Virus record (IMG/VR): IMGVR_UViG_3300050821_010639
Location: 88,047-152,046 of that record
Length of the DNA stretch: 64,000 nucleotides
Strand: one strand, 5' to 3'
Source of the DNA: a virus
In this document: piece by piece, positions 1-64,000 of the stretch
How the letters are laid out: each line of letters begins with the position of its first letter
Numbering within the stretch: position 1 is the first letter of the stretch
Made by a program: the position numbers and the translations under genes
The notes under the pieces: model-generated
The model's input: the letters and a program-made list of their open reading frames with translations, nothing else
Told to the model about the DNA's origin: nothing
The model's database searches: none

Positions 1-420
1 CTCTTGAGTTGTACGCGGGTGCCGGGAGCGGACCAGCCCGTCGACTGGAACCTCCCGGCCCCCACTTCGCTCCGTGTGGGGTGCACCTAAAGCCGCAGGG
101 AGCGCGTCCGCGACCTTCCACACTTGCTCCCGGGCCAGGGGTTTCACTGGTCCGTAGCGGTGTTGCAGGCCGCCAATGTCCGTACGCTGCCCCGAGGGGC
201 CCGTACTAGCTTGGGCTTAGGTCAAGCTCACGCGTTCGCCAGGTACTCGACCTGGCCCGGGAAGTCTCTGTTGAGTTATATCCGGCTTACCCTGCCCTTG
301 TGAGTGAGGCCCTGGGCGGGAGGGGCTGCGACTCGCGCTGTAGCCGGTGCTGCTACCTTTCTGGGCGCTCCTGGCCGGTCCTCCTCTTGCCTGCTCGCTG
401 ACCTTCCGGCCTCGCTCACA
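1..420 (-). ncRNA. Candidate structured non-coding RNA, runs off the window edge
   Basis: Downstream of the promoter at 426-456; no credible ORF; several hairpins (e.g. GCCAGGT-N5-ACCTGGC near 237-255). Confidence 0.3.
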
Positions 421-1011
421 TTCAAAGGATAAGGGATCGACTTGACTCGTGTCAAGTGATCTCCGGTATTTCCTCTCCGCCAGGCTGACCAGGGCCGGAG
501 CCGGGCCGGTAACGCGCTCCTGGGGCCCGCGCTCGCGCTGCCACGCCACGGCCAGGCCCAGCCGGGCCCGCCAAGCGAGCGCGGACACCGCGTTGGGGCT
601 CATGCCGGAGGTTCGCGCCAGCTCGGCCGGCGTGCGCCCCTCCACCTCGGTCTGCCACAGCACCGCGCGCCAGCGGGGCGGCAGCGAGTCGAACGCGCGA
701 CGGGTCATCCGCTGCTCCTCGGCCGCGGTCGCCAGGTCCCCGGCGCCCGGCACGCGCACCATGCGAGGATCGAGCGGCACGGGGTCGATGCGCCTGCGCT
801 CGGCCAGCCAGTCGCGTGCCAGGTTGCGCACCGCGGCCAGCAGGTAGGGCCGGAACGCGCCGTCGGGGCCGTGGCCGGCCCGCTGCCTGGCCAGCACCCG
901 GGTGAACGCCTCCGCCACGATGTCATCGGCCGCGTGCGCGGGCACCAGGGCCAGGGCCACGCGGCGCGCGGCGCTCCGGTGCTCGGCGTACAGGTCGGCG
1001 AACTCGGGCAT
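217..1011 (-). CDS. Sigma-70 family (ECF-like) RNA polymerase sigma factor; functional end probably at or before the TTA at 432-430
   Basis: Region 2 motif ADDIVAEAFTRVL...FRPYLLAAVRNLARD; region 4 AFDSLPPRWRAVLWQTEVEGRTPAELA...NAVSALAWRAR; TAGCAT 6 nt before the ATG suggests a leaderless start. Confidence 0.9.
   Translation of the reverse strand: MPEFADLYAEHRSAARRVALALVPAHAADDIVAEAFTRVLARQRAGHGPDGAFRPYLLAAVRNLARDWLAERRRIDPVPLDPRMVRVPGAGDLATAAEEQRMTRRAFDSLPPRWRAVLWQTEVEGRTPAELARTSGMSPNAVSALAWRARLGLAVAWQRERGPQERVTGPAPALVSLAERKYRRSLDTSQVDPLSFECERGRKVSEQARGGPARSAQKGSSTGYSASRSPSRPGPHSQGQGKPDITQQRLPGPGRVPGERVSLT
426..456 (-). promoter_or_regulatory. SigmaA-type promoter with overlapping palindromic operator
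   Basis: TTGACA-N18-TATCCT; CTTGACTCGTGTCAAG at 441-456. Confidence 0.7.
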
Positions 1012-1022
1012 GGCGGCATGCT

Positions 1023-1053
1023 AATGGCCCCCGGCGCGATGCCGGGGGCCATT
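1023..1053. terminator. 13-bp hairpin, probable terminator just upstream of the sigma gene
   Basis: AATGGCCCCCGGC-GCGAT-GCCGGGGGCCATT. Confidence 0.6.
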
Positions 1054-1068
1054 TCGCTTAGCGCGCTA

Positions 1069-1326
1069 CTACTGGCCCGAGAGACCGTTGAGTACGTCCT
1101 CGAAAGGCCGCGGCTGCGCTCGGGCCAGCGGTAGCTCCAGGGCCTCGCGCAGCTCGCAGACCAGCATCTCCGCCACCCGGCGGCGCGAGCGCAACTCGGG
1201 AAAAGGGATCTCGTCCAGGTGAGCCTCAGCGATGGTAAGCACCCGGGCGAACGCCTCGCGCTCGGGCTCGCTCAGGTCCAGCAGGACCAGCGGGTTCGGG
1301 GGGTTGTAGCCGATGCGCTTGATCAT
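1069..1326 (-). CDS. Hypothetical protein
   Basis: Start overlaps upstream stop; protein-like composition. Confidence 0.65.
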   Translation of the reverse strand: MIKRIGYNPPNPLVLLDLSEPEREAFARVLTIAEAHLDEIPFPELRSRRRVAEMLVCELREALELPLARAQPRPFEDVLNGLSGQ

Positions 1327-1718
1327 TTCTGCCCTGCTTTCCCGCGGCGGCCCGGCCGCACGTAGTCCTTGTAGCGATATTGGGCTGCTATGGCCGTCAG
1401 CGGCGGCTCACCGCGGCACCCGGGGATGTTCTCCTCACTCCACGCCGCCGTGTTCAGGTTGAGGTCGTAGACGACACCGGGCTTATCCGCGTGCATGGGA
1501 AGCTTTGCCTCCACCAGCAGCGGGGTGCTCTCCAGGTAGAGGCCGGTACAGGCGCTGCACAGCCGGTCGCCGCTGCACGCCGTCAGGCCGTCGAACCTGA
1601 CGGCGTTGTGCTCGTACGGGACGCCCGGCTTACCGCACCACGAGCACGCCGGCTGGCGCGCGTGCTCGGCGTCGGCGTACGCCTGGATGCCTGCGGTGAG
1701 GTCGCTCACGTCAGGCAT
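1323..1718 (-). CDS. Hypothetical protein with CxxC motifs
   Basis: Start MPDVS after AAGG; CSWC...CSAC. Confidence 0.65.
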   Translation of the reverse strand: MPDVSDLTAGIQAYADAEHARQPACSWCGKPGVPYEHNAVRFDGLTACSGDRLCSACTGLYLESTPLLVEAKLPMHADKPGVVYDLNLNTAAWSEENIPGCRGEPPLTAIAAQYRYKDYVRPGRRGKAGQK

Positions 1719-2088
1719 CCTTGCGCAGGTTAGGGAAGTCGTACTTGCCGAAGTCCGAGCCGTCCGCCGGCCAGCCGCGCGGTGCCACGCCGAACCCGCC
1801 GTCGAAGTCAGCCTCCCCGCTCGCACGGGGGCGGTCTTCGAGAATGCTCTGCGCGACAGCGGCCTTAGCGCCGGACTGCCCGTAGAAGTAGCCGCTCCAG
1901 AAGTGCGCGAACGCCTTGTCCGGGCCATCTAGCCCGCTGTCGCGAATGCCCTCCACCATCTGTGCAACCGAGCGCTGGTCGGACGGGTCGAACTTGACGA
2001 TCTCGCGCTCGGTGCCTTCCTCAAACAGGATGACCCATCGGCCGATCTGCTGGATAAGGAACCGCCCGCTCGGAAGTCGCGCCATCAT
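1711..2088 (-). CDS. Hypothetical protein
   Basis: Start MMARLP overlaps upstream stop; the rest of the listed ORF is out-of-frame overlap. Confidence 0.65.
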   Translation of the reverse strand: MMARLPSGRFLIQQIGRWVILFEEGTEREIVKFDPSDQRSVAQMVEGIRDSGLDGPDKAFAHFWSGYFYGQSGAKAAVAQSILEDRPRASGEADFDGGFGVAPRGWPADGSDFGKYDFPNLRKDA

Positions 2089-2726
2089 GCCACCGGCCCC
2101 GGGTAGAAGCCCTTGAGCATCTTGTGCGTGTCCGGAATGCGGTCGCGAAACGCCGGCGGGATGGCACCGCCGAACCACATGTTGGTCGACACCAGCACCG
2201 GGCCGCCGTCCAGTGGCTGAAACTCGAACCGGTACCCGCCGAACCCGCGCATGCCCTTCGCGGCCTCGTCGCCGACGCTGAACCAGCAGTGGTTCTCGAT
2301 GACCACGCCCTCCCGGCCCTTCGCCAGCTCGGCGATGTGCTTCTCCCAGCGGGCATCGTCGTTGTCGGTCCACGGCCCGCTCACCCTGACCGAGATGCAC
2401 TGCGACGCCGGCAGGCCCGGCTGAGCGTAAGCCTGCACGTGCCAGACACTCGCCGACCCGTTCGGGTGCCAGCGGTGCACGATGGCCGAGCACCCCCGGC
2501 CATCGGCGCGGAACAGGCCCAGGGTCACCGACCCGGCCACCGTGCCGTCCATCGGCACGAGCTTGTCGCACTCGGCCTGTACCGCCTCCTCCAGCGCGCG
2601 GGCCTGCGCGACGGCCAGGACCCCGGCCGACAGCCCGGTACCGCCGCCGTGCGAGCGCGGCTCGGCGTCTTTCGCGGCCTGCACGGCCTTCCACAGGTCA
2701 CTGCCCTCGTCACAGCGAACGATCAT
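2085..2726 (-). CDS. Hypothetical protein
   Basis: ATGA coupling at both ends. Confidence 0.7.
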   Translation of the reverse strand: MIVRCDEGSDLWKAVQAAKDAEPRSHGGGTGLSAGVLAVAQARALEEAVQAECDKLVPMDGTVAGSVTLGLFRADGRGCSAIVHRWHPNGSASVWHVQAYAQPGLPASQCISVRVSGPWTDNDDARWEKHIAELAKGREGVVIENHCWFSVGDEAAKGMRGFGGYRFEFQPLDGGPVLVSTNMWFGGAIPPAFRDRIPDTHKMLKGFYPGPVA

Positions 2727-3061
2727 GACCTGGCCAGCCTGTTCAGCCGGTCGATCTCGGCCGCCAGCAGAGCACCCGCCTCGCGCGGGCCCTCCTCGTC
2801 AGACCCGATGTCCGCGGTGCCCTGCTGGCGGCCGACCTTGACCCGGGCGAGCAGGAGGCTCGCCATGCTGGCCAGGTCGGCCGTAGCCGTGAACCCGTCA
2901 TCGTGCTCAGGGGTATAGTTCAGCTGCTCGATCTGCCGACGGCGCTCGCGGATGACCTCCGCCACTCCGTCCACCGCGCCAGCCTGGTGGAGGTAGGCGA
3001 TGTCACCCCAGATGGCTTTCAGCGCCTCCACCTGCAAGATATAGTCCGGTACCTGGCTCAT
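2723..3061 (-). CDS. Phage hypothetical protein (ERRRQIE...TPEHDD motif)
   Basis: Motif familiar from phage proteins; coupled ORF. Confidence 0.7.
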   Translation of the reverse strand: MSQVPDYILQVEALKAIWGDIAYLHQAGAVDGVAEVIRERRRQIEQLNYTPEHDDGFTATADLASMASLLLARVKVGRQQGTADIGSDEEGPREAGALLAAEIDRLNRLARS

Positions 3062-3288
3062 GACCTGCTCCTCTTCCGGGTAACCCGAGTCGGCTTGTTC
3101 TCCTCGTACCTGCGGATCTGAGACCTGAAGTTGCGGTACCCCCGGCCGCCCTCGCCGCTGCCCGAGGTCGTGGTGACCAGCGTGCTGCCGTACCAGACTT
3201 CGATATGGCCCTGGCCGTCCCTCTGCTCAGGCACCGTGTAACCGCGCTTCCTGAGCCGTCGGAGGTAGCCGTCGGTGGCGCTGGCCAT
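3058..3288 (-). CDS. HicA-like small basic protein
   Basis: LRKRGYTV...GHIEV...LVT.SGS...RNFRSQIRR pattern resembles actinophage HicA-like proteins. Confidence 0.55.
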   Translation of the reverse strand: MASATDGYLRRLRKRGYTVPEQRDGQGHIEVWYGSTLVTTTSGSGEGGRGYRNFRSQIRRYEENKPTRVTRKRSRS

Positions 3289-3440
3289 TACGGGCCTGCC
3301 AGGGCGGCACGCAGCTTGCCCAGCTGCGCCAGCGCCTCGTCAACGTCGGCCAGCGCGTCCGCCCGTGCGGAAAGCTCCCGGGTGGCGAGCATCCGGTAGG
3401 CGGCCTGCGCGTGCGCGTACACCCCTGACCAGGCTGTCAT
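3288..3440 (-). CDS. Small hypothetical protein
   Basis: MTAWSG start; TAATG coupling to the next gene. Confidence 0.5.
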   Translation of the reverse strand: MTAWSGVYAHAQAAYRMLATRELSARADALADVDEALAQLGKLRAALAGP

Positions 3441-3498
3441 CGCGTCGCGGGCCTCGTCTCCGGACAGCGGGCCGTCCGGGCCGACGGTCCGGGGCCGG

Positions 3499-4107
3499 CT
3501 AACCACCGTGCTTCGCCTGGTTGTGCTCCCGGGCCCGATTGATAACGACGTCCAGACTCGGGTGGTAACCGATCTCGAAGTAAGCCCGGAGGTTCGCTGC
3601 TGCGCACTTGTGGCAGTGCAGTGCGGTCGTGCCCCGGTCAGGAATGACGGTGAACTGGCCGCTGAACTCCGACAGCGGCAGCCCTGCGGGCTCGCGGATG
3701 TCATCGACGCCGTGCCAGTACATCCGCTCCGCCACCCGCCAAAGCAGGTCATACAGGTTGTCACCACTGATGGTGACGTTCTCAGCCGTCGTGAGCGGCC
3801 GGTCCTCGTCGTCGTACTCGGTGTCACGGATGCGCGGGTCCACCTCGTTGTCGACCAGCCAGCGCTTCAGCCGCGCCATGGTCGACTCGCCTTGCGGGTA
3901 GTCGCGGTCATCAGCCGCGCGGGCCTGCTCGCGCTCGCTCGGCCGGGTGTCCTGGTCAAGCAGGAACGGCACGCCGCGCGTCATGTAGTGGCGGAAAAAC
4001 TGGTCCCAGCCGTCGTGCGCAGTGTCGCTCCACACCTCCCGGCCGTCGACCTCAACGGCGATGCCGTCGGTCCCCTCGTCCCAGGTGATGAACTTGATCG
4101 TCTTCAA
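3499..4107 (-). CDS. Hypothetical protein
   Basis: Coupled ORF, acidic, CHKC motif. Confidence 0.7.
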   Translation of the reverse strand: MKTIKFITWDEGTDGIAVEVDGREVWSDTAHDGWDQFFRHYMTRGVPFLLDQDTRPSEREQARAADDRDYPQGESTMARLKRWLVDNEVDPRIRDTEYDDEDRPLTTAENVTISGDNLYDLLWRVAERMYWHGVDDIREPAGLPLSEFSGQFTVIPDRGTTALHCHKCAAANLRAYFEIGYHPSLDVVINRAREHNQAKHGG

Positions 4108-4313
4108 CGTGCCCGCCCCTCGTCGCCTGTGCCTGCTTGCGGGTCAGCTAGCCCCGCAGCCGCGGGGCTGCGCCCCCAGGCCTCCCGGGCCGCGTCGTTC
4201 CCGTAAATGACGTGAAACACCTGGTCCTTGCGCCGTCGCCGTTCGGTCTTGTCGGGAGCGGCACTGATGTACGCCGCTGCCTTGCGGTACGCGGCGTCAC
4301 TCGCCTCGCTCAT
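4104..4313 (-). CDS. Hypothetical protein
   Basis: RBS-like AAGGG; coupled. Confidence 0.6.
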   Translation of the reverse strand: MSEASDAAYRKAAAYISAAPDKTERRRRKDQVFHVIYGNDAAREAWGRSPAAAGLADPQAGTGDEGRAR

Positions 4314-4325
4314 GAGCCCGCCCTT

Positions 4326-4526
4326 CTAGTTGCGCGCGCAGTCCGGCCAGCCGGACGCGCCTACCCCTGTTACGTGCTGGCCCGCCGGGCAGAACACGGT
4401 GGGCGGGGTGAAGATCGCGGGCACGGCGTCGTGGTGCCTCAGGTGCCCGGCCACGGTAGCGGCGATCATGAAAAAGGCGACCCCCGCGACCACGGTCACC
4501 AGGGCAATCACCACAGCCGACCTCAT
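4326..4526 (-). CDS. Small membrane or secreted protein
   Basis: N-terminal hydrophobic helix. Confidence 0.65.
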   Translation of the reverse strand: MRSAVVIALVTVVAGVAFFMIAATVAGHLRHHDAVPAIFTPPTVFCPAGQHVTGVGASGWPDCARN

Positions 4527-4684
4527 GACTCGCCTTCAATCACCAGGTCGTTGTCGGTCTGGTCGGCGCCGAAGCGCGGGATGCCCGGCTCAGCGCCGGA
4601 CCCGATGATGACGCCGTTGGCCGCGCGCCGCTCGCCAGGCCGCAGTTCGATGTTCAGGGTCTTGTCTCCCGGTGCCTGTGTCAC
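4523..4684 (-). CDS. 53-aa leaderless protein (not in the ORF track)
   Basis: GTG 6 nt after -10 TAAGCT; MTQAPGDKTLNIELRPG...; ATGA coupling to the next gene. Confidence 0.6.
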   Translation of the reverse strand: MTQAPGDKTLNIELRPGERRAANGVIIGSGAEPGIPRFGADQTDNDLVIEGES

Positions 4685-4917
4685 GGCCACAGCTTACGCA
4701 GTGTCTTGACTAGAGTCAAGTAATCAGACATTTTCGGCGGGCCGCCGACCGTCCGCAGCCAGAGGAAGACGCCAGCCGCGCCGTTCGCGAACCCGAAGGC
4801 CACAATGCCGAACGGGAGCCACCAGCCCTCCAGGCCGGTCCAGAGCATGAGCCAGAAGCCGACGCTCATGCTGAAAAAGCACATGATGACCCAGGGGTGG
4901 CGCTGCACGGGGTTCAT
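4681..4917 (-). CDS. Small two-TM membrane protein
   Basis: Two hydrophobic segments. Confidence 0.65.
   Translation of the reverse strand: MNPVQRHPWVIMCFFSMSVGFWLMLWTGLEGWWLPFGIVAFGFANGAAGVFLWLRTVGGPPKMSDYLTLVKTLRKLWP
4691..4720 (-). promoter_or_regulatory. SigmaA-type promoter plus operator
   Basis: TTGACT-N17-TAAGCT; CTTGACTAGAGTCAAG at 4705-4720. Confidence 0.8.
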
Positions 4918-5378
4918 CCGAGAGTCCCCTCACCGCTAGCGAAGATGCCGTCCGCGGCCTCGCGCACGGTGGACAGCGTGAAGTCGTGCGCCGGGAGCAC
5001 GCCGGTCAGGAACCGCGCTGCCACGTCAAGCGGGTCAGGCTCCGCCGGCGGGTCCGGCAGCTCGGGCGCGTCCAGCTCGGGCCACCACTCGGCCACGCTG
5101 CTGCCGTCCTCCCACCAGGTGACCTCTTCCGAGCGCTGCACCTCCACGGAGGCGCCGAGCCACGTCAGCATCAGAGCCCGGCTGTACGCGCCCGACGCTG
5201 ACAGGTACAGGTGGTTGCGCGGCCAGCGGAACCCCCGCTTGCGCAGCGCGTTGCGCCGCTTGCGGTCCTTGACCGCGGCGAGCACCTGGGGCCAGGCCTC
5301 CGGTACCCACCCGGGCTCACCTGACCCGGGCGGGTAGAGGACGTTCAGCCGGTAGACGTGGACAGGGCGCTCAGGCAT
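4914..5378 (-). CDS. Hypothetical protein
   Basis: Coupled ORF. Confidence 0.65.
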   Translation of the reverse strand: MPERPVHVYRLNVLYPPGSGEPGWVPEAWPQVLAAVKDRKRRNALRKRGFRWPRNHLYLSASGAYSRALMLTWLGASVEVQRSEEVTWWEDGSSVAEWWPELDAPELPDPPAEPDPLDVAARFLTGVLPAHDFTLSTVREAADGIFASGEGTLG

Positions 5379-5613
5379 CGTCCGCACCCGCCAGCAGCTC
5401 AGGCTCCAGCGACCAGAACAGGACGGTGACCGGCTCGCCGGGGGCGATGCCCAGGTGCTGCTGGACTACGGCCAGGGCCGACTTGAAGGCTGAGGCGCGC
5501 GTCTTCGCCCGGCCAGCCTGCTCAGCGGTCATGGTGCCCTCAACCGTCTGCGCAGTGAGTGTGCCGAAGCCCAGCTTGTTCCACTGCACGGTCATGACCC
5601 AGAACCAGTTCAC
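5371..5613 (-). CDS. Hypothetical protein
   Basis: GTGA coupling. Confidence 0.65.
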   Translation of the reverse strand: MNWFWVMTVQWNKLGFGTLTAQTVEGTMTAEQAGRAKTRASAFKSALAVVQQHLGIAPGEPVTVLFWSLEPELLAGADDA

Positions 5614-6302
5614 CGGTCCGCGCCCCCGTCGGTGATGGCGCGGGTGATCGCGTCCGGCTCAAGGCCGGCCCGCTCGGCCATCCGGGTAACCATGGCCTCA
5701 AGGTCGTTGCGGGACTGCTCCACCACGGTCTCGGCGTGCTCGTCCAGCTTCCTGGTCGCGAACTCCACGTTGGGCACGGCGTTGGCGATGGCGGCCCGCA
5801 AGTCGGACAGCCGGGCCTTCCGCTCTGCGGCCGGAGCCGGGGGCTTGGCGTTCAGCGCAGCCTCGTAAGCAGCCTCAGCAGTCTGGATCTTGGCAAACGC
5901 GTCGTGCGCTGCAGCCCGCACCTCGTCGTGGGTGAGCGAGAACCGGGGAGCGGGGCGGAGGCCAGGCCGGTCGCCCGGCTCCTGCGTGCCGGTCGCGGTC
6001 CACTCGATCGTGCAGGGAACGCCGTCGCCCTGGCCGGTACTGGCCACGAACGAGGCGAACTGCGCCATCGACAGGCTGATTTCGCAGACCATCCGCTCCT
6101 GGTACACGCGGTCAGTGTGCAGGTCGCGCTTGCGGGTAGCCTCGTGGACCGTGACCCGCATGTACTCCGGGTGCCGGACATCGGACTGGAACAGCACCGC
6201 ACCCGGGGTAGAGCTGATCCGGTGAAGGCTGACCAGCCCGAACGCCGGGTGGGTTTCGTCCCCGTTCTCGCCGGTCGTGGAGTCCTCGTACTGCTTAGGC
6301 AT
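5610..6302 (-). CDS. Phage hypothetical protein (HPAFG...LFQSD..H motif)
   Basis: RBS GAGG; motif familiar from phage/prophage proteins. Confidence 0.75.
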   Translation of the reverse strand: MPKQYEDSTTGENGDETHPAFGLVSLHRISSTPGAVLFQSDVRHPEYMRVTVHEATRKRDLHTDRVYQERMVCEISLSMAQFASFVASTGQGDGVPCTIEWTATGTQEPGDRPGLRPAPRFSLTHDEVRAAAHDAFAKIQTAEAAYEAALNAKPPAPAAERKARLSDLRAAIANAVPNVEFATRKLDEHAETVVEQSRNDLEAMVTRMAERAGLEPDAITRAITDGGADR

Positions 6303-6813
6303 TTCCCTCTCCTCTCTTAGTCAGCGGGTACTCGCGGCGGTAGCCGAGCAGCGCCTCCAGCGGGTAGCGCGCGCCGCGTGCCTTGCGCGCCGCGGTCAGC
6401 GCCTCCTGTGCCGCGGCCACCCGGCGCTGAGCGTCAGCGAGGTCCGCCGCCGCCTCGTCGCGCGCATGCTCAGCAGCCACCAGGCCGGTCACGTCCGCCT
6501 CTTCCTCGATCCTGGCCACCAGGGCCAGGCCCTCGTCCGTCAGCCCGTAGTACGAGCGGGTGTGCAGCGTCCGCTTGCTGGCCAGGCGGCGCTTGTGGAG
6601 CCCGCGCGCGGTCCTGTCCAGGTCGGCGATGCCGCGCAGGTTGCCGACCTCGCCGCCCAGCATCAGGCCGTCGGACACCAGGTCGGTGATGGTGAACATC
6701 GTGTGGTGCCCGCTCGGGCACGCGGCGGTCGGCTCGCGCCGGCGCGCGGTCGCGTCGCGCAGCCCCACGAGAACGACGATGGCGCTCTCGCTCAGGGTCT
6801 CGATCTCTGCCAT
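6295..6813 (-). CDS. Hypothetical protein, possibly winged helix plus coiled coil
   Basis: RGLHKRRLASK...YYGLTDEG wing-like motif; first gene after a promoter. Confidence 0.6.
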   Translation of the reverse strand: MAEIETLSESAIVVLVGLRDATARRREPTAACPSGHHTMFTITDLVSDGLMLGGEVGNLRGIADLDRTARGLHKRRLASKRTLHTRSYYGLTDEGLALVARIEEEADVTGLVAAEHARDEAAADLADAQRRVAAAQEALTAARKARGARYPLEALLGYRREYPLTKRGEGNA

Positions 6814-6851
6814 CGGGTGCCTGCCCTCTGCTCGGAAGTGCTTACGACACC

Positions 6852-6881
6852 AGGCTACCGGATGACTTGACTTGAGTCAAG
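6852..6881 (-). promoter_or_regulatory. SigmaA-type promoter plus operator
   Basis: TTGACT-N17-TAGCCT; CTTGACTTGAGTCAAG at 6866-6881. Confidence 0.8.
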
Positions 6882-6899
6882 AGAGTGAGGATATTCCGC

Positions 6900-7220
6900 T
6901 CACGGGCGGCACATGCCCGCGTAGTCGCAGGGCTCGCCCTCGAAGCAGCCGCCAGGACCCGGGCACCTGCCCTCGTTGGCCGAGTAGCCCGGCGGGGTGA
7001 CCGGCACCCACGGGTCTAGCCTGGCGTCGGCGCGGGCGCACCCGCCGCGCTCGATGTACTGCCGCCAGCCCTCCTCGCTGCCGTGGCAGAGCATGCTCGC
7101 GGTGACCTTGACCATTTCGAGCACGGCCAGGGCAAAGGTGTCAGCTGCCTGCTCCCTCGGCAAGCCGATGTGCCCGATGCCCTCGACCCGGACGTACAGG
7201 ACGGGAGTGAACTCAGCCAT
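6900..7220 (-). CDS. Hypothetical Cys-rich protein
   Basis: ORF in operon context. Confidence 0.6.
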   Translation of the reverse strand: MAEFTPVLYVRVEGIGHIGLPREQAADTFALAVLEMVKVTASMLCHGSEEGWRQYIERGGCARADARLDPWVPVTPPGYSANEGRCPGPGGCFEGEPCDYAGMCRP

Positions 7221-7222
7221 CG

Positions 7223-7585
7223 TCAGCAGTGCGGGCAGTCGTTGGCGTCACCGGAAACCGGAAGGCTGGCTACCGGGCGCTCGCGCTGCTGCCAGGCCGG
7301 GTAGCCCTCCAGGGGCTCGCCCGCCTCGAACCGCTCGGCGTAGAGCTTGGCTGACTCGGCGAGCGCCGCCAGCTCGGGCTTCCCGCCAGGGCGGCCGGGG
7401 CCGCGGCCGAGCGGAAAGGCGATGGCGCTCTCCGCTGCCTCGCGAGCGATCACAGCCGTCAGGTTCACGGCAGCGGCACTGATCGAGAAGCGGCACAGCC
7501 GGACCTCCCGCTCTCCGGTGAGGACCAGGTAACCATGCCTGCTCCCGTAGGCGAACGCGCAAGTCTCGCCGTGTATCCACTCCAT
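7223..7585 (-). CDS. Hypothetical protein
   Basis: Start MEWIH after GGGGGGA. Confidence 0.6.
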   Translation of the reverse strand: MEWIHGETCAFAYGSRHGYLVLTGEREVRLCRFSISAAAVNLTAVIAREAAESAIAFPLGRGPGRPGGKPELAALAESAKLYAERFEAGEPLEGYPAWQQRERPVASLPVSGDANDCPHC

Positions 7586-7637
7586 CAGGTCCCCCCCAGT
7601 CCGAGCATTTCCGGCCGATGCCCCAGGGCAAGCCACG

Positions 7638-7940
7638 TCAGTCCTCCCTGGCGTACTCGGCCACCCGGCCAGCAGGTGACCCGAGCCAGGGCTGCGCCTG
7701 GGGCGGGGCCGGGCGCTCCCGGCCGCCGGTGAGCCAGCCGTGCCATAGCAGGGTGCCGTCGTCCTCGAAAACCACGGCGTAGTCGTCCGTGGAGATGTCG
7801 CTCCGGTCGGTGTCGGTGTAGTCGGTGATGACGCCGGCGGTGTCCCCGCCGGCGTCCAGGGCTGCGCGGATGGCCGGCTCCTGGTACTCCTCGTCAGCGT
7901 CGATCCGCCCTTCGCCGACCTTGAAAACCTTGATCTTCAC
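7638..7940 (-). CDS. Hypothetical protein
   Basis: TAGTG coupling. Confidence 0.65.
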   Translation of the reverse strand: MKIKVFKVGEGRIDADEEYQEPAIRAALDAGGDTAGVITDYTDTDRSDISTDDYAVVFEDDGTLLWHGWLTGGRERPAPPQAQPWLGSPAGRVAEYARED

Positions 7941-8719
7941 TACTCGGGCTCCCTTCCGAAGAACGCGGCGAGGCTGGCCCTGGCCGTCTCTACCGAGCGC
8001 AGGTCCAGGTGCGAGCGGAGGTTGGCGGCGGCACCAGCCAGCCCGGAAAGGGCCACCGGGTCAGTCGAGCCAGTGGCCCACGCTACGACCACGGTGAGGT
8101 CGTGCACAGGGTCGTAGACCTTGCGCGGCGTCTCGGTGTAGCGGTCCACGAGCGTGACCCAGGACGCGATGTCGCCGACGTTGAACTGCTGGCCGGGGAT
8201 GTCCGTCCGGCGCGCGCTCTCGCGGAACTCCGTTATCACGTCCTCGGAAATTCCTGCCGCGCGCATGCCCTGCTCGGCGCGGGCCCGGAGCGTGACGGTG
8301 TTGGCGTCAGTACCGCAGGCCGCGCCGCCAACGTCCGCAGCGTGCACCAGCAGGCCGACTTCGACCTCAGGGAAACGCGGCGCGTCCACCACGCCGGCGC
8401 GCTGCATGACCGACCACGCGCGCCCGGGGGTCAGCTTCCGCTTCAGCAGGATGATGACGTGCGCCACGAACACGGGCGCGTAGTTCACGCCATCGGGCAG
8501 CTGGTCGCCGAACCGCTCGAAGAACGGCTCAGTCTGGTCAAGGAACATGTCGTGGTCAACGGTCAGTTCGAGCACGTCGGCCACGTCCGCGCCGTTCAGC
8601 CGCGGGTAGCTCCGCGCGACCCTGCCCAGGAACAGCACCCGCTCGGCCTCGGTCAGCGAGTGCGCGACCGCCAGGAGCGCCGCCTCGCGCTCCGCGTCCT
8701 GCATCTGGTCTGGTGTCAT
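7940..8719 (-). CDS. Hypothetical protein
   Basis: RBS GAAGGG; first gene after a promoter. Confidence 0.7.
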   Translation of the reverse strand: MTPDQMQDAEREAALLAVAHSLTEAERVLFLGRVARSYPRLNGADVADVLELTVDHDMFLDQTEPFFERFGDQLPDGVNYAPVFVAHVIILLKRKLTPGRAWSVMQRAGVVDAPRFPEVEVGLLVHAADVGGAACGTDANTVTLRARAEQGMRAAGISEDVITEFRESARRTDIPGQQFNVGDIASWVTLVDRYTETPRKVYDPVHDLTVVVAWATGSTDPVALSGLAGAAANLRSHLDLRSVETARASLAAFFGREPE

Positions 8720-8751
8720 GCGCCCGCCCTTCTCTCGGTGCCTGTGGTCCC

Positions 8752-8781
8752 ATCGTAGGCCATGGCTTGACTCTGGTCAAG
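8752..8781 (-). promoter_or_regulatory. SigmaA-type promoter plus operator
   Basis: TTGACC-N17-TACGAT; CTTGACTCTGGTCAAG at 8766-8781. Confidence 0.8.
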
Positions 8782-8782
8782 C

Positions 8783-8872
8783 AAAGAGCGGCCCCCGCAC
8801 CAGGGGTGGTGGGCGGGGGCCGCTCGCTCAGGGGTGCCGGGTCAGGAGTACCTGCCCTTCGGTTGATTTCCT
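8783..8872 (-). ncRNA. Candidate ~90-nt small RNA ending in a terminator hairpin (8787-8826)
   Basis: Own promoter (8879-8908), no ORF, 13-bp stem GAGCGGCCCCCGC/GCGGGGGCCGCTC followed by TTT. Confidence 0.55.
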
Positions 8873-8878
8873 GGCTAC

Positions 8879-8908
8879 AGGTTAGGTTACGGCTTGACTT
8901 GAGTCAAG
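8879..8908 (-). promoter_or_regulatory. SigmaA-type promoter plus operator
   Basis: TTGACT-N17-TAACCT; CTTGACTTGAGTCAAG at 8893-8908. Confidence 0.8.
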
Positions 8909-8909
8909 A

Positions 8910-9908
8910 CTAGAAGGGCGGTATGTCGCTCTCGGGGCCCGGGGACGACTCAGGCACGGTACCCGCCGTACGCCGCTTGGGGCGGAGCTGGTGGATGTCA
9001 GGGCCGCGCTCGGGGCAGCCGCACGCGCGGTCCTTGCACTCCGGGCAGTCGCCAACCCAGCACGAGAGGCACGTGGGCTTCTGCCCGCCGCGCCCCGGGC
9101 CCGCCGACGGCTTCGGCGCGGCGGGCGCGCGCTGCGCACGGGCCTTGGCCTTCTGGTAGCCGGACTTAGGGCGGCGGCCGAGCGGGGACGGCCGCCCGGC
9201 GAGCTGGCGGCCATCCCCGCCGAACCGCTTGCGCGAGACAGGCCAGAACAGCGCGCAGCCGTGGCCGGTGAACTCGTCTTCGAGAATGTGCAGCGCCATG
9301 CCTGCCGCCACCAGCCACCACAGGTCGGGGCGGGCGTAGACGACGGCCAGGGCGGCGATGCCGCACCCGGTGAGCGCCCGGCGCAGGCTCCCGTGATGGC
9401 GGTTCCGGCCGTGCCCGCCGTGAGTGAGGAAGCCAGTCGCCTTCAGCCCGGCCACCACGCAGACCGCGATGAACAGGGCGAGGCCGCCCAGCGCCCAGCG
9501 GTTCGGCCACCAGTCGGCGCAGCTGGCCGTGACCAGGGCCATGAGCCCGATGCCGAACAGGGAGTGGAACCCCTGCCGGTGCCCGCCGAACAGCACCGCG
9601 ACCAGGTGACTGGCACCGTGGCTCAGCGCGCCCGCCGAGTAGGCGAACGTCGCCTTGGGGTGGTCCGCGTCGGGCAGCAGGGCGAAGCCGGCGACCAGGG
9701 CGCCGTACAGCAGGTCGTGGCCGATGTTCCCGGCGACGGCGATGCCGTGCGCGTGCGGGGTGCTGGTCAGCAGGCCGAGGCCGGCCCCCAGCAGCAGCCC
9801 CGTAGCTGCGTGGGTGGTGCCCTCCATGTCGCCCTCGTGCTCCCCAGAGCGGTCTTTCGCCCTGACTGTGTAAGCGGTCCGGTAGCCCGGTGCTGTCGCG
9901 GTTGCCAT
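8910..9908 (-). CDS. Membrane-bound metal-dependent hydrolase (YdjM-like) with a C-terminal Cys cluster
   Basis: GTTHAATG, LLPDADHP, GHRQGFHSL, HILED motifs with TM helices. Confidence 0.85.
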   Translation of the reverse strand: MATATAPGYRTAYTVRAKDRSGEHEGDMEGTTHAATGLLLGAGLGLLTSTPHAHGIAVAGNIGHDLLYGALVAGFALLPDADHPKATFAYSAGALSHGASHLVAVLFGGHRQGFHSLFGIGLMALVTASCADWWPNRWALGGLALFIAVCVVAGLKATGFLTHGGHGRNRHHGSLRRALTGCGIAALAVVYARPDLWWLVAAGMALHILEDEFTGHGCALFWPVSRKRFGGDGRQLAGRPSPLGRRPKSGYQKAKARAQRAPAAPKPSAGPGRGGQKPTCLSCWVGDCPECKDRACGCPERGPDIHQLRPKRRTAGTVPESSPGPESDIPPF

Positions 9909-9914
9909 AGCCCA

Positions 9915-9944
9915 AGTCTAACCTATGTCTTGTCTTGAGTAAAG
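9915..9944 (-). promoter_or_regulatory. Leaderless promoter plus degenerate operator
   Basis: TTTACT-N17-TAGACT-N6-ATG; CTTGTCTTGAGTAAAG. Confidence 0.7.
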
Positions 9945-9953
9945 AGAAAATAT

Positions 9954-10154
9954 CTACCGGGGACGGTGGCGCGAGCCGCGCTGCGGGCGCTCGAAGTCCT
10001 GCCAGCGGGCCGCGTAGCCCTCGCGGCGGGCGGGCGCCACCGGGGCAGGCGGCAGCACCACCCGCGCCGGCCCGGCCTGTCCCCGTGCGTAAGCCCGGTA
10101 AGCGGCCCGGCCCGCGGGGCTGAGCCGCCAGCGGACGTAACGAAGGGTCTTCAT
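9954..10154 (-). CDS. Small basic protein
   Basis: GGAGG RBS. Confidence 0.6.
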   Translation of the reverse strand: MKTLRYVRWRLSPAGRAAYRAYARGQAGPARVVLPPAPVAPARREGYAARWQDFERPQRGSRHRPR

Positions 10155-10377
10155 CAGTGCCTCCCCTGTGTCGTGGTGAGTAGTGCAGGTAGAACCTGAA
10201 CAGCAGCCCGGTATGCAGGGCCAGGGCGACGGCCCCGGTCCCGTAGCCGAGCGCGGTCACCCAGTGCCGGCCCGCCAGGCCGAAAACGCAAGTGGCCGCC
10301 AGCGCCGCCGCTGCCATGGAGAGCAGGACGACGCCGGCGGCACGCAGCGCCTGCGCCCGGTCAGCCGGGCTGGGCAC
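10138..10377 (-). CDS. Two-TM membrane protein, apparently ending at an in-frame TTA (formal ORF runs on to 9166)
   Basis: 79 protein-like codons, then TTA just past the next gene's start; the remainder is out-of-frame overlap of two genes. Confidence 0.55.
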
Positions 10378-10516
10378 TGCCCAGCAGCTCGCGCAGGACT
10401 TCGGTGAAGGCGATGGCGCGGAACCTCTCGCGCTCCGCGCGGCAGCCCGCGTCCACGGCCCCGAGCGGGAGCGCCTTGGTGACCAGGGCCTCCGCGCCCT
10501 TGACCGCGGTCGTCAT
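10361..10516 (-). CDS. 51-aa hypothetical protein
   Basis: MTTAVKGAEALV...; fills the gap. Confidence 0.5.
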   Translation of the reverse strand: MTTAVKGAEALVTKALPLGAVDAGCRAERERFRAIAFTEVLRELLGSAQPG

Positions 10517-10540
10517 GTCTTCGCTAGTAGGCGGCACGGT

Positions 10541-10684
10541 TCAGAACCTCCGGCTGATCCGGGTGCCGAACGGCCCCGGGATGGACGCCCACACGGACAG
10601 GCCGTGACGGCGGCGCTTGCGGTAGTGGTGGCCGTGGTACAGCGCGTAAAGCACCACCACGATGACGACGATGGCAGCTGCCAC
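10541..10684 (-). CDS. Small membrane protein
   Basis: AAGGAG RBS; TM helix then basic tail. Confidence 0.6.
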   Translation of the reverse strand: MAAAIVVIVVVLYALYHGHHYRKRRRHGLSVWASIPGPFGTRISRRF

Positions 10685-10686
10685 GC

Positions 10687-10905
10687 CTAGCTCCTTACCC
10701 GGGCGCGGCTGCGCCCGCCGGTAGCCGCCCGGTCGCGCCGCACCCGGGCCAGGGTGGCGAGCCGCAAGGCCCGGTTCCTGGCCTGGCACAGCGCCGGGTC
10801 GGTGTTCCACGCGTCGATGCCGACGCGGTGGGTGGTGTCGTAAATCCAGTCCTGGACGGTGCCCAGCCAGCGCTCCGCGCTCTCGGCGCGGTCAGCCTCG
10901 CTCAT
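10687..10905 (-). CDS. Hypothetical protein
   Basis: ATGA coupling. Confidence 0.6.
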   Translation of the reverse strand: MSEADRAESAERWLGTVQDWIYDTTHRVGIDAWNTDPALCQARNRALRLATLARVRRDRAATGGRSRARVRS

Positions 10906-11414
10906 GACAGGAGCCGCCTTTCGAAGTCGGCCATGTCCGTGTCGTGGATCATGGACTCGTCGCGCGGCAGCGGCTCGCCGTCAGGGCCGAGCCGCCAGTG
11001 GTGCACGGTCACGTCAAGCCGCCGGCCGGCCGGGTCGCGGCCGGCACGCGGCGCCGGGTCCTCCCGGCCGTCCTCGCGGCCCAGCTGGCCGGCGCACTCG
11101 CCGCAAACCGGCCACCGGCCGAGCAGCAGCCGGTCAGCCGGCCGGCCGCAGGCCTCGATGCACGGCTCGCGCGGCTGCTGGGCCGGCCGGGCCGCGCGGT
11201 AACGGACAGCCGGCTGAGCGGCCGGCTCGCGGTAACGGACGGGCCTGGCCAGCCGGCCGCCGGACAGTCGCGCGGCCCCGGCCGCCAGCAGGCACAGGCC
11301 GGCCAGCGACACCAGGGCGAGCACGCCGATGACGACGATCTCGTGCAGCCCGCTGCGGTGCGGGTACAGGACCGCGCCCAGCACCAGGGCGACGGCCAGG
11401 ATGGCCCGCTTCAC
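10902..11414 (-). CDS. Membrane protein with a CxxxC/CxxC motif
   Basis: Two TM helices; CIEAC...CGEC. Confidence 0.65.
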   Translation of the reverse strand: MKRAILAVALVLGAVLYPHRSGLHEIVVIGVLALVSLAGLCLLAAGAARLSGGRLARPVRYREPAAQPAVRYRAARPAQQPREPCIEACGRPADRLLLGRWPVCGECAGQLGREDGREDPAPRAGRDPAGRRLDVTVHHWRLGPDGEPLPRDESMIHDTDMADFERRLLS

Positions 11415-11590
11415 CGCGCGGCCCTCGTCCTGGCGTGCTCGCGCCGGCGTGCCAGCCGCCGGTCCAGGTCGGTGAGCCCGACCTCGATGACGGTGGCCTG
11501 GTGACGCTCCAGCAGCTCAGCCAGGCTGGCGCGGTTGCGCTCCTCCAGCTTCAGGTCGGCCGCGGCAGGCGGCCCCAGCTTCTCCGGCAT
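11411..11590 (-). CDS. 59-aa hypothetical protein
   Basis: GAGGAGGAG RBS after a promoter. Confidence 0.6.
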   Translation of the reverse strand: MPEKLGPPAAADLKLEERNRASLAELLERHQATVIEVGLTDLDRRLARRREHARTRAAR

Positions 11591-11621
11591 TACATCAGCT
11601 CCTCCTCAGTTGCTTAACCCG

Positions 11622-11651
11622 AGTCTAGCCAGTGGCTTGACTGCGGTCAAG
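11622..11651 (-). promoter_or_regulatory. SigmaA-type promoter plus operator
   Basis: TTGACC-N17-TAGACT; CTTGACTGCGGTCAAG at 11636-11651. Confidence 0.8.
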
Positions 11652-11981
11652 AGACCGGGAGAGCCTGCCCGCCGGCTTGTCGAATGAGGCCACCCGCTTG
11701 CGCAGCGTCTCGGTCGTGCCGAGCGTGTTGTGCTCTGGCTGGTAGAAGTCGATCAGGGTCAGCTGCCGGATGCACGCCTGCGGTTCGTGGACTGCCGGGA
11801 TGAGGTACACCTGCCGCGGGTCGTACTGCTCGCGGTAGGTGTAGCTGTGGTCGCGCAGCCTGCTCAGCAGGTGGTCGGAGAGCCCGACGTAGAAAACGTG
11901 GCCGTCGGCGCGGTCGCTCAGCGCGTAGACCCACCACCCGGACAGGTCAGGGAGCATCTTCGCGCCGTAGACCTCAAGCAT
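11625..11981 (-). CDS. GIY-YIG nuclease family protein (start uncertain)
   Basis: WVYALSD...FYVGLS..L.SRLRDH...LI.FYQPEHN; the expected catalytic Glu appears to be Gln. Confidence 0.75.
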   Translation of the reverse strand: MLEVYGAKMLPDLSGWWVYALSDRADGHVFYVGLSDHLLSRLRDHSYTYREQYDPRQVYLIPAVHEPQACIRQLTLIDFYQPEHNTLGTTETLRKRVASFDKPAGRLSRSLDRSQATG

Positions 11982-12238
11982 CGACGGCGCGGGGGCGGGG
12001 GCGGCCAGGGCAGGGGCACGGCGGAACAGCGGCACGGCAAACCTCCGGTTAGGGCACATCTCACTGACCTGGGAGAAGTTAACTTCCCTCACGAGCCGGC
12101 AACCAGCGGCACGGCGGCACGGGGAGTCCGAGCCTCCGTTTAGCACAACTCGCTGACCTGCGCAATCACTGTCAGCGGCCCGGGTGCGATACCGGCAATC
12201 ACCCTGACACGGCGCCGGACGGGCTGACAGGCAGCACA

Positions 12239-12287
12239 GCCGAATATTCTTCGGCGCGGCCGGTGAGGGAACGTAAGAATATTCGGC
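12239..12287. repeat. Perfect 13-bp AT-rich inverted repeat
   Basis: GCCGAATATTCTT-N23-AAGAATATTCGGC. Confidence 0.85.
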
Positions 12288-12328
12288 GGGCGCGGGGGCA
12301 AAACGGGCGGATACCGAAAAATTTCCCG

Positions 12329-12517
12329 CTAGCGGCGGGTTCCGCCGCGTCGCCGCAGGCTGTCGAGGTACACCAGGAACACCGCGCAGGCGATGCAGAC
12401 CACCCCGGCGAGCGCGTAGGCCCCGGTACTGGCGTCCAGCGAGGCTGCCACGACAGCGCCCAGGCCAGCCAGGAGCGCCCACGTGCGCGCGGTTCGGGTC
12501 GTCACGGCGGCAATCAC
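12329..12517 (-). CDS. Small two-TM membrane protein
   Basis: Hydrophobic helices, basic tail. Confidence 0.6.
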   Translation of the reverse strand: MIAAVTTRTARTWALLAGLGAVVAASLDASTGAYALAGVVCIACAVFLVYLDSLRRRGGTRR

Positions 12518-12909
12518 TCCCGGGTGCCCGGCGGCCCGGCAGCGGGCCGCTCAGGGCCAGGATATCCTGCGGGAGATGAGCGGGAACGGCGAAGGAAGTG
12601 CGGCCCGGAGCGCCACGCTGCGGCCCTGGGGCGCTCCTCGCGGGCGCGTGAGGCCCGGCGGGCCCGTTTCGGGCTGCTACGGGGCTCCTGGGGGCCCTGG
12701 CGGGCCTCTCAGGGCCAGCCTGGGGGCTACAGAGCGTGTTCGTCAGCGTCAGGTTCGGTTTTTCCCGTTTGGCCTTCGGCTTTTCCGGAACAGTGGTCCG
12801 GTTAGCGGGCCCGCACGGCTCACGGGCCCCTCGCGCGAAAGCTCCTGACACGCTCACCGGGGCCTCCGCCCAGTCGTCGGCCTCCGGCCGTTTACCACGC
12901 TGTACGCGC

Positions 12910-13335
12910 TCACCGCGTCACCTCGTGCCCGAGGAACACGGCCCGCTCCCCCGCCGGCCTGGACGAGCACGACCGGCCGCCGCCCCCGTCCACGTAGCCG
13001 TCCGGGCGCCAGAACACCGGCGCCCCGCAGTGAGCGCACGCCTCGCTGTCCTCCAGGGCGACGACCGCGCCCGCCGCGGCGTGAGCCTCCTGCACCGGGT
13101 ACGTGGCGATGACCCGCCCCAGCACCTTCCCCGTCGCCTGGCGCACCGCGTCCCGCGTCATCCGGACGGCCATCTCCGCCTGCACGTCCTCCAGCAGGCG
13201 GCCCTCGAACCGGGACCCGGGGCCGCTGCCCTCGGCCTCGTAGTTGCGCTCGATGCGAGCGAGGGCGTCGGCTACCTCCCTGACCAGCGGGTCTGAGGGG
13301 CGGGGCTTGTTCGGGGAGTTCTGCGCCGTACTCAC
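12910..13335 (-). CDS. Hypothetical protein
   Basis: GTGA coupling; CAHC motif. Confidence 0.6.
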   Translation of the reverse strand: MSTAQNSPNKPRPSDPLVREVADALARIERNYEAEGSGPGSRFEGRLLEDVQAEMAVRMTRDAVRQATGKVLGRVIATYPVQEAHAAAGAVVALEDSEACAHCGAPVFWRPDGYVDGGGGRSCSSRPAGERAVFLGHEVTR

Positions 13336-13565
13336 CCCGGCAGCCCCCTCAGCGCTACGCCCTTCGCCTTCAGCTCGTCGAGGATGTCCTGCTCGGTGCG
13401 CCCGTAGTGAACGACGATGACCATCTCCGGCAGCCCGAGCGCCCGCAGGTCTTCCTTCCTGACCCTGACGGGCTCGCCCGCTGCCAGCCGGGTCACGTTC
13501 TCCCCGGACAGGCCCAGGAACAGCAGGTCCGTCCCGAATGCCGTCTTGCCGGCTGCCTTGATCAC
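13332..13565 (-). CDS. Hypothetical protein
   Basis: GGAGGAG RBS; coupled. Confidence 0.7.
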   Translation of the reverse strand: MIKAAGKTAFGTDLLFLGLSGENVTRLAAGEPVRVRKEDLRALGLPEMVIVVHYGRTEQDILDELKAKGVALRGLPG

Positions 13566-13783
13566 GTCTCCTCCTCAGGCCCGACCCGCCACCGGCACTC
13601 CGGGTGACGGCACGTCATCTGGACAAGCCCCTGGTCAGCCAGGGACTGCATCAGGTCGGCCACCCTGGACGGGGTGTTCACGTAGACCTGCACCTCCGGG
13701 TCGGCCTGGATCGCGCGCAGGGTGACGATCCCGTCGACCGCCGCCCTGCGCGCCGCTGCCAGCACGATGTCCGCTACCCGCAC
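13562..13783 (-). CDS. Small winged-helix-like protein
   Basis: SRVADLMQSLADQGLV...RWRV. Confidence 0.55.
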   Translation of the reverse strand: MRVADIVLAAARRAAVDGIVTLRAIQADPEVQVYVNTPSRVADLMQSLADQGLVQMTCRHPECRWRVGPEEET

Positions 13784-15799
13784 TTACCGCTCCTCGCTGT
13801 CCGCTGCCCTGGCCGGGGGCGGGGTGACCCGCCACAGCCTGCGGTTGCCGCCCCCCACCTGACTGGTACGGCCGAACGGGACCATGCCGTCGAGCGCGGT
13901 GTAGATCCAGCCGCGCGAGCGGTTGACCGTGGCCTTGAACTCCTTGCGGGACATGATCTCGTGCGCGCCGACCACCTCGGTGCCCTCGGCGTACATCTTC
14001 AGCAGCAGGCTCCACAGCGCCTCCTCCGCCCGCACCGCCTGGTGGTCCTGCGGGTGGGCGGCCGGGACCGGCTGGCCCCAGGGGCCGGCCACCACCGTGG
14101 AGTCCTTGCGGGGGCGGCCGGGGCCGCGCCGCTGCTCGGCCCCGGGAACCTGGCCGCCGTAGCCGGACACCTCGCTGGCCGGGCGGCCGGGCTCGGCCTC
14201 GAACGCCTCGCCGGTCACGTCGTCCCACGGCCGGGAGGCGGCCGGCCAGTCCGCCATGTACGCGGCGACGGCCTGGCCGGCCGCCGGGGACCGGCCCCAG
14301 TCGAGGAACCGGACCGGCATGGCCGCCTCGCGCTCGGACATCCCCTCGAAGTCGGCCACCGCCGTGCCCTTCTGGCTGTCGCGCCACAGGGTGGGGCGGA
14401 CCCCGGCCTTCATCTGCCGGTCCGACAGCGCCGTCTTGACGTCGTTGGCGTCGTCCAGCCCGAAGGTGATCGGGTGGAAGTTACCGCGGACCTCGGTCGG
14501 GAAGGACTTGTAGCCGCCGCTCTGGTTGGAGACGTTCCAGCTCATGCCGGAGGACCGGCCCGCCCGGACGTTGGTGAACCAGGTCTTCATGTCGAACGGC
14601 TGGCGGGTGCTGCCCCTGGACGCCTCGGCGAGGGCGTCAAGGATCTCGCCCAGCTCCTCCAGCGCGATGTCCAGGTAAGTCAGGCCGCAGCCCAGCGTCC
14701 ACTCGGTCATGTGGTTCTTGCTCAGGTAGTCCAGCCGGGCCACCCGCACCCGCTCCAGCGCGGTGAACAGCCTCAGCGCGCTGGCCGGGTCGATGGCAGC
14801 CGCGTGCAGGCCCGCCCGGACCGGGCCGAGGAACTGCCACAGCTTGGTGACGTCCACCGCGACCATCGCGTAGCCCTCGCGGGTGACGCCCTCGGCCAGC
14901 CGGTTCCACAGCCAGCTCATGGTCTTGCCGCTGCCGGTCATGCCGGCCGCCCGGGTGTGGGAGACGGGCAGCATGCTCAGCAGCCACGGCTCGCCGTCCT
15001 GGCGCACGGCCAGGCGGAACGGGACGGACATGTCCGCGCCGGGCGCGCTCGGGCCGGTCCACGGCCACGGCTGCGCGAGCACGGCCGGGTCCGAGACGGT
15101 GTAGTCGGCGAAGCCGCCGTGCCCGGCGTTCTGGGTCAGGCCCAGCGCGCCGGGCGGGAAGCCCATCGCCCCCTCCAGGTTGGCGGCGCGGGCGGCGGCG
15201 TCGGCCGGGGTGACCTCGCCGCCGTCCAGCGCCACCGTGCCTGACAGGACCCGGCCCCGCCGCCCGCGCGGCTTCGGCGCGGCCGGGACGCCGCGCGGGC
15301 GGCGGGCGGCCGGCAGGACGCGCGCGGTACCCAGGCCGGCCTTCTCCGTGGCCGCGCCGAAGCCCACCGACATGTCGTGGTGCGCGGCGTGGTGCAGCCA
15401 GGCGTCCCAGCCGATCGAGCCGGCGATGCCGCCGAACGCCCACACCAGGACCAGCGGCACCCAGTACCCGGCCAGCAGGAACGCGCCGGCCATCGCGGCG
15501 CCCGCGCCGATGGTGACCGGGCCGATGGACCGGCCGGCCACCGACATCCGGTGACGGCGCAGGTGCCAGTCGAACGCCGCCGTGCCGATGCCGCTCAGCA
15601 GCACCAGCGCGGCGGTCAGCCCGATCCACTCGCCGTGGTCGATGACCTTGCCGAGCGCGATGTAGAGCGCGTTGCCCATGATGGTGACCGCGAGGAAGAT
15701 GGCCCACGGCACGCCCATGCGGACCAGCACGCTCAGCGTCTCGCTGCGGGCGTGCCTGGCCTGCTGCTTCATGGTCGGCGTGGTGTCGTTCGACGGCAT
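13784..15799 (-). CDS. traB: FtsK/SpoIIIE-type conjugative DNA translocase (actinomycete plasmid TraB-like)
   Basis: N-terminal TM helices, Walker A GMTGSGKT, Walker B-like DIALEE, RAGRSSG...NQ motif, C-terminal wHTH (RSRGWIYTAL). Confidence 0.85.
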   Translation of the reverse strand: MPSNDTTPTMKQQARHARSETLSVLVRMGVPWAIFLAVTIMGNALYIALGKVIDHGEWIGLTAALVLLSGIGTAAFDWHLRRHRMSVAGRSIGPVTIGAGAAMAGAFLLAGYWVPLVLVWAFGGIAGSIGWDAWLHHAAHHDMSVGFGAATEKAGLGTARVLPAARRPRGVPAAPKPRGRRGRVLSGTVALDGGEVTPADAAARAANLEGAMGFPPGALGLTQNAGHGGFADYTVSDPAVLAQPWPWTGPSAPGADMSVPFRLAVRQDGEPWLLSMLPVSHTRAAGMTGSGKTMSWLWNRLAEGVTREGYAMVAVDVTKLWQFLGPVRAGLHAAAIDPASALRLFTALERVRVARLDYLSKNHMTEWTLGCGLTYLDIALEELGEILDALAEASRGSTRQPFDMKTWFTNVRAGRSSGMSWNVSNQSGGYKSFPTEVRGNFHPITFGLDDANDVKTALSDRQMKAGVRPTLWRDSQKGTAVADFEGMSEREAAMPVRFLDWGRSPAAGQAVAAYMADWPAASRPWDDVTGEAFEAEPGRPASEVSGYGGQVPGAEQRRGPGRPRKDSTVVAGPWGQPVPAAHPQDHQAVRAEEALWSLLLKMYAEGTEVVGAHEIMSRKEFKATVNRSRGWIYTALDGMVPFGRTSQVGGGNRRLWRVTPPPARAADSEER

Positions 15800-15800
15800 G

Positions 15801-16742
15801 TCAGGCCACCTCCTCCAGGTTCCCGTCCGCCAGCGCCTTCAGCAGCTGGTCGGCCTTGTGCTTGCTGACCTGGTAGGTACGCCAGATCTCGTTGCGGCTC
15901 ATGGACGCAAGGACGCGCCGCAGCTCGTCCCTGCCCTCCGGCAGCGGCAGCCGGTCGTCGCCCACCGCCTTGACCCCGCGCGGCTTGGCAGCCGGGCGCT
16001 GGGACAGGCCCATGGACGGGCCGACCACCGGGATGGCGAACCGGGGCAGCTGCGCTGGCTCAGGAGCAGCCGCGGGGCTCACCAGGCCCCACGGCGCTCC
16101 CTCCGGGCGCGGGCTGAGGGTCAGCGCCCGGGACAGGTCACGGCATGCCGTGACCTCTGGCTCCGGCCCGGGTGCGGCGGGCTCAGGTGCCTGCGGGAGA
16201 AGCTCGGCGGCGATGCGCGCCATCGCCAGCGGGGCAGCGGCCAGGACAGAGGCGACCGACGGCTTAGCGTCGCCCTGGACACGGCGGCGGTACCGCAGCC
16301 ACATCTCGAACAGGAAGGTCGAGCAGGCGAACGCCTGCGCCGGGACCGTGGACCACAGCGCCGCGCCCAGGTTGTGCCCCTGCACCGCGGCCACGATGAC
16401 CTGGTGGCCCTGCATGACCGCGGGGTGGGCGGCCCAGCCGCTCGCCCAGTTGGCGAGCAGCGACTCGACCAGGCCCGGCAGGAAGCCGACCAGGCCCCAC
16501 CACCGGCCCTTGCCCTTGACCTCCATCAGGATGACCGACCCGATGGCGATCTGGCCGTCCACGGTCAGCGGCATCAGGTGCGCGGTCTTCCAGCTCTGGT
16601 TCTCGGTGATGGTCAGCGCGCTGATGTGGGTGTAGGAAATGAAGCCGGTGGAGGCAGCCACGACGGCCAGCGACAGGCCGACGACCAGCGCGGAGGCCCG
16701 CTCGCGCGCCGCCTTAATCACACCGCCGAGGAACTCGAACAT
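15801..16742 (-). CDS. DUF2637/Spd-like plasmid spread membrane protein with C-terminal HTH
   Basis: ISYTHI..L...W..AHLMPLTVDG...SLLAN motif; adjacent to traB. Confidence 0.75.
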   Translation of the reverse strand: MFEFLGGVIKAARERASALVVGLSLAVVAASTGFISYTHISALTITENQSWKTAHLMPLTVDGQIAIGSVILMEVKGKGRWWGLVGFLPGLVESLLANWASGWAAHPAVMQGHQVIVAAVQGHNLGAALWSTVPAQAFACSTFLFEMWLRYRRRVQGDAKPSVASVLAAAPLAMARIAAELLPQAPEPAAPGPEPEVTACRDLSRALTLSPRPEGAPWGLVSPAAAPEPAQLPRFAIPVVGPSMGLSQRPAAKPRGVKAVGDDRLPLPEGRDELRRVLASMSRNEIWRTYQVSKHKADQLLKALADGNLEEVA

Positions 16743-17023
16743 CACGCCACCGCCATTTCGCCAGTCAGGCCGCGCTCGGCGAACCACTGGCGGCCGATGA
16801 CGGCGACGTCCGCGGCCTTGCCGGGCCGGGTGCCGTTGAGCACGTCGTCCAGCCACGACTGGTAGGTCTGCCACAGCCCCGGGGTCATCACGGCGGGCAG
16901 GAAGCCCAGCCGGTACCAGTTCTTCAGCGTGTCCTCGGACACGTTCAGCACCTGCGACGCGCGGTCAAAGCGGACAAGCCGGTCCTTCCGGCTGACCCGC
17001 GTCGCCTGCCCGTTCGTGTCCAC
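16742..17023 (-). CDS. MerR/excisionase-type HTH protein
   Basis: ASQVLNVSEDTLKNWYRLGFLPAVMTPG. Confidence 0.75.
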   Translation of the reverse strand: MDTNGQATRVSRKDRLVRFDRASQVLNVSEDTLKNWYRLGFLPAVMTPGLWQTYQSWLDDVLNGTRPGKAADVAVIGRQWFAERGLTGEMAVA

Positions 17024-17049
17024 TCCCCTGTACTCCTTCAGCCTCTGCC

Positions 17050-17151
17050 GGAATCACCGCGATTCCGCTCACTGTACGGTGAACGGTACAGGTTCGCAAG
17101 ATGTTCCCCTGACCCCGGATTTCGCCGAAGTAAAATCGGGGCGTACGTGAA
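17050..17151. promoter_or_regulatory. Divergent kor/tra control region with inverted repeats
   Basis: GGAATC-N5-GATTCC, CTGTAC-N8-GTACAG, CCCCGGATTT...AAATCGGGG; repeated GTACG(G)TGAAC; TAAAAT -10. Confidence 0.6.
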
Positions 17152-17175
17152 CTATCCGAATAACAGGAGGCTGCG

Positions 17176-17913
17176 GTGCCCCAGGTCCAGCGAAGTGAGC
17201 CGATGTGGCGGCAGGTCGCCAGCCACTACAAGGGAATGATCTTGCGCGGTGAGCTGCGCGAGGGCGACCAGCTCCCGTCGGTCCGCCAGATCCGCGACGA
17301 ATGGGGCGTGTCCCAGGGGGTCGCCCAGCGGGCGGTAGAGCACCTGCACCTGGCCGAGCGCCTGGTGGCCACCGGGCCGTCCGGCACCGTGGTGGCCGCC
17401 CCCCGGGCCGCGTTCGGACCGCAGCAGCGCATGCGGCTGACCGCCGCGCCGGCCTCGGAGGTGGTCACCGTCACCTCGGCGGGCCTGGTGCCGGCGCCGG
17501 CCTACGTGGTACCGCTGCTGGGCCTGGCCGAGGGAGACCCGGTGATCCGGCGCGAGGAGGTCACCCGGCGGGCCGACGGCAGCCCGCACAGGCTGAGCGT
17601 CACCTGGTGCGCCCCGCAGTACAGCCTGCCCGTGCCGGAGCTGACGGCGGAAGAGCCGCTGCCTGACCCGCGGGGAGCCGGCCCGCTCATCGCGCAGCGG
17701 CTGGAGGTCGAGGCCGGCAACCTGCACGGGGGCGTCGCGTTCGAGGCCCGGCTGGCGAAAGACGACGGGCGCGAGCTGCCGGCGCTGGGCCTGGCGGCCG
17801 GCGCGTTCGTGCTGGCCGGGGTGAGCGGCTGGCGGTACGGGGACGACACGCTGGAGTACACCGAGTTCGTCCTGCCGGCCGGGCAGGTGGTGGAGGCCGA
17901 CATCGAGCCGTAG
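17176..17913 (+). CDS. GntR/HutC-family repressor with UTRA domain (KorA/TraR-like)
   Basis: QVASHY..MILRGELREGDQLPSVRQI..EWGVS; divergent from the tra operon. Confidence 0.9.
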   Translation: MPQVQRSEPMWRQVASHYKGMILRGELREGDQLPSVRQIRDEWGVSQGVAQRAVEHLHLAERLVATGPSGTVVAAPRAAFGPQQRMRLTAAPASEVVTVTSAGLVPAPAYVVPLLGLAEGDPVIRREEVTRRADGSPHRLSVTWCAPQYSLPVPELTAEEPLPDPRGAGPLIAQRLEVEAGNLHGGVAFEARLAKDDGRELPALGLAAGAFVLAGVSGWRYGDDTLEYTEFVLPAGQVVEADIEP

Positions 17914-17978
17914 CGTGTAGCCTGCGTGACAAGGAGCTATTGCCACTCGCTTCAGTTGTGCAAGACCTGGAGCAGCGG

Positions 17979-18019
17979 AGAGCCCCGCCCCTCGCGAGGG
18001 GCGGGGCTCTTTTATTTTT
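17979..18019 (+). terminator. Rho-independent terminator
   Basis: AGAGCCCCGCCCCTCGCGAGGGGCGGGGCTCT followed by a T tract. Confidence 0.9.
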
Positions 18020-18124
18020 CCCGGGCCGGGGGTACAACCGTAGCGGGACACGTCACCCTCCAGGGGCCCCGCGTCAAGGCAGAGGCGCGGGGCCTTTGTC
18101 CTGCCCCCGGCCGATGTACCGGGC

Positions 18125-18292
18125 ATGAAGACGAACGCGGAACTCATCGCCGGACTGCAAGCGCTGGACGGGGACCTGCCGGCGCGGGTGCTGGCGGCCG
18201 GGCCGGACGGGAGCGTCAGCTCGTACGACATCACGGGCGTCGCCGCCGGGCCGGCCGACTTCGGGCAGCAGGCCAGCATCAGCATCGGCTTA
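18125..18292 (+). CDS. 55-aa protein, apparently ending at an in-frame TTA (formal ORF to 18487)
   Basis: MKTNAELIAGLQALDGDLP...; TTA at 18290-18292 abuts the convergent gene's end at 18295. Confidence 0.5.
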
Positions 18293-18294
18293 GG

Positions 18295-18840
18295 TCAGAC
18301 ACCGCCGAACCGCCCGAAGTCCGGTACCGCCGGCGCGTCCAGCCGGGTGAACAGGTGCGCCACCTCGGCGATGCTGCGGTGCCGGGACGGCGGCGCCACC
18401 ACCTGCACCCCGAAGTCACCCGGGTACAGCAGCCAGTGCAGGTCACGCAGCGCGTACCAGTCCGGCAGTTTCCCGGGGTCCCGGTAGTACGACAGCGAGA
18501 CGTGCGCCCACAGGCCGCCGCCGTCTTCCCGGTGCAGGGAGTGGATCATCTTCAGGTTCAGGCTGCCGTGCCCCCAGCCGCCCAGGCCGGCGGTGCCCTC
18601 GAACGCCCGGCGCCAGCCCGCGGCCTTCAGCCGGCGCTCCTGCCCCGGCGCGTCCGCCCGGAGGCGGGCCTGCAAGTCCCCGTCCGCCACCGACCGCTCG
18701 TAGTAATCCCGGGCCGCGCGCTCCTCGTCAGGGCCCAGCCCTGTGAGCGCGGCCATGCCGGCGTTCTCCTGCTCCAGGTGCGCGCGCAGCGCGGCGCTGT
18801 TGTCCCTGACCCCGGCCTTGCGGCCTGATGAGCGTCCCAT
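18295..18840 (-). CDS. Phage hypothetical protein (W.HVSLS...LP.W motif)
   Basis: LWAHVSLS...KLPDWY...VAHL motif familiar from phage proteins. Confidence 0.7.
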   Translation of the reverse strand: MGRSSGRKAGVRDNSAALRAHLEQENAGMAALTGLGPDEERAARDYYERSVADGDLQARLRADAPGQERRLKAAGWRRAFEGTAGLGGWGHGSLNLKMIHSLHREDGGGLWAHVSLSYYRDPGKLPDWYALRDLHWLLYPGDFGVQVVAPPSRHRSIAEVAHLFTRLDAPAVPDFGRFGGV

Positions 18841-19150
18841 GGTCTTTTAATACGCCCGGCGGCCCGGCTCTCTCGCGCTGGATTGTCATGCCGGGGCATG
18901 GCTCGCCCCCTACCCCACGATTCGAACAAAATCGAGAGGTGGCGGCCCGTGCCCCGGCTATGCGTCGCCGTCCGCATGGGGAGAGATGCCCCAAGTCTTC
19001 TCCACCAGCCAGGTGCCTTGCAGGTAAGCGGCTCACCCACTCGCAAGGGGCAGCGGTGCGCCTGCGGCATATCCTGACTAGCCTCGTGCCAGAGCTTAGT
19101 CATCTGCTAAACTCCGGTCAAGACAACAGATAGGCACGGAGGTGCACCAG

Positions 19151-19378
19151 ATGGCCGAGCTTGACCCGGCACTGACCGTTGCCTGCCCGCTTTGCAAGGC
19201 GGAGCGCGGCCAGCCTTGCCTCTCCCGCAACGCGGTGAGCGTTCACCAGGCCCGGCGCAGCGCCCTCCAGGGCCTGACCTCCCGGGCCAACGCGATTCTC
19301 CGCAAGGCCGACGGCCCGTCTAAGACCCCGGCCGCGAAGCGCAAGCGCGGGAAGCGCCGCACTAACCGCCGATCGTAA
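19151..19378 (+). CDS. Phage zinc-finger protein
   Basis: CPLCKA..GQPC...H.AR; GGAGGT RBS; degenerate operator at 19107-19122. Confidence 0.7.
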   Translation: MAELDPALTVACPLCKAERGQPCLSRNAVSVHQARRSALQGLTSRANAILRKADGPSKTPAAKRKRGKRRTNRRS

Positions 19379-20018
19379 TTTCAGTGCGAAAAACCCATGC
19401 GACTCCCGGCTCTTTCACGCCGTAGCCGGCAGGGTGCGACCGCCGGTTAACCATGACCGGCTGCTCGCCGGCGTAGGCGCCGCGCAGCGCGTGGTGCGGC
19501 TCCGGCGTGAGCGGCCCGGTCGCCCAGCACCACTCGTGCCAGGCGAAGCAGGCCTCGGACTCAGCGAACGTGGCCTGCCCCCCGATGACGCCCGGCCGCG
19601 GCACGTGCGGGTAGCCGGCGTCCATCGGCCGGTACCAGGTCTGCCCCGGTTCCTCGCCACTGACCGGGCCGAGGTGAACGTGCTCGCGGTCGAACGCGGT
19701 GGCGTCCCCGCCCACCCCGAACGCGGCCCGGCCCGCCTCCAGCGCGTGCCCGCCCAGCCCGGTGAGCAGCAGCGCGAGGTTAAGGGTGCCCCCGACCGTC
19801 ACCCCGTTGCCCTCGTCGTAGACGGTGCCGCCCTCCGGCTCGCGAAACAGCAAGCGCATCAGGCTGCCGTGCAGCACGGTCCGCGGAGCCAGGGCGAGCC
19901 GCTGCGACCACGGGACCTCGCGGCGCTCGCGCGCGTACCGGACCTGGTCGGGGCTGTACTTCTCGATCGTGCACACAGGGTGCCAGGTGATGCCGTCACG
20001 GGCGAGGGGCGAGGCCAT
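19362..20018 (-). CDS. Putative virion protein, paralogue of 27086-27769
   Basis: Shared motifs (GN.VT..G, GVG...TA, HL, WYR, ATF...A.FAW.E); late motif 14 nt upstream. Confidence 0.7.
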   Translation of the reverse strand: MASPLARDGITWHPVCTIEKYSPDQVRYARERREVPWSQRLALAPRTVLHGSLMRLLFREPEGGTVYDEGNGVTVGGTLNLALLLTGLGGHALEAGRAAFGVGGDATAFDREHVHLGPVSGEEPGQTWYRPMDAGYPHVPRPGVIGGQATFAESEACFAWHEWCWATGPLTPEPHHALRGAYAGEQPVMVNRRSHPAGYGVKEPGVAWVFRTEITIGG

Positions 20019-20148
20019 GCCGGGGCAATCGTCGCCGCGGCCCTGCTCAGCGCGGCTGCTTGCATTCAGGCAAGTAACTACATCTTCCGGACGCCCGGTG
20101 TTAGTCTCCGGCTTATGCCTGGACGCATCCGGGCAGGGGAGGACAGAC

Positions 20149-20769
20149 ATGGACAGGACCAGCCTGCTCGGCAGCCGTAGGATCTCCGGCGACCAGGCGC
20201 GCCGGGTGAATTTCCCGTCTCAGGTGCTGGGGGGCTACCGGCCAGGCGACGTGGAGGCGTTCCGTACCCGGGTCACGGCGGAGCTGGACACGCTGGGCCG
20301 GGCACTGGAAGACAGCCAGGCGCAGACACTGGAGCTTGAGCGCGAGGTGGTACGGCTCAGCGAGGAACTGGCCCAGGTCCGCTCCCACCGGCCGGCCGCG
20401 GTGAGCGGCGAGCACGCGATCGACATCCTGAGCGTCGCCCAGGGCCACGCGGACCAGCTGGTGGCCGGGGCCAAGCAGGAGGCCGACCGGCTGGTGAGCA
20501 CCGCCGGGCACGAGGCCCGGCAGATGACCGAGCACGCCCGCCAGCAGGCCGCGGGCATCATCCGCCAGGCCACTAACGAGGGCGGCGCCGAGAAGGCGCG
20601 CATCATCGACTCGGCCACCGCCGAGTCCCGCCGCCAGGCCAGCTTCTACGCCGGGCTGGCAAGGGCGATGGGCGATGGGCTCGGCGGCCAGGTGGAGACC
20701 CTGCTCAAGAACCTGTCGGAGTGGGAGAGCCAGGCCCGGCAGGGCGCCCGGGAGCCGGCTCCCGCCTAG
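20149..20769 (+). CDS. DivIVA-domain coiled-coil protein
   Basis: F....GGYRPGDVEAF..RV..EL..L, then ILSVAQGHADQLVAGAKQEAD coiled coil; GGAGG RBS. Confidence 0.85.
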   Translation: MDRTSLLGSRRISGDQARRVNFPSQVLGGYRPGDVEAFRTRVTAELDTLGRALEDSQAQTLELEREVVRLSEELAQVRSHRPAAVSGEHAIDILSVAQGHADQLVAGAKQEADRLVSTAGHEARQMTEHARQQAAGIIRQATNEGGAEKARIIDSATAESRRQASFYAGLARAMGDGLGGQVETLLKNLSEWESQARQGAREPAPA

Positions 20770-20995
20770 GCCGGGAGCCGGCTGCTTCCTCGGCCTGGCT
20801 CTCCTGCAGCTCCCGTGCCACCCGCGCGGCCTGCTCCCCCTGCAAGGCGGCCAGCAGCGCCGCCTCGCGCTCCTGGCTTTCCTGCAGCGCCGCCTCGGCG
20901 AGGGCTGACCTGGCCACCTCCTCGGTCAGCCGGGCCTTGAGGATGTTGATGACCCGGATCGGGCTGACCGCGAGTTCTGGCTGCGATGTCGTCAT
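20705..20995 (-). CDS. Coiled-coil hypothetical protein
   Basis: Follows the tail genes; helical composition. Confidence 0.65.
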   Translation of the reverse strand: MTTSQPELAVSPIRVINILKARLTEEVARSALAEAALQESQEREAALLAALQGEQAARVARELQESQAEEAAGSRPRREPAPGRPAGPGSPTPTGS

Positions 20996-20998
20996 CAG

Positions 20999-21661
20999 CT
21001 AGGGGTACACCACCGGGGGAACGACCGTCACGGGGTGCGTCACTTTCTCGTGCACGTAGCCGGCCACGACCGCGTACCCGGCCGGGTTGAGGTGCGGGAC
21101 GCTGGTGACGGGGTTGACGGTCTGCCCGTTGGCGGCGAGCTGCTGGCTGAGCGCGGTCGGCGTGCCCAGCACGGCCTCCAGGTCGACGGTGCCGTCCTGC
21201 CCGTGACCCTGCCTGATCCAGTTGTTCACGTTCTCGCGCTGCGTCTCCCGAATGGCCGCCAGCCCGGCGATCGGCGGCAGCGTGGCAAGGAATACCAGGT
21301 CGCCGGCGGCGTGCGCCGCGGCGATCATCCGCGTGTACCCGGCGACGATCTGGGACCCGCCTACGGCCTGCTCGACGTCGTTGACGCCCAGCCACACGAC
21401 CAGCACGGAGCCGGGCGGCACCGCCGGCACAAGCTGCTCGAACCGCACGGTGCCGTTGAGCACGTCGTTGACGGACCCGGACGTCACCATGTCGCCGTTG
21501 ATGCCCTGGTTGGTGACGTCCCAGCCGGACAGCGCCGCCAGCTGGGAGGGGTAGCTGTCTCCCTCGTAGCCGTTCCCGGCCGGGCCGCTCATGCCGGCAC
21601 TGGTGCTTGATCCTGAGCCTGCGCCCCAGGTCAGGGAGTCTCCGAAGGACACGATGTTCAC
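20999..21661 (-). CDS. SGNH/GDSL esterase
   Basis: FGDSLTWG, NQGING, LGVND, PHLNPAGY. Confidence 0.9.
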   Translation of the reverse strand: MNIVSFGDSLTWGAGSGSSTSAGMSGPAGNGYEGDSYPSQLAALSGWDVTNQGINGDMVTSGSVNDVLNGTVRFEQLVPAVPPGSVLVVWLGVNDVEQAVGGSQIVAGYTRMIAAAHAAGDLVFLATLPPIAGLAAIRETQRENVNNWIRQGHGQDGTVDLEAVLGTPTALSQQLAANGQTVNPVTSVPHLNPAGYAVVAGYVHEKVTHPVTVVPPVVYP

Positions 21662-24600
21662 GGGCCGAGCCTCTCTATGGTTGCCGCTATGCCGGACACG
21701 GAGAAGGTGCCGGTCCCTACCGCGCGCAGGTCCAGTGTCACGGGGCTAGTCGTGTCGATCGAGATCGTGGTGCCGGCGGCACCGCCGGTCATGGCCATCA
21801 GGACGCCCGGGTTCGCGTTGCCGGCCACGTTGGGCGGCGACCCGGTGCCCACCTCGCCGATCAGCACCCTGTTCTTGACGTAGCAGGTACCGCCTGCGCC
21901 TGTTGAGGCGAAGCTGATGTCCGTCTCAGCCTCCCAGTAGAACGTGGCCGGGAGGCTGCCAGCCGCCGCCTCGGCCTCGTTCACGCCGTTGGTGAACGCC
22001 TCCCAGGCAACAGACCCGGAGGTGTACGCGCCGACGCCCCACACTTTCAGCCGGTACACGGTACCTGGTGACGGGTCGTTCGCCGGGATGGTGAACACGC
22101 CGCTGACCGTGGTAGCGGAAGTCGTGTGCGCGGTGCCCGCGGGCGGGACCGGGCTGATGGACGTAATCAGCTGCCCGTTCCACCCGGCCGCCCCGTTGCG
22201 GTAGGCGGCGGTGCCGTTGCCGTCCGCGTAGAAGATCGAGTTGACCGAGTTCGGGGTGGTCGCCTGGGTAACCATCTCCAGCCCGCCGCCGCCGCCGGAG
22301 CCGGAGCCCAGTGTCAGGTTGCCCGCGCTGCTGGCCGCCAGCGTGGTGAACTTGCTGGAGCTGTTGAACAGGCCGATGCCGGCCGGGTACGCGTTGCCGC
22401 TCCCGTCCGAGCCGGGCACCGCCGACACGCTCAGCACCAGGTTGCCGGAGGCCGGCACGGCGCTGTAGACCAGGAACTCGCCGCTGGACCCGTCGGCGAT
22501 AATGGTCGCCCCGGTGACGGTCGTTCCGTCGATGATGCCCGCGACGATGATGCCGGCCGCCAGCTTCGCCGCGGTGATGGTGCCCGCCGCGATCTGGCTG
22601 GCGGTGATGGTGGAGGCGGCGATCTGCGCGGCGGTAATGGTGGAGGCGGCGATCTGGCCAGCCGTGATGGTGCTCGCCGCGATCTGGCTGGCGGTAATAG
22701 TGCTGGCCGCGATCTGCGCGGCGGTGATGGTGTTCGCCGCGATCTGGTTGGCGGCGACCGAGCCCGCCGCGATGAGCTGGCCCGGCACCTGGCCGGCGGC
22801 GACCGCGCCGAGCACGTAGACGGTGACGCCGGAGGCGGTCGGGCCGATGACCTGGTAGGCGCTGGTTACGCCGGGCGGGCAGGCCTGCACGGTGGTCAGC
22901 GGTACCCAGGTAGTCGGCGGGACTGAGATGGTGGCCGTGCCGGACGTCCAGTTGAACCCGATGGCCACGTTCACCGCGGAGCCGCCCGGGTTGTAGGCCC
23001 AGGCCGTCATCACGTACGGCTGGCCAGGGGTCACCGGGAAGGGCGCGGTCGACCCGCTGATGAGGCAGTTCGCTGAGGTGGAGACGACCCGGGCGGCGAA
23101 CTGCGCGGCCCCCGGGGCCCCGGCGGGCGGGGTGGCGGCGGACAGCGAGCCGTTGGTGACGAACCAGCCGGTCAGGTCCCCGCCGTTGAAGAACGGGTTC
23201 GGGTTGAGCGCGTTGCCCGCGCTGTTGCCGATGAGGCTGGCCGGGAGCTGGCCGGTAAGCAGCGAGGTCGGCACCGAGGCGGCTACGGCGGATGCCTGGG
23301 CGGAGGGGGTGGACGCGATCCCGGCGGTGCTGACCGCCACCAGCTTGACGAAGTACGTGGTTCCCGCGGTCAGCCCGGAGACGGTCAGCGTCCCGCCGGC
23401 GGTCAACGTGCCCACCTGTGTCGCCGGGCTGGGCGTGAAGCCCGAGGTGCCGCTGACGTGCACCTGCGTGTACTGGAAGTTGGACAGCGGCAGCGCAGCG
23501 GCCAGCAGGCCGTCCCAGGACACGACCAGGCCCTGCACGATGCCCGCCGCCGCCGGGGTGTCCGGAGCCGCCGGAGGGGCCCCTCCGGCGTCTACAGAGG
23601 TAACTGTGCCGTCGCCCTGCAGCCCGGTCGTGGTCGAGCCGCCCGGTGCGCTCACCACCACGGTGGTGTCCCCGACCACGACCGAGCCGCCCGGCGTCTG
23701 GATGGTGACCGGGATCATGTTCCCGGTCACCGGGTCGGTGGTGCCGGCGTGCTGGTACTGGCCGGTGGCCGGGTTGTAGACCAGCGGCGCGCTGGACATG
23801 GTGGACCCGGCGCTGTTGCCGGCGACGTCGGCCAGGCCCTGCAACGTGGCGGCCGGGGTGAAGTAGGTGGGCACCTGGCCGGTGCCGTACTTGGACGGGG
23901 CTACCGGGCTGGTGCCGAGCGCGTTGACGAACTGCCCGCCCAGCTTGTTGGCCAGGTAGGTGAGCTGCTCGGCCAGCCACTGGATGTAGCTCAGGAAGGT
24001 CAGCTCGTGCGTCTCGGCGCCGGTGTTGTCGACCTGCACCGCGATGCCCACCACGCGCACCGCGTCGGTAGCGGAGAAGTCCGGGCGCTCCAGGCCCACC
24101 CAGTCCCCGACGTCGAAGTTGTCGAAGATCGTCTTGCCCGGGACGTTGGGCACCAGGCTGAACGTCCAGCTGACGACCTCGGTCTCGTTCTGCGCGAGCG
24201 CGGAGGCACTCGCGTACGCCATCGACACCGGGTCCACCTGGACCGCGGCCTGGAACCAGGTCTCGCGCTGCCCCCACTGGCTGATGAAGGCGGGGCTGGA
24301 GGCGGAGATCTCGTGCCCGTCGGCGTTCTCCCCGCCCAGCAGGGTGGTGATCTGGTTGCGGGCCCGCACCCGCTGCTTGCTGGCGACGTCGTTGCCCTCG
24401 CGCAGGATGAGGTAGCCCGAGCGGTCCACGCCGAGGGCTACCTGCCCGGTCGCCGGCTGGCCCACCCGGAGCTGGAACCCGGGGTCCATCACGTAGTCCG
24501 CGTTGACCACCGAGGTGGCCGACTGGAGCAGGGAGTACATGTCGGTGCCGTTGACCGCCTGCACGTTCTGCGTGTCCGTCCAGGCCCGGCCGTAGGTGTC

Positions 24601-27051
24601 GGCCGCCGGGGTGACGTTGGAGGTGACGAACGGGATGGTGCCGCGGGCCTGCGCCTGGCTGAACTGGTCCAGCCACACCCCCATCATGGGCACGCCCAGG
24701 TAGAGGGACCCCTGGTAACTGGGGGTGGTGACGTTGGAGTTCAGGTTGGTGATGAGCAGCGACTGGGTGTTGTCGACCGAGTAGGCGGCGGTCACGAAGA
24801 ACGTCACGTTGGTGGCGTCCCAGGCGTGGACCATCGTCCACTGCTGGGTCCACGCCTGCCCGTCGGGGCTGGTCCACCAGTAGAACGTGCCCGAGCCGCC
24901 GCCCGAGCCGGCCTGCTCGGTAATCATCCAGTACGCGTGCGCGCTGGAGTCGTAGGCGGGCAGCACCTTGGTGGACACGTGGCCGCCCGGTGAGCCCATC
25001 TGCACGTAGAACGCGCTGGCGCTCAGCCCGAACATCGCGTAGGCGCTGCTGTCGAAGTTGGACTGGAAGTAGAACTGGGTCAGCTCGGAGCCGTTGAGCC
25101 CGGTGCCGTAGGTGGCCGGGGTGGAGGAGTCGGTGGTGGTGGAGGAGACCCCGATCGGCGTGATCTGCACCGAGATGAGCGTGTCGGTGGCGTCGTACGG
25201 GCTGGAGCCGAGGAACGTGGTCGACGGGCTGGCCTCCAGGGTCAGCGAGCCCGACGGGAACAGCGCGCCCAGGTTGTAGCCGACCCCGCCCGGGTACGCG
25301 AACAGGTTGGCGATCGGCGTGATGAAGACGTGGCCGGACGGGGTGAGGGTCGTCCAGATGTTGGTGTCGACCACGCCGTTGCCGTTGACGTCGACCTCGT
25401 CGAAGCTGTCGAGCAGGCCGTCCAGCTTGAGCACGATGTCGGGGAAGCCCTGCGGCGCCACCATCGCCCACTTGAGGGTGGCGATGGTGCCCGGCCCGGT
25501 GACGGTGACCTGGCGCTGCTCGCTCGGGTCTACCAGCTGCTCGGTGACGGTCTCGCCCAGGAACTCGAACCGCGGCACGCCGTCCTTGCGGAACTGCCAC
25601 AGGCACTCCTCGTCCAGCAGGGTCTCCGCCGGCAGCCCGCCGGGCAGCGTCACCTCCTGCCACCACGGGTCGTCCTGGGACAGCACCACGGTGCCGGACC
25701 CGATGTCGTCCAGCTGACGGGCGAACTGAAAGTTCAGCAGCATCGACTGAGGGATGACCGCCAGCAGGGTCACGTAGTCGAGCCCCGAGTAGACGTAGAC
25801 CTCCCAGCTGTTGCCGACCGCCGACGGGGTGACGGAGGCCGCGCCGGACGGGCCGCCCTGGTAGCCGGGCGGGTTCACCTGGCTGCCGACCGGCGCGGGC
25901 AGGATGCCGCCGAGGCTGGGCGCTCCCCCGGCTGCCCGGACGAGCGAGTCGGCCGCCGCCGCGGTGTCGTGCAGGGCGGCGGTAACGCTGGGAACCACGC
26001 GGGCGTCGGCCGCCGCCGCGGTGTCGTGCAGGGGAACGGCGGCACTGACCGCCAGAGCGTCGGCCGCGGCGGCGGTGTCAGAGACAGCGAGGGCCGCGCT
26101 GACCGCCAGCTTGTCGGCCGCCGCTGCGGTGTCCCCCGGCTGCGGCGTGAGGTTGGCGGCAGCATCGGCCGCCGCTGCGGTGTCGGAGAGGGAGACGGCA
26201 ACGCTGACCGCCAGGGAGTCCGACGCGGCAGCGGTGTCGCCCAGGGAGACCGGGCTGCCGGAGGCCAGGGCGTCGGCTGCCGCCGCGGTGTCGCCCAGGG
26301 GCACGGCAACGCTGACCGCCAGCTTGTCAGACGCGGCGGCGGTGTCACCCAGGGGAACGACGGCACTGACTGACAGGGCGTCAGACGCGGCGGCGGTGTC
26401 CGCCACCGTCTTAGGCGTGGTGACGCTGGCCTCGAAGATCATGATGCCAAGGCCGGCCGTACCGTCAGTGGAGTCGCCGATGTTCGGCGTCTGCGTGGCG
26501 TTGACGCAGCTGAAGTTCATCGCGACGGGGTTGCCGCCCGCGTCAATGAAGTACGTGTACCCGCTGGTAGAACCCGCTGTGCCGGTGCCGTTGTCGAAGA
26601 CGTGGCTCCAGTACGTCCGGCCCGCGGCGGTCGGCGTGACAGGGGCCATGCTGCCGCCGGACCCCACGTCAATGGCGCCCGTGGCGTCCAGGGTGATGGA
26701 ACTGAACCCGACGCTGGTGGTCATCTCTGTCCACGCGACACGCAGCTGAGGCGTGCCGGCGGCCAGCGTGATGGTGACCGTGGCCGAGCTGGCGCTGGTC
26801 ACCTGGCCGATGAAGATCGTCTGGACCAGGGTCGTGCCGACCAGGCCCGTCGTGCCCGTGACGGTGTGCGCGACCAGTACGGTCCACGTCGCGTTGGAGG
26901 AGGAGGCCGCGGTCGCGAAGTCGGCAGTCGTCTCGCTGATGACCGACAGCAGGACGAAGTTGCCGATCGCGTGCGGGGCCAGGGTGAACGTCTTGGCGGT
27001 TGAGCTGTAAGAGCCCGAGAACGGCGAGGTGCCCGCGCCCGCGATGGTCAT
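21658..27051 (-). CDS. Large multidomain minor tail / host-recognition protein
   Basis: Tail-region position; F.RQLDDIGSGTV tail-hub-like segment, FN3-like SGLTAGTTYFVKLVAV, CBM-like LNPNPFF..GW, internal repeats. Confidence 0.85.
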   Translation of the reverse strand: MTIAGAGTSPFSGSYSSTAKTFTLAPHAIGNFVLLSVISETTADFATAASSSNATWTVLVAHTVTGTTGLVGTTLVQTIFIGQVTSASSATVTITLAAGTPQLRVAWTEMTTSVGFSSITLDATGAIDVGSGGSMAPVTPTAAGRTYWSHVFDNGTGTAGSTSGYTYFIDAGGNPVAMNFSCVNATQTPNIGDSTDGTAGLGIMIFEASVTTPKTVADTAAASDALSVSAVVPLGDTAAASDKLAVSVAVPLGDTAAAADALASGSPVSLGDTAAASDSLAVSVAVSLSDTAAAADAAANLTPQPGDTAAAADKLAVSAALAVSDTAAAADALAVSAAVPLHDTAAAADARVVPSVTAALHDTAAAADSLVRAAGGAPSLGGILPAPVGSQVNPPGYQGGPSGAASVTPSAVGNSWEVYVYSGLDYVTLLAVIPQSMLLNFQFARQLDDIGSGTVVLSQDDPWWQEVTLPGGLPAETLLDEECLWQFRKDGVPRFEFLGETVTEQLVDPSEQRQVTVTGPGTIATLKWAMVAPQGFPDIVLKLDGLLDSFDEVDVNGNGVVDTNIWTTLTPSGHVFITPIANLFAYPGGVGYNLGALFPSGSLTLEASPSTTFLGSSPYDATDTLISVQITPIGVSSTTTDSSTPATYGTGLNGSELTQFYFQSNFDSSAYAMFGLSASAFYVQMGSPGGHVSTKVLPAYDSSAHAYWMITEQAGSGGGSGTFYWWTSPDGQAWTQQWTMVHAWDATNVTFFVTAAYSVDNTQSLLITNLNSNVTTPSYQGSLYLGVPMMGVWLDQFSQAQARGTIPFVTSNVTPAADTYGRAWTDTQNVQAVNGTDMYSLLQSATSVVNADYVMDPGFQLRVGQPATGQVALGVDRSGYLILREGNDVASKQRVRARNQITTLLGGENADGHEISASSPAFISQWGQRETWFQAAVQVDPVSMAYASASALAQNETEVVSWTFSLVPNVPGKTIFDNFDVGDWVGLERPDFSATDAVRVVGIAVQVDNTGAETHELTFLSYIQWLAEQLTYLANKLGGQFVNALGTSPVAPSKYGTGQVPTYFTPAATLQGLADVAGNSAGSTMSSAPLVYNPATGQYQHAGTTDPVTGNMIPVTIQTPGGSVVVGDTTVVVSAPGGSTTTGLQGDGTVTSVDAGGAPPAAPDTPAAAGIVQGLVVSWDGLLAAALPLSNFQYTQVHVSGTSGFTPSPATQVGTLTAGGTLTVSGLTAGTTYFVKLVAVSTAGIASTPSAQASAVAASVPTSLLTGQLPASLIGNSAGNALNPNPFFNGGDLTGWFVTNGSLSAATPPAGAPGAAQFAARVVSTSANCLISGSTAPFPVTPGQPYVMTAWAYNPGGSAVNVAIGFNWTSGTATISVPPTTWVPLTTVQACPPGVTSAYQVIGPTASGVTVYVLGAVAAGQVPGQLIAAGSVAANQIAANTITAAQIAASTITASQIAASTITAGQIAASTITAAQIAASTITASQIAAGTITAAKLAAGIIVAGIIDGTTVTGATIIADGSSGEFLVYSAVPASGNLVLSVSAVPGSDGSGNAYPAGIGLFNSSSKFTTLAASSAGNLTLGSGSGGGGGLEMVTQATTPNSVNSIFYADGNGTAAYRNGAAGWNGQLITSISPVPPAGTAHTTSATTVSGVFTIPANDPSPGTVYRLKVWGVGAYTSGSVAWEAFTNGVNEAEAAAGSLPATFYWEAETDISFASTGAGGTCYVKNRVLIGEVGTGSPPNVAGNANPGVLMAMTGGAAGTTISIDTTSPVTLDLRAVGTGTFSVSGIAATIERLGP
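22500..22780 (-). repeat. 10-aa tandem repeats (ITAxQIAAST) in the tail protein
   Basis: About seven 30-nt units. Confidence 0.85.
25940..26405 (-). repeat. ~17-20-aa repeats (LxDTAAAxDxLxVS) in the tail protein
   Basis: Nine DTAAA copies. Confidence 0.85.
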
Positions 27052-27085
27052 GCCCGGCCTCCTCCGTCAACGGGCGGAGGGCCCA

Positions 27086-27769
27086 TCAGGTCGGCGAGGC
27101 CGCGAAACCGAACGTCAGGGTCTCCGTCGCGGTCCAGGTCTGGCCGCTGGCCTTGGTGCCCTGGGAGCTGATGCCGTGGTTGAGGAACACGCCGGAGACC
27201 GTGTTCGAGTCGGCCGCCCCGTTGTCGGTGCCGAACTCGGCCCACGCGAAGTTGCCGGCTGAGGTGCCGAACGTCGCGGCGAACGTCAGGGTAGGCGGGG
27301 AGGAGCCGGTGGAGATGGACGGCGCGGAGGAGACCAGCTTGTACCAGGCGGTGGTCGAGTTGCCGTCCCCGCCCAGGTGCGCGTCGGCGTAGGCGGCGGC
27401 GGTGGCGACGGTGCCGGCCCCGATCCGCCCGGCGGCGGCGCCGAACTTGGTGGCGATCGACGTGCCGGCGATCGAGCCGAGGATGGCGACCCAGCCCGCC
27501 TGGGTGACCAGGTTGCAGTCGTCGTCCTGGGTCTCGGAGTACGGCTTCACGCCGTAGTAGGCGAACGTCTCCGGGCTGATGGTAACGTCCTCGCCCCGCG
27601 TCAGCAGGAACAGCGCGTCCCGGTCGGCCTTGCGCAGCGTCCACGCCGTCTGCTCGGCGTCCCACCGCGTGACCCTGAACGAGGTGCTCACCCGAACGTG
27701 CTCGCCCAGCGGGACCCCGGCTGCGACGACCAGCCGCTCCCCTGCCGCCGCGAAGTCTCCGTGCGTCAT
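27086..27769 (-). CDS. Putative minor tail/virion protein
   Basis: GGAGG RBS; Gly/Ala/Thr-rich beta-type composition; tail region. Confidence 0.7.
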   Translation of the reverse strand: MTHGDFAAAGERLVVAAGVPLGEHVRVSTSFRVTRWDAEQTAWTLRKADRDALFLLTRGEDVTISPETFAYYGVKPYSETQDDDCNLVTQAGWVAILGSIAGTSIATKFGAAAGRIGAGTVATAAAYADAHLGGDGNSTTAWYKLVSSAPSISTGSSPPTLTFAATFGTSAGNFAWAEFGTDNGAADSNTVSGVFLNHGISSQGTKASGQTWTATETLTFGFAASPT

Positions 27770-27912
27770 GCGGGCCTCCCTGGGGCCTCTGGCCGCGGGC
27801 GCGGCGGCGGGGTCGCCGGGTACGGGACCAGGCCACGACCCTGCACCTGCAGCTCCAGGCCCTCGCTCACCAGGCACTCGTCGTAATCGGTCACGGTCAC
27901 GGGCTCGCTCAT
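27766..27912 (-). CDS. 48-aa hypothetical protein
   Basis: ATGA coupling at both ends. Confidence 0.45.
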   Translation of the reverse strand: MSEPVTVTDYDECLVSEGLELQVQGRGLVPYPATPPPRPRPEAPGRPA

Positions 27913-28112
27913 TCGTCCAGCCCCAGGACGGTGAGGAGATCGGCGAGCGTGTCATCGCCGCCCGCCGCGCGGATCTTCAGCCGCAGCAGGGCACGGCGCT
28001 GCTTTTCAACGCGAGCCTGCTCTTCAGCGGCACCGCTCACCGGCAGCGGCCCGTCGTACTCGCGGTCGGCGTACCGCTGGTTCGCCAGGTCGATGATCCG
28101 CTCGGTAGTCAT
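27909..28112 (-). CDS. Hypothetical protein
   Basis: TGATG coupling. Confidence 0.65.
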   Translation of the reverse strand: MTTERIIDLANQRYADREYDGPLPVSGAAEEQARVEKQRRALLRLKIRAAGGDDTLADLLTVLGLDE

Positions 28113-29032
28113 CAGCCGATCCCGTACAGTGCGAAGTTGCTGCCGGCCAGGAAGTTGGACCCGGCCGGGGCGGTCAGCGTGACCGCGGTGACGGCGGCCT
28201 GCGCCGCCGGGTTCCAGAAGCCCCAGCGCAGCCGCCCGTCGACCATGGAGGACGTGCCGTTGCCGGCGCCGGACATGGAGTAGACCGACTTGTTGAACGC
28301 GCCGGCCGCGTAGTTGGGCACCCAGGCGAAGCCGCCGCCGGCGTTGACCGGGGCGCCGCCCTGGCTGGCGTTCACCCGGAACGCGGGGATGCCGCTGACC
28401 GCGAACGCGGTGGAGGCGGCCGGGCCGACCAGTGAGCCGGAGGTGTTGGTGGCCGAGACGGTCAGCTGCGAGTAGTGCGCGCCGGCGTCGCCGTTGAAGT
28501 TGAGCGTGATGTCGTCGGCCAGCGCGGTCGTCTCGGTCAGCCGGGCCTGGCACACGATGAGCAGGTGCTCGTAGGTGGCCGGGATGCCGGACCAGGTGAT
28601 GACGTTGGACGCTGAGGTGGCCAGCGTCGTCTCGTTGATGACGGCCGCGGCGTTGCCGCTCCAGGCGCTGGCGGGCAGGCCGTGCACCCCCGAGCCGGAG
28701 CCCATCGCGTAGTGCAGGGCCGCCGTGGTCAGGTCCCCGGCGCTCCAGGTGTGGGCGATGGGGGTACCTGCCACGTGCGCCTTGGCCAGGGTGCCGTCGT
28801 AGGCGCGGGTCACAGTCCACGGGGTCGCTACCGTGCCGGCGCCCGCCGTCACGCTGACCAGCTCGAAGTTGGCGGAGGCCGGCTCCAGGCACAGGGTGAA
28901 CGGGAAGCTGACGGGGTAGCCGACCGGGGCGCCCGAGCCCGCCACCACCGAGGTGCCCGAGGTGTTCAGGTTCCCGCCGCCTGGCACCGCGAGGGTGTCC
29001 GGTACCGCCAGGTTGCTAAGTAATAGCGCCAT
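28112..29032 (-). CDS. Minor tail protein; TTA at codon 4
   Basis: PFTL.LEP...ELV.VTA...TVTRAYDGT.AKAH..G and IPATY.HL motifs typical of actinophage tail proteins. Confidence 0.8.
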   Translation of the reverse strand: MALLLSNLAVPDTLAVPGGGNLNTSGTSVVAGSGAPVGYPVSFPFTLCLEPASANFELVSVTAGAGTVATPWTVTRAYDGTLAKAHVAGTPIAHTWSAGDLTTAALHYAMGSGSGVHGLPASAWSGNAAAVINETTLATSASNVITWSGIPATYEHLLIVCQARLTETTALADDITLNFNGDAGAHYSQLTVSATNTSGSLVGPAASTAFAVSGIPAFRVNASQGGAPVNAGGGFAWVPNYAAGAFNKSVYSMSGAGNGTSSMVDGRLRWGFWNPAAQAAVTAVTLTAPAGSNFLAGSNFALYGIG

Positions 29033-29097
29033 TGGGTCACGACGGTGGCTTCCCCCCTTGGTCCTCTCGGGGACTCTTCGGGGGTGCTATCGGCGGG

Positions 29098-29961
29098 TCA
29101 GACGTACGCGTCCCCCCAGGCGAAGAGCGCGGTACCCGCAGTGACTGAGATCGAGTTGGCCCCCGGCAGCAAAGTCATCCACATCCGGCTGCCGATGTGG
29201 CCCAGGCCGCCGACCACGTTGTTGCCCACGGCGTCGAGCGCGGTGTAGCGCAGCACGTCCACCGTGACCGGCCAGGACTGGACGCCCGCGCCCGTGTGAG
29301 AGAAGGCCACGCCGGCGGTGTTGTTGGTGACCGTACAGGCCTGGGAGACCGCGACGGTAAAAGAGTTGATCGCGGAGGCGAACCCCTCGCCCACCACGCC
29401 CTCGCCGAGCGCGGTAATCGTGCCGCCGCCCGTGCCCACCACCTGCGACCGCTGAGCGGAGTAAAAGTAAGGGTCGCTGAGCAGCAGGTCCACGCTGAAA
29501 GCCGCGTTGGTCCGGCTGTTCATCGTCGGGTCCATGCTGCCGGCGATCTCGGCCATCGCCGTGGAGGTGACCATGGTCGGCGAGCCGCCCTGGGTCAGCC
29601 ACCAGTTGCGCTGCAGCTGGCCTTGCACGCTGCCCTGCGCCCCGCGGGTGAAGAACAGCTGGCGGAGCATCTGGAAGTTGTCGTTGAACGCGCGGCGCGG
29701 GTCGCCCGCCGGGTACGGCTGGCTCGCCGACATCTGGCTGTCGGTCCACATGGTCAGCGTGATGGTGCGCTCGTCCAGGTACTTGCCCCGGAACAGCTGG
29801 CCGGAGCGGTAGGGCACCTCGTAGTCCTGGCCCCGGTTGGTGGGGACGCCGAAGCGGGAGCCGCCGAAAGTGGCCACGTTGTAGTAGCTGGACTGAAGCG
29901 GAATACCGTTCCAGTACCACATTTCCGCTGGCAGGTAAGCAGCTACCGGGGCAGCGACCAT
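29098..29961 (-). CDS. Distal tail (Dit-like) protein
   Basis: Directly after the tape measure; ERTITL, F.VDL...DPYFY, LLPGANSI. Confidence 0.85.
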   Translation of the reverse strand: MVAAPVAAYLPAEMWYWNGIPLQSSYYNVATFGGSRFGVPTNRGQDYEVPYRSGQLFRGKYLDERTITLTMWTDSQMSASQPYPAGDPRRAFNDNFQMLRQLFFTRGAQGSVQGQLQRNWWLTQGGSPTMVTSTAMAEIAGSMDPTMNSRTNAAFSVDLLLSDPYFYSAQRSQVVGTGGGTITALGEGVVGEGFASAINSFTVAVSQACTVTNNTAGVAFSHTGAGVQSWPVTVDVLRYTALDAVGNNVVGGLGHIGSRMWMTLLPGANSISVTAGTALFAWGDAYV

Positions 29962-32900
29962 AAGATCATGCCTCGCCCTCCGAGGAACGCAAGCCTGTTG
30001 GACGTCCGGGTAATCGAGTCCTCGGTAGCGGCAGGCCGCGGGTTGTTGATGGTCAGGGCGTCCACGTGCAGCCCCACCCGGGTGCTGGCCGCCCCGTCCG
30101 CCATGGTGCGCGGCATCTCCCTGGAGGCCGACGCCGACAGCTGGCGCGAGAGGGTAGCCGACATGCCGGGCACGAACAGGCTGGGCACCAGGCCGCCGGC
30201 CGCCATGCCGCCGCTGAACATCCCGGCCACGCCGGCCAGCCCCGGGACCTCGCCGCCGCCCGCCAGGCCGAAGCCCATGTTCCCGACCGCGGGCGCGGCC
30301 GGGCCGCCGACGATGAGCTTGTTCAGGTCGATGAGCGTGCCGCCGCCGGTCCCGCCCGGCCCGGAGGGGGCCCCTGGCGTGCCGGCCCCCCCTGTCCCGC
30401 CCCCGCTGCCACCGGAACCCGGAGCCGGGGTGAGCGTGGTGCCCCAGATGCCGTGCCACGCGTTGTAGGCGTCCACCACGTCTGCCTGGAACTTAGCCAG
30501 GTTCGACTGGATCGGGCTGTAGAGGGCCGGCTCCCTGGACTGGGCCAGCGTGGCCACGTCCATCGCCGCCTGCCAGCGGCGCACCGAGCTGTTGGCGGTC
30601 GACCACATCGCCGGGGTCAGCTCCTGCGGGTTCGTCTTCAGGTCGGTGAACAGCGGCGCGATGTAGCTGCCCGCCACCGACACCCGGTTCTCGATCGCCG
30701 CCCTCGTCGCCAGCCAGGACTTCCAGTCGGCGGCCGACACCCCGGCCGGCTGCCGGGTCCAGGCGTTCAGTGACTTCCACGGCTGCAGCGCGCCCTCCCA
30801 GTCCGGGTACAGCCGGGCCGCCTCGGCCTGGTAGGCGGCCACGTCGCCGGACGGGGCGGCTGACAGGCTCTGCCCGGGGGCCGGGGCGAGCATGTTCTGC
30901 ACGGCGGTCCACGCGTCGGTCAGCCGGCCGGTGGCCGGGGTGCTCCAGTGCGTGCCGAGCGTGGTCGACGCCATCGCCGCCGCGTTGAGCGCGGCGTTCG
31001 CCGGGGTGTTCTTCCACGCCGACGCGGAAGAGCCCAGTACGCCCTTGGCGTAGGCCGGCTCCACCAGCCGGGCCGCCGTGACAGGGTCCTGGGCCTGCGC
31101 CTGGGTGAGGCCCTTGTGCTTGGCCAGGCTGAGGAGCCACGCGCCGTACTCGCCGTAGGAGGGGGCCGACCCGGCCGCGTTCTGCGCGGTCAGCAGGTAC
31201 GAGCCGAGCGCCATCGCCTCGCGCGTGTCGGCGTTGGGGGTGGTCGCCAGGATGGCGGTCATCACCGGGCCGCCGCCCGCGTACCAGTGGTAGGCCTCCT
31301 CGTGCGCGAGCGCGCCTGCCGGGGTGCCGTAGCGCTGGGCCACGTAGTTGAGGAACGCGGTCACCTGGCCCGCAGCGGTACCCGCGTTCCCCCCGTACTG
31401 GGCGTACTCGCTAGGCCCGTCAATGAACTGGGCAATGCCGTAGGCGTCCGACGTGGGGTTCTGCGCGTTGAGGTTCCAGCCGGCCTCGTCCATCTCGACC
31501 GCGTTCAGGTCGTCCCACAGCGCCCCGGTCCAGCCGCGCGCGGCTGCCATCGCCTTGGCCAGGGCCTGCACCTGCCCCGCCGACCCGCCGACCGCGTTCG
31601 CTGCCGTGGCCCCCGCGGTCTTCGCGACCGACGCGGTGGCCGCCGCGGTCTGGGCGGTCATCCAGGTGGCGACGCCGTTGTGGATGTCCTGCAGCCAGGC
31701 GGCGCCCATGTCGCCCGGCGTGCCGAGCGCCTCCAGCGCCTTCTCGGCAGGCACCCCGGCGGCCGACCACATCGCGTTGAAGACGGCCTGCTCACCGAAC
31801 GAGGCCACGTCCTTGGCCGCGCCGGCGATGCCGTCCCAGGCAGCCGACGCCGCGCCCTTCACCCCGGTGACCGCGTCACCTAGCCAGTTGGTGATGTTCC
31901 CGATGACGCCGCCACTGGCGTACCGGCCGTGCCCGGTGCCCCGCTGGGAGGCCGCGTTGCCGCGCGAGCCCGAGCCCAGCCAGGTGTCCGCCTGGTTGAG
32001 CTGGTCCATCACGTCCGGGCCGTAGGCGGCCTGCAGCGCCATCCGGGCGGGCTTGCGGACCATGAACTCGCCGCCCACGGCGACGATGTGCGTGCCGTCC
32101 TCGTCGCCGGTGCCGGGCACCGAGCCGGACACCGCGTGCACCGGGCCGCCGCCGGCCAGCTTGGAGATGGTGCCGATGTGCACGCCGACGATCGACGTCA
32201 CCGAGTTGATCCACCCGATGACCGTGTTCAGCCCGTCGATGACGTGGTCAATCCCGCCCTTGAGGGAGTTCCACATGGCGTTCGGCAGGGTGGAGGTGAA
32301 GAAGTTCTCGATCGGGGTCAGCACGTCCCGGCTGAACGCCGACCAGGTGTTGGACCAGGCCCTGGTGGCCGCCGCCGTGAAGCTGTCCCACCACTTGGGC
32401 ACGTCGCCGGTGAAGAAGTTCTGCAGCGGGGCGAGCACCGTCTTGCTGAATCCGGACCAGACCGCGCTCCACGCCTTGGTGGCGTCCGTGGCCAGGCTGT
32501 TCCACCAGCTAGGGATGCTGCCGGTGAAGAACTTCTGCAGCGGGGCGAGCACCGTGGTGTCGAACGACTTGACGTTGGCGTTCCACAGGTTCACCCACCA
32601 GCGGCTGACGGAGTTGAACCAGCCGGGCACCGTGCCGGTGAAGAACTTGCCCAGCGGCTGCGCCACGTTGGCGTTGAACTGGGCGGCGGCAGGCCCGAAC
32701 CAGATGTGCCACAGCTGGACCGCCAGCGCGGCGATGGCCTGGAACGTGGTACCGAAAAACGCCTTCAGGGCATTGAAAACCTGGATGCCCCACGACTGGA
32801 TGTCAATCCAGGCCTGGTGCCAGTGGCCGGTCACCACGTCGAGCGCCACGGAGATGATCGCGACCACCGTGTCCCAGGTGATCTTGGCTATCGCGACCAC

Positions 32901-35900
32901 GGTGGCCCACGCGCCCTTGAACGCGAAAGACAGGATGTCAGCAGCGGACTTCGCAGCCTTTTCGACAAATCCGAAAAAGACTTCGGCTCCGAACTGAATC
33001 GTGGACCAGACAGCGGAGCCGGAGACCTTCAGCCACTGCCAGGCCTGCGCCCCGGATTCCCGCAGGCCCTTCCAGACGTAGCCCCAGGCCGAGGACCCGG
33101 CCGAGGACAGGAAGCCCCACGTCGCGGAGCCGGAGACCTTCAGCCACTGCCAGGCCTGTGCCCCGGCCTCCTGGAGCCCCTTCCACACGTCCCGGGTAAA
33201 GCTGTTGTCGGCTGCGGCCTGCATGACGTGCCAGAAGCCGGTGCCGGTGTCCTTGATGAAATCGAACGCCTTGACCGCAGCCCCGCTGATTTCGCCCCAG
33301 ACGGTATCCCAGGTCGCCATGAGCGCCTGGCCGTGGGTGGCCCACCAGGGGTCGAAGTTGGAGGCGACCCAGCTGGTCACGTCACCGAACCCGCGTACCA
33401 CCGGCGCCGCCACGTCGCGCCAGGTGTTGTTCCAGGCCGTGCCGAAAGCGTGCGGAACCGACTGGGTGAACCAGTCGAACATGCCGTCCCAGGCTGCCTC
33501 GAAGGTCCTCGCTACCGGGCCCCACACAGCGCCGAACCCGTGCGGCACCGACTGGGTGAACCAGTTGACCGCCCCGTCCCACGCGGACTCCACGGCGTGG
33601 ACGGAGACCTTCGCCGCCTCCGGCAGGTCGTGCACGAAGAACTGGCCGATCGCGTGGTTCATGATCTCCAGGCCGCGCTGTACCTGGGGAATCCACGCGA
33701 GGAACGTCAGCTCGTAGAACGTGCCGTCTTTGAAGGACTTGAGCAGCGTGTCGACCTCGCCCGGCTTGACCAGGTTCGCCGTAGAGCTGGCCGTTGCCGC
33801 CAGCTGGCCGCGCAGCTTGCTCAGGCTCGCGTTGTCAAGGTCGGAGACATCGCCCTTGGTGGCCTTGAGCTTGTCCTGCAGGGCCTTAAGCTCCAGGTCC
33901 TTGATCTCCGTCTCGACCTGGAGCTTCTTCTTCCCGGTCAGGCCCGGCAGCTCGGCCTTGAGCTTGTCCGCCTTCTGGAGTGCCTGGACCGCGTCCAGCT
34001 CGTAAGTGGTCTTGACGCTCTTCGGGAGCGCGGTGACCTGGACCCACAGCGCGTTCGCCTGCTTGGCGCTCAGCCCCATCGCCTCGCCGAAGCCCACGAA
34101 GTTGGCCTTGGCGCTCGCGCTGCTGCCGGAGACCGCGAGCAGCTCAGCGGCCACGTTGTGCGCCGCCGCCGCGGTAGCGGCGCTGGACGGGCCGGACTTG
34201 GCCAGCGCGTCGGCGAACGTGTTGAAGACCGCCTGCCCGCCGTGGGCATTGAAGATGGCGGCGGCCATCGCCGGGTTGAGCAGGCTCTGCAGGGTGTTAG
34301 TCAGCCGGGCCGCGTCCTGGCTCAGGTTGGAGGCCCCGATGGCAGCGTCGCTGCTGGCCTTGTACAGGGCCTGCAGCGGGTCGACGGCGTTGCCCACCCA
34401 CTGCTGCAGAACCTTGATGTTGTCGGTGGCCGGGCCGCCCGCCTCCTGGGCAAGGGCGGAGATCTGGGCCGCGGCCTCCTTGCTGCCGCCGGCCATGGGG
34501 ATGAGGGTGGCGACCGCGTTCTTGACGAACGCCGTGAAGTTGCCGCCGCCGGCCAGCGCCTGGGTGTTACGGAACGCGTCGAACAGCTGCTCGACGTTGT
34601 TGTAGTTGGACTGGAAGTCGTTCTGCAGGGTGATGCTGGGCCCGCTCAGCCCGGTCATCGCCGCGCCCGCCTTGGCGGCGTCGGAGTTGAACCCGGCGAT
34701 GCTCTGCGCCAGGGTGAGGACGGCGGACGGGCCGCCGGCCACCGTCTTGGTGAAGGTGTCGTAGGCGGTGTTCAGCTTGCCCATCGAGGCGACTTGCGCG
34801 GAGTTCTCCAGGTTCAGCGCGTTCAGGTCGGAGCCGATGGCCCCCAGCTGCTGGCCCATCGCCTGGTACCCGGCGATGAGCCCCTTCACCTGCTGCTCAG
34901 CGGTCGCCCAGACGCTGGCCTGGTTGCTGAACAACTGGTTGGTGGTGACCCCGGCCGCGTTCAGCAGGCTCAGCGCGCCGACGAAGTTCGTCCCGTAGGC
35001 CTTGGAGACGTCGCCGACGTGGGTCAGCTCCTCCTGGAGCTTGCCGGACAGGTCCGACTGAGACGCGGCCAGCTCAGAGGCGTTGCCGACGCCGGTCTGC
35101 TGGGCCTTGTTGAGGGTGGTGGTGACCTCGGCCAGGTTGGACACGGTGGTGGAGACCACCGTGAGCAGCGACGCCTTCTGAACGGCAGCGCCCATGGCAT
35201 CGGTGAACTGCTTGGTCTGGTCGGCCCGGGTGCCCAGGTAGACGCCGACGGCGATGAGCGCGGCGCCCAGCAGGCCGAGGTCCACGTAGACGTTGGACAG
35301 CACCGGGGCAAGGCCGCCGAGCATGGCCAGCAGCCCGCCCCCGCCGCCGACCGCCTCGGCAGCGCCCTCAGCGCCGGCACCCAGTTCTTCAGCCCCGGTC
35401 GCCGCGCCGCCCAGCTTCTCGGCCATCCCGGCCAGCTGGGTGTCGCTCGCGCCGGCGGCGATGCCCAGGGCGACCGACTTCTTGCCCGCGTCGTCCAGGC
35501 CCTCGCTGAACCTCTCCAGCCGGGCCGCCGAGGTGGTGCCGGCCCCGGCCACGAAGTCTTCGACGCTCTGCCCGGTGGCCTTGATGGAGACGGCGAGCTG
35601 GGCCAGCTCCTCCTCGCTGGCCTTGGCCCCGAGCGCGTCGGAAACCGCCCCGACCTCGGCGCTGCTCCTGGTGATGTTGACCAGCTGGGTGTTGGTCGCG
35701 CCCAGCGCGCGGGCCACCGCCTCCGCCCCGGCGTTGAGGGCGGGGAACTTGCCGAGGAGCCCGGCCAGCCCGATGACCACCTTGCCCACCACGTCGGCGG
35801 CGAGCCCGCCCCACAGCACGATGGCGTGCAGCCCGAGGCCGGCGGCCAGCAGCGGGGTGGGGGTGACCTTAACGATGTCGGCAGCGATCTTGAGGATGAA

Positions 35901-38769
35901 GTCACCGATGACGGCCAGGTCCTCGGCCACGTGCGTGAGGGCCGTGGCCTGGATGAACTTGGCGACGATGACGCCCAGGGAGTCGAACCCCTGGCCGATG
36001 AGCGCGAGGTCCCTGGCGCCGACCGCCAGGAAATTCTGCAGCCCGCCTCCGCCGCCTTGCAGGGCGACGACGACCTTGGCGGCGAACCTGTCCAGGTAAC
36101 TGCCGGTCTGGTTGATGAGCTGGCCGAGGACGCCGGTCTTGTTGCCCGCCGCGGTCAGGTAGTCACCGAGCAGCTCGTAGACCTGCGGGCGGACCGCGTT
36201 CTCCAGCTTCTGGAAGTTGCTGGTCAGCGGCGGGATCGTGGTGTTAAGGGCATTGCCGACCGTGCTCAGGCTCTGCCACTGCTGGAAGATCTCCTTGAAC
36301 GACTGGTAGCCGGCCGCGCCGAACGCGATGAGCCCGGCCCCTGCCGTGACCAGGGCGGGCACCCACAGGGCCAGCACCTCGACAACGCTGTCCAGCAGGA
36401 TGTGCCAGAGGGCTACCTGGCCGATCATGTGCGTGTCGCCCAGCAGGCCCGACCACAACTGGACCTGCGTCCGCAGCAGGCCGATGCGCCAGCCCATGTT
36501 GACGGCGGCGTCGCTGTCGGCCTTCATCGCGGCGGCGGCCTTGGCCGCCGGGTCGGCCAGCCCGCCGAGCCCGGCCTTGACGTCGTACAGGGCGCGGCCG
36601 GCATCGGTCGCGGACTGGTCCGCGTCGCGCATCGCCTGGGCGATCTGCTCCCACGCGCGCGACTCGTCCGGGTCGGGCACGTCACCGCCGGGGTCGCCCG
36701 GAGGCGGCCCCCCGCCACCGCCGCCGCCGGAGGCGCCGCCCATGCCGGCGGTGACGCGGTTCTCCGCCGCGCGTGCCTCTTCCAGCTCGCGGACCCAGCT
36801 GGCCAGCTCCGCCTTGGCCGCGTCGTCACCGAAGCTGGCGTAGAACTCGTACTTGCGCTGGACCGCCTCGATGAGCGCGCTCATCCACCGGGACAGCCCG
36901 CTCTCGGCGCCGGTGTCCTCGAAGTCGGCGCGGGTGCCCACCTCGCGCTCAATGTCCTGGATGTCGCGGCTGTAGTCGCGGACCTCCTCCGACGCGCCGC
37001 TGGAGTCAACCACCAGGATGGTGTCCACCTCGTGCGGGATGTCGCGCAGGCCCTCGTCCAGCCCCTCGGCTGCCATCCGGGCCTGCTCGACCTCCTCGAA
37101 GTCGACCCCGAGCCGGGCCTGCGCGTGCTCGTTCAGGTGCGCCAGCTCGCTGGCCAGCAGCTGGGCCTCGGTAACCCCCTGCACGAGGCTGCCGTCCTCG
37201 ATCTCCGGGCGGGCCGGGTGGTCGTCCAGCCACTCCATCTCAACGGCGATCTTGTCCAGCACCTGCTCGGCTGCCGTGCCGCCCTGGACAGCTACCTTCT
37301 CAGTGGCCGTGCCGCCCTGCATGTACTTGCTCAGGCCGGACCACAGCTCCTCTTCCTCCGCCGGGCGGGCGACGACCTGCATGGGCGCGGGCACCGGGTA
37401 GCCGCGCGGGGCGTCGGAGATGACCCCCTCGCGCAGCGCCCCCGCGACGTCCTGCAGCCCGTAGAGGTCGGCGAGGTTCTGGTTGCGCTGCCCGGGAGTG
37501 ACAGGAGCTGCCCGCTTGCCCCGGCCGCCGCGCTGCGGGACGAACCGGGCGCCGGCCTCCGACAGCAGCTGCTCGGCCGCGGCGAGCCGCCCCAGGCCCT
37601 GCTCCAGCGCGCGGGCGTCAACCGCGGCGAGCGCGAGCGAGTCCTGGAACTTGGCGATGGCGTCGGCGGAGACCGCGGTCTTGTCATTCAGCAGCGCCAT
37701 CGAGCCCGCGAGCGCGCCGGTGCCGTCGGACGCGGCGGACAGCGCCTCTCCCGACAGGGGGCCTGGTCCTGACCCGGTGACGGCCAGCGGGGCGCGCAGC
37801 GCCTCCGGGCGGGCTCCGGCGACCGCCTGGGACAGCGCGCGGTTGACCGCCGCGTAGTCGATGTCCGGCCGCACGGAGACCGGCACCGTGGCGTGCTGCG
37901 GCGTGAGCGGGACACCGCCGAGGCGCGAGGCCACCGACACGATGTCCACCCGCTCGGAGCCCGGCAGCCCGAGTAGCGCCGCCCGGTAGGCGGCGAGCTG
38001 CGACATCGCCTGGCCGTCATCGAGCACCGCCTTGGTGACCACCGTGTCCGGCAGCCCGACCAGCGCCGCGCTGTAGGCGTTGAGCGCGCCCAGCCCCTCG
38101 CCGAGGCTGCCCGCCGTGGCGTGCGTGCCCTGCAGCGCGTTGGCGTGCGCGAGCAGCAGCTGGGTCTCGGCGCTGATGGCCGCGCTGCGGTCGCGGATAG
38201 CCGCCGACAGCGAGGCGGTCTGCATGGTCTCGCGCTGCAGGAAGCCCAGGTACTGGTCAGCGGTCTGGTAGCCGGCGAAGTGCGCCCGGTTCTCCAGCAG
38301 GGCGAGGTTGTACATCTGCTGGCGGTAGGACATGGCCTGCTGGACCGAGGAGAAGCCGAGCCAGTGCTGCCGGTTGAGCAGGGTGGTGTAGTTCAGCTCC
38401 TGACTCAGGTCACTCAGGTGCTGGGTCATGTCGTTCCGGCCGCCGTACAGCAGCTGGGTGTTAGTCGACTTGGCCGACTGGGCCAGCTGGGACAGGGCCG
38501 TCGTCTGCTGCTGGATGGCCTGGACGTCCCTGGCCCGCGCGGCAGCCGCCTGGGTAGAGCCCGTCACCTCGGCCGCGGTCTCCGCCTTGACCGCGTCCGA
38601 CATGCCCTGCAGCGCGGCCTTGGCCTCGGCCGCATCCCGCATCAGGCTGCCGAAGTCACCTGAATGTTAAACCGATCGCTTTGTAAATTACGTACCAAAG
38701 CGATCTAACCAATATTCTGGTCCCTCATAAGCCACAGCTGCGGCTCAGAGGCTCAGAATAAGGCGTCAT
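29943..38769 (-). CDS. Tape measure protein with C-terminal lytic transglycosylase-like domain; 5' end split by TTA inserts (contiguous ORF 38642-29943)
   Basis: ~2900 aa Ala/Gly-rich, Trp/Phe periodic repeats, EAGWNLNAQNPTSDAYGIAQF; follows the chaperone. Confidence 0.95.
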
Positions 38770-39489
38770 GAGCACCACCCCCTTCCGCATGAAGGGGCGC
38801 GAGCCCAGGTAATCAGGGAACCGCCAGGCCTGCCCGGTCTTTTCAGCCAGCCCGACCATCTGGTTGCAGGCATGGCACAACAGCCCGCGAATGCACTTCT
38901 TGCAGCAGTGCGTCTGCCCGGACTTCTTGGGCGGGCAGCAATTGTGGTCGTGGTCTACACAGAGGTACACGACACCCTTGCGAGTCTCCGGGCCGCCGTG
39001 AAGGGCGCACACGCCACCCTGCTGTGCTAGCAGCCAGGCGTACTCCTCCTGCGTGATGCCCATGCGCTTGAGCGCCCAGGCCCGGTACTCGCCGTTCCGC
39101 CGGCCTTTACGCGGCTCGCTCCAGCACTCGGTGCACCGCGACATACGCCCGCCTGGCTGTGTCGGCTTGCTCAGGTGGTACTGCTCCCAGGGCTTGTACT
39201 TGCCGCAGCTAGAGCACTCGCGCCCGTCAGGATCAATGCGGAACCCAGTGCCTCGATGACGCTCGGGGACATACGCGGGAGTTGGTCGTGCATAAGTCCC
39301 TGGCTTGCGCCGGGGAATGCCGAACTTGTCCAGCCGGTACCAGACGGCGGCCTGAGAGCAGCCGATCTCAGCAGCGATGTCCGGTGTAGACCTGGCCTGA
39401 CTGACGTACTGCTCGTGAAGCCAAGCCTTGTCGGCGAGCAGTGAGAGATTACGTTCCATGCTCTCTACTACGTGCAAAGCTCTAGCCAT
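38725..39489 (-). CDS. Endonuclease VII-like (HNH) homing-type endonuclease with N-terminal HTH
   Basis: GITQEEY..LL..QGGVCA...LCVDHDH.CC...IRGLLCHACN..VG; inserted between chaperone and tape measure. Confidence 0.9.
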   Translation of the reverse strand: MARALHVVESMERNLSLLADKAWLHEQYVSQARSTPDIAAEIGCSQAAVWYRLDKFGIPRRKPGTYARPTPAYVPERHRGTGFRIDPDGRECSSCGKYKPWEQYHLSKPTQPGGRMSRCTECWSEPRKGRRNGEYRAWALKRMGITQEEYAWLLAQQGGVCALHGGPETRKGVVYLCVDHDHNCCPPKKSGQTHCCKKCIRGLLCHACNQMVGLAEKTGQAWRFPDYLGSRPFMRKGVVLMTPYSEPLSRSCGL

Positions 39490-39492
39490 CTC

Positions 39493-40505
39493 TCACCCTC
39501 CCCTCCCCGGCATCGGCGGCGGACCTCCCATAAGGCTTAGGAAGGCTTCATAGCTTCCGGCCCCGTTGTCCGCCTCCACCCCGGCGTCAGGGTTGGCGGC
39601 TACCTTGCCGAAGCGCGGGTCGTCCTCCACCCGGTCAGCGACCTTGGGGCCGCGGATGCGGTCAAGCTCCTGCTCCTCGGGGCTCTTGCCGCCGAAGATG
39701 TCGATGGACTGTGCCATCTCAACCAGCGGGTTCCTGCCGCCGGTCTTCGACGTGTCCACCATCGCCTGCGCCCCGATGAACTGGCACACCATCTTCACCT
39801 GCCACTCAGCCAGCCTCAGCCGGGCCTTGTTCTCCCGGCCGCGCCGCGACTCCGCCGCCTCCAGGCACTGCCGGACCCGGCACAGCGGGAGGCCTAGGAC
39901 GTACTCGTCGGTCCACCCGTACTCGTGGCTGAGGACGTCGAACGCCGCCGCGAACGCGCCGGCGAGTTGAGGTCCCGCACCGTCGCCTCCGGCTCCGGCG
40001 GCTCCTTGTCCTGGCCCGTCTTGCGGAACAGGTCCAGGGTCCGCTGAAGCTTTTTTCCCAGGGCCTGCAGCTCCGGGGCCTCCCGGCGGATGATGTCCTC
40101 AATCAGGTCGAGGGTGTCGCCCAGCTCAGGGTTGTGCAGTTCCTCGTTGAACCGCGTCCACAGCGCCTGGTTGGCCTCGGTCTCCTGCTTGGTGAGCTGC
40201 GAGGCGGGCTTGTCCACGATGCCGGCTGGCCGGGTCATCGACGCCAGGAAGCCGATGGCCTCCTGCTCGGCGTCAGGAATCGACATGATGACCAGCATGA
40301 GCAGCTTCTGGCCGAACACCTCCGACCCGGCCGCGAAGTCGAGCCCGCTCTGGGCCAGCGCCGGGCCCGCCCCGTGGGTGAGCACGCGCAGCAGGCGGAA
40401 GAACTGGCGGGTCTGCATCCGCACCACTTCGACCTCGAAGCCGGTGGACAGCTTGCGGGCCTCAGGCTGCGGGTCGATGCGGTCAAGCTCGGAGTCGTCC
40501 GGCAT
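39493..40505 (-). CDS. Tail assembly chaperone G (40505-39894) and GT via a -1 frameshift at GGGAAAA (40059-40053)
   Basis: CTG GGA AAA AAG slippery site; the -1 frame is open to 39493 (AFDVLSHEYGWTDEYVLGLPL...). Confidence 0.9.
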
Positions 40506-40638
40506 GCGGTCCTCACAGGGACTCTCGGGGTCAGTTGTCCGAGCAATCGGCGAACAACGCGAAACGGCACGCTAGTCGCCGCCAGCGTACCGTTTCGTCT
40601 CTGTGTTCAGGAGGTACTCGTGCTATACCTCAGTCAAG

Positions 40639-40872
40639 CTACGGGTGCCCGCCCGCGTTGTCCTTCAGGTCCGGGTTCTTCTGCTGCTCTTCCAGGGCCT
40701 CGCCGCCGGTTACCAGGTTGTCCGGCTGCTCGGGCTTCTCCTCGGCCGGGTCGACCCCGGCCTCCGGCTGCCCCTGGGCCGTGCCCGCCGTGCCCGGCTG
40801 CGGCTCGGCCTCCACGGAGTCGCCGGCCGCGGCCTCGTCGCGAAGGGTCCTCTTGCGGTGCTTGCCCGCCAC
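40639..40872 (-). CDS. Small acidic protein
   Basis: Abuts the tail tube stop. Confidence 0.55.
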   Translation of the reverse strand: MAGKHRKRTLRDEAAAGDSVEAEPQPGTAGTAQGQPEAGVDPAEEKPEQPDNLVTGGEALEEQQKNPDLKDNAGGHP

Positions 40873-41532
40873 CTAGACCACCGTCCCGCCGCCGGCCCCG
40901 AAGGGCTCGGGCACGAACGCCCCGGTCTCGGTGCCCGGCATGGACACCAGGCGACCGATCGCGTTGCCGGCCGAGCCGGAGGTGCCGCCGTAGGCGGACG
41001 GCAGCGACACGCCGACCTCGTTGACCGTGGAGAACAGCGCGCGGCCCGCGATGCTGCAGCTCAGGCCGGTCTTGTACGACGGGCCGGTGAAGTTGAACGG
41101 CTGGAACTGCACGCGGTACAGGATGAAGTCCAGTGTCCGGATCTGCCCGCCGGCGTCCTTGGACGGCACCCGGATGGCCAGCGGCTGGGTGACCTGGTTC
41201 ATGCTCGCCAGGGTCCACAGCGGGATGGCGTAGTAGTCCGCGCCCGCGGCGCCGCTGGAAGTCACCGTCGTGCCGGTGATGTACGCGATAGTCGAGAAGG
41301 GGATGTACCCCTCCTCAATGGTCACGTTGGCGAAGTTGATCCAGAAGTGCTCGGAGAGGACGACGTCGTCGCCGGTGTTCTCGAAGTTGCCCTGGTCAGT
41401 GGAAATCGTGCCGTTGCGAACGCCGTAGACAGTCGCGCCCTCAGCCCCGGTCGAGCCGTTCAGGATGGCGGCGTGGCTGAGGGAGAAGCCCTCGAACGGC
41501 GTGCCCGCAAAGGTGTTGCTGGCGGTGGGCAT
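40873..41532 (-). CDS. Major tail (tube) protein
   Basis: Position before the chaperone; size and beta-rich composition. Confidence 0.8.
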   Translation of the reverse strand: MPTASNTFAGTPFEGFSLSHAAILNGSTGAEGATVYGVRNGTISTDQGNFENTGDDVVLSEHFWINFANVTIEEGYIPFSTIAYITGTTVTSSGAAGADYYAIPLWTLASMNQVTQPLAIRVPSKDAGGQIRTLDFILYRVQFQPFNFTGPSYKTGLSCSIAGRALFSTVNEVGVSLPSAYGGTSGSAGNAIGRLVSMPGTETGAFVPEPFGAGGGTVV

Positions 41533-41586
41533 AGTCTCGGGCCCTCTCCTGCTAGGCGGCGAACCTCGCAGGCCTAATCGGCTCGG

Positions 41587-42138
41587 CTACTTGTAAGCCT
41601 GGGTGCAGTTGACCGGCGCGAACGTGAGGTCCACGAAGGCGAGGAACTTCTGCTCCCCGGCCTTCTGCGCCGCGGTCTTCGGCGGCCCCGTGAGCTGGAA
41701 GATGTACTGCCAGAGCTGGCGCTGCTCAGCCCGGGTGTCGTTGCTGCTCGCGCAGTTGGCCAGCTGGGAGGCGTGCAGGGTCTCGCCCTGGGACAGGGCA
41801 CTCAGCGTCAGCAGGGTGACCACGACCGTGAGCACCACGTCGAGCACGATGGACACGCCCAGCCCGACGGCCAGCTGCCGGGTGCGGCGGCCGGCGGCCC
41901 GGTCGGCGACCTGGGCCGCCGTTACCGCCTGGAGGCCGCTGGTAACCAGCCCCAGGGCCATGCCCAGGGTCTCCAGGCGGGCCATGATCCCCGCCAGTGC
42001 CTCCTCCGACAGCATCACGGGCACGACCGCCTGCGGAACGTCTTCCGGCACTTCCTCAGGCGGAGCCTGGCCGACTGGCTCGAACTGCCCGGAGGCCGGG
42101 TTGTAGTTCAGCGGACCCTCTTCACCCGAGCTGTTCAT
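41587..42138 (-). CDS. Membrane protein (lysis cassette)
   Basis: TM helix LAVGLGVSIVLDVVLTVVV. Confidence 0.65.
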   Translation of the reverse strand: MNSSGEEGPLNYNPASGQFEPVGQAPPEEVPEDVPQAVVPVMLSEEALAGIMARLETLGMALGLVTSGLQAVTAAQVADRAAGRRTRQLAVGLGVSIVLDVVLTVVVTLLTLSALSQGETLHASQLANCASSNDTRAEQRQLWQYIFQLTGPPKTAAQKAGEQKFLAFVDLTFAPVNCTQAYK

Positions 42139-42304
42139 TGCCTTCTTCCTGGGCTCCGGCCTGGGCAGCGCCCAGAACCTGCTTCATCGTGAGGACGGTG
42201 GTGTTCAGGTCCGCGACAAGCTGCTCAGCGCGCAGCACCAGGGCATCGATCCGCTCGTCCGCGGCAGCCATGTCACGGCCCCGTTCCTCAGCCGTCATGC
42301 TCAC
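42122..42304 (-). CDS. Small coiled-coil protein
   Basis: Overlapping operon gene. Confidence 0.55.
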   Translation of the reverse strand: MSMTAEERGRDMAAADERIDALVLRAEQLVADLNTTVLTMKQVLGAAQAGAQEEGNEQLG

Positions 42305-42605
42305 CCTCCAGACGGGCCAGGCTCTGCTTGATCTGGTTCAGGGACTCGACAACGAGCGACAGCGCCGGCAGTACCTGCGAGGACTGCGACTCGATGAGGC
42401 GATCACGCTGCTCAATCGCCCGGTCCCGCTCCCGCTCCAGCTCCTGGCGCATCTTCTGCGCCTGGTCCCACAAGACGTCGGCCTCACTGGTCCGGACACT
42501 GCCGGCGGTCGTCCGCCGCCGCATCAGGTACGTGACAAGCCCGCTAGCCAGTCCCGCGCCGAACGCGGCCACGCTGGCAAGGGCGGCAATAGTCCCCGCG
42601 TCCAC
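42288..42605 (-). CDS. N-terminal TM plus coiled-coil protein (holin-adjacent type)
   Basis: TM helix followed by a coiled coil. Confidence 0.7.
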   Translation of the reverse strand: MDAGTIAALASVAAFGAGLASGLVTYLMRRRTTAGSVRTSEADVLWDQAQKMRQELERERDRAIEQRDRLIESQSSQVLPALSLVVESLNQIKQSLARLEGEHDG

Positions 42606-42616
42606 GAAGTGCGCTC

Positions 42617-43282
42617 CTACTTGCTGACGACCACGACGACGATGACGGCGGCCACGGAGATGACCACGGCCAGCAGCTGGAGGACCAGTCCCGTGTTCAG
42701 CCGCTGCTCGGTGCCATGCCGGCCGGCCCCGACGTCCTGGCCCTCGCCCCGGTCGATGCGCTCCTTCAGCTCAGCCAGCCGGTCACCGAACGTGTCCCCC
42801 AGTGCCTTGATCTGGGCCAGGAGAAGGTCGATCTGCTTGGTGAAGCTCAGCTCGGTCTTGTCCGCGGCCTTCGCCGCCGCCTGGGCCTGCTCGAACACTG
42901 CCTCCTTGGCGGCTTGCAGGGCCGCCGCCAGCGCGCTGGCGCTGGCGGTAGCCGCCTGGTCGGTCCGGACGTCCCGCTCACTGAACTGCTGGGCGATGCT
43001 GCTGAACCGCTCGTCAACCGTCGCCGAGCGGTCAGCGAGCTGCTGCTGCACGCTGGTGAACCGCTCGTCGTAGACCTCGCGGATGCCGGTCACCGCCGTC
43101 TGGATGGCGGTCGGGGTCCGGTTGACCGTCTCGGACAGCACCTGGGCGGCCCTGTCCATGGCATTCAGCCGGGTCTCGAAGATCTCGCGCAGCGACGACA
43201 GCTCGCGGAGCAGCTGCTGGGTGGTCAGCAGGGTCGGGTCGGGTCGCGGCGTCCAGTCGCGCGGCTCCTGCGGTACGGTCAT
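42617..43282 (-). CDS. Coiled-coil protein with C-terminal TM anchor
   Basis: Heptad pattern; hydrophobic C-terminus. Confidence 0.7.
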   Translation of the reverse strand: MTVPQEPRDWTPRPDPTLLTTQQLLRELSSLREIFETRLNAMDRAAQVLSETVNRTPTAIQTAVTGIREVYDERFTSVQQQLADRSATVDERFSSIAQQFSERDVRTDQAATASASALAAALQAAKEAVFEQAQAAAKAADKTELSFTKQIDLLLAQIKALGDTFGDRLAELKERIDRGEGQDVGAGRHGTEQRLNTGLVLQLLAVVISVAAVIVVVVVSK

Positions 43283-43294
43283 GCACGGCCCCGG

Positions 43295-44092
43295 CTAGAC
43301 GCCTGACATGTCCGCGAGCAGCTGCTGCAGGTCCAGGCCCTCCACGGTGGTGCCGTTAGCGGTCAGCCAGTCCTGCGTGACCACCGCCCACGCCTCCTCG
43401 GCCGCGTGCGCCTGGAAGCTGACAGTGGCAGGCTGCAGGGCTCCCCAGGTGACGTACTCCAGCGGGGCCTTGCCCGAGCCGAGGCGGCGCTGCAGGCAGA
43501 TGGCGTGCCCGCCGATGACCTCGCCGCCGCGCTTCCACGTCCACGGCTGCTGGTCGGAGAACTCGGTCTCCATCTGCTGCTGCACGTTGATGCCGACGTA
43601 CACCGTGCCGAACACGTCGAGCACCTGGCCGAGCAGGGTCTCGTCCGCCGGGTTGCCGAACGCCGCGTAGCCGGCCACCGTGTGCACCTTGCCGCTGGCG
43701 TCGGTGATGCCGGCTGACTGCTGGTCGGCGAGCACGTCCTACATGACGCAACCCTGGTCCGTGGACGGGTCACCGGGGACGTAGCCGCCCACCCGGGAGT
43801 ACACCGCCTGGATCTGGTCATCGGCGAACAGCGCCTCAGCGGCCCCCGCGTACGTGGACCACGCGCCGTACATGTGGCCGACGGCGGCGATGGCGCAGTC
43901 CTCAAGCTGGTCGTTGAGGTACATGGGCCAGGACGTCACCGCGCTGGCCCGGTCGACGTCCGTGGCCAGCGGCACCGGCGGCAGCCCGGCCGCGCTGAGC
44001 GCGACCCGCGGGTCCAGGTACTTCTCCAGCGTCAGCCGGGGCCGGGCGGGGTCCGGGTGCCGGCGTCCGTACTTGCCTGCCTGCCGTGGCAT
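43295..44092 (-). pseudogene. Papain-like cysteine peptidase interrupted by one in-frame TAG (43741-43739)
   Basis: LNDQLEDCAIAA...GGHAI...VTWG read in a single frame across GCVM*DVLAD. Confidence 0.75.
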
Positions 44093-44149
44093 GCTGCCTC
44101 CTGCGTGACGAAGGGCGAGCCCAAGACCCTGGCTCGCCCTTCCGATCGG

Positions 44150-44683
44150 TCACGCGGAGAAAGTCGGCTGACGCCGGTTGTGCGCTTGCGTCAGCCAGTC
44201 AGCCCAGCGAAGGTTGCCGGGCTCATAGTTACCGTCGTTGTCGATGCGGTCCAGTGTCATGCCCTCGGGCCGGGGCCCGAGGTTCTGCTCGATGTACTCG
44301 ATGAACGCCCCGGCGTCATGCCGCCACGGCTCCCAAACACTGATGCCACGGGCTCCGTACCAGCGGTAATTGTGCGCGTTCGGGTCGTAGCAGCGCTTAT
44401 TGATGCGCAGCCAGAGCCGGTAGAGCGGGTCCTTGTCGCCTGCTGCCCGGCCGTGCGTCGTGAGGGTGCGCTGTGCCAAAGTCGCTACCTGCTCGCGCTT
44501 GAGGCAGCCACAGCTCTGCGACTTACCGTTGCGCAAAGCGAATACGAGAACGTCCTGATGGGTGCCACACTCGCAAACACAAGGGACAACGCGGTGACTG
44601 GCATCTCTCAAGAAGGATTCGCCGGCCACTGCCCAGCGCCCGAAGTGCATGCCGACTGGAAGAGGGGGAAGAGGCTTGCTCAC
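44150..44683 (-). CDS. HNH homing-type endonuclease
   Basis: CVCECG...SQSCGC...YGARGISV...TLDRIDNDGNYEPGNLRWA; leaderless TAAACT-N6-GTG. Confidence 0.9.
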   Translation of the reverse strand: MSKPLPPLPVGMHFGRWAVAGESFLRDASHRVVPCVCECGTHQDVLVFALRNGKSQSCGCLKREQVATLAQRTLTTHGRAAGDKDPLYRLWLRINKRCYDPNAHNYRWYGARGISVWEPWRHDAGAFIEYIEQNLGPRPEGMTLDRIDNDGNYEPGNLRWADWLTQAHNRRQPTFSA

Positions 44684-44702
44684 GCCCCCAGTTTAGCATG
44701 CG

Positions 44703-45275
44703 TCAAGGGGTACACCCATCGTATGGGGCCCAGTCGCTGTAGCCGTCCTGCGCCACCGTGTTGGCGTAGACCTGGTTCTGCTCGGCGACCGACGCGTTGC
44801 CGAAGTCGGCCGGAGCGCCGCCGTGCGCGGACCAGGTGGCCGCACTAAATTGGTACAGGCCCCAGTGGCCAGAGGCGTTCCAGGCGTCAGGGTTGCCGCC
44901 GGACTCGCGGGCGATGATGCACGCCTGCATCGAGCCGACCGTGCCGGATACCGAGGTCACCGCGGGCGCGCTCGCCGGCTGCTGCGGAGCCGGGGCCTGC
45001 GCCGCGCTGGCGTGCGAGACGTAGTGAACCGGCGAACTAGGCGGCGAACTGCCCGGCGAGTTCCCCATCAGCCCGTACCGGCTGGCGATGGCCTGGGCGG
45101 CGGCCTGGCAGGCGACCTTGAACACCTGCCCGGCGTAGATGAGGTCCGGGTTGGCGACGTTGTTGTTGTAGGCCAGGGCGAAGTAGTCGCCCGGGTCCCC
45201 GCAAGCGCGCCCGGCGATGGCCGACAGCGTGTCGCCGGGGCGGACGGTAACGGTGGCAGGCGGAAGTGCGTGCAT
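44703..45275 (-). CDS. LysM plus Rpf-like transglycosylase
   Basis: VTVRPGDTLSAIA...NPDLIYAGQ; CIIARESGGN...GLYQF...TW...A..AEQ. Confidence 0.9.
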   Translation of the reverse strand: MHALPPATVTVRPGDTLSAIAGRACGDPGDYFALAYNNNVANPDLIYAGQVFKVACQAAAQAIASRYGLMGNSPGSSPPSSPVHYVSHASAAQAPAPQQPASAPAVTSVSGTVGSMQACIIARESGGNPDAWNASGHWGLYQFSAATWSAHGGAPADFGNASVAEQNQVYANTVAQDGYSDWAPYDGCTP

Positions 45276-45437
45276 GGGTGTCTCCCGGCCAGGCGGCGCG
45301 CGCCGGTGCCGGCTCCCCTCCGGCGGTGCGCCCCGGGGTCAGGGGAGGCGCGAGCGCTCAGCCGCCGGGCTTACTGGCGGTCAGGTGCGGATCAGGTGAC
45401 GGTAACACCATGACCAGCACGAGCGCTCAGGAACGCG

Positions 45438-46031
45438 CTAAGCCGCCCGCACCAGGCTGAGCCGTGCCTGCAGCAGGCCGGACAGGTCGCCCGGCTTGAC
45501 GTAGCCTGTCCAGCGCTTGTCGTCAAAGAGCTGCACGCCGTTGAGCCGGTAGGCCGCGTCGACGTACTGCGAGCAGATCATCCGGTTAGTCGACTCGATG
45601 TACCCGCGCAGGCCGGGCGCCGGGACGCGCAGCATGTGCAGCACCAGCGCGCCGTAGTCGGCGAACGAGTAGCCGGTGTCCTGGTGGCTCACCGCCCAGG
45701 CGGTGATGCCGGTCCGCTGGGTGCCGGTCAGGTCGATGAGCCCGGACGACCACAGCGAGCCGGGCAGCTCCCAGGCGGGGCACGGCAGGGCGCGCTTGCC
45801 AGGGCCGCTCGGGTAGGTGCTGACCGTGTAGCCGAACGGCCCGGCCGCGTCGGCCTTGCCGATGTAGACCGTGGTGTGGTCGTAGAACTGGAAGCGGTCG
45901 CCGTCCAGCCACTGCCCGACGGTGATGCCGAGCCCGACAGGGCCGCTGACCGGGACGCAGCAGAAGTCACCGGGCCGGGGCCGGGACACCGCGATGGGGG
46001 CAGGCCAGCCGGCTACGGCGCGGTAGTGCAC
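45438..46031 (-). CDS. Permuted NlpC/P60 (YiiX/YebB-like) peptidase/amidase
   Basis: RPGD...YDHT..Y...GYSF...ICSQYVDAAY...PGDL. Confidence 0.8.
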   Translation of the reverse strand: MHYRAVAGWPAPIAVSRPRPGDFCCVPVSGPVGLGITVGQWLDGDRFQFYDHTTVYIGKADAAGPFGYTVSTYPSGPGKRALPCPAWELPGSLWSSGLIDLTGTQRTGITAWAVSHQDTGYSFADYGALVLHMLRVPAPGLRGYIESTNRMICSQYVDAAYRLNGVQLFDDKRWTGYVKPGDLSGLLQARLSLVRAA

Positions 46032-46037
46032 GCGCGG

Positions 46038-46292
46038 CTAATCGGACTGCTTCCGGTGCACCTCCAGCAGCCACTCGATGCCGGCCGTGTGCCCCATGAT
46101 GTCCTCGCAGGCACCGCCTGACTCAGGGAAGCAGCGGTGGTACAGGTGACGGCGCAGCCGCCTGGTCCGGCCGATGACGACGCTGCCCTCGGCGTGCGGC
46201 CGGCCTAGCCAGATGACGTACCACTCAGCCGGCCGCTCCTTGCCCTGGGCCTCACGGTGCACGCCGGCCGGGGTGAACCGCATTCCGCCCAA
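46038..46292 (-). CDS. Hypothetical protein
   Basis: Fills the gap; start uncertain. Confidence 0.55.
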   Translation of the reverse strand: MGGMRFTPAGVHREAQGKERPAEWYVIWLGRPHAEGSVVIGRTRRLRRHLYHRCFPESGGACEDIMGHTAGIEWLLEVHRKQSD

Positions 46293-46682
46293 CTAGCCAG
46301 CCTGCCTCAGGTGCGCCTCGTAGTCGGCGATGAGCCTCTTGGGGTAGTAGAGCTGCCTCGGCCGCCCGTTCTTCCCGGTCGTCCAGTGCTCCTCGGCACG
46401 GCCGACGGAGGCCGCCCACTCGCGCAGCCCGGCGTAGAACTCACGGGCCTGCGCCGAGCCCGGCTTGCCGTGGCTGGCCAGGGCGTCCGGCGCCTGCCCG
46501 GCTTCCAGCCAGGGGGCGAGCACCTTGTCTAGTTCCTCGCCGTGCTCGCCGGTCAGGTCAAGCCGGACATGCTGGACACCGCGTTTCGTCCTGTACGTCA
46601 GCTCCACCTGCACGTCGGAGGCGACCCGCTCCCCCGCCCTCGCGTGCAGGTCGTCCCAGAGCTTGACCAGGATCTCTTGCAT
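46293..46682 (-). CDS. Lsr2-like nucleoid/DNA-binding protein
   Basis: VKLWDDL...LDLT.EH.EEL...LAPWLEAG; LREWA...GR...LIADYEA. Confidence 0.8.
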   Translation of the reverse strand: MQEILVKLWDDLHARAGERVASDVQVELTYRTKRGVQHVRLDLTGEHGEELDKVLAPWLEAGQAPDALASHGKPGSAQAREFYAGLREWAASVGRAEEHWTTGKNGRPRQLYYPKRLIADYEAHLRQAG

Positions 46683-47143
46683 CAGGCACCCCGGAACTGG
46701 ACGGGGGCGACCGGCGGGCGCTCGGGTTCAGCCTCGTCGGTGAGCCCGGTAATTGCCCTGCCCATGAAGGCGGTCAGTTGTGCCTGCCCGCGGCGGCACC
46801 GCTCGTCGCGCATGACCCGGCTGCCGCGCGGCTGGCTCATGGGCATCCGCACCCAGTTCTGGCCGTAAACGATGCCCGACTTCAGGAACCCGTCGACCCC
46901 GCCGCCCGGGTGCGTGTAGGTAACCCGGGTCGCCGCCATGCAGGCCAGGCACGGCTCCATCATCTTGTACCGGCCCTCGCTCGCGAACATCACGCTGACG
47001 CCCCGGGGGATCTCGGACGGCGGCTCCCAGTCATCGAGCGCGAACTTATGGTGCCCGGCCCGGCACCGGACCTGCTTGATGGGGATATCTCCCGGGTCAT
47101 TGCCCTCGGTCCCCCCGACTACGCTCAGCCTTCGGTCGTTCAT
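46682..47143 (-). CDS. Hypothetical Zn-binding protein
   Basis: CR..HH...CLAC; GGAGGTG RBS. Confidence 0.7.
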   Translation of the reverse strand: MNDRRLSVVGGTEGNDPGDIPIKQVRCRAGHHKFALDDWEPPSEIPRGVSVMFASEGRYKMMEPCLACMAATRVTYTHPGGGVDGFLKSGIVYGQNWVRMPMSQPRGSRVMRDERCRRGQAQLTAFMGRAITGLTDEAEPERPPVAPVQFRGA

Positions 47144-47173
47144 TAAATCTCACCTCCGGTGGTGAGGCTACCG

Positions 47174-47440
47174 CTATATCACCTCGCCGTCAGTCAGTGT
47201 CGCCACCAGAGTTCCCGTCAGGTCGAACCTGTGCAGCACGCGACTGACGCTGACGCCGCGCTTGCGGAGCCGCCCCCGGCAGTCGTCGCAGGGCAGCTCG
47301 ATGAGGTTGTCCGGGTGCACGAACGAGGGCGACTCACCCAGGACGATCAGCTTCATCAGCAGCTTGCCCGGCGGGCAGTCGCCGTTCGGGAGCGGCACCG
47401 TGGCCGGGCACCGGACCTCGATCTCCTCCACTGCCGTCAC
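47174..47440 (-). CDS. Small Cys-rich protein
   Basis: EVRCP...NLIELPCDDC; GTGA coupling. Confidence 0.7.
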   Translation of the reverse strand: MTAVEEIEVRCPATVPLPNGDCPPGKLLMKLIVLGESPSFVHPDNLIELPCDDCRGRLRKRGVSVSRVLHRFDLTGTLVATLTDGEVI

Positions 47441-48654
47441 TGGCGCCAGCCGGGCAGCGCGCGCTCCGGGCCCGGCTCGGGCTCGCGGCGGCAGGCGAAC
47501 GCCAGGGCCGCCACCTCGGGCCCGGGGCCGGTCACCTGGTCGCCGATCCGGCGGAACAGGTTCTCCGCGACCACGCCCCAGTCGCACATCTGCGGGATGA
47601 TCCGCGCGGCCAGGTTCCCCTTCTCCCGGGCCTCCGCCCGGTGGGTGTAGATGTGCCAGATCACCTGCTTCAGGTGCTCCACGCTCACCCTGGCGTCGTG
47701 CGCGGCCCACGGCTTGTCCTCGAACGTCGGGGCCAGGGTGTAGTCCAGCGGGTAGGCGTAGTCGCCGTTCAGCCACTGCGTGTGGCCGCCGAAGTTGGTG
47801 GCGGCCACCACGCCGCCGGTGGTCATGAACTCCAGGGCCGGCAGGTTCTTGCCCTCGCCGCGGCTGGGGGCGAGCAGGCAGTGCCCGGCCGAGTAGAAGT
47901 CATCCAGCGTCGGCCGGTCGAACGCCTCCACGAACACCCGGATCTTGGTGTTCCTGAACGGCTCGTTCAGCTCGGGGAACAGCTTGCCGGGGGCGTTGGT
48001 GTGCAGCGCGAGAGTGGCCCCCTCGAAGTCCGCGCCCTTCTCGAACTTGAGCGCCTGGAACGCCTCGATCGCCGTCCACGGGCACTTCCGGTCATTCAGC
48101 GCGCCGTGCATGATGAACCCGAACCGCTCGCTGAACCAGTCGCGCTCGGCCTTCTTCCACTCGCCCGCGTCGTAGCCGCCTTGCAGCACGCCGCGGTGCA
48201 CCCTCGCCGGGATGTAGGGCTCCAGCGCGTCCAGGCTCACCTGGTCGTAGCCCAGCACCAGGTCGAACCAGCGCAGCGAGCTGCGCAGCTTAGACCGCTG
48301 GTCGCAGTGCGGCACCAGCCCGGATACGCCCTTGCCGTCCTTGCCCGGCCCGCCGGCGAACTCCCACATGGTCCAGGCCACCGCCACCCGCGCGCACTGG
48401 CGGGCCTCCGGCGTGATGAACAGGTGGCTCGGGTCCCAGTGGTTGATGAGCAAGTCGAACGGCGCGCGCAGCTCCTTGGCGAACAGCGGCAGCAGGTCGC
48501 GCGGGATGGGAGTGTCCAGCCAGACCGGCTGCAGGTAAACGTCGCAGCCCCAGCGGTGTAGCGCGCGGGCCAGCCCGTAACCGTCCCGGCCGTACCCGCT
48601 GTACTCGCTAAACGGGGACTTGATCAAGATTTTCAATGGCCGGTCGGCTGGCAC
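47437..48654 (-). CDS. GT-B (family 4-like) glycosyltransferase
   Basis: YSGYG, RK, FY...HCLLAPSRGEGKNLPALEFMTTG. Confidence 0.9.
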   Translation of the reverse strand: MPADRPLKILIKSPFSEYSGYGRDGYGLARALHRWGCDVYLQPVWLDTPIPRDLLPLFAKELRAPFDLLINHWDPSHLFITPEARQCARVAVAWTMWEFAGGPGKDGKGVSGLVPHCDQRSKLRSSLRWFDLVLGYDQVSLDALEPYIPARVHRGVLQGGYDAGEWKKAERDWFSERFGFIMHGALNDRKCPWTAIEAFQALKFEKGADFEGATLALHTNAPGKLFPELNEPFRNTKIRVFVEAFDRPTLDDFYSAGHCLLAPSRGEGKNLPALEFMTTGGVVAATNFGGHTQWLNGDYAYPLDYTLAPTFEDKPWAAHDARVSVEHLKQVIWHIYTHRAEAREKGNLAARIIPQMCDWGVVAENLFRRIGDQVTGPGPEVAALAFACRREPEPGPERALPGWRQ

Positions 48655-48723
48655 GGGCCCTCCCCCTCGCGGTTGCGGTTACCTCACCCGCCGCGCTGAC
48701 GATGATGACGCGGCCACGGGTAA

Positions 48724-49245
48724 CTATTCGGTCGCATCCGTCCAGCCGCTGTACTCCACCCCGTAGTAAGCCGTCCCGCGCAGCATCCAGTCGCCGTCGG
48801 CTACCGGCTGGAAGACGGGCTCAGTCAGCAACTGGCAGCCGATGGTGCACAGGTCGCCCCAGAACACCGCGTCCGGGTCGGTGCGCTGCAGCCGGAACTG
48901 AACGGCGTTGAACACCGCCATGCCGCGGTTGCCGGTGACAGAGGAGGACTCGCTGACGTTGGCAGAGGCGTCGCGCTGCGGGTCAATCCAGATGTCCAGG
49001 CGCAGCCGCCGGTAACGGGCGGTAGAGCCAGGCACCGGGACCTCCCAGCCGCCGAAGTCGGCGCACACGACGGCTGCGGCCGAGGTGCCCTCCATGACCT
49101 TGAGCACGCCCTGGTTCATGTCGCTGAACAGCCACGGCCTGCCGGCGAACCCGGGCGGGTCAGACAGCGGGTAGGAGCCGAGCAGGCTGATGACGTCGGT
49201 GAACTGGCTCAAGTAGCGAACTGAGCCGGTCGCTACGTCATCCAC
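48724..49245 (-). CDS. Putative tail terminator/completion protein
   Basis: Synteny and size. Confidence 0.55.
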   Translation of the reverse strand: MDDVATGSVRYLSQFTDVISLLGSYPLSDPPGFAGRPWLFSDMNQGVLKVMEGTSAAAVVCADFGGWEVPVPGSTARYRRLRLDIWIDPQRDASANVSESSSVTGNRGMAVFNAVQFRLQRTDPDAVFWGDLCTIGCQLLTEPVFQPVADGDWMLRGTAYYGVEYSGWTDATE

Positions 49246-49251
49246 GTGCCG

Positions 49252-49485
49252 CTAATCGGACGGCGGCCGGCAGGTGAACCCGCCGGCCGGGCCCCGCTCG
49301 GTGCCCGGCGGAAGAAACTCCAGCTCGTGCCCCTCTTCGGGGATGACGCCGAGCCGCCCGCACACCCGGCAGGTCACCAGCGTGCCGTGCGCGACCGCGT
49401 CCAGTCCGGGCAGCCCCGGGTCCGCGTACGGCCCGTAGCACATGCTGTACCCGTACAGCGGGTGGAAGACCTGCGCGTAGTCCAT
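49252..49485 (-). CDS. Small Cys-containing protein
   Basis: TGATG coupling; CRVC. Confidence 0.55.
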   Translation of the reverse strand: MDYAQVFHPLYGYSMCYGPYADPGLPGLDAVAHGTLVTCRVCGRLGVIPEEGHELEFLPPGTERGPAGGFTCRPPSD

Positions 49486-49910
49486 CAGTCGCCGCCGCTC
49501 TTCCACGGCAGGCCGGCCGACGGGGCCCTCCCGCCCTTGCCGCCGGTCACCCAGTTCCAGAACGCCTGCCGCACGCCCGCCTCGAACTCGTGGCCGCCGG
49601 GATCGAAGAAGTAGTGGCGGCCGGGCACGGGGTGGTGCCTGGTCGGGGCGTCGCCGCGCGCCAGCTCGAAGATGCCGGGGTTACGCGCGTAGTCGATTTC
49701 GCCTGTCCAGGTGTACTTGTCGAAGTGCGACTGCGGGTGACCGGACTCCAGCAGCCCCCCGGTGATGACGTGCACCCGGCGCTCGGTGATAGCGTAGCCG
49801 AGCATCAGCGCCGCTTCCATGTGGGCGATGGTCTGCGCGTCCGGGCCGCGGGCCAGCCGGTCCAGCTCCTCGCCCGCCCCGTCCAGGTAGACCGCGAAGT
49901 ACTCAGCCAT
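49485..49910 (-). CDS. Putative neck/tail-completion protein (HK97 gp10-like position)
   Basis: VHVITGGL..S motif; synteny. Confidence 0.6.
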   Translation of the reverse strand: MAEYFAVYLDGAGEELDRLARGPDAQTIAHMEAALMLGYAITERRVHVITGGLLESGHPQSHFDKYTWTGEIDYARNPGIFELARGDAPTRHHPVPGRHYFFDPGGHEFEAGVRQAFWNWVTGGKGGRAPSAGLPWKSGGD

Positions 49911-50400
49911 CTGCGCTGCCCGGGTACGGCGTCGGGCTGCCTGGCTTGAGCATCTGGGATACCTCGAAAACCTGGGTCTCGATGTGGTGCGCGCCGAACA
50001 GGTTCTGCGCGACGTCGGGGATGAGCCGGACCTCGAACGTGCCGAAGATCGGGCCCTGCACGCACTGCAGGCGGTCGCCCGCCTTGACCAGCGACGCGCC
50101 GTTGGCGTCAGGCGCGGGGTCAAAGTAGCAGACACCCGTGCGGTCGGGGGCACGGCCGGCCACGACGGGGGCGGGCTGGTCCTTGCCGGGCCGCAGGAAC
50201 GTCAGGTCAAGGCGGCACTGCAGCAGGCCGGGCGTGTTCAGGTAGTGGTCCACCACCTGGTCCACCGGGTCCCAGGCGAACGCCATGCCGCCGCCGGAGT
50301 TCAGCGTCTCGTTGAGGCGGAGCACCTGGCAGACCGAGGTGTAGAACATCCGCATGCCCTGGCCAGGCGCGAACGGCTGGTAAGGCTGCGGCGTGGTCAT
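49903..50400 (-). CDS. Putative head-closure (stopper) protein
   Basis: VKAGDRL...FEV...HHIE; synteny. Confidence 0.65.
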   Translation of the reverse strand: MTTPQPYQPFAPGQGMRMFYTSVCQVLRLNETLNSGGGMAFAWDPVDQVVDHYLNTPGLLQCRLDLTFLRPGKDQPAPVVAGRAPDRTGVCYFDPAPDANGASLVKAGDRLQCVQGPIFGTFEVRLIPDVAQNLFGAHHIETQVFEVSQMLKPGSPTPYPGSADG

Positions 50401-50666
50401 GCACTGGGAATCGGAGGCCGCTTCATCACCCTGAGCGTGACCCGGCCGGGAGCGGCCGGGTAGACGCGCAGGTTCATAACCGGAGACGGCCGGAAGCTCA
50501 GCTCGGGCACCGCCTGGATGTCGATCATGTGCCCGTCAAAGTCGAACTCAGTGTCCACCAGCAGGTCCGTGCCTTCCGCTACCGCCGAGGACCCGTCCGG
50601 GTAGTAGAGGTAGATCGCGAGCCGGACCGCCCGCTGGCGGGTACCGTGGTCAAACGGGATCGTCAC
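50397..50666 (-). CDS. Hypothetical protein
   Basis: Coupled. Confidence 0.6.
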   Translation of the reverse strand: MTIPFDHGTRQRAVRLAIYLYYPDGSSAVAEGTDLLVDTEFDFDGHMIDIQAVPELSFRPSPVMNLRVYPAAPGRVTLRVMKRPPIPSA

Positions 50667-50803
50667 CAGTTCACCCTGCCGTACAGCAGCAGGTCCCCGA
50701 TGATGAACAACGCGGAGAACACGATGCCCGCGCCAATAGCGAACAGCAGCGTGAACAGGACCCTGTGCCAGAGCCTGTACCCCTGCACCCCCCGGTGAGC
50801 CAT
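50663..50803 (-). CDS. Small membrane protein
   Basis: Single TM helix; TGATG coupling. Confidence 0.55.
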   Translation of the reverse strand: MAHRGVQGYRLWHRVLFTLLFAIGAGIVFSALFIIGDLLLYGRVNW

Positions 50804-50949
50804 CACACCACCTGCCAGCCGTGCCCGTGAAAGAGGTTCCACACCTTGCCGTGCACGCTCTCCGGGTAGTACCACTGGGTGGCCCACCCCGGCGGCGCGA
50901 AAAAAGCCCAGAGCCCGCCGAAGAGCCCGTCGTTCGCCAGCTTCCTCAT
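50803..50949 (-). CDS. 48-aa aromatic-rich protein (not in the ORF track)
   Basis: MRKLANDGLFGGLW...; coupled at both ends. Confidence 0.5.
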   Translation of the reverse strand: MRKLANDGLFGGLWAFFAPPGWATQWYYPESVHGKVWNLFHGHGWQVV

Positions 50950-51389
50950 GCAGCCGGGATCGGCGCGTACCTCTTCACCGGGATGCCGTGGCCCTCAGCG
51001 TAGCGCGCGCAGTGCCCGGTGCCGTGCGTAACGTGGAAAGGCCAGCCCGGGTCAGGCTGCTTGCCCCTGCACTCCTGCCGCTCGCAGGGCAGCCCGAACG
51101 CCAGGCAGCCCCACGCACCCAGGTCCACCATCTCCGCGCTGCGCCGGAACCCGGCACTGCGGTCGAACGAGCCGCTGGCGTACCAGTCCACCGGGTGGCG
51201 CTCGGTGCCGCCGCCCAGGTACGCGTCCCAGAACGTCTCGCACAGCAGGTCCGCCCCGCGCGGGCACCCGCCGCTGACCAGCAGGATGTCCGGGTCGAAG
51301 TCCCACAGCCTCTTCAGGGGCTTGCGGATGGCGCCCCAGTCGTCCCAGTCCTGCGACCCGGTGACCAGCAGGCGGCGGCGCTCAGCCAC
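50946..51389 (-). CDS. SLOG/YspA (DUF2493-like) nucleotide-binding protein
   Basis: RLLVTGSQDW...LVSGGCPRGAD...HPVDW...AGFRR...GTGH. Confidence 0.85.
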   Translation of the reverse strand: MAERRRLLVTGSQDWDDWGAIRKPLKRLWDFDPDILLVSGGCPRGADLLCETFWDAYLGGGTERHPVDWYASGSFDRSAGFRRSAEMVDLGAWGCLAFGLPCERQECRGKQPDPGWPFHVTHGTGHCARYAEGHGIPVKRYAPIPAA

Positions 51390-51771
51390 CGAGGTAGCGA
51401 ATCGTGTCTTCTTCCACCATGTCGGCGAACCGGCGCGCACCGTTGACGATGGCCTCGCAGCTCTTGGTGTCGTCTCGCTGGTACCGCAAGACGCCGAAGA
51501 ACCCGGTCGCGAACACCGCCGGGCCGTCCGTCGACAGTACGGCCACCGCCTCGGCCCCGTTCCACCTCGGCTGCCACTCGAAGTTCGCGAACTTCAGCTC
51601 TTCGAGGCCCTGGGCCTTGAGCGCGGTTAGCAGCGCGCCGTTACCCGGCAGCTGGGCCACCTGCGTGAGCGCGTCCCAGAACGCCTGCTTGGCCCGAGCC
51701 CGGTCTTCCGCCGACACGTCGGCCTGGTCACATCCGGCGACCTTAGCCGCCAGCTCCCTGTAAATGTCCAT
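51382..51771 (-). CDS. Hypothetical protein
   Basis: DIYRELAAKV...V..EDRARAK resembles a PolA-type helix motif. Confidence 0.6.
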   Translation of the reverse strand: MDIYRELAAKVAGCDQADVSAEDRARAKQAFWDALTQVAQLPGNGALLTALKAQGLEELKFANFEWQPRWNGAEAVAVLSTDGPAVFATGFFGVLRYQRDDTKSCEAIVNGARRFADMVEEDTIRYLGG

Positions 51772-51784
51772 GCCCGTACTACGC

Positions 51785-52363
51785 TTAAGACGGGTCGGCC
51801 GGGAAGCTCTCCGCGCTGATGCTGAAGAACTGGAAGTCGATCTTGTCGTGGTCAGCCGGGCCGACCAGCACCATCCGCTGCTCGCGCGGGTCCCACTTGA
51901 CGTAGGCGAGGTCATCGCGCCCGGTGTGCTCGAAGCCCGTGACCTGGCCGAAGAACACGCCATTCATCGCCTGGCGCCGGGCCAGGCGCCGGATGGCCAG
52001 GTCGAACATCTGCACGCCAGTCTGCTCGGACGTGACCTCGATCGCCTGCGCGTTGCGGGCCATCTCCTGGACCGGCTTGGAGTAGGAGTAGGAGCCGATC
52101 GTCTCGGCCTGCAGCGGGCTCGCCAGCACCTGCGCGTACGGCCAGCGCAGGTACAGGTAGTCGGCCATCGCCATCACGCCCATGTTGGCCAGGGCCTGGA
52201 AGTCCGGCTGCATGCCGCCGTAGTCGTCCGCGCTCAGCTCGCTCAGGATGGTGAACATCATCGTCGCCTGCAGCAGCGCCGAGTTCACGTAAGCGGTGTA
52301 GCTGGCCAGCGGCCGGCCGGTGTACTGCGCCAGCTCCTGCGAAGTCGGCACGGGCCAGGTCAT
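51785..52363 (-). CDS. Head-tail adaptor protein
   Basis: PT..ELA.YTG, ETIGSYSYSK motif; after the capsid gene. Confidence 0.8.
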   Translation of the reverse strand: MTWPVPTSQELAQYTGRPLASYTAYVNSALLQATMMFTILSELSADDYGGMQPDFQALANMGVMAMADYLYLRWPYAQVLASPLQAETIGSYSYSKPVQEMARNAQAIEVTSEQTGVQMFDLAIRRLARRQAMNGVFFGQVTGFEHTGRDDLAYVKWDPREQRMVLVGPADHDKIDFQFFSISAESFPADPS

Positions 52364-52704
52364 GCGCCCTCCAGCAGCGCTGACAGGTCCACGGAGGCCC
52401 CCAGGGCGGACGGGACCGAGATGCCCTCGTAGGGGGGAGGGTTGTTGTCAGCGCTGGTCAGCCGCAGCGTGACGGTGTAGGTGAACGCCGGGCTCACGGC
52501 GTCGGTCGCCGGGATGGTCACCGGGAGCATCACCCCGTCCGTGACCTGCGCCATGGCCGACCCGAAGACCACGAGGTCAGCGGCCGGATCGGCGACAGGC
52601 TCGCTGGCGGTGAAAACCACGTAGCCGGACAGGGGCGCCCCGCCGAAGTCGCGGAGGTTCTCGCCAGTAACCTCGATCGCGGCCAGCCCGCCGGGGAAGG
52701 TCAC
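52360..52704 (-). CDS. Putative virion protein
   Basis: G.PLSG.V.F...IPATD...FTYTV...VDLS motif. Confidence 0.65.
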   Translation of the reverse strand: MTFPGGLAAIEVTGENLRDFGGAPLSGYVVFTASEPVADPAADLVVFGSAMAQVTDGVMLPVTIPATDAVSPAFTYTVTLRLTSADNNPPPYEGISVPSALGASVDLSALLEGA

Positions 52705-52710
52705 GGCTGC

Positions 52711-53424
52711 TCACCCGAACGCCGGGGCCGGCACCGCCCGGCCGCGCCTGCGCTCGGCCTCGTCGGCGTCGCGCAGTTGCTGCACGGTCGGTCCGGTGAT
52801 GGCGACCTTGTTGCCCTGCGCGTCCCGGCCGAAAAGCTGCTCGAAGCTGCCGTAAGCCTCAGCGTAGGAAGAGCGGCCGGGCCACGGGCCGAAGTCAAAC
52901 TTCTGCTCGCCCCAGCGGTCGGCCTGCTGCCAGCGGTTCAGGGTGATCCAGCCGAGTGCCTCGGTCCAGCGCGGATGGTCCGGGCCGATCGACAGCTCCT
53001 GGCCGCGGTACCAGACCTGGCCGAACGCGGTCAGCCCGTCAGCGACGAAGTGAATGAGGACGGCCTCGCCCTCCGCCGGCACGTACTGCTGGGGGGCACT
53101 CTCGAACTGCGCGGCGGCGGCCACGGCGGCGGCATGCTCCCGCTCACGGTCAGCTTTTTCCGCCGGGGTCAGCTCGGCCGCGGGCTTGGGCCGCTGGGGC
53201 TCGCCGCGCACCGGGATGGACGCGCCGACTGGCAGCCCGCACGCGCCGCAGAACCGCATGCCGGGCGCGTTGGGGTGCCCGAGCGGGCAGGAAGACGCAA
53301 TCTCCGTTGGAACCCCGGGCGGCGGTTCCAATCTTGAGGCGGTTTCGTTGGAGGTGCTGGGGCACAGCCGCTCGGAAAGGGCCACCACGTCGATTACGGC
53401 CTGCTCGCCGCTCAGTCCTGCCAT
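52711..53424 (-). CDS. Zinc-ribbon-containing protein
   Basis: CPLGHPN...RFCGACG; start set by the late motif at -14. Confidence 0.7.
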   Translation of the reverse strand: MAGLSGEQAVIDVVALSERLCPSTSNETASRLEPPPGVPTEIASSCPLGHPNAPGMRFCGACGLPVGASIPVRGEPQRPKPAAELTPAEKADREREHAAAVAAAAQFESAPQQYVPAEGEAVLIHFVADGLTAFGQVWYRGQELSIGPDHPRWTEALGWITLNRWQQADRWGEQKFDFGPWPGRSSYAEAYGSFEQLFGRDAQGNKVAITGPTVQQLRDADEAERRRGRAVPAPAFG

Positions 53425-53614
53425 GCCGGGGGTATCGGCGGCCAGAAATCGGGAGGGCCGGGTAGCGGCTTTGCCCGCGAGGCCCCTCTGTTCCTGAGCG
53501 GGGCCAGCCCTCTTAGTCGCGAGCCAGCAGTTAGCGCCCGTCCCTCCCTCATTCCCGGTGCCGGGTCCGGGGGCGGCCCCGTGCCACGGCACGGTAACTA
53601 CTACGGCCAGGGTC

Positions 53615-53689
53615 CTACTCATAGGCGAGGACCAGGCTGACTGCGGCGAGGATGAAACTGAGCCATGCTATGGCCCTGCTCTTGTCCAC
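53615..53689 (-). CDS. 24-aa hydrophobic peptide (type I toxin-like)
   Basis: AAGGAGGTG RBS; MDKSRAIAWLSFILAAVSLVLAYE. Confidence 0.6.
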   Translation of the reverse strand: MDKSRAIAWLSFILAAVSLVLAYE

Positions 53690-53714
53690 TGCCGCCACCT
53701 CCTTCCGGTGCGCA

Positions 53715-53747
53715 AGAAGACCCCGGCCGCCATAGCCGGGGTCTTCT
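53715..53747 (-). terminator. Terminator after the capsid gene
   Basis: AGAAGACCCCGGC-N7-GCCGGGGTCTTCT. Confidence 0.75.
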
Positions 53748-53776
53748 CTGTACTGGGCTCGATGACAGGCTCCAGG

Positions 53777-54982
53777 CTAGTCGATCGGGCTGCCGCCCCC
53801 GACGACGCCCATCGAGCCAGCGTAGTAGCCGGCCGGGGCATTGCCGCCGTTGGAGACGATGTTGGTCGCCACCAGCATCTGCTCGGGCCGGGTGATGATA
53901 GGGAGCATGTGCCACTCCAGCAGGTACTGGCGGGCCGAAGGGTCCTTTTCCTTCCAGGTCTTCGCGTACTTGCCGGTGAAGCCCTCGGGGGCCTCGTCGT
54001 CGGCGGTCGGGCCGATCAGCACTTCCACCGGCCGCTGATCCTGGTAGTTGCCCATGTAAATCTGGCCGTCAGGCACGAAGAACGTCAGGTTGCCGAGGTC
54101 GGACTCGAAGACCTGCTCCACCGTGGTCCAGACGAGGCCCATGAAGCCGGTCATGATGCCGGTCGAGTAGAACTCGTCCTTCATCCGGTCACTCAGCATG
54201 GTGGCCGGGATCGACACGGTGGACGCCTGGGTGGCCGAGACCCACGCCTCCATCAGGGCGACCATGGTCACCGAGGTGGCGAAGATCTCCTTGGCCGGCA
54301 CCCGGCCGTGAACCTGCAGCAGCCTCTTCCAGGACCGGACGTCCTCGATGATGCTCACCGGCGTGGCGTAAGTGACGGTGCCGCCGGAGTTCAGGTTGGT
54401 GTTGGCCTGGCCCAGGGTGGCCGCGTTGCCCGGCGCGCCGCTGTTGGTCGAGCTTCCGCCCGCGGTGTAGTAGCCGAGCGCGGTGTTGGTCACCCACGCG
54501 GTCGCCGGGACGACGAAGTGGCTGCGCGGGAACTTGTAGTCGATCGTGGCCTGGACGTCGGCGTAGTTGTACTGGATCGCGCCGCCCAGCGCCTGCCACG
54601 CCGACCACTCGGCGAAGTTGTCGAACCGCTGGTTGAGGTCGTTGATCTCCCTCAACACCGCGCGCTCGGCGTTGATGCGGGCGATCTCGCCCGGGGTCCT
54701 GAGCCAGTGCAAAGTGGTGGGCTCGAAGACCTTCTTCTCGCGAAGGTAGATGAAGCTCGCCGACTCCTGCGAGCGGCCGAGGCGCGAGATGATGTGCGCT
54801 TCGCTGTTGGGCACGTTCGGCTTGGCGACCGCGCGGCTCCCCTTCACCACGTCCCAGGTAGCGCTGGGGAAAGGCCAGGGGGTCTGGTCCAGCCGGTTGA
54901 GCAGCAGGAGGGTCTCAGGCGTCACGAACTTCTCGACGACCCCTCGCAGCACAACTGGCTCAAGAAGGCTGATATCAGGCAC
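53777..54982 (-). CDS. Major capsid protein (lambda gpE-like family)
   Basis: 401 aa; EW.AWQAL.G.I, IDY..P..H, W...DPS....L...MLP. Confidence 0.9.
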   Translation of the reverse strand: MPDISLLEPVVLRGVVEKFVTPETLLLLNRLDQTPWPFPSATWDVVKGSRAVAKPNVPNSEAHIISRLGRSQESASFIYLREKKVFEPTTLHWLRTPGEIARINAERAVLREINDLNQRFDNFAEWSAWQALGGAIQYNYADVQATIDYKFPRSHFVVPATAWVTNTALGYYTAGGSSTNSGAPGNAATLGQANTNLNSGGTVTYATPVSIIEDVRSWKRLLQVHGRVPAKEIFATSVTMVALMEAWVSATQASTVSIPATMLSDRMKDEFYSTGIMTGFMGLVWTTVEQVFESDLGNLTFFVPDGQIYMGNYQDQRPVEVLIGPTADDEAPEGFTGKYAKTWKEKDPSARQYLLEWHMLPIITRPEQMLVATNIVSNGGNAPAGYYAGSMGVVGGGSPID

Positions 54983-55119
54983 TGCTAGCCCCTCATGTCC
55001 GGGTTCGCTCGGTTAGTCAGCGACCCGGGATTCCGAGTCCGGCCTGCGCCGCCCCGGGAAGGGGCCACATGGCTGGCCTGGCCGCGCCACGGCGGTTACC
55101 CCGTCCTATCGGACACGGC

Positions 55120-55159
55120 AAAAAGCCGCGCCCCGGGGGCTCGCATCCCGGGGCGCGGC
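55120..55159 (-). terminator. Rho-independent terminator
   Basis: GCCGCGCCCCGGG stem followed by TTTTT. Confidence 0.8.
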
Positions 55160-55191
55160 AGTGGCGGTTTACCGCTTAACCGTCAATATCA

Positions 55192-55518
55192 CTAAGCAGG
55201 CGGCACCAGGGTGTTGAGCCCGCCGACCGAAGTGTCCAGCGCTGCCTGGTTCTGCGCGAGCGAGGCGACCGCGGCGTTGAGGTCCGAGGTGTCCACGTTC
55301 TGCGGCAGGGCCGCGAGCGCGGCCTGGATATTGGTCACGTCGGTGCCGATGGCGGCCGACTGGGCCTGAAGGTCACCCATGGTCGCGTTGATCTGGGTGA
55401 CCGCCGCGTTGATGTCGTCTTGAGCTGCCACGATTTCTCCTAGCTTGCCGTCGATCTGGGACAGCCTCTGGTCCAGCCGGCGCTCAAGCGCGGCAAGGTC
55501 TGCCCGGGTAACCCACAC
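55192..55518 (-). CDS. Coiled-coil hypothetical protein
   Basis: Heptads; GTG 14 nt after CCGATA. Confidence 0.65.
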   Translation of the reverse strand: MWVTRADLAALERRLDQRLSQIDGKLGEIVAAQDDINAAVTQINATMGDLQAQSAAIGTDVTNIQAALAALPQNVDTSDLNAAVASLAQNQAALDTSVGGLNTLVPPA

Positions 55519-55535
55519 GCCGGGGCTATCGGTCA

Positions 55536-56225
55536 CTAGAAGATGAAGGCGTTGACCCCGACACCGGTCGGCACGACGCCGGCGGCCGACGGGGGGACGC
55601 CGTCCATCGGGCCGCCGGGGAACGGGGCGCCGAGGGAAGCGCCGGAGACCGCGCCGCCGTAGGGGACGTACCGGGCACCGAGCAGCACCATCGCCTGGCC
55701 CGCGCCGGAGCCGAGGCCCTGGCCGTTGATGATGTTGGTCGTGTCGGTGCCGGAGACCACGTTGCCGTTGAGGATGCCGCGGATGACCATGTTGCCGAGC
55801 GCGTCGCCGGCCACCTTGCCCCCCGGGCTCGCCGGGAAGACGACCGCGCCGCCGGCCAGCGTGATGCCGCCGGGGTTCACGTTGTTGGTTCCGGCGTTGT
55901 AGGCCGACAGGCTGGCCGCGCCGGGGCCGCCGGTGTCGCGACCGTCGCGCAGCACGCCGACCGGGACCTGCCGCCCGTCGGTCGCGCCCGCCTGGTAGGA
56001 GAAGTACTTGCCGGAGGCGACGTGCCGGGCGATGATGCAGCCGGTCGGGAGCACGCCCTGGCCGGCCGCGAGGGTGACCCCGCGCTGGGTGAAGCCGGCG
56101 TAGCTGAGCAGCAGCTCCTGGACGGCCTCGGCGTGAAACTCGTCGCCGAACCCCTGGCCGTACTCGTGCGTCGGCTTGACGTACCCCGGCGGGTAGTCGA
56201 ACTCGAAAGAGTCACTCTGTGGCAT
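55536..56225 (-). CDS. Head decoration protein (gpD-like)
   Basis: VTLAAGQGVLPTG...SGKY..Y...ATDGRQVPVGVL; precedes the capsid gene. Confidence 0.85.
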   Translation of the reverse strand: MPQSDSFEFDYPPGYVKPTHEYGQGFGDEFHAEAVQELLLSYAGFTQRGVTLAAGQGVLPTGCIIARHVASGKYFSYQAGATDGRQVPVGVLRDGRDTGGPGAASLSAYNAGTNNVNPGGITLAGGAVVFPASPGGKVAGDALGNMVIRGILNGNVVSGTDTTNIINGQGLGSGAGQAMVLLGARYVPYGGAVSGASLGAPFPGGPMDGVPPSAAGVVPTGVGVNAFIF

Positions 56226-56256
56226 CAGCCGCGCTCCTCGCTGCGCCTATCCCCGG

Positions 56257-57396
56257 TTACTGCCGGGTCCCGTCGGAGGTGAAGAAGTCCTTGTGCTGCG
56301 CGGTGAGCCGCGCCACCTCGGCGTCGATGTCCTGCTCCTGGCGCTGCTCGCCGTCCGGGCCGGACAGCCCCACCTGCTGGTCGAGCTTCACGTACGGACG
56401 GTCAGCCGGGGCGAGGATGGCGTCCAGGTCATCGCGGCGGGACAGCGCCATCTCGATGGCTGCAGCCCTGGCCTTGGGCAGCAGGCGGCCGGCCCCGATG
56501 TAGCCGTCCACCTCGGTCATGGCCGCCCGGCGCTGCAAGCCGGTCACCGTCTCGCGCAGGCCCTTGTTGTCCGCGGCCAGCTCGACCACCGCAGCGGTGA
56601 CGTCGGACAGGCTCACCGTGCCCGGGTCAGCGGACAGCTGGAACGTGCCCGAGTCCTTGAGTGCCTCCGCGACGGCGACGGGCAGCGCCTGCATGAACTC
56701 GGCCGACAGCGCGGCGGCGTCCGGGGCCGCAGTGGCGGCGGCCTGCAAGGCGGCGACGTCGATGCCGTGCTCGTTCTTCAGAGCGGCGAGCAGCTCTTCC
56801 CTGGTAAGCGGCACGGTTTCCTCCGGCACGGGAGTCAGGACGACGACTTCTCCGGTGCTATCGGCTGACGCGGCAAGGACTTCCTTGTAGTCGTCTAGGT
56901 CCACGCAGTACGGCCGGTTTGTCACCGCGACGTGGAGGAGTGTTGGGCCGACCTTCTTGTCAGTCCGCGTATCGGTGTAGTTCGTGCTCAGGAACGCAGA
57001 CGCACCCAGGTACGTCTTGCCGAGGCGGGCCGCCGCCTGCTCGTCGCGCGCGTCGATGAGGGCGTACACCTTGTCACCACGGGACTTGATGCCGACGACT
57101 TCACCGATGTTGGCATCAGGGTTCTCCACGTGCTCGTTCCTCGCGTTAGCGAGGGGCACCTGGACGATGGGACAGACTCCGGCCTTGAAGTTCGCCTCCA
57201 TCGCAGACACGAAGCCATCGTCAATATTGATCCGGACCTTGGTCACCGGATGAATAAGCGGGCCTTTGTTGAGGATGTGCTTTTCGAACAGCCGGCCTGT
57301 GACCTGGCGCGACCGGGCCAGCTCCACCGGGACGTCCTCAACCGGCCGGAAGGCTCCGCCAGGGGCGGGCACGATGTAACGAAGGTCATCGCCCAT
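56257..57396 (-). CDS. Prohead protease/scaffold (Mu gpI-like)
   Basis: M..NF, N.H, YLGASA, GPTLLHVAVTNRPY; helical C-terminal scaffold. Confidence 0.85.
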   Translation of the reverse strand: MGDDLRYIVPAPGGAFRPVEDVPVELARSRQVTGRLFEKHILNKGPLIHPVTKVRINIDDGFVSAMEANFKAGVCPIVQVPLANARNEHVENPDANIGEVVGIKSRGDKVYALIDARDEQAAARLGKTYLGASAFLSTNYTDTRTDKKVGPTLLHVAVTNRPYCVDLDDYKEVLAASADSTGEVVVLTPVPEETVPLTREELLAALKNEHGIDVAALQAAATAAPDAAALSAEFMQALPVAVAEALKDSGTFQLSADPGTVSLSDVTAAVVELAADNKGLRETVTGLQRRAAMTEVDGYIGAGRLLPKARAAAIEMALSRRDDLDAILAPADRPYVKLDQQVGLSGPDGEQRQEQDIDAEVARLTAQHKDFFTSDGTRQ

Positions 57397-57516
57397 GCCC
57401 CGGGTAATCGGACTAAAGCGGAAACGTCCTGGCCTCGGGGTTCAGCACCACGTACCGGCCGAACCGCTGACCCGCCTGAACAAACCTCCTTGGCGTTCCC
57501 ACACGTCTTACTACGC

Positions 57517-57735
57517 CTAAGGCGTCTTCCGCCTGCGGTAGCTGAAGGCAGGCGACCGGGCCATGATGTCGTCGGCTGCCTGGCGGAGGATGTCCTCTGC
57601 CAGCGACGGGTCAGTTTTCGCCACCCGGGCAGCCCTGCGCACGCTGGCCGCCGCATCGTCCAGCCCGGCAGCCTCCAGGCGGTCGGCGATCTCGGCTGCC
57701 TCGGCCGGTATGTCCCCGTCCTGCCGGATGATCAT
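57517..57735 (-). CDS. Hypothetical helical protein
   Basis: AGAGG RBS; -10 TAGACT upstream. Confidence 0.6.
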   Translation of the reverse strand: MIIRQDGDIPAEAAEIADRLEAAGLDDAAASVRRAARVAKTDPSLAEDILRQAADDIMARSPAFSYRRRKTP

Positions 57736-57742
57736 GTTTCCT

Positions 57743-57772
57743 CTTGACTGGAGTCTAGCAATCGTGCAGAAT
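57743..57772 (+). promoter_or_regulatory. Divergent promoter plus degenerate operator
   Basis: TTGACT-N17-CAGAAT; CTTGACTGGAGTCTAG. Confidence 0.65.
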
Positions 57773-57822
57773 GGGTTCCGCTGCAGCAGTCCGTGCAAAC
57801 TTCTACGGCAGGAGAACAGCAA

Positions 57823-58047
57823 GTGCAGACGGCAGGACATCAGGCCGGCCCGACCTGGGTCAAGAGTTCGCTGAGTTTCGCGAACGGCAACTGCGTTGAG
57901 GTAGCGAGCCTGTCCGGCGGCGAAGTTGGCGTCCGGAACAGCAGGGATGCTGCAGGCGCGGTTCTCCGCTTCACGCCAGACGAATGGCGCGCGTTCATCG
58001 GTGGCGTTCAGAGCGGCGAATTCGACAGGTTCGGCCAGCAGGGCTAA
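57823..58047 (+). CDS. DUF397 (BldB-like) protein
   Basis: WVKSSLS..NGNCVEVA...VGVRNSRD..G.VLRFTPDEWRAFI.GV..GEFD. Confidence 0.95.
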   Translation: MQTAGHQAGPTWVKSSLSFANGNCVEVASLSGGEVGVRNSRDAAGAVLRFTPDEWRAFIGGVQSGEFDRFGQQG

Positions 58048-58197
58048 CTCGTCAGCGTCAGGGGCCGCGGTCCCGTCAGCGTCAGCAGCCCCCGGGTCGA
58101 TGGTGACCCGGGGGCTGCTTTCATTCTCCGGCGGCGGCTCCGGCTCCTCGCGCACGGCCCACTCACCGTCGTCCCGCGTCACCCACTCACTGCCCAT
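58045..58197 (-). CDS. 50-aa acidic protein, apparently ending at an in-frame TTA
   Basis: Late motif at -14; TTA at 58047-58045 is the complement of the DUF397 TAA stop. Confidence 0.5.
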
Positions 58198-58203
58198 ACA
58201 GCG

Positions 58204-58437
58204 CTAATCGGGCTGGTACTCCACCAGGCCGGGCACGCCGGCGAGGACCGTGGCGGCGCGCTCCAGGTCGTCCTCGGTGCCGGAGACGGTCAGCCCGCCG
58301 TCGGTCATGGAATGGATGTCGAGAGGGCCGAAGACGTACCGCACCCGGTGCTCCCTGGCGTACTCGAACAGCGTGAGCACGGCCAGCGCGTAAGAGACGT
58401 TGCCGTCCGCGAACCACTGGCGCGTCTTGTCAGCCAC
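58204..58437 (-). CDS. Hypothetical protein
   Basis: Coupled ORF. Confidence 0.6.
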   Translation of the reverse strand: MADKTRQWFADGNVSYALAVLTLFEYAREHRVRYVFGPLDIHSMTDGGLTVSGTEDDLERAATVLAGVPGLVEYQPD

Positions 58438-59434
58438 CGCCCCCTGCCAGTCTCTTCAGCATTTGGTCAAGTTCGTGGACAGCCGCCCGCAGGAACGCGG
58501 AGTCGGCCTCGTACTCATCGGCGGGCATGTCCTGGATGTCACCTGCGGAGATGAAGGCGGCCGGCACCTGCCCGTCATCCGAAGGTACGTCGGCAGTATC
58601 GCCAGTGCGTACGATTTCCAGCCGGCACCTGCAGAAGGGGTGCAAGAGCGGCCCTTGCAGCTTACCGTGGTACGGACGCGGAGGGTGCGTGTAGACAATC
58701 CTGTGGCCGACGGGCAGCCCGTACTTCCGCTCCCCCGCCTGGGTGGCCACGCGGCGCTCACCGGACTGCGGCATGGCGGCCGGCCCGCCCAGGTAAGGGG
58801 CGAACGACTCGCGCAGGCCTATCGTCACCCCGTTCAGCTTCCGGCACCAGTAGCAGCACGACGCGCTCTCGGCGTGCGCCCGCCACCGCTTGCTCAGCCG
58901 CTCGCCCCGTGCCTCGCGCGCCAGGGCATCGCCGAGCGCCGCGGCCGACGCGCCGGAGCCCTCGGCCGTGTGCGCTGCCATGCGGGCCCGCAGGGCGGCC
59001 TGACGGCCCCAGGACAGCAGGGCGTCCCGCACGGCGCCCGCGCGCTCCTCGGCCGCCCTCTGGTCCGGGTGCTCGCCCGGCGGGGTCACCCCGCGGATGA
59101 ACGCCCGCCGCGGCACCGAGGCGTGCGCGTGCCGGACCAGGCCGCGCAGGCGGGCTACATCCCCGAAAATCGCGCCGGTGTCGTCCAGCAGGTGACCCAG
59201 TACCCCGTCGTCGCCGCTCAGCGCGCCCGAGGAGTACCAGGCCTGGCGGACCAGCTCCTCCGCTGCCGAGCGCGCCTCGTCCAGGGCCTGCTGGAGTACG
59301 GCGTCGGTGTCCGGCCGGCGCAGCAGCGCGTCCGCCGAGCCCGCGGGGTTGTTGCGGGTAACCAGCGCGAGGTACCCGGCCGCCTCCGCGACAGCCTGGC
59401 GGACAACGGCGGCCAGCTGGTCGGGCGCGGCCAC
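58430..59434 (-). CDS. Head morphogenesis protein (Mu gpF/SPP1 gp7-like)
   Basis: KRW...CCYWCRKLNG...PLLHPFCRCRL. Confidence 0.85.
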   Translation of the reverse strand: MAAPDQLAAVVRQAVAEAAGYLALVTRNNPAGSADALLRRPDTDAVLQQALDEARSAAEELVRQAWYSSGALSGDDGVLGHLLDDTGAIFGDVARLRGLVRHAHASVPRRAFIRGVTPPGEHPDQRAAEERAGAVRDALLSWGRQAALRARMAAHTAEGSGASAAALGDALAREARGERLSKRWRAHAESASCCYWCRKLNGVTIGLRESFAPYLGGPAAMPQSGERRVATQAGERKYGLPVGHRIVYTHPPRPYHGKLQGPLLHPFCRCRLEIVRTGDTADVPSDDGQVPAAFISAGDIQDMPADEYEADSAFLRAAVHELDQMLKRLAGGGG

Positions 59435-59435
59435 G

Positions 59436-59921
59436 CTACTCCGGGTTAAGCGTGCCGCGAAACGACGTGCGCCGGTCAACGTCCGTGGACTCGACCGTGA
59501 CCAGGTACGGGTCCCAGCCCGGGGCGTGAACCGGCTTGTAGGGCCGCGCCCAGTCGCGCGGCCCGGTGTCCCCCTCGCTGGCCAGCGCGAAGTCTTCCAT
59601 GCGCTCGTGCAGGTCCACGTCGCCTAGCCGGTCGAACAGCCACCGCGTCCACGACTGCGCGTTGTACGTCGCCGGGGGCACCGGGAAGTAGTGGTTCACG
59701 TCCATCTGCTGCGACGGGTCGTAAGTGTTCGTGCCGTGCCGCCCGACGACTAGCGTCAGGCCGCGTGACTCGCCGCTGTGGCGGCCGGGCTTGTCCCGCT
59801 GGCAGTCATCCTCAAGCCACACGTTCCAGCCGAGGTGGTCACGGTAGCGGAGCCAGCTGACAAGCTCCGCGAGGATCGCGGGGTACGGGGCAACCTGCTG
59901 CATCTGACGGTCATCGCTCAC
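59436..59921 (-). CDS. Hypothetical protein
   Basis: HYFPVPPATYN..W.RW...HE..E motif. Confidence 0.7.
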   Translation of the reverse strand: MSDDRQMQQVAPYPAILAELVSWLRYRDHLGWNVWLEDDCQRDKPGRHSGESRGLTLVVGRHGTNTYDPSQQMDVNHYFPVPPATYNAQSWTRWLFDRLGDVDLHERMEDFALASEGDTGPRDWARPYKPVHAPGWDPYLVTVESTDVDRRTSFRGTLNPE

Positions 59922-60214
59922 TGCCCGGCAATCGGAGGCTGGCCCGGCGGCCCAGGCGGCGCCGGGGGCACGGGCGGCTGCATGTGCACGTAAGCGAGGC
60001 CGGAGATGGTGTCGCCCGGCGGGACCACCAGGTTTACCCCTAGCTGCGGGTACACGGCGCCGGCCCCCGTCTTCGGCGGCGGCACCGTCGCCGGCGTCAC
60101 GGGCGCGACGGGAGGCTGCCCCGGGGCCAGGGCAGCCAGCTCCAGCGCGCGCCCGGCGGCGATCTCCTCAACGAGGTCGCGGGCAAGCGCCACCATGGCG
60201 TCGTGCGCGCTCAC
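59918..60214 (-). CDS. Pro-rich hypothetical protein
   Basis: GTGA coupling. Confidence 0.6.
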   Translation of the reverse strand: MSAHDAMVALARDLVEEIAAGRALELAALAPGQPPVAPVTPATVPPPKTGAGAVYPQLGVNLVVPPGDTISGLAYVHMQPPVPPAPPGPPGQPPIAGQ

Positions 60215-61829
60215 CCGCCCAGCCCGTTCCCCTTGCCGGCCTGCCCGACCGCGCTGCCCCCGGCGGCCGAGGTACCGGTGGCGGTGGTCTGGGAGCCGAC
60301 TGGCACCTTGATGTGCACTACCGGCTGCTGCGGGGACCCGCCCTTGCCGGCCTGGACCGGGTTCTGCTGCTGTTGCTGCGCCTGCTGGGCCGCGGCCTTC
60401 TGCTGGGCGGCCATCTGCTTCTGCTGCTTCTCGCGGTCGGCCTTGATCTTGTCGTAGTCGATGTCGAAGCCGAAGTCGCCGGCGAGACGCTGCTCCAGCT
60501 CCAGCATGAACTCGGGCGTGACGTTGGCCTGCTGCCCAGCTGTGGCGAGCTTATCGAAAGTATCCTGGATAGCCGCCTTGGCTTCCTCGGTCAGCGGGCC
60601 CCACTTGAAGCGCGGGTACATGTCACTGCCGAAGTTCCAGTCGACAAAGCGCGGGAAGATGTGGTCGTTGATGACCTGCGCCATTTCCTCCAGGATGCCC
60701 TCTAGCATGAGGAAATAGGTCACGTCGTCCTGCTTGCCGAAGTCGACCAGTGTGCTATCCCCCTGGCCGCCGCCCTGCTCATTGTCGAACCACTGAGCGA
60801 GAACGCTCTTCGACATCTGGGAATTGTGGTGGTTGATCAATCCCAGGAAGTCAAAGCGCGACGCCGACTCGTTCAGCGTCTGCACGGTCCAGTCGGCCGT
60901 GGGGAGCGCGATGTACTGCGCGAGCCCCAACTGGGCCAGCGCCTTGACGAAGTTGTTCTTGTCCTCCGCCGGCGCATTGGGGACCATCGTGCCCACGCGC
61001 AGGCCTACCGCCGCCCTTTGCGCTGCCAGGTGCGCGATGTAGTAAAGCTTTTCCTTCTTGTCATAGTGATAAAAGGCGCTCTCGAACATGGACACGCCGT
61101 AGAACGGGCGTTCGGCTTCCTCGTGCGCGTAGTACAGCGCGGTTTCCTTCGGGATCTTGACGTCGATCGTCCGTCCCTGGAAGAACGTGCGCTGCCGGAA
61201 GCCGTTGAACTCGCCCTGGCCGTCAAGCAGGAAAGTGAGGGTCTCCGAGGGGCGCCAGTCCATCTTCCGGAGCGTCCACTTGCCCTTGTTGGGCCCCGTC
61301 TTGGGCTGCCAGTAGACCATCTCCCAGGCGCTGAACCCGTTGAACAGCGCGAGCAGCATCTGCTTGACGAACCTGTCGAAGGAGTGAGTCATCCCGCCGG
61401 CCGCCCGCGGGGCGAACAGCAGGTCCTTGCAGAACTGCGCCTCCTCGACCCCGCCCTCCTGGCCGTCGGCGGGCACCACGTCAGCGTTCTTCATCGCCGA
61501 CAGCAGGGGCTTGGTCAGCAGCCGGTACAGCGCCCTGGCCTGGCCGTCGCGGCGGCGCATGGTGACCAGCTGGCGAATTGAAACTGGGTCATCGCGGAAG
61601 ATTTCCCAGCTGTCCCGGTACGGGGTCGCGAAGGGGAGGAAGTACGGGACACCAGGTTAAGCCGACCGCGAAGTTCTGGGCCTCATCCGGCGGACGGACA
61701 AGCGACTGCTCGTCCTGAAGAACGTAACCTTCCTGGCCGTAACCCTGCGTGGCTTAAGGTGACGCCCATTCCTCCGGGCGGCTGCACGCTGGCGGTGTAT
61801 GAGCCTTGTCCCGAACCTGGGGTCGTCAT
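60211..61829 (-). CDS. Portal protein (DUF935/Mu gp29-like); 5' end split by two 10-nt TTA inserts (contiguous ORF 61560-60211)
   Basis: MLLALFNGFSAWEMVY, PFYGVSMFESA, INHHNSQMSKSVLAQ, N.HIFPRFVDWNF; RBS GGAGGTG before ATG 61829. Confidence 0.9.
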
Positions 61830-61835
61830 ATGGCA

Positions 61836-62510
61836 TCACCTCCCCCTGCAGACAGGAGGCAGCGCCTCGCGGACCTGTTCACCTCCCGTCTGATCGGTTA
61901 GTGCTTCCTCGATGTGCGGAGGCAGGGTCTTCCACCAGTGCTCAGGCCGTCGCAAGTGATGCGACACGCAAAGCGTCACAAGCCAGCGAGGGTCGTTAAC
62001 TGGCCGCAGCCGGTACGGGATGACATGGTGAACGACTAGCCCAGCACCAGACGGAATGAACTCTCCGCCGTCCTGGCAGCTGTAGCCGTCGCGCTCAAGA
62101 ACAGCCCGACGGATCTCCGGCCACGTCGCCCCCCGGTAAGTCCGCTCCGAGGGCGAACTGCCACCTCGGAAGTTCGGGTGGGCATCCCCGCGCAGCCAGT
62201 AGTCCCGAATGCCCGTCAAGCCGAGGGCAGACGCCTTATGCCGCACAGCGCCCTCTGAACGGCCAGTCAGCTCAGCAACAGCCCCTAGCGGCATGTCAGG
62301 TTCCGCTAGGAGTTCTAGCTCCCACGGCTCCCAGCCACGCTGCCAGCTTCGGGCCTTACCCTTGCCGCCTTGGCAGAACACCCGGTTCACTCCGAGCTGG
62401 GAGGCTTTCGTACTAGCGCCAGCCAATGTACGGCCCGTTCGCTCCGCCACCTCAGCCAGCGACAGCGACGTGTCCCGCAACAGTGCTAGCTCAGCCTCAG
62501 TCCACCGCAA
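61836..62510 (-). CDS. HNH endonuclease with N-terminal HTH repeats
   Basis: W.EIRRAVLERDGYSCQ...LVVHHVIP...N....LVTLC.SHH; its stop overlaps the portal RBS. Confidence 0.9.
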   Translation of the reverse strand: MRWTEAELALLRDTSLSLAEVAERTGRTLAGASTKASQLGVNRVFCQGGKGKARSWQRGWEPWELELLAEPDMPLGAVAELTGRSEGAVRHKASALGLTGIRDYWLRGDAHPNFRGGSSPSERTYRGATWPEIRRAVLERDGYSCQDGGEFIPSGAGLVVHHVIPYRLRPVNDPRWLVTLCVSHHLRRPEHWWKTLPPHIEEALTDQTGGEQVREALPPVCRGR

Positions 62511-62811
62511 CAGCAGCCTCGCGCAGCCTGCGCAGCTCCGCCACGACCGCGAGCACGCGCCGGTCGCCAGACGGCGGGTTGTACTGGGTCGACTCCTCCC
62601 AGTGCCGCAGGGCCTCTTGCCAGGTCACCCCGGCCGCCTCGTGCTTGCTGCGTAGCGGGCTAGCCGCGTCGCTGGTGCACGACATCTTCATGTCGCGCGA
62701 GTCTCCGACTTCAAGCAGGGCACCGCACACCCGGCAGATCGGCTTCTCCGCGTAGCGAAACTCCAGGACAGCGAGCAGTTCGTCCGTAATCTCAACAGGT
62801 ACTTCACTCAT
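62497..62811 (-). CDS. Hypothetical protein
   Basis: CRVC motif; overlaps the HNH start. Confidence 0.6.
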   Translation of the reverse strand: MSEVPVEITDELLAVLEFRYAEKPICRVCGALLEVGDSRDMKMSCTSDAASPLRSKHEAAGVTWQEALRHWEESTQYNPPSGDRRVLAVVAELRRLREAAVAVD

Positions 62812-62836
62812 ACCTGTTGATACGTGCGAGCCCTAA

Positions 62837-63127
62837 CTACCTGCCAGCGGGCCTGCGGGCCGGGGGCTTGTCCTCAGCAGACGGCGCGTCGATCATGCCG
62901 GCCAGGTTATTCGAGTTGACGAACAGGTGCCGCCCGTCCGGCAGGAGCACCTGCACGCCGATGAGGTTGCCCATCTCGGCCGCGATGGTCACGCTGTCAC
63001 TCGGCACGGTAACCTCGCCGACGCCGCCGACCGGCTGGAGGAGGGTGACCACGACGTCGCCCTTCTGCGCGCCGGGAGCGTTGCCGGCGTCGGCCATGAA
63101 CTCGTGCCACATCCCCTTAAGGTGCAT
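62837..63127 (-). CDS. Hypothetical protein
   Basis: Late motif at -14. Confidence 0.65.
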   Translation of the reverse strand: MHLKGMWHEFMADAGNAPGAQKGDVVVTLLQPVGGVGEVTVPSDSVTIAAEMGNLIGVQVLLPDGRHLFVNSNNLAGMIDAPSAEDKPPARRPAGR

Positions 63128-63151
63128 GCACGGGCAATCGTCCGGACAGCG

Positions 63152-63181
63152 CAGGGCCCCGGCGGCGGTGCCGGGGCCCTG
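63152..63181. terminator. GC hairpin, probable terminator
   Basis: CAGGGCCCCGGC...GCCGGGGCCCTG. Confidence 0.55.
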
Positions 63182-63212
63182 CTGGTTGTTTATGAAGTTG
63201 TCGCCTGGCCGG

Positions 63213-63995
63213 CTACGGCCGGTTGGAGATGAACGTGACGTGCCCGGTGCGCGTGCCGACGATTTGCGTCGTACTGCCCTGGGCCGTCACCGGGGTGAAG
63301 AACACCGCGTAGGTGTGATTCGCCTCAAGGCCGCTGTAAACGCCCGTGTTCAGCTCGCCCGCGATGGCGTGCACCCAGCCCTGGTGGCCGTTGATGGCTC
63401 CCGGGCCGGCGATCTGGAAGTGGACCCAGGTCGTGATGGTCGTGTCAAAGACCACGTTCTCCCGGGTGGGAGCGACGAAGGTCGCCGCGCCGTGCGAGAG
63501 CACCGGCACCGGGGCAACCGGGGCCGGGCCGCCGTTGACCTTGAGCAGGAACCCGCCGGTGCCCACCGCGCCGTTGACGTCGGTGGCGACCACGGCCAGG
63601 TTGTTGTAAGTACCCGGGGCCGCGGTACCCGGCAGCAGCGGGTTGGCGGCGTCCAGGCCGCCCGGGAGGTTGGTCTCGGTGATGCTGACCGCGGCACTCA
63701 GGTTGTCCGTGGCCGAGAACAGGACCGAGCCGGGGCCGTTCTGGTTGGCACTGGTGACGGTCAGAATCTCGTCAGTCAGCACGCCCCCGCCGCCCAGGTT
63801 GACCTGCACTGCGTTCGGCACAGGGAAGGGCACCGTGACCGGCACCGTGACCACGGCCACGTCGCCGTCGGTGTCGATAGCCGTGAGGACAACGGGCCCG
63901 TTCTTGTTGGCGCTGCCGTTGGTGGGGTTACCGACAGCCGTGAGCACGGCATCGCTAACCGCGCCCACGGCAATGGTGGTCACCGAGATCGTCAC
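63213..63995 (-). CDS. Ig-like beta-rich putative virion protein (likely 5'-truncated by the window edge)
   Basis: TNLPGGL...GT..PGTY...V.ATD Ig-like motif. Confidence 0.6.
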   Translation of the reverse strand: MTISVTTIAVGAVSDAVLTAVGNPTNGSANKNGPVVLTAIDTDGDVAVVTVPVTVPFPVPNAVQVNLGGGGVLTDEILTVTSANQNGPGSVLFSATDNLSAAVSITETNLPGGLDAANPLLPGTAAPGTYNNLAVVATDVNGAVGTGGFLLKVNGGPAPVAPVPVLSHGAATFVAPTRENVVFDTTITTWVHFQIAGPGAINGHQGWVHAIAGELNTGVYSGLEANHTYAVFFTPVTAQGSTTQIVGTRTGHVTFISNRP

Positions 63996-64000
63996 GCCGT

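Follow-up and report, generated by a model that had tools for sequence, protein, structure and literature searches.

Translational bypassing is, to our knowledge, among the rarest decoding events, and the only published natural cases that we know of in bacteria and phages are those of T4 gene 60 and of four UUA sites within the terminase genes of three Streptomyces phages or prophages. Short hops over stop or 'hungry' codons are also reportedly obtained with reporters in E. coli, in work of 1987 by Weiss, Gesteland and Atkins and of 1998 by Gallant and Lindsley.

In T4 gene 60, a 50-nt bypass is accompanied by mobA, an HNH homing endonuclease gene (PMC5009743; Manning and Atkins, bioRxiv 10.1101/2022.08.31.505936). 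Bypassing at UUA occurs in the large terminase genes of phage phiHau3 and of the StrepC.1 and S. catenulae prophages (Smith et al. 2013; Antonov et al. 2023, PMC10732093). The phiHau3 terminase gene, which a preliminary description of the locus studied here had cited as a precedent, indeed contains two 10-nt UUA gaps; its full-length product was detected in S. coelicolor, and with UAA replacing UUA a junction peptide was identified in E. coli by mass spectrometry (PMC10732093). Finally, Magnusiomyces mitochondria contain byp elements (Lang et al. 2014, cited in PMC10732093), GC-rich hairpins of 27–55 nt with an unassigned codon in the A site.

Here we analysed a window of 64,000 nt (positions 88,047 to 152,046 of IMG/VR record IMGVR_UViG_3300050821_010639) from an uncultured, high-GC (70% GC) soil phage of 152 kb. 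Two short inserts, each headed by TTA, interrupt the 5' end of its portal gene, and they are quite probably crossed by two short, UUA-triggered translational hops within a mobile 5' allele associated with a leader and an HNH gene.

Results

The portal gene occupies three reading frames

On the minus strand, the 5' end of the portal gene is spread over three frames, with breaks at TTAAGCC (61757-61751) and TTAACCTGGT (61660-61651). The RBS GGAGG (61843-61839) precedes the ATG at 61829 that opens segment 1 (61758-61829), consisting of this ATG and 23 codons, the last being the putative take-off codon ACC (61760-61758), and aligning collinearly with the first 24 residues of two homologues, P0003 and P0004. 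Segment 2 (61661-61750) comprises 30 codons, from ACG (61750) to the putative take-off codon GGC (61663-61661); its frame is closed upstream by TAA (61756-61754), contains no ATG, GTG or TTG, and is collinear with residues 25-54 of the homologues, even with that of Microbacterium phage Magritte. Segment 3 (60211-61650; 479 codons and a stop) contains the Portal_Mu domain (Pfam PF06074; E = 1.8e-35, 123 bits against a gathering cut-off of 23.9) and is 92% identical to P0003, the portal body showing no further defect. A TAA (61659-61657) closes this frame upstream, and no purine-rich RBS precedes the first ATG in it, at 61560. This layout reproduces that of the preliminary description, including the RBS and start, the 24-codon first segment, the closed portal frame and the internal ATG lacking an RBS.

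Around 100 homologues contain an unbroken N-terminus collinear with the three segments of the window. Close relatives, up to 92% identical, encode this N-terminus without interruption, and Magritte, with only 50% identity, aligns across the second junction as well. The rejoined N-terminus of the window is collinear with homologues of 534 aa, with no residues added, and the homologues do not vary in length at either junction; the inserts are absent from most relatives. This is the continuity that had been anticipated for the rejoined protein, and it indicates that segments 1, 2 and 3 are all portal coding sequence. Megablast of the region against 50,697 phage genomes gave no match, nor did a comparison of the Magritte terminase with the window, so the terminase was not located.

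Gene callers start ~25 of 120 homologues (roughly a fifth) at an internal Met, MRRRDG, and the Pfam Portal_Mu match begins only near this motif, as would be expected if the functional portal were a 449-aa protein starting at ATG 61560 and the segments upstream of it were the decaying remains of an N-terminal extension that the inserts had destroyed. We consider this very unlikely. The homologues reach far upstream of MRRRDG, instead of starting there as the preliminary description had envisaged might be the case, and the N-terminus is conserved in ~100 of them. Likewise, a strong, conserved RBS lies before ATG 61829 and none before ATG 61560, and the upstream 84 codons are under strong purifying selection (dN/dS among interrupted alleles of 0.04-0.16 for codons 1-84, with synonymous sites near saturation), without stops or frameshifts other than inserts following the rules described below. 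These data indicate that the joined reading frame is conserved and under purifying selection.

TTA is the rarest leucine codon of the phage

TTA represents 9 of the 22,844 codons in long ORFs of the phage, fewer than any other Leu codon, and none of the 35 phage tRNAs is a Leu-UAA tRNA. The remaining 480 codons of the portal gene include no in-frame TTA, and neither do codons 1-84 of 36 distinct uninterrupted alleles. An initial census of in-frame TTA, based on GC3, was dropped as it was confounded by antisense shadow frames. A scan of species genomes for the host returned only a distant 53% match in a Burkholderiales MAG; slow decoding of UUA (as with a bldA-type tRNA) is suggested only by the rarity of the codon and by the phage tRNA set.

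Two coding gaps of 7 and 10 nt

At both sites of the window, an in-frame TTA directly follows the last homologous codon, as had been claimed, and translation confirmed that reading it as Leu leads to early termination at either site. For instance, the frame of segment 1 read straight through TTA (61757-61755) meets a stop after 24 more codons, producing a 48-aa ORF.

The proposal that each insert skips exactly 10 nt between synonymous codons was supported for site 2 but not, as worded, for site 1. In DNA alignments with ~100 homologues, coding gap 2 (61651-61660), formed by TTAACCT and the putative landing codon GGT, comprises 10 extra bases, and GGT is cognate and synonymous with take-off GGC. 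Conversely, coding gap 1 (61751-61757; TTAAGCC) comprises only seven, and its candidate landing codons, GCC (7 nt) or ACG (10 nt, a gap to 61748), are only near-cognate to take-off ACC; landing on GCC requires a G.U pair in the first codon position and is not a true match. Site 1 is nevertheless more likely a 7-nt gap landing on GCC than a 10-nt hop, because the V-T-(T/S)-Q spacing of the aligned homologues is then maintained. Three relatives (L006, L085 and L088) contain a gap at this same codon, with GCC recurring in L085 and L088; the arrangements seen there among relatives are ACC[TTAG ACC], ACT[TTAGCGA GCC] and ACC[TTA GCC].

Both window inserts produce a +1 shift, and for phiHau3 +1 frameshifting could not at first be excluded by Antonov et al. 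An alternative form of recoding would be that UUA is decoded and a +1 frameshift follows one or two codons later, adding 1-3 residues, or else that transcriptional slippage or RNA editing operates. The +1-frame codon, however, is TAA at both sites, with neither a slippery re-pairing site after it nor the +1 re-pairing shift site of programmed frameshifts of the prfB or Ty type; there are no homopolymer runs for slippage, and an RNA-library contig (see below) is identical to the DNA. Together with the constant length of the homologues at the junctions, and with gaps of 4, 13 and 29 nt and stop-containing in-frame inserts elsewhere in the family, these observations make such recoding highly improbable.

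TTAAGCC and GGCTTAA are reverse-complementary, as the preliminary description had pointed out, and they pair in the minimum-energy fold of 61635-61785. This fold is only marginally better than those of shuffled sequences (z = -1.94; 9 of 200 shuffles as good), and pairing is not general, being absent from relatives with a single site, such as L006, which carries site 1 alone; we regard it as probably incidental. Local hairpins at the two window sites were no better than shuffles (z = +0.8 and +2.1). We also discarded internal SD-like runs as a shared feature, as they occur upstream of only some take-off codons: GGAGGA lies 12 nt before the site-1 TTA in the window and in L006, where L085 has GGCGGA, and GGGAGG precedes a hotspot at Arg-72.

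We scanned the whole genome for take-off, TTA and landing codons flanked by coding signal, requiring at least 22 open codons on each side. Site 2 of the portal gene was the only strong candidate, the other match being one ordinary gene junction. The scan missed site 1 itself, so other tandem short hops could escape detection.

The inserts are present in independent sequences

The record is a metagenomic contig, and a pair of frame breaks within 100 nt would ordinarily raise the suspicion of error or decay; the gene could simply be broken, through a sequencing or assembly error or as a pseudogene of a defective phage. Nonetheless, both inserts are identical in a contig of the probable source run, and an independent DNA run (X2) confirms the insert at site 1, being uninformative at site 2, where its contig breaks. 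A 215-nt contig from an RNA library, which may stem from contaminating DNA, spans both sites and contains both inserts, identical to the DNA. Contigs from other samples also carry inserts, those of the L025 type recurring in 11 contigs. Hence, neither absence from the reads nor splicing out of the RNA, both contemplated in the preliminary description, was borne out, and the inserts are real and not an assembly error. Decay of the gene is hard to reconcile with the intact state of the rest of the gene and genome (100% complete by CheckV), and with the occurrence of inserts obeying the same rules in 15 lineages from many samples, confined to codons 1-80; breaks arising at random would not invariably start with an in-frame TTA. 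A broken gene is thus the least credible of the explanations considered here, to the point of being almost negligible.

A family of TTA-headed inserts in related phages

Related phages of these 15 lineages contain 33 inserts of 4-29 nt at no fewer than 13 codon positions. In all 33, as first noted for the two in the window, an in-frame TTA comes directly after the last homologous codon. The landing codon coincides with the take-off codon in its first two bases in 28 of them (identical in 20); three inserts combine a Thr take-off with landing on GCC, and one of L085 (TGG to CGC) shows a poor match. In 25 inserts, TAA or TAG follows immediately in the +1 frame.

Three inserts maintain the frame and yet contain stop codons (15 nt in L043, 18 nt in L088 and 15 nt in L091), and one of L084 reaches 29 nt and contains a hairpin; single-base frameshifting cannot explain these four. 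Together with the TAA of the +1 frame at both window sites, they indicate that ribosomes do not translate the inserts. In-frame inserts of 6 and 12 nt without stops also occur. Deletion of 21 gaps from eight lineages restored a collinear N-terminus in all eight, leaving no stops and no other frameshifts.

A leader and an HNH gene accompany the interrupted alleles

Immediately upstream of the portal gene of the window, on the minus strand, lies an HNH endonuclease gene (61836-62510; 224 aa, with helix-turn-helix repeats and an HNH core), whose TGA stop overlaps the portal RBS. A Pfam search with its product gave no match at E ≤ 0.01, although it matched the PHROG HNH families (E = 8.6e-15) and is 48-55% identical to the products encoded upstream in L006, L043 and L018, which themselves score above the Pfam HNH threshold. 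The window copy lacks two of the four zinc cysteines and one DNA-binding repeat; it looks degenerate and may be inactive. The motifs are intact in the HNH proteins of L006, L043 and L091. We found no HNH homologue at that position in uninterrupted relatives. Next to it is an ORF of 104 aa (62497-62811, minus strand), with no assigned function and no match in Pfam or PHROG, flanked upstream by a conserved gene of 96 aa (62837-63127). In uninterrupted relatives the homologue of the 96-aa gene ends 20-60 nt before the portal start; the 104-aa ORF, situated between the 96-aa and HNH genes, is thus part of ~1 kb of extra DNA.

The portal start is preceded by a predicted leader hairpin (61832-61866, minus strand), in which the anti-SD CCTCC (61859-61855) would pair with the portal RBS; its consensus fold has 12 pairs, with little covariation. 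All 9 interrupted lineages contained the leader, against none of 37 uninterrupted lineages; for an HNH gene or its remnant, the respective counts were 7 of 9 and 0 of ~30 (Fisher p = 2e-6, the lineages not being independent). Five lineages fetched later all fit the leader/HNH pattern. The L025 type, L085 and L090 are interrupted yet contain no HNH gene nearby and, because of these three lineages and the degenerate state of the window copy, the link to the nuclease is correlative.

The synonymous codons of the interrupted 5' allele are richer in A and T. Its identity to the nearest uninterrupted allele is 57-87%, climbing to 90-98% after ~240-420 nt of the portal gene, and interrupted alleles are scattered on the tree of portal bodies (12 rows require 10 changes, which does not improve on shuffled labels). 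In keeping with a free-standing HNH homing endonuclease cassette, the HNH ORF is intercalated between conserved genes, occurs sporadically in close relatives and has mosaic flanks reminiscent of co-conversion tracts, and the interrupted alleles are phylogenetically incongruent. Taken together, this HNH gene, the leader common to interrupted alleles and their mosaic distribution, which the preliminary description had not noted, point to a mobile module.

Another view accepts bypassing but takes the inserts as a sensor of host state, which would confine portal synthesis to times when the UUA-reading tRNA is in short supply, with the HNH gene as an unrelated neighbour; the preliminary description had likewise inferred that the portal would depend on poor decoding of UUA. 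It matches the lysis/lysogeny model published for phiHau3 (PMC10732093), and decoding of UUA does lead to early termination at both sites. We nevertheless deem it unlikely, though clearly less so than the explanations above, as the inserts are sporadic among near-identical phages and travel with the leader and the HNH gene or its remnants as a mosaic module, and as in-frame versions of 6 and 12 nt without stops cannot act as a switch. Sensor and mobile module are not mutually exclusive.

Discussion

Translational bypassing at UUA probably operates here as two successive short hops on one mRNA, yielding a portal of 533 aa (532 if site 1 is a 10-nt hop). With the peptidyl-tRNA standing on the take-off codon (ACC for Thr at the first site, GGC for Gly at the second), UUA would fill the A site and be slow to decode; the peptidyl-tRNA would then let go of the mRNA, which would slide by 7 nt to bring up GCC (site 1) or by 10 nt to bring up GGT (site 2). 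There the tRNA would pair again, and decoding would restart at ACG and GTC, respectively. Ribosomes reading UUA as Leu would terminate 23-24 codons later. Both hops must succeed, so the yield of portal may be low.

The inserts would belong to a distinct portal 5' allele, characterized by a strong but paired RBS, synonymous codons richer in A and T and, usually, an HNH gene upstream, and moving between phages independently of the remaining portal gene. Most likely, the inserts persist because bypassing makes them tolerable. They may also shield the allele from cleavage by the nuclease, as was proposed for T4 gene 60 and mobA. Indeed, we tentatively suggest, with somewhat more doubt than conviction, that the TTA-headed gaps are immunity marks of a mobile HNH homing module: in mixed infections, uninterrupted portal genes would be cut at their 5' end by the nuclease, after which the whole module, made up of nuclease, leader and interrupted 5' portal segment, would be copied in; the gene being essential, disruptions of the target site would survive only where ribosomes are able to hop across them at a starved UUA.

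The gaps are of the phiHau3 type in having an in-frame UUA after the last homologous codon, a 7- or 10-nt block missing in homologues and a candidate landing codon and, as in that high-GC actinophage, two of them lie in tandem in one essential, low-copy morphogenesis gene. Unlike that type, they occur in a portal instead of a terminase gene, in an unrelated group of uncultured phages of ~150 kb whose nearest isolate is Magritte; they amount to 33 natural gaps (4-29 nt), all in the first 80 codons, versus four published sites; and they show a link with an HNH gene and with a special leader, on both of which PMC10732093 is silent. Local structures were reported for phiHau3, whereas we found no significant flanking hairpin at the window sites, and its product was detected experimentally, that of the window being predicted from sequence.

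With T4 gene 60 and mobA the locus shares matched (site 2) or near-matched (site 1) take-off and landing codons around a putatively slow A-site codon, an HNH gene directly upstream, a gap and nuclease that behave as one mobile unit, and a gap that may protect against the nuclease. We rejected its assignment to the T4 type, defined by a gap of ~50 nt, a take-off stem-loop and an A-site stop, because the window gaps span 7 and 10 nt, there are several per gene, no take-off stem-loop is present and the slow codon is a sense UUA; it resembles that type without being a member.

In the hops described from E. coli reporters, peptidyl-tRNA likewise detaches at a starved or stop A-site codon and pairs again with a matching codon a few bases downstream; those are low-efficiency laboratory events, unlike the present gaps, which have become fixed in a natural, essential gene and are maintained by selection. 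The Magnusiomyces byps also consist of many short bypassed inserts in coding genes, with matched take-off and landing codons and signs of mobility, the inserts described here being shorter, headed by TTA and restricted to one gene region.

For annotation, our results mean that portal genes of this kind are truncated at the internal Met in about one fifth of database entries. More generally, with this window and related phages natural bypassing gains a second family of essential genes and 33 variants that differ in gap length (4-29 nt), landing codon and context, a series open to mining and testing for the rules of take-off and landing. The link to HNH genes, the leader and the mosaic inheritance suggest that gaps arise and spread as selfish DNA, not as regulatory inventions, and this makes the origin of bypass elements testable. 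If the gaps are indeed immunity marks, over 30 minimal bypass sites would be available as a natural library from which to learn the rules of short-range hopping, and the single case of T4 gene 60 and mobA would be extended to a general route to bypass elements.

The portal reading frame is split at two TTA codons

The virus record comprises 152,046 bp with a GC content of about 70%, and the window is its last 64 kb. Portal segment 1, on the minus strand, starts at ATG 61829 behind the ribosome-binding site GGAGG (61843-61839) and runs for 24 codons, the last being ACC, up to an in-frame TTA (61757-61755); read on through this TTA, the frame reaches a stop after 24 further codons. Segment 2 spans 30 codons, from ACG 61750 to GGC 61663-61661, and is followed by a second in-frame TTA; its frame holds no start codon and is closed upstream by a TAA overlapping the first TTA. 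Likewise, segment 3, the portal frame itself (Portal_Mu, PF06074, E = 1.8e-35), is shut off upstream by a TAA that overlaps the second TTA; the first ATG in this frame lies at 61560. We thus reproduced the three-frame split on the minus strand that the preliminary description had reported, including the TAA shutting the portal frame and the lack of a ribosome-binding site before ATG 61560. The product with gaps of 7 nt and 10 nt removed is 533 aa long.

We found 634 portal relatives in a large protein collection. The closest, P0003 and P0004 (534 aa, 91-92% identical), have a single N-terminus, free of breaks and collinear with all three segments, providing the continuity across both junctions anticipated for homologous portals. 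In the DNA alignment with relatives, the window carries 7 additional bases at the first TTA (site 1) and 10 at the second (site 2). The alignment with Microbacterium phage Magritte, the nearest named phage (50% identity), reaches right to the TAA, and the Magritte N-terminus resembles the end of segment 2. Homology indicates that all three segments are portal coding sequence.

The inserts are real. A contig from the run that is probably the source agrees throughout; among the other runs searched, site 1 is confirmed by an independent DNA run from soil, which has a contig break at site 2, whereas a 215-nt metatranscriptome-library contig (61615-61829) is identical across both sites. This last contig argues weakly against removal of the inserts at the RNA level, because DNA carry-over is possible. 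In a fourth run there is a relative whose inserts at the two sites are variants and which has one further TTAG-type insert. Two contigs of the soil run end at 61656 and 61696, flanking site 2, and in two other runs the portal ATG (61829) is the exact end point of contigs; such ends would be the expected assembly-graph effect if strains varied at both the gap and the cassette border.

A family of TTA-headed inserts

Comparison of 90 related loci revealed 33 short inserts in 15 lineages, at a minimum of 13 codon positions, all inside the first 80 codons. In every case an in-frame TTA heads the insert, directly 3' of the last homologous (take-off) codon, with gaps of 4, 6, 7, 10, 12, 13, 15, 18 or 29 nt. 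The final three bases of the insert, the landing codon, equal the take-off codon in 20 of the 33 and share its first two bases in 8 more; three have a Thr take-off followed by GCC, and two fit poorly (ATG to CTG, TGG to CGC). At the site 1 codon, relatives carry ACC[TTAG ACC], ACT[TTAGCGA GCC] and ACC[TTA GCC], and we therefore read the window as ACC[TTAA GCC]ACG, a gap of 7 nt (61757-61751) that keeps the spacing of the aligned homologues, whereas a 10-nt hop leaves the product one residue shorter. Of the 10-nt skips initially proposed for both sites, we keep the one at site 2 (61660-61651), and at site 1 the 7-nt gap is the more likely reading. Additionally, the homologue P0051, available as protein sequence only, reads ...PYR-LR-DSW... 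and ...IFR-LR-DDP..., the LR pairs expected from translated in-frame 6-nt TTA-CGN inserts as in loci L084 and L090; residues 1-25 of this protein are out of frame.

UUA-triggered bypassing is the best reading of both gaps

Among the 22,844 codons of the phage's long ORFs, 9 are TTA, and no in-frame TTA was found in the other 480 portal codons or, in 36 uninterrupted alleles, within codons 1-84. Outside the window, the full record has 35 tRNA genes clustered on the same strand as one another (G000:C1:3336-8466); they include Thr-GGU, Gly-GCC and three Leu tRNAs (CAG, GAG and CAA), but none for UUA or CUA. Elsewhere in the window (38643-38785, minus), TTA 38730-38728 is the last sense codon of a 254-aa ORF (38725-39489), followed by TGA, and may simply mark the normal end of that gene; more TTA-containing stretches lie between that TGA and a long ORF starting at 38642 (minus).

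In silico deletion of 21 gaps from eight lineages yielded an open, collinear N-terminus in all eight, and dN/dS over codons 1-84 was 0.04-0.16 among these interrupted alleles, with synonymous sites near saturation. This constraint points to a broken reading frame that is still used. A truncated portal started at ATG 61560 conflicts with this selection upstream of that ATG and with the missing ribosome-binding site, although the internal Met is the called start in about one fifth of database homologues. Joining of the frames by a +1 frameshift is blocked by a TAA in the +1 frame at both sites. Across the family, the base after TTA creates a +1-frame TAA or TAG in 25 of the 33 inserts; three in-frame inserts contain stop codons and one 29-nt insert a hairpin, so that single-base frameshifting cannot serve the family.

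From the sequence, bypassing triggered by UUA is the best reading of both portal gaps. A UUA starved in the A site would trigger the hop, the peptidyl-tRNA would release ACC (site 1) or GGC (site 2), and the mRNA would slide until the tRNA re-paired at GCC or GGT, respectively, and decoding would then restart. The precedent of the phiHau3 terminase was borne out: it has two 10-nt gaps for which the same mechanism was proposed, S. coelicolor gave a full-length product, E. coli yielded a junction peptide after UUA had been changed to UAA, and recoding doubled once a +1 stop was added (PMC10732093). Both systems share UUA-headed gaps, including 10-nt ones, but the gene is a terminase in phiHau3 and here a portal known from sequence. 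No local hairpins stand out at the two sites. The sites are predicted to pair with each other, as first noticed, but the existence of single-site relatives shows that the gaps can do without such pairing. Because a virion needs only a few copies of the portal, the phage may be able to afford two inefficient hops; a bldA-sensor role for the UUA gaps is a hypothesis.

Interrupted alleles are associated with an HNH gene and a leader

An HNH endonuclease gene (61836-62510, minus) lies directly upstream of the portal gene, in about 1 kb of extra DNA between the latter and a conserved 96-aa gene. Of the first nine interrupted lineages for which upstream sequence was available, seven had an HNH gene or remnant, as compared with none of about 30 distinct uninterrupted alleles. 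Five further lineages, picked for short-called portal genes, were all interrupted, with HNH intact in two, a remnant in two and none in one. In the window copy, two of four zinc-binding Cys are replaced, by Gly and His, and the DNA-binding repeats number one fewer than in relatives; this copy may be decaying. L087 retains only a C-terminal HNH remnant with the same Cys-to-His change, and L084, L088 and L089 have short remnants, a series that looks like stepwise loss of the nuclease from alleles that keep their gaps. In L088, the HNH remnant is separated from the interrupted portal gene by a Dam-type methylase gene (PF05869, 745-1278).

All interrupted alleles, and no uninterrupted allele, have a leader of about 55 nt, with a CCTCC as the predicted pairing partner of the strong portal ribosome-binding site. 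The predicted hairpin (61832-61866, minus) has counterparts ahead of the portal start in L006, L018, L025, L043, L076, L084, L085 and L087-L092, with little covariation. In the window, the HNH ORF reads through the hairpin and stops within the ribosome-binding site, an arrangement that suggests translational coupling or masking.

Interrupted alleles are scattered on the portal-body tree, with 10 changes for 12 rows, the same as for shuffled labels, and at least five of the changes are forced by well-supported branches. Homology to their nearest uninterrupted alleles is absent upstream of the ATG, and identity is 57-87% for the first 240-420 nt and then rises to 90-98%; the window and L006 share 95% identity over the first 120 nt only. 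By sequence comparison, this pattern is that of a mobile module whose flanks were co-converted. The HNH gene and interrupted portal gene have the same arrangement as mobA and gene 60 of T4 (PMC5009743; bioRxiv 10.1101/2022.08.31.505936), and by analogy cleavage of uninterrupted portal DNA is a candidate activity of the HNH product.

This kind of bypass is already published, in a report (PMC10732093) without a portal gene, a series of this size or a nuclease link. L084 (2601-4283) also has a large insertion in the portal body, with 169 query residues spread over 1.7 kb, and the portal homologue P0101 (820 aa) contains an intein domain (PF14890). Selfish elements of several kinds seem to accumulate in the portal genes of this phage group.
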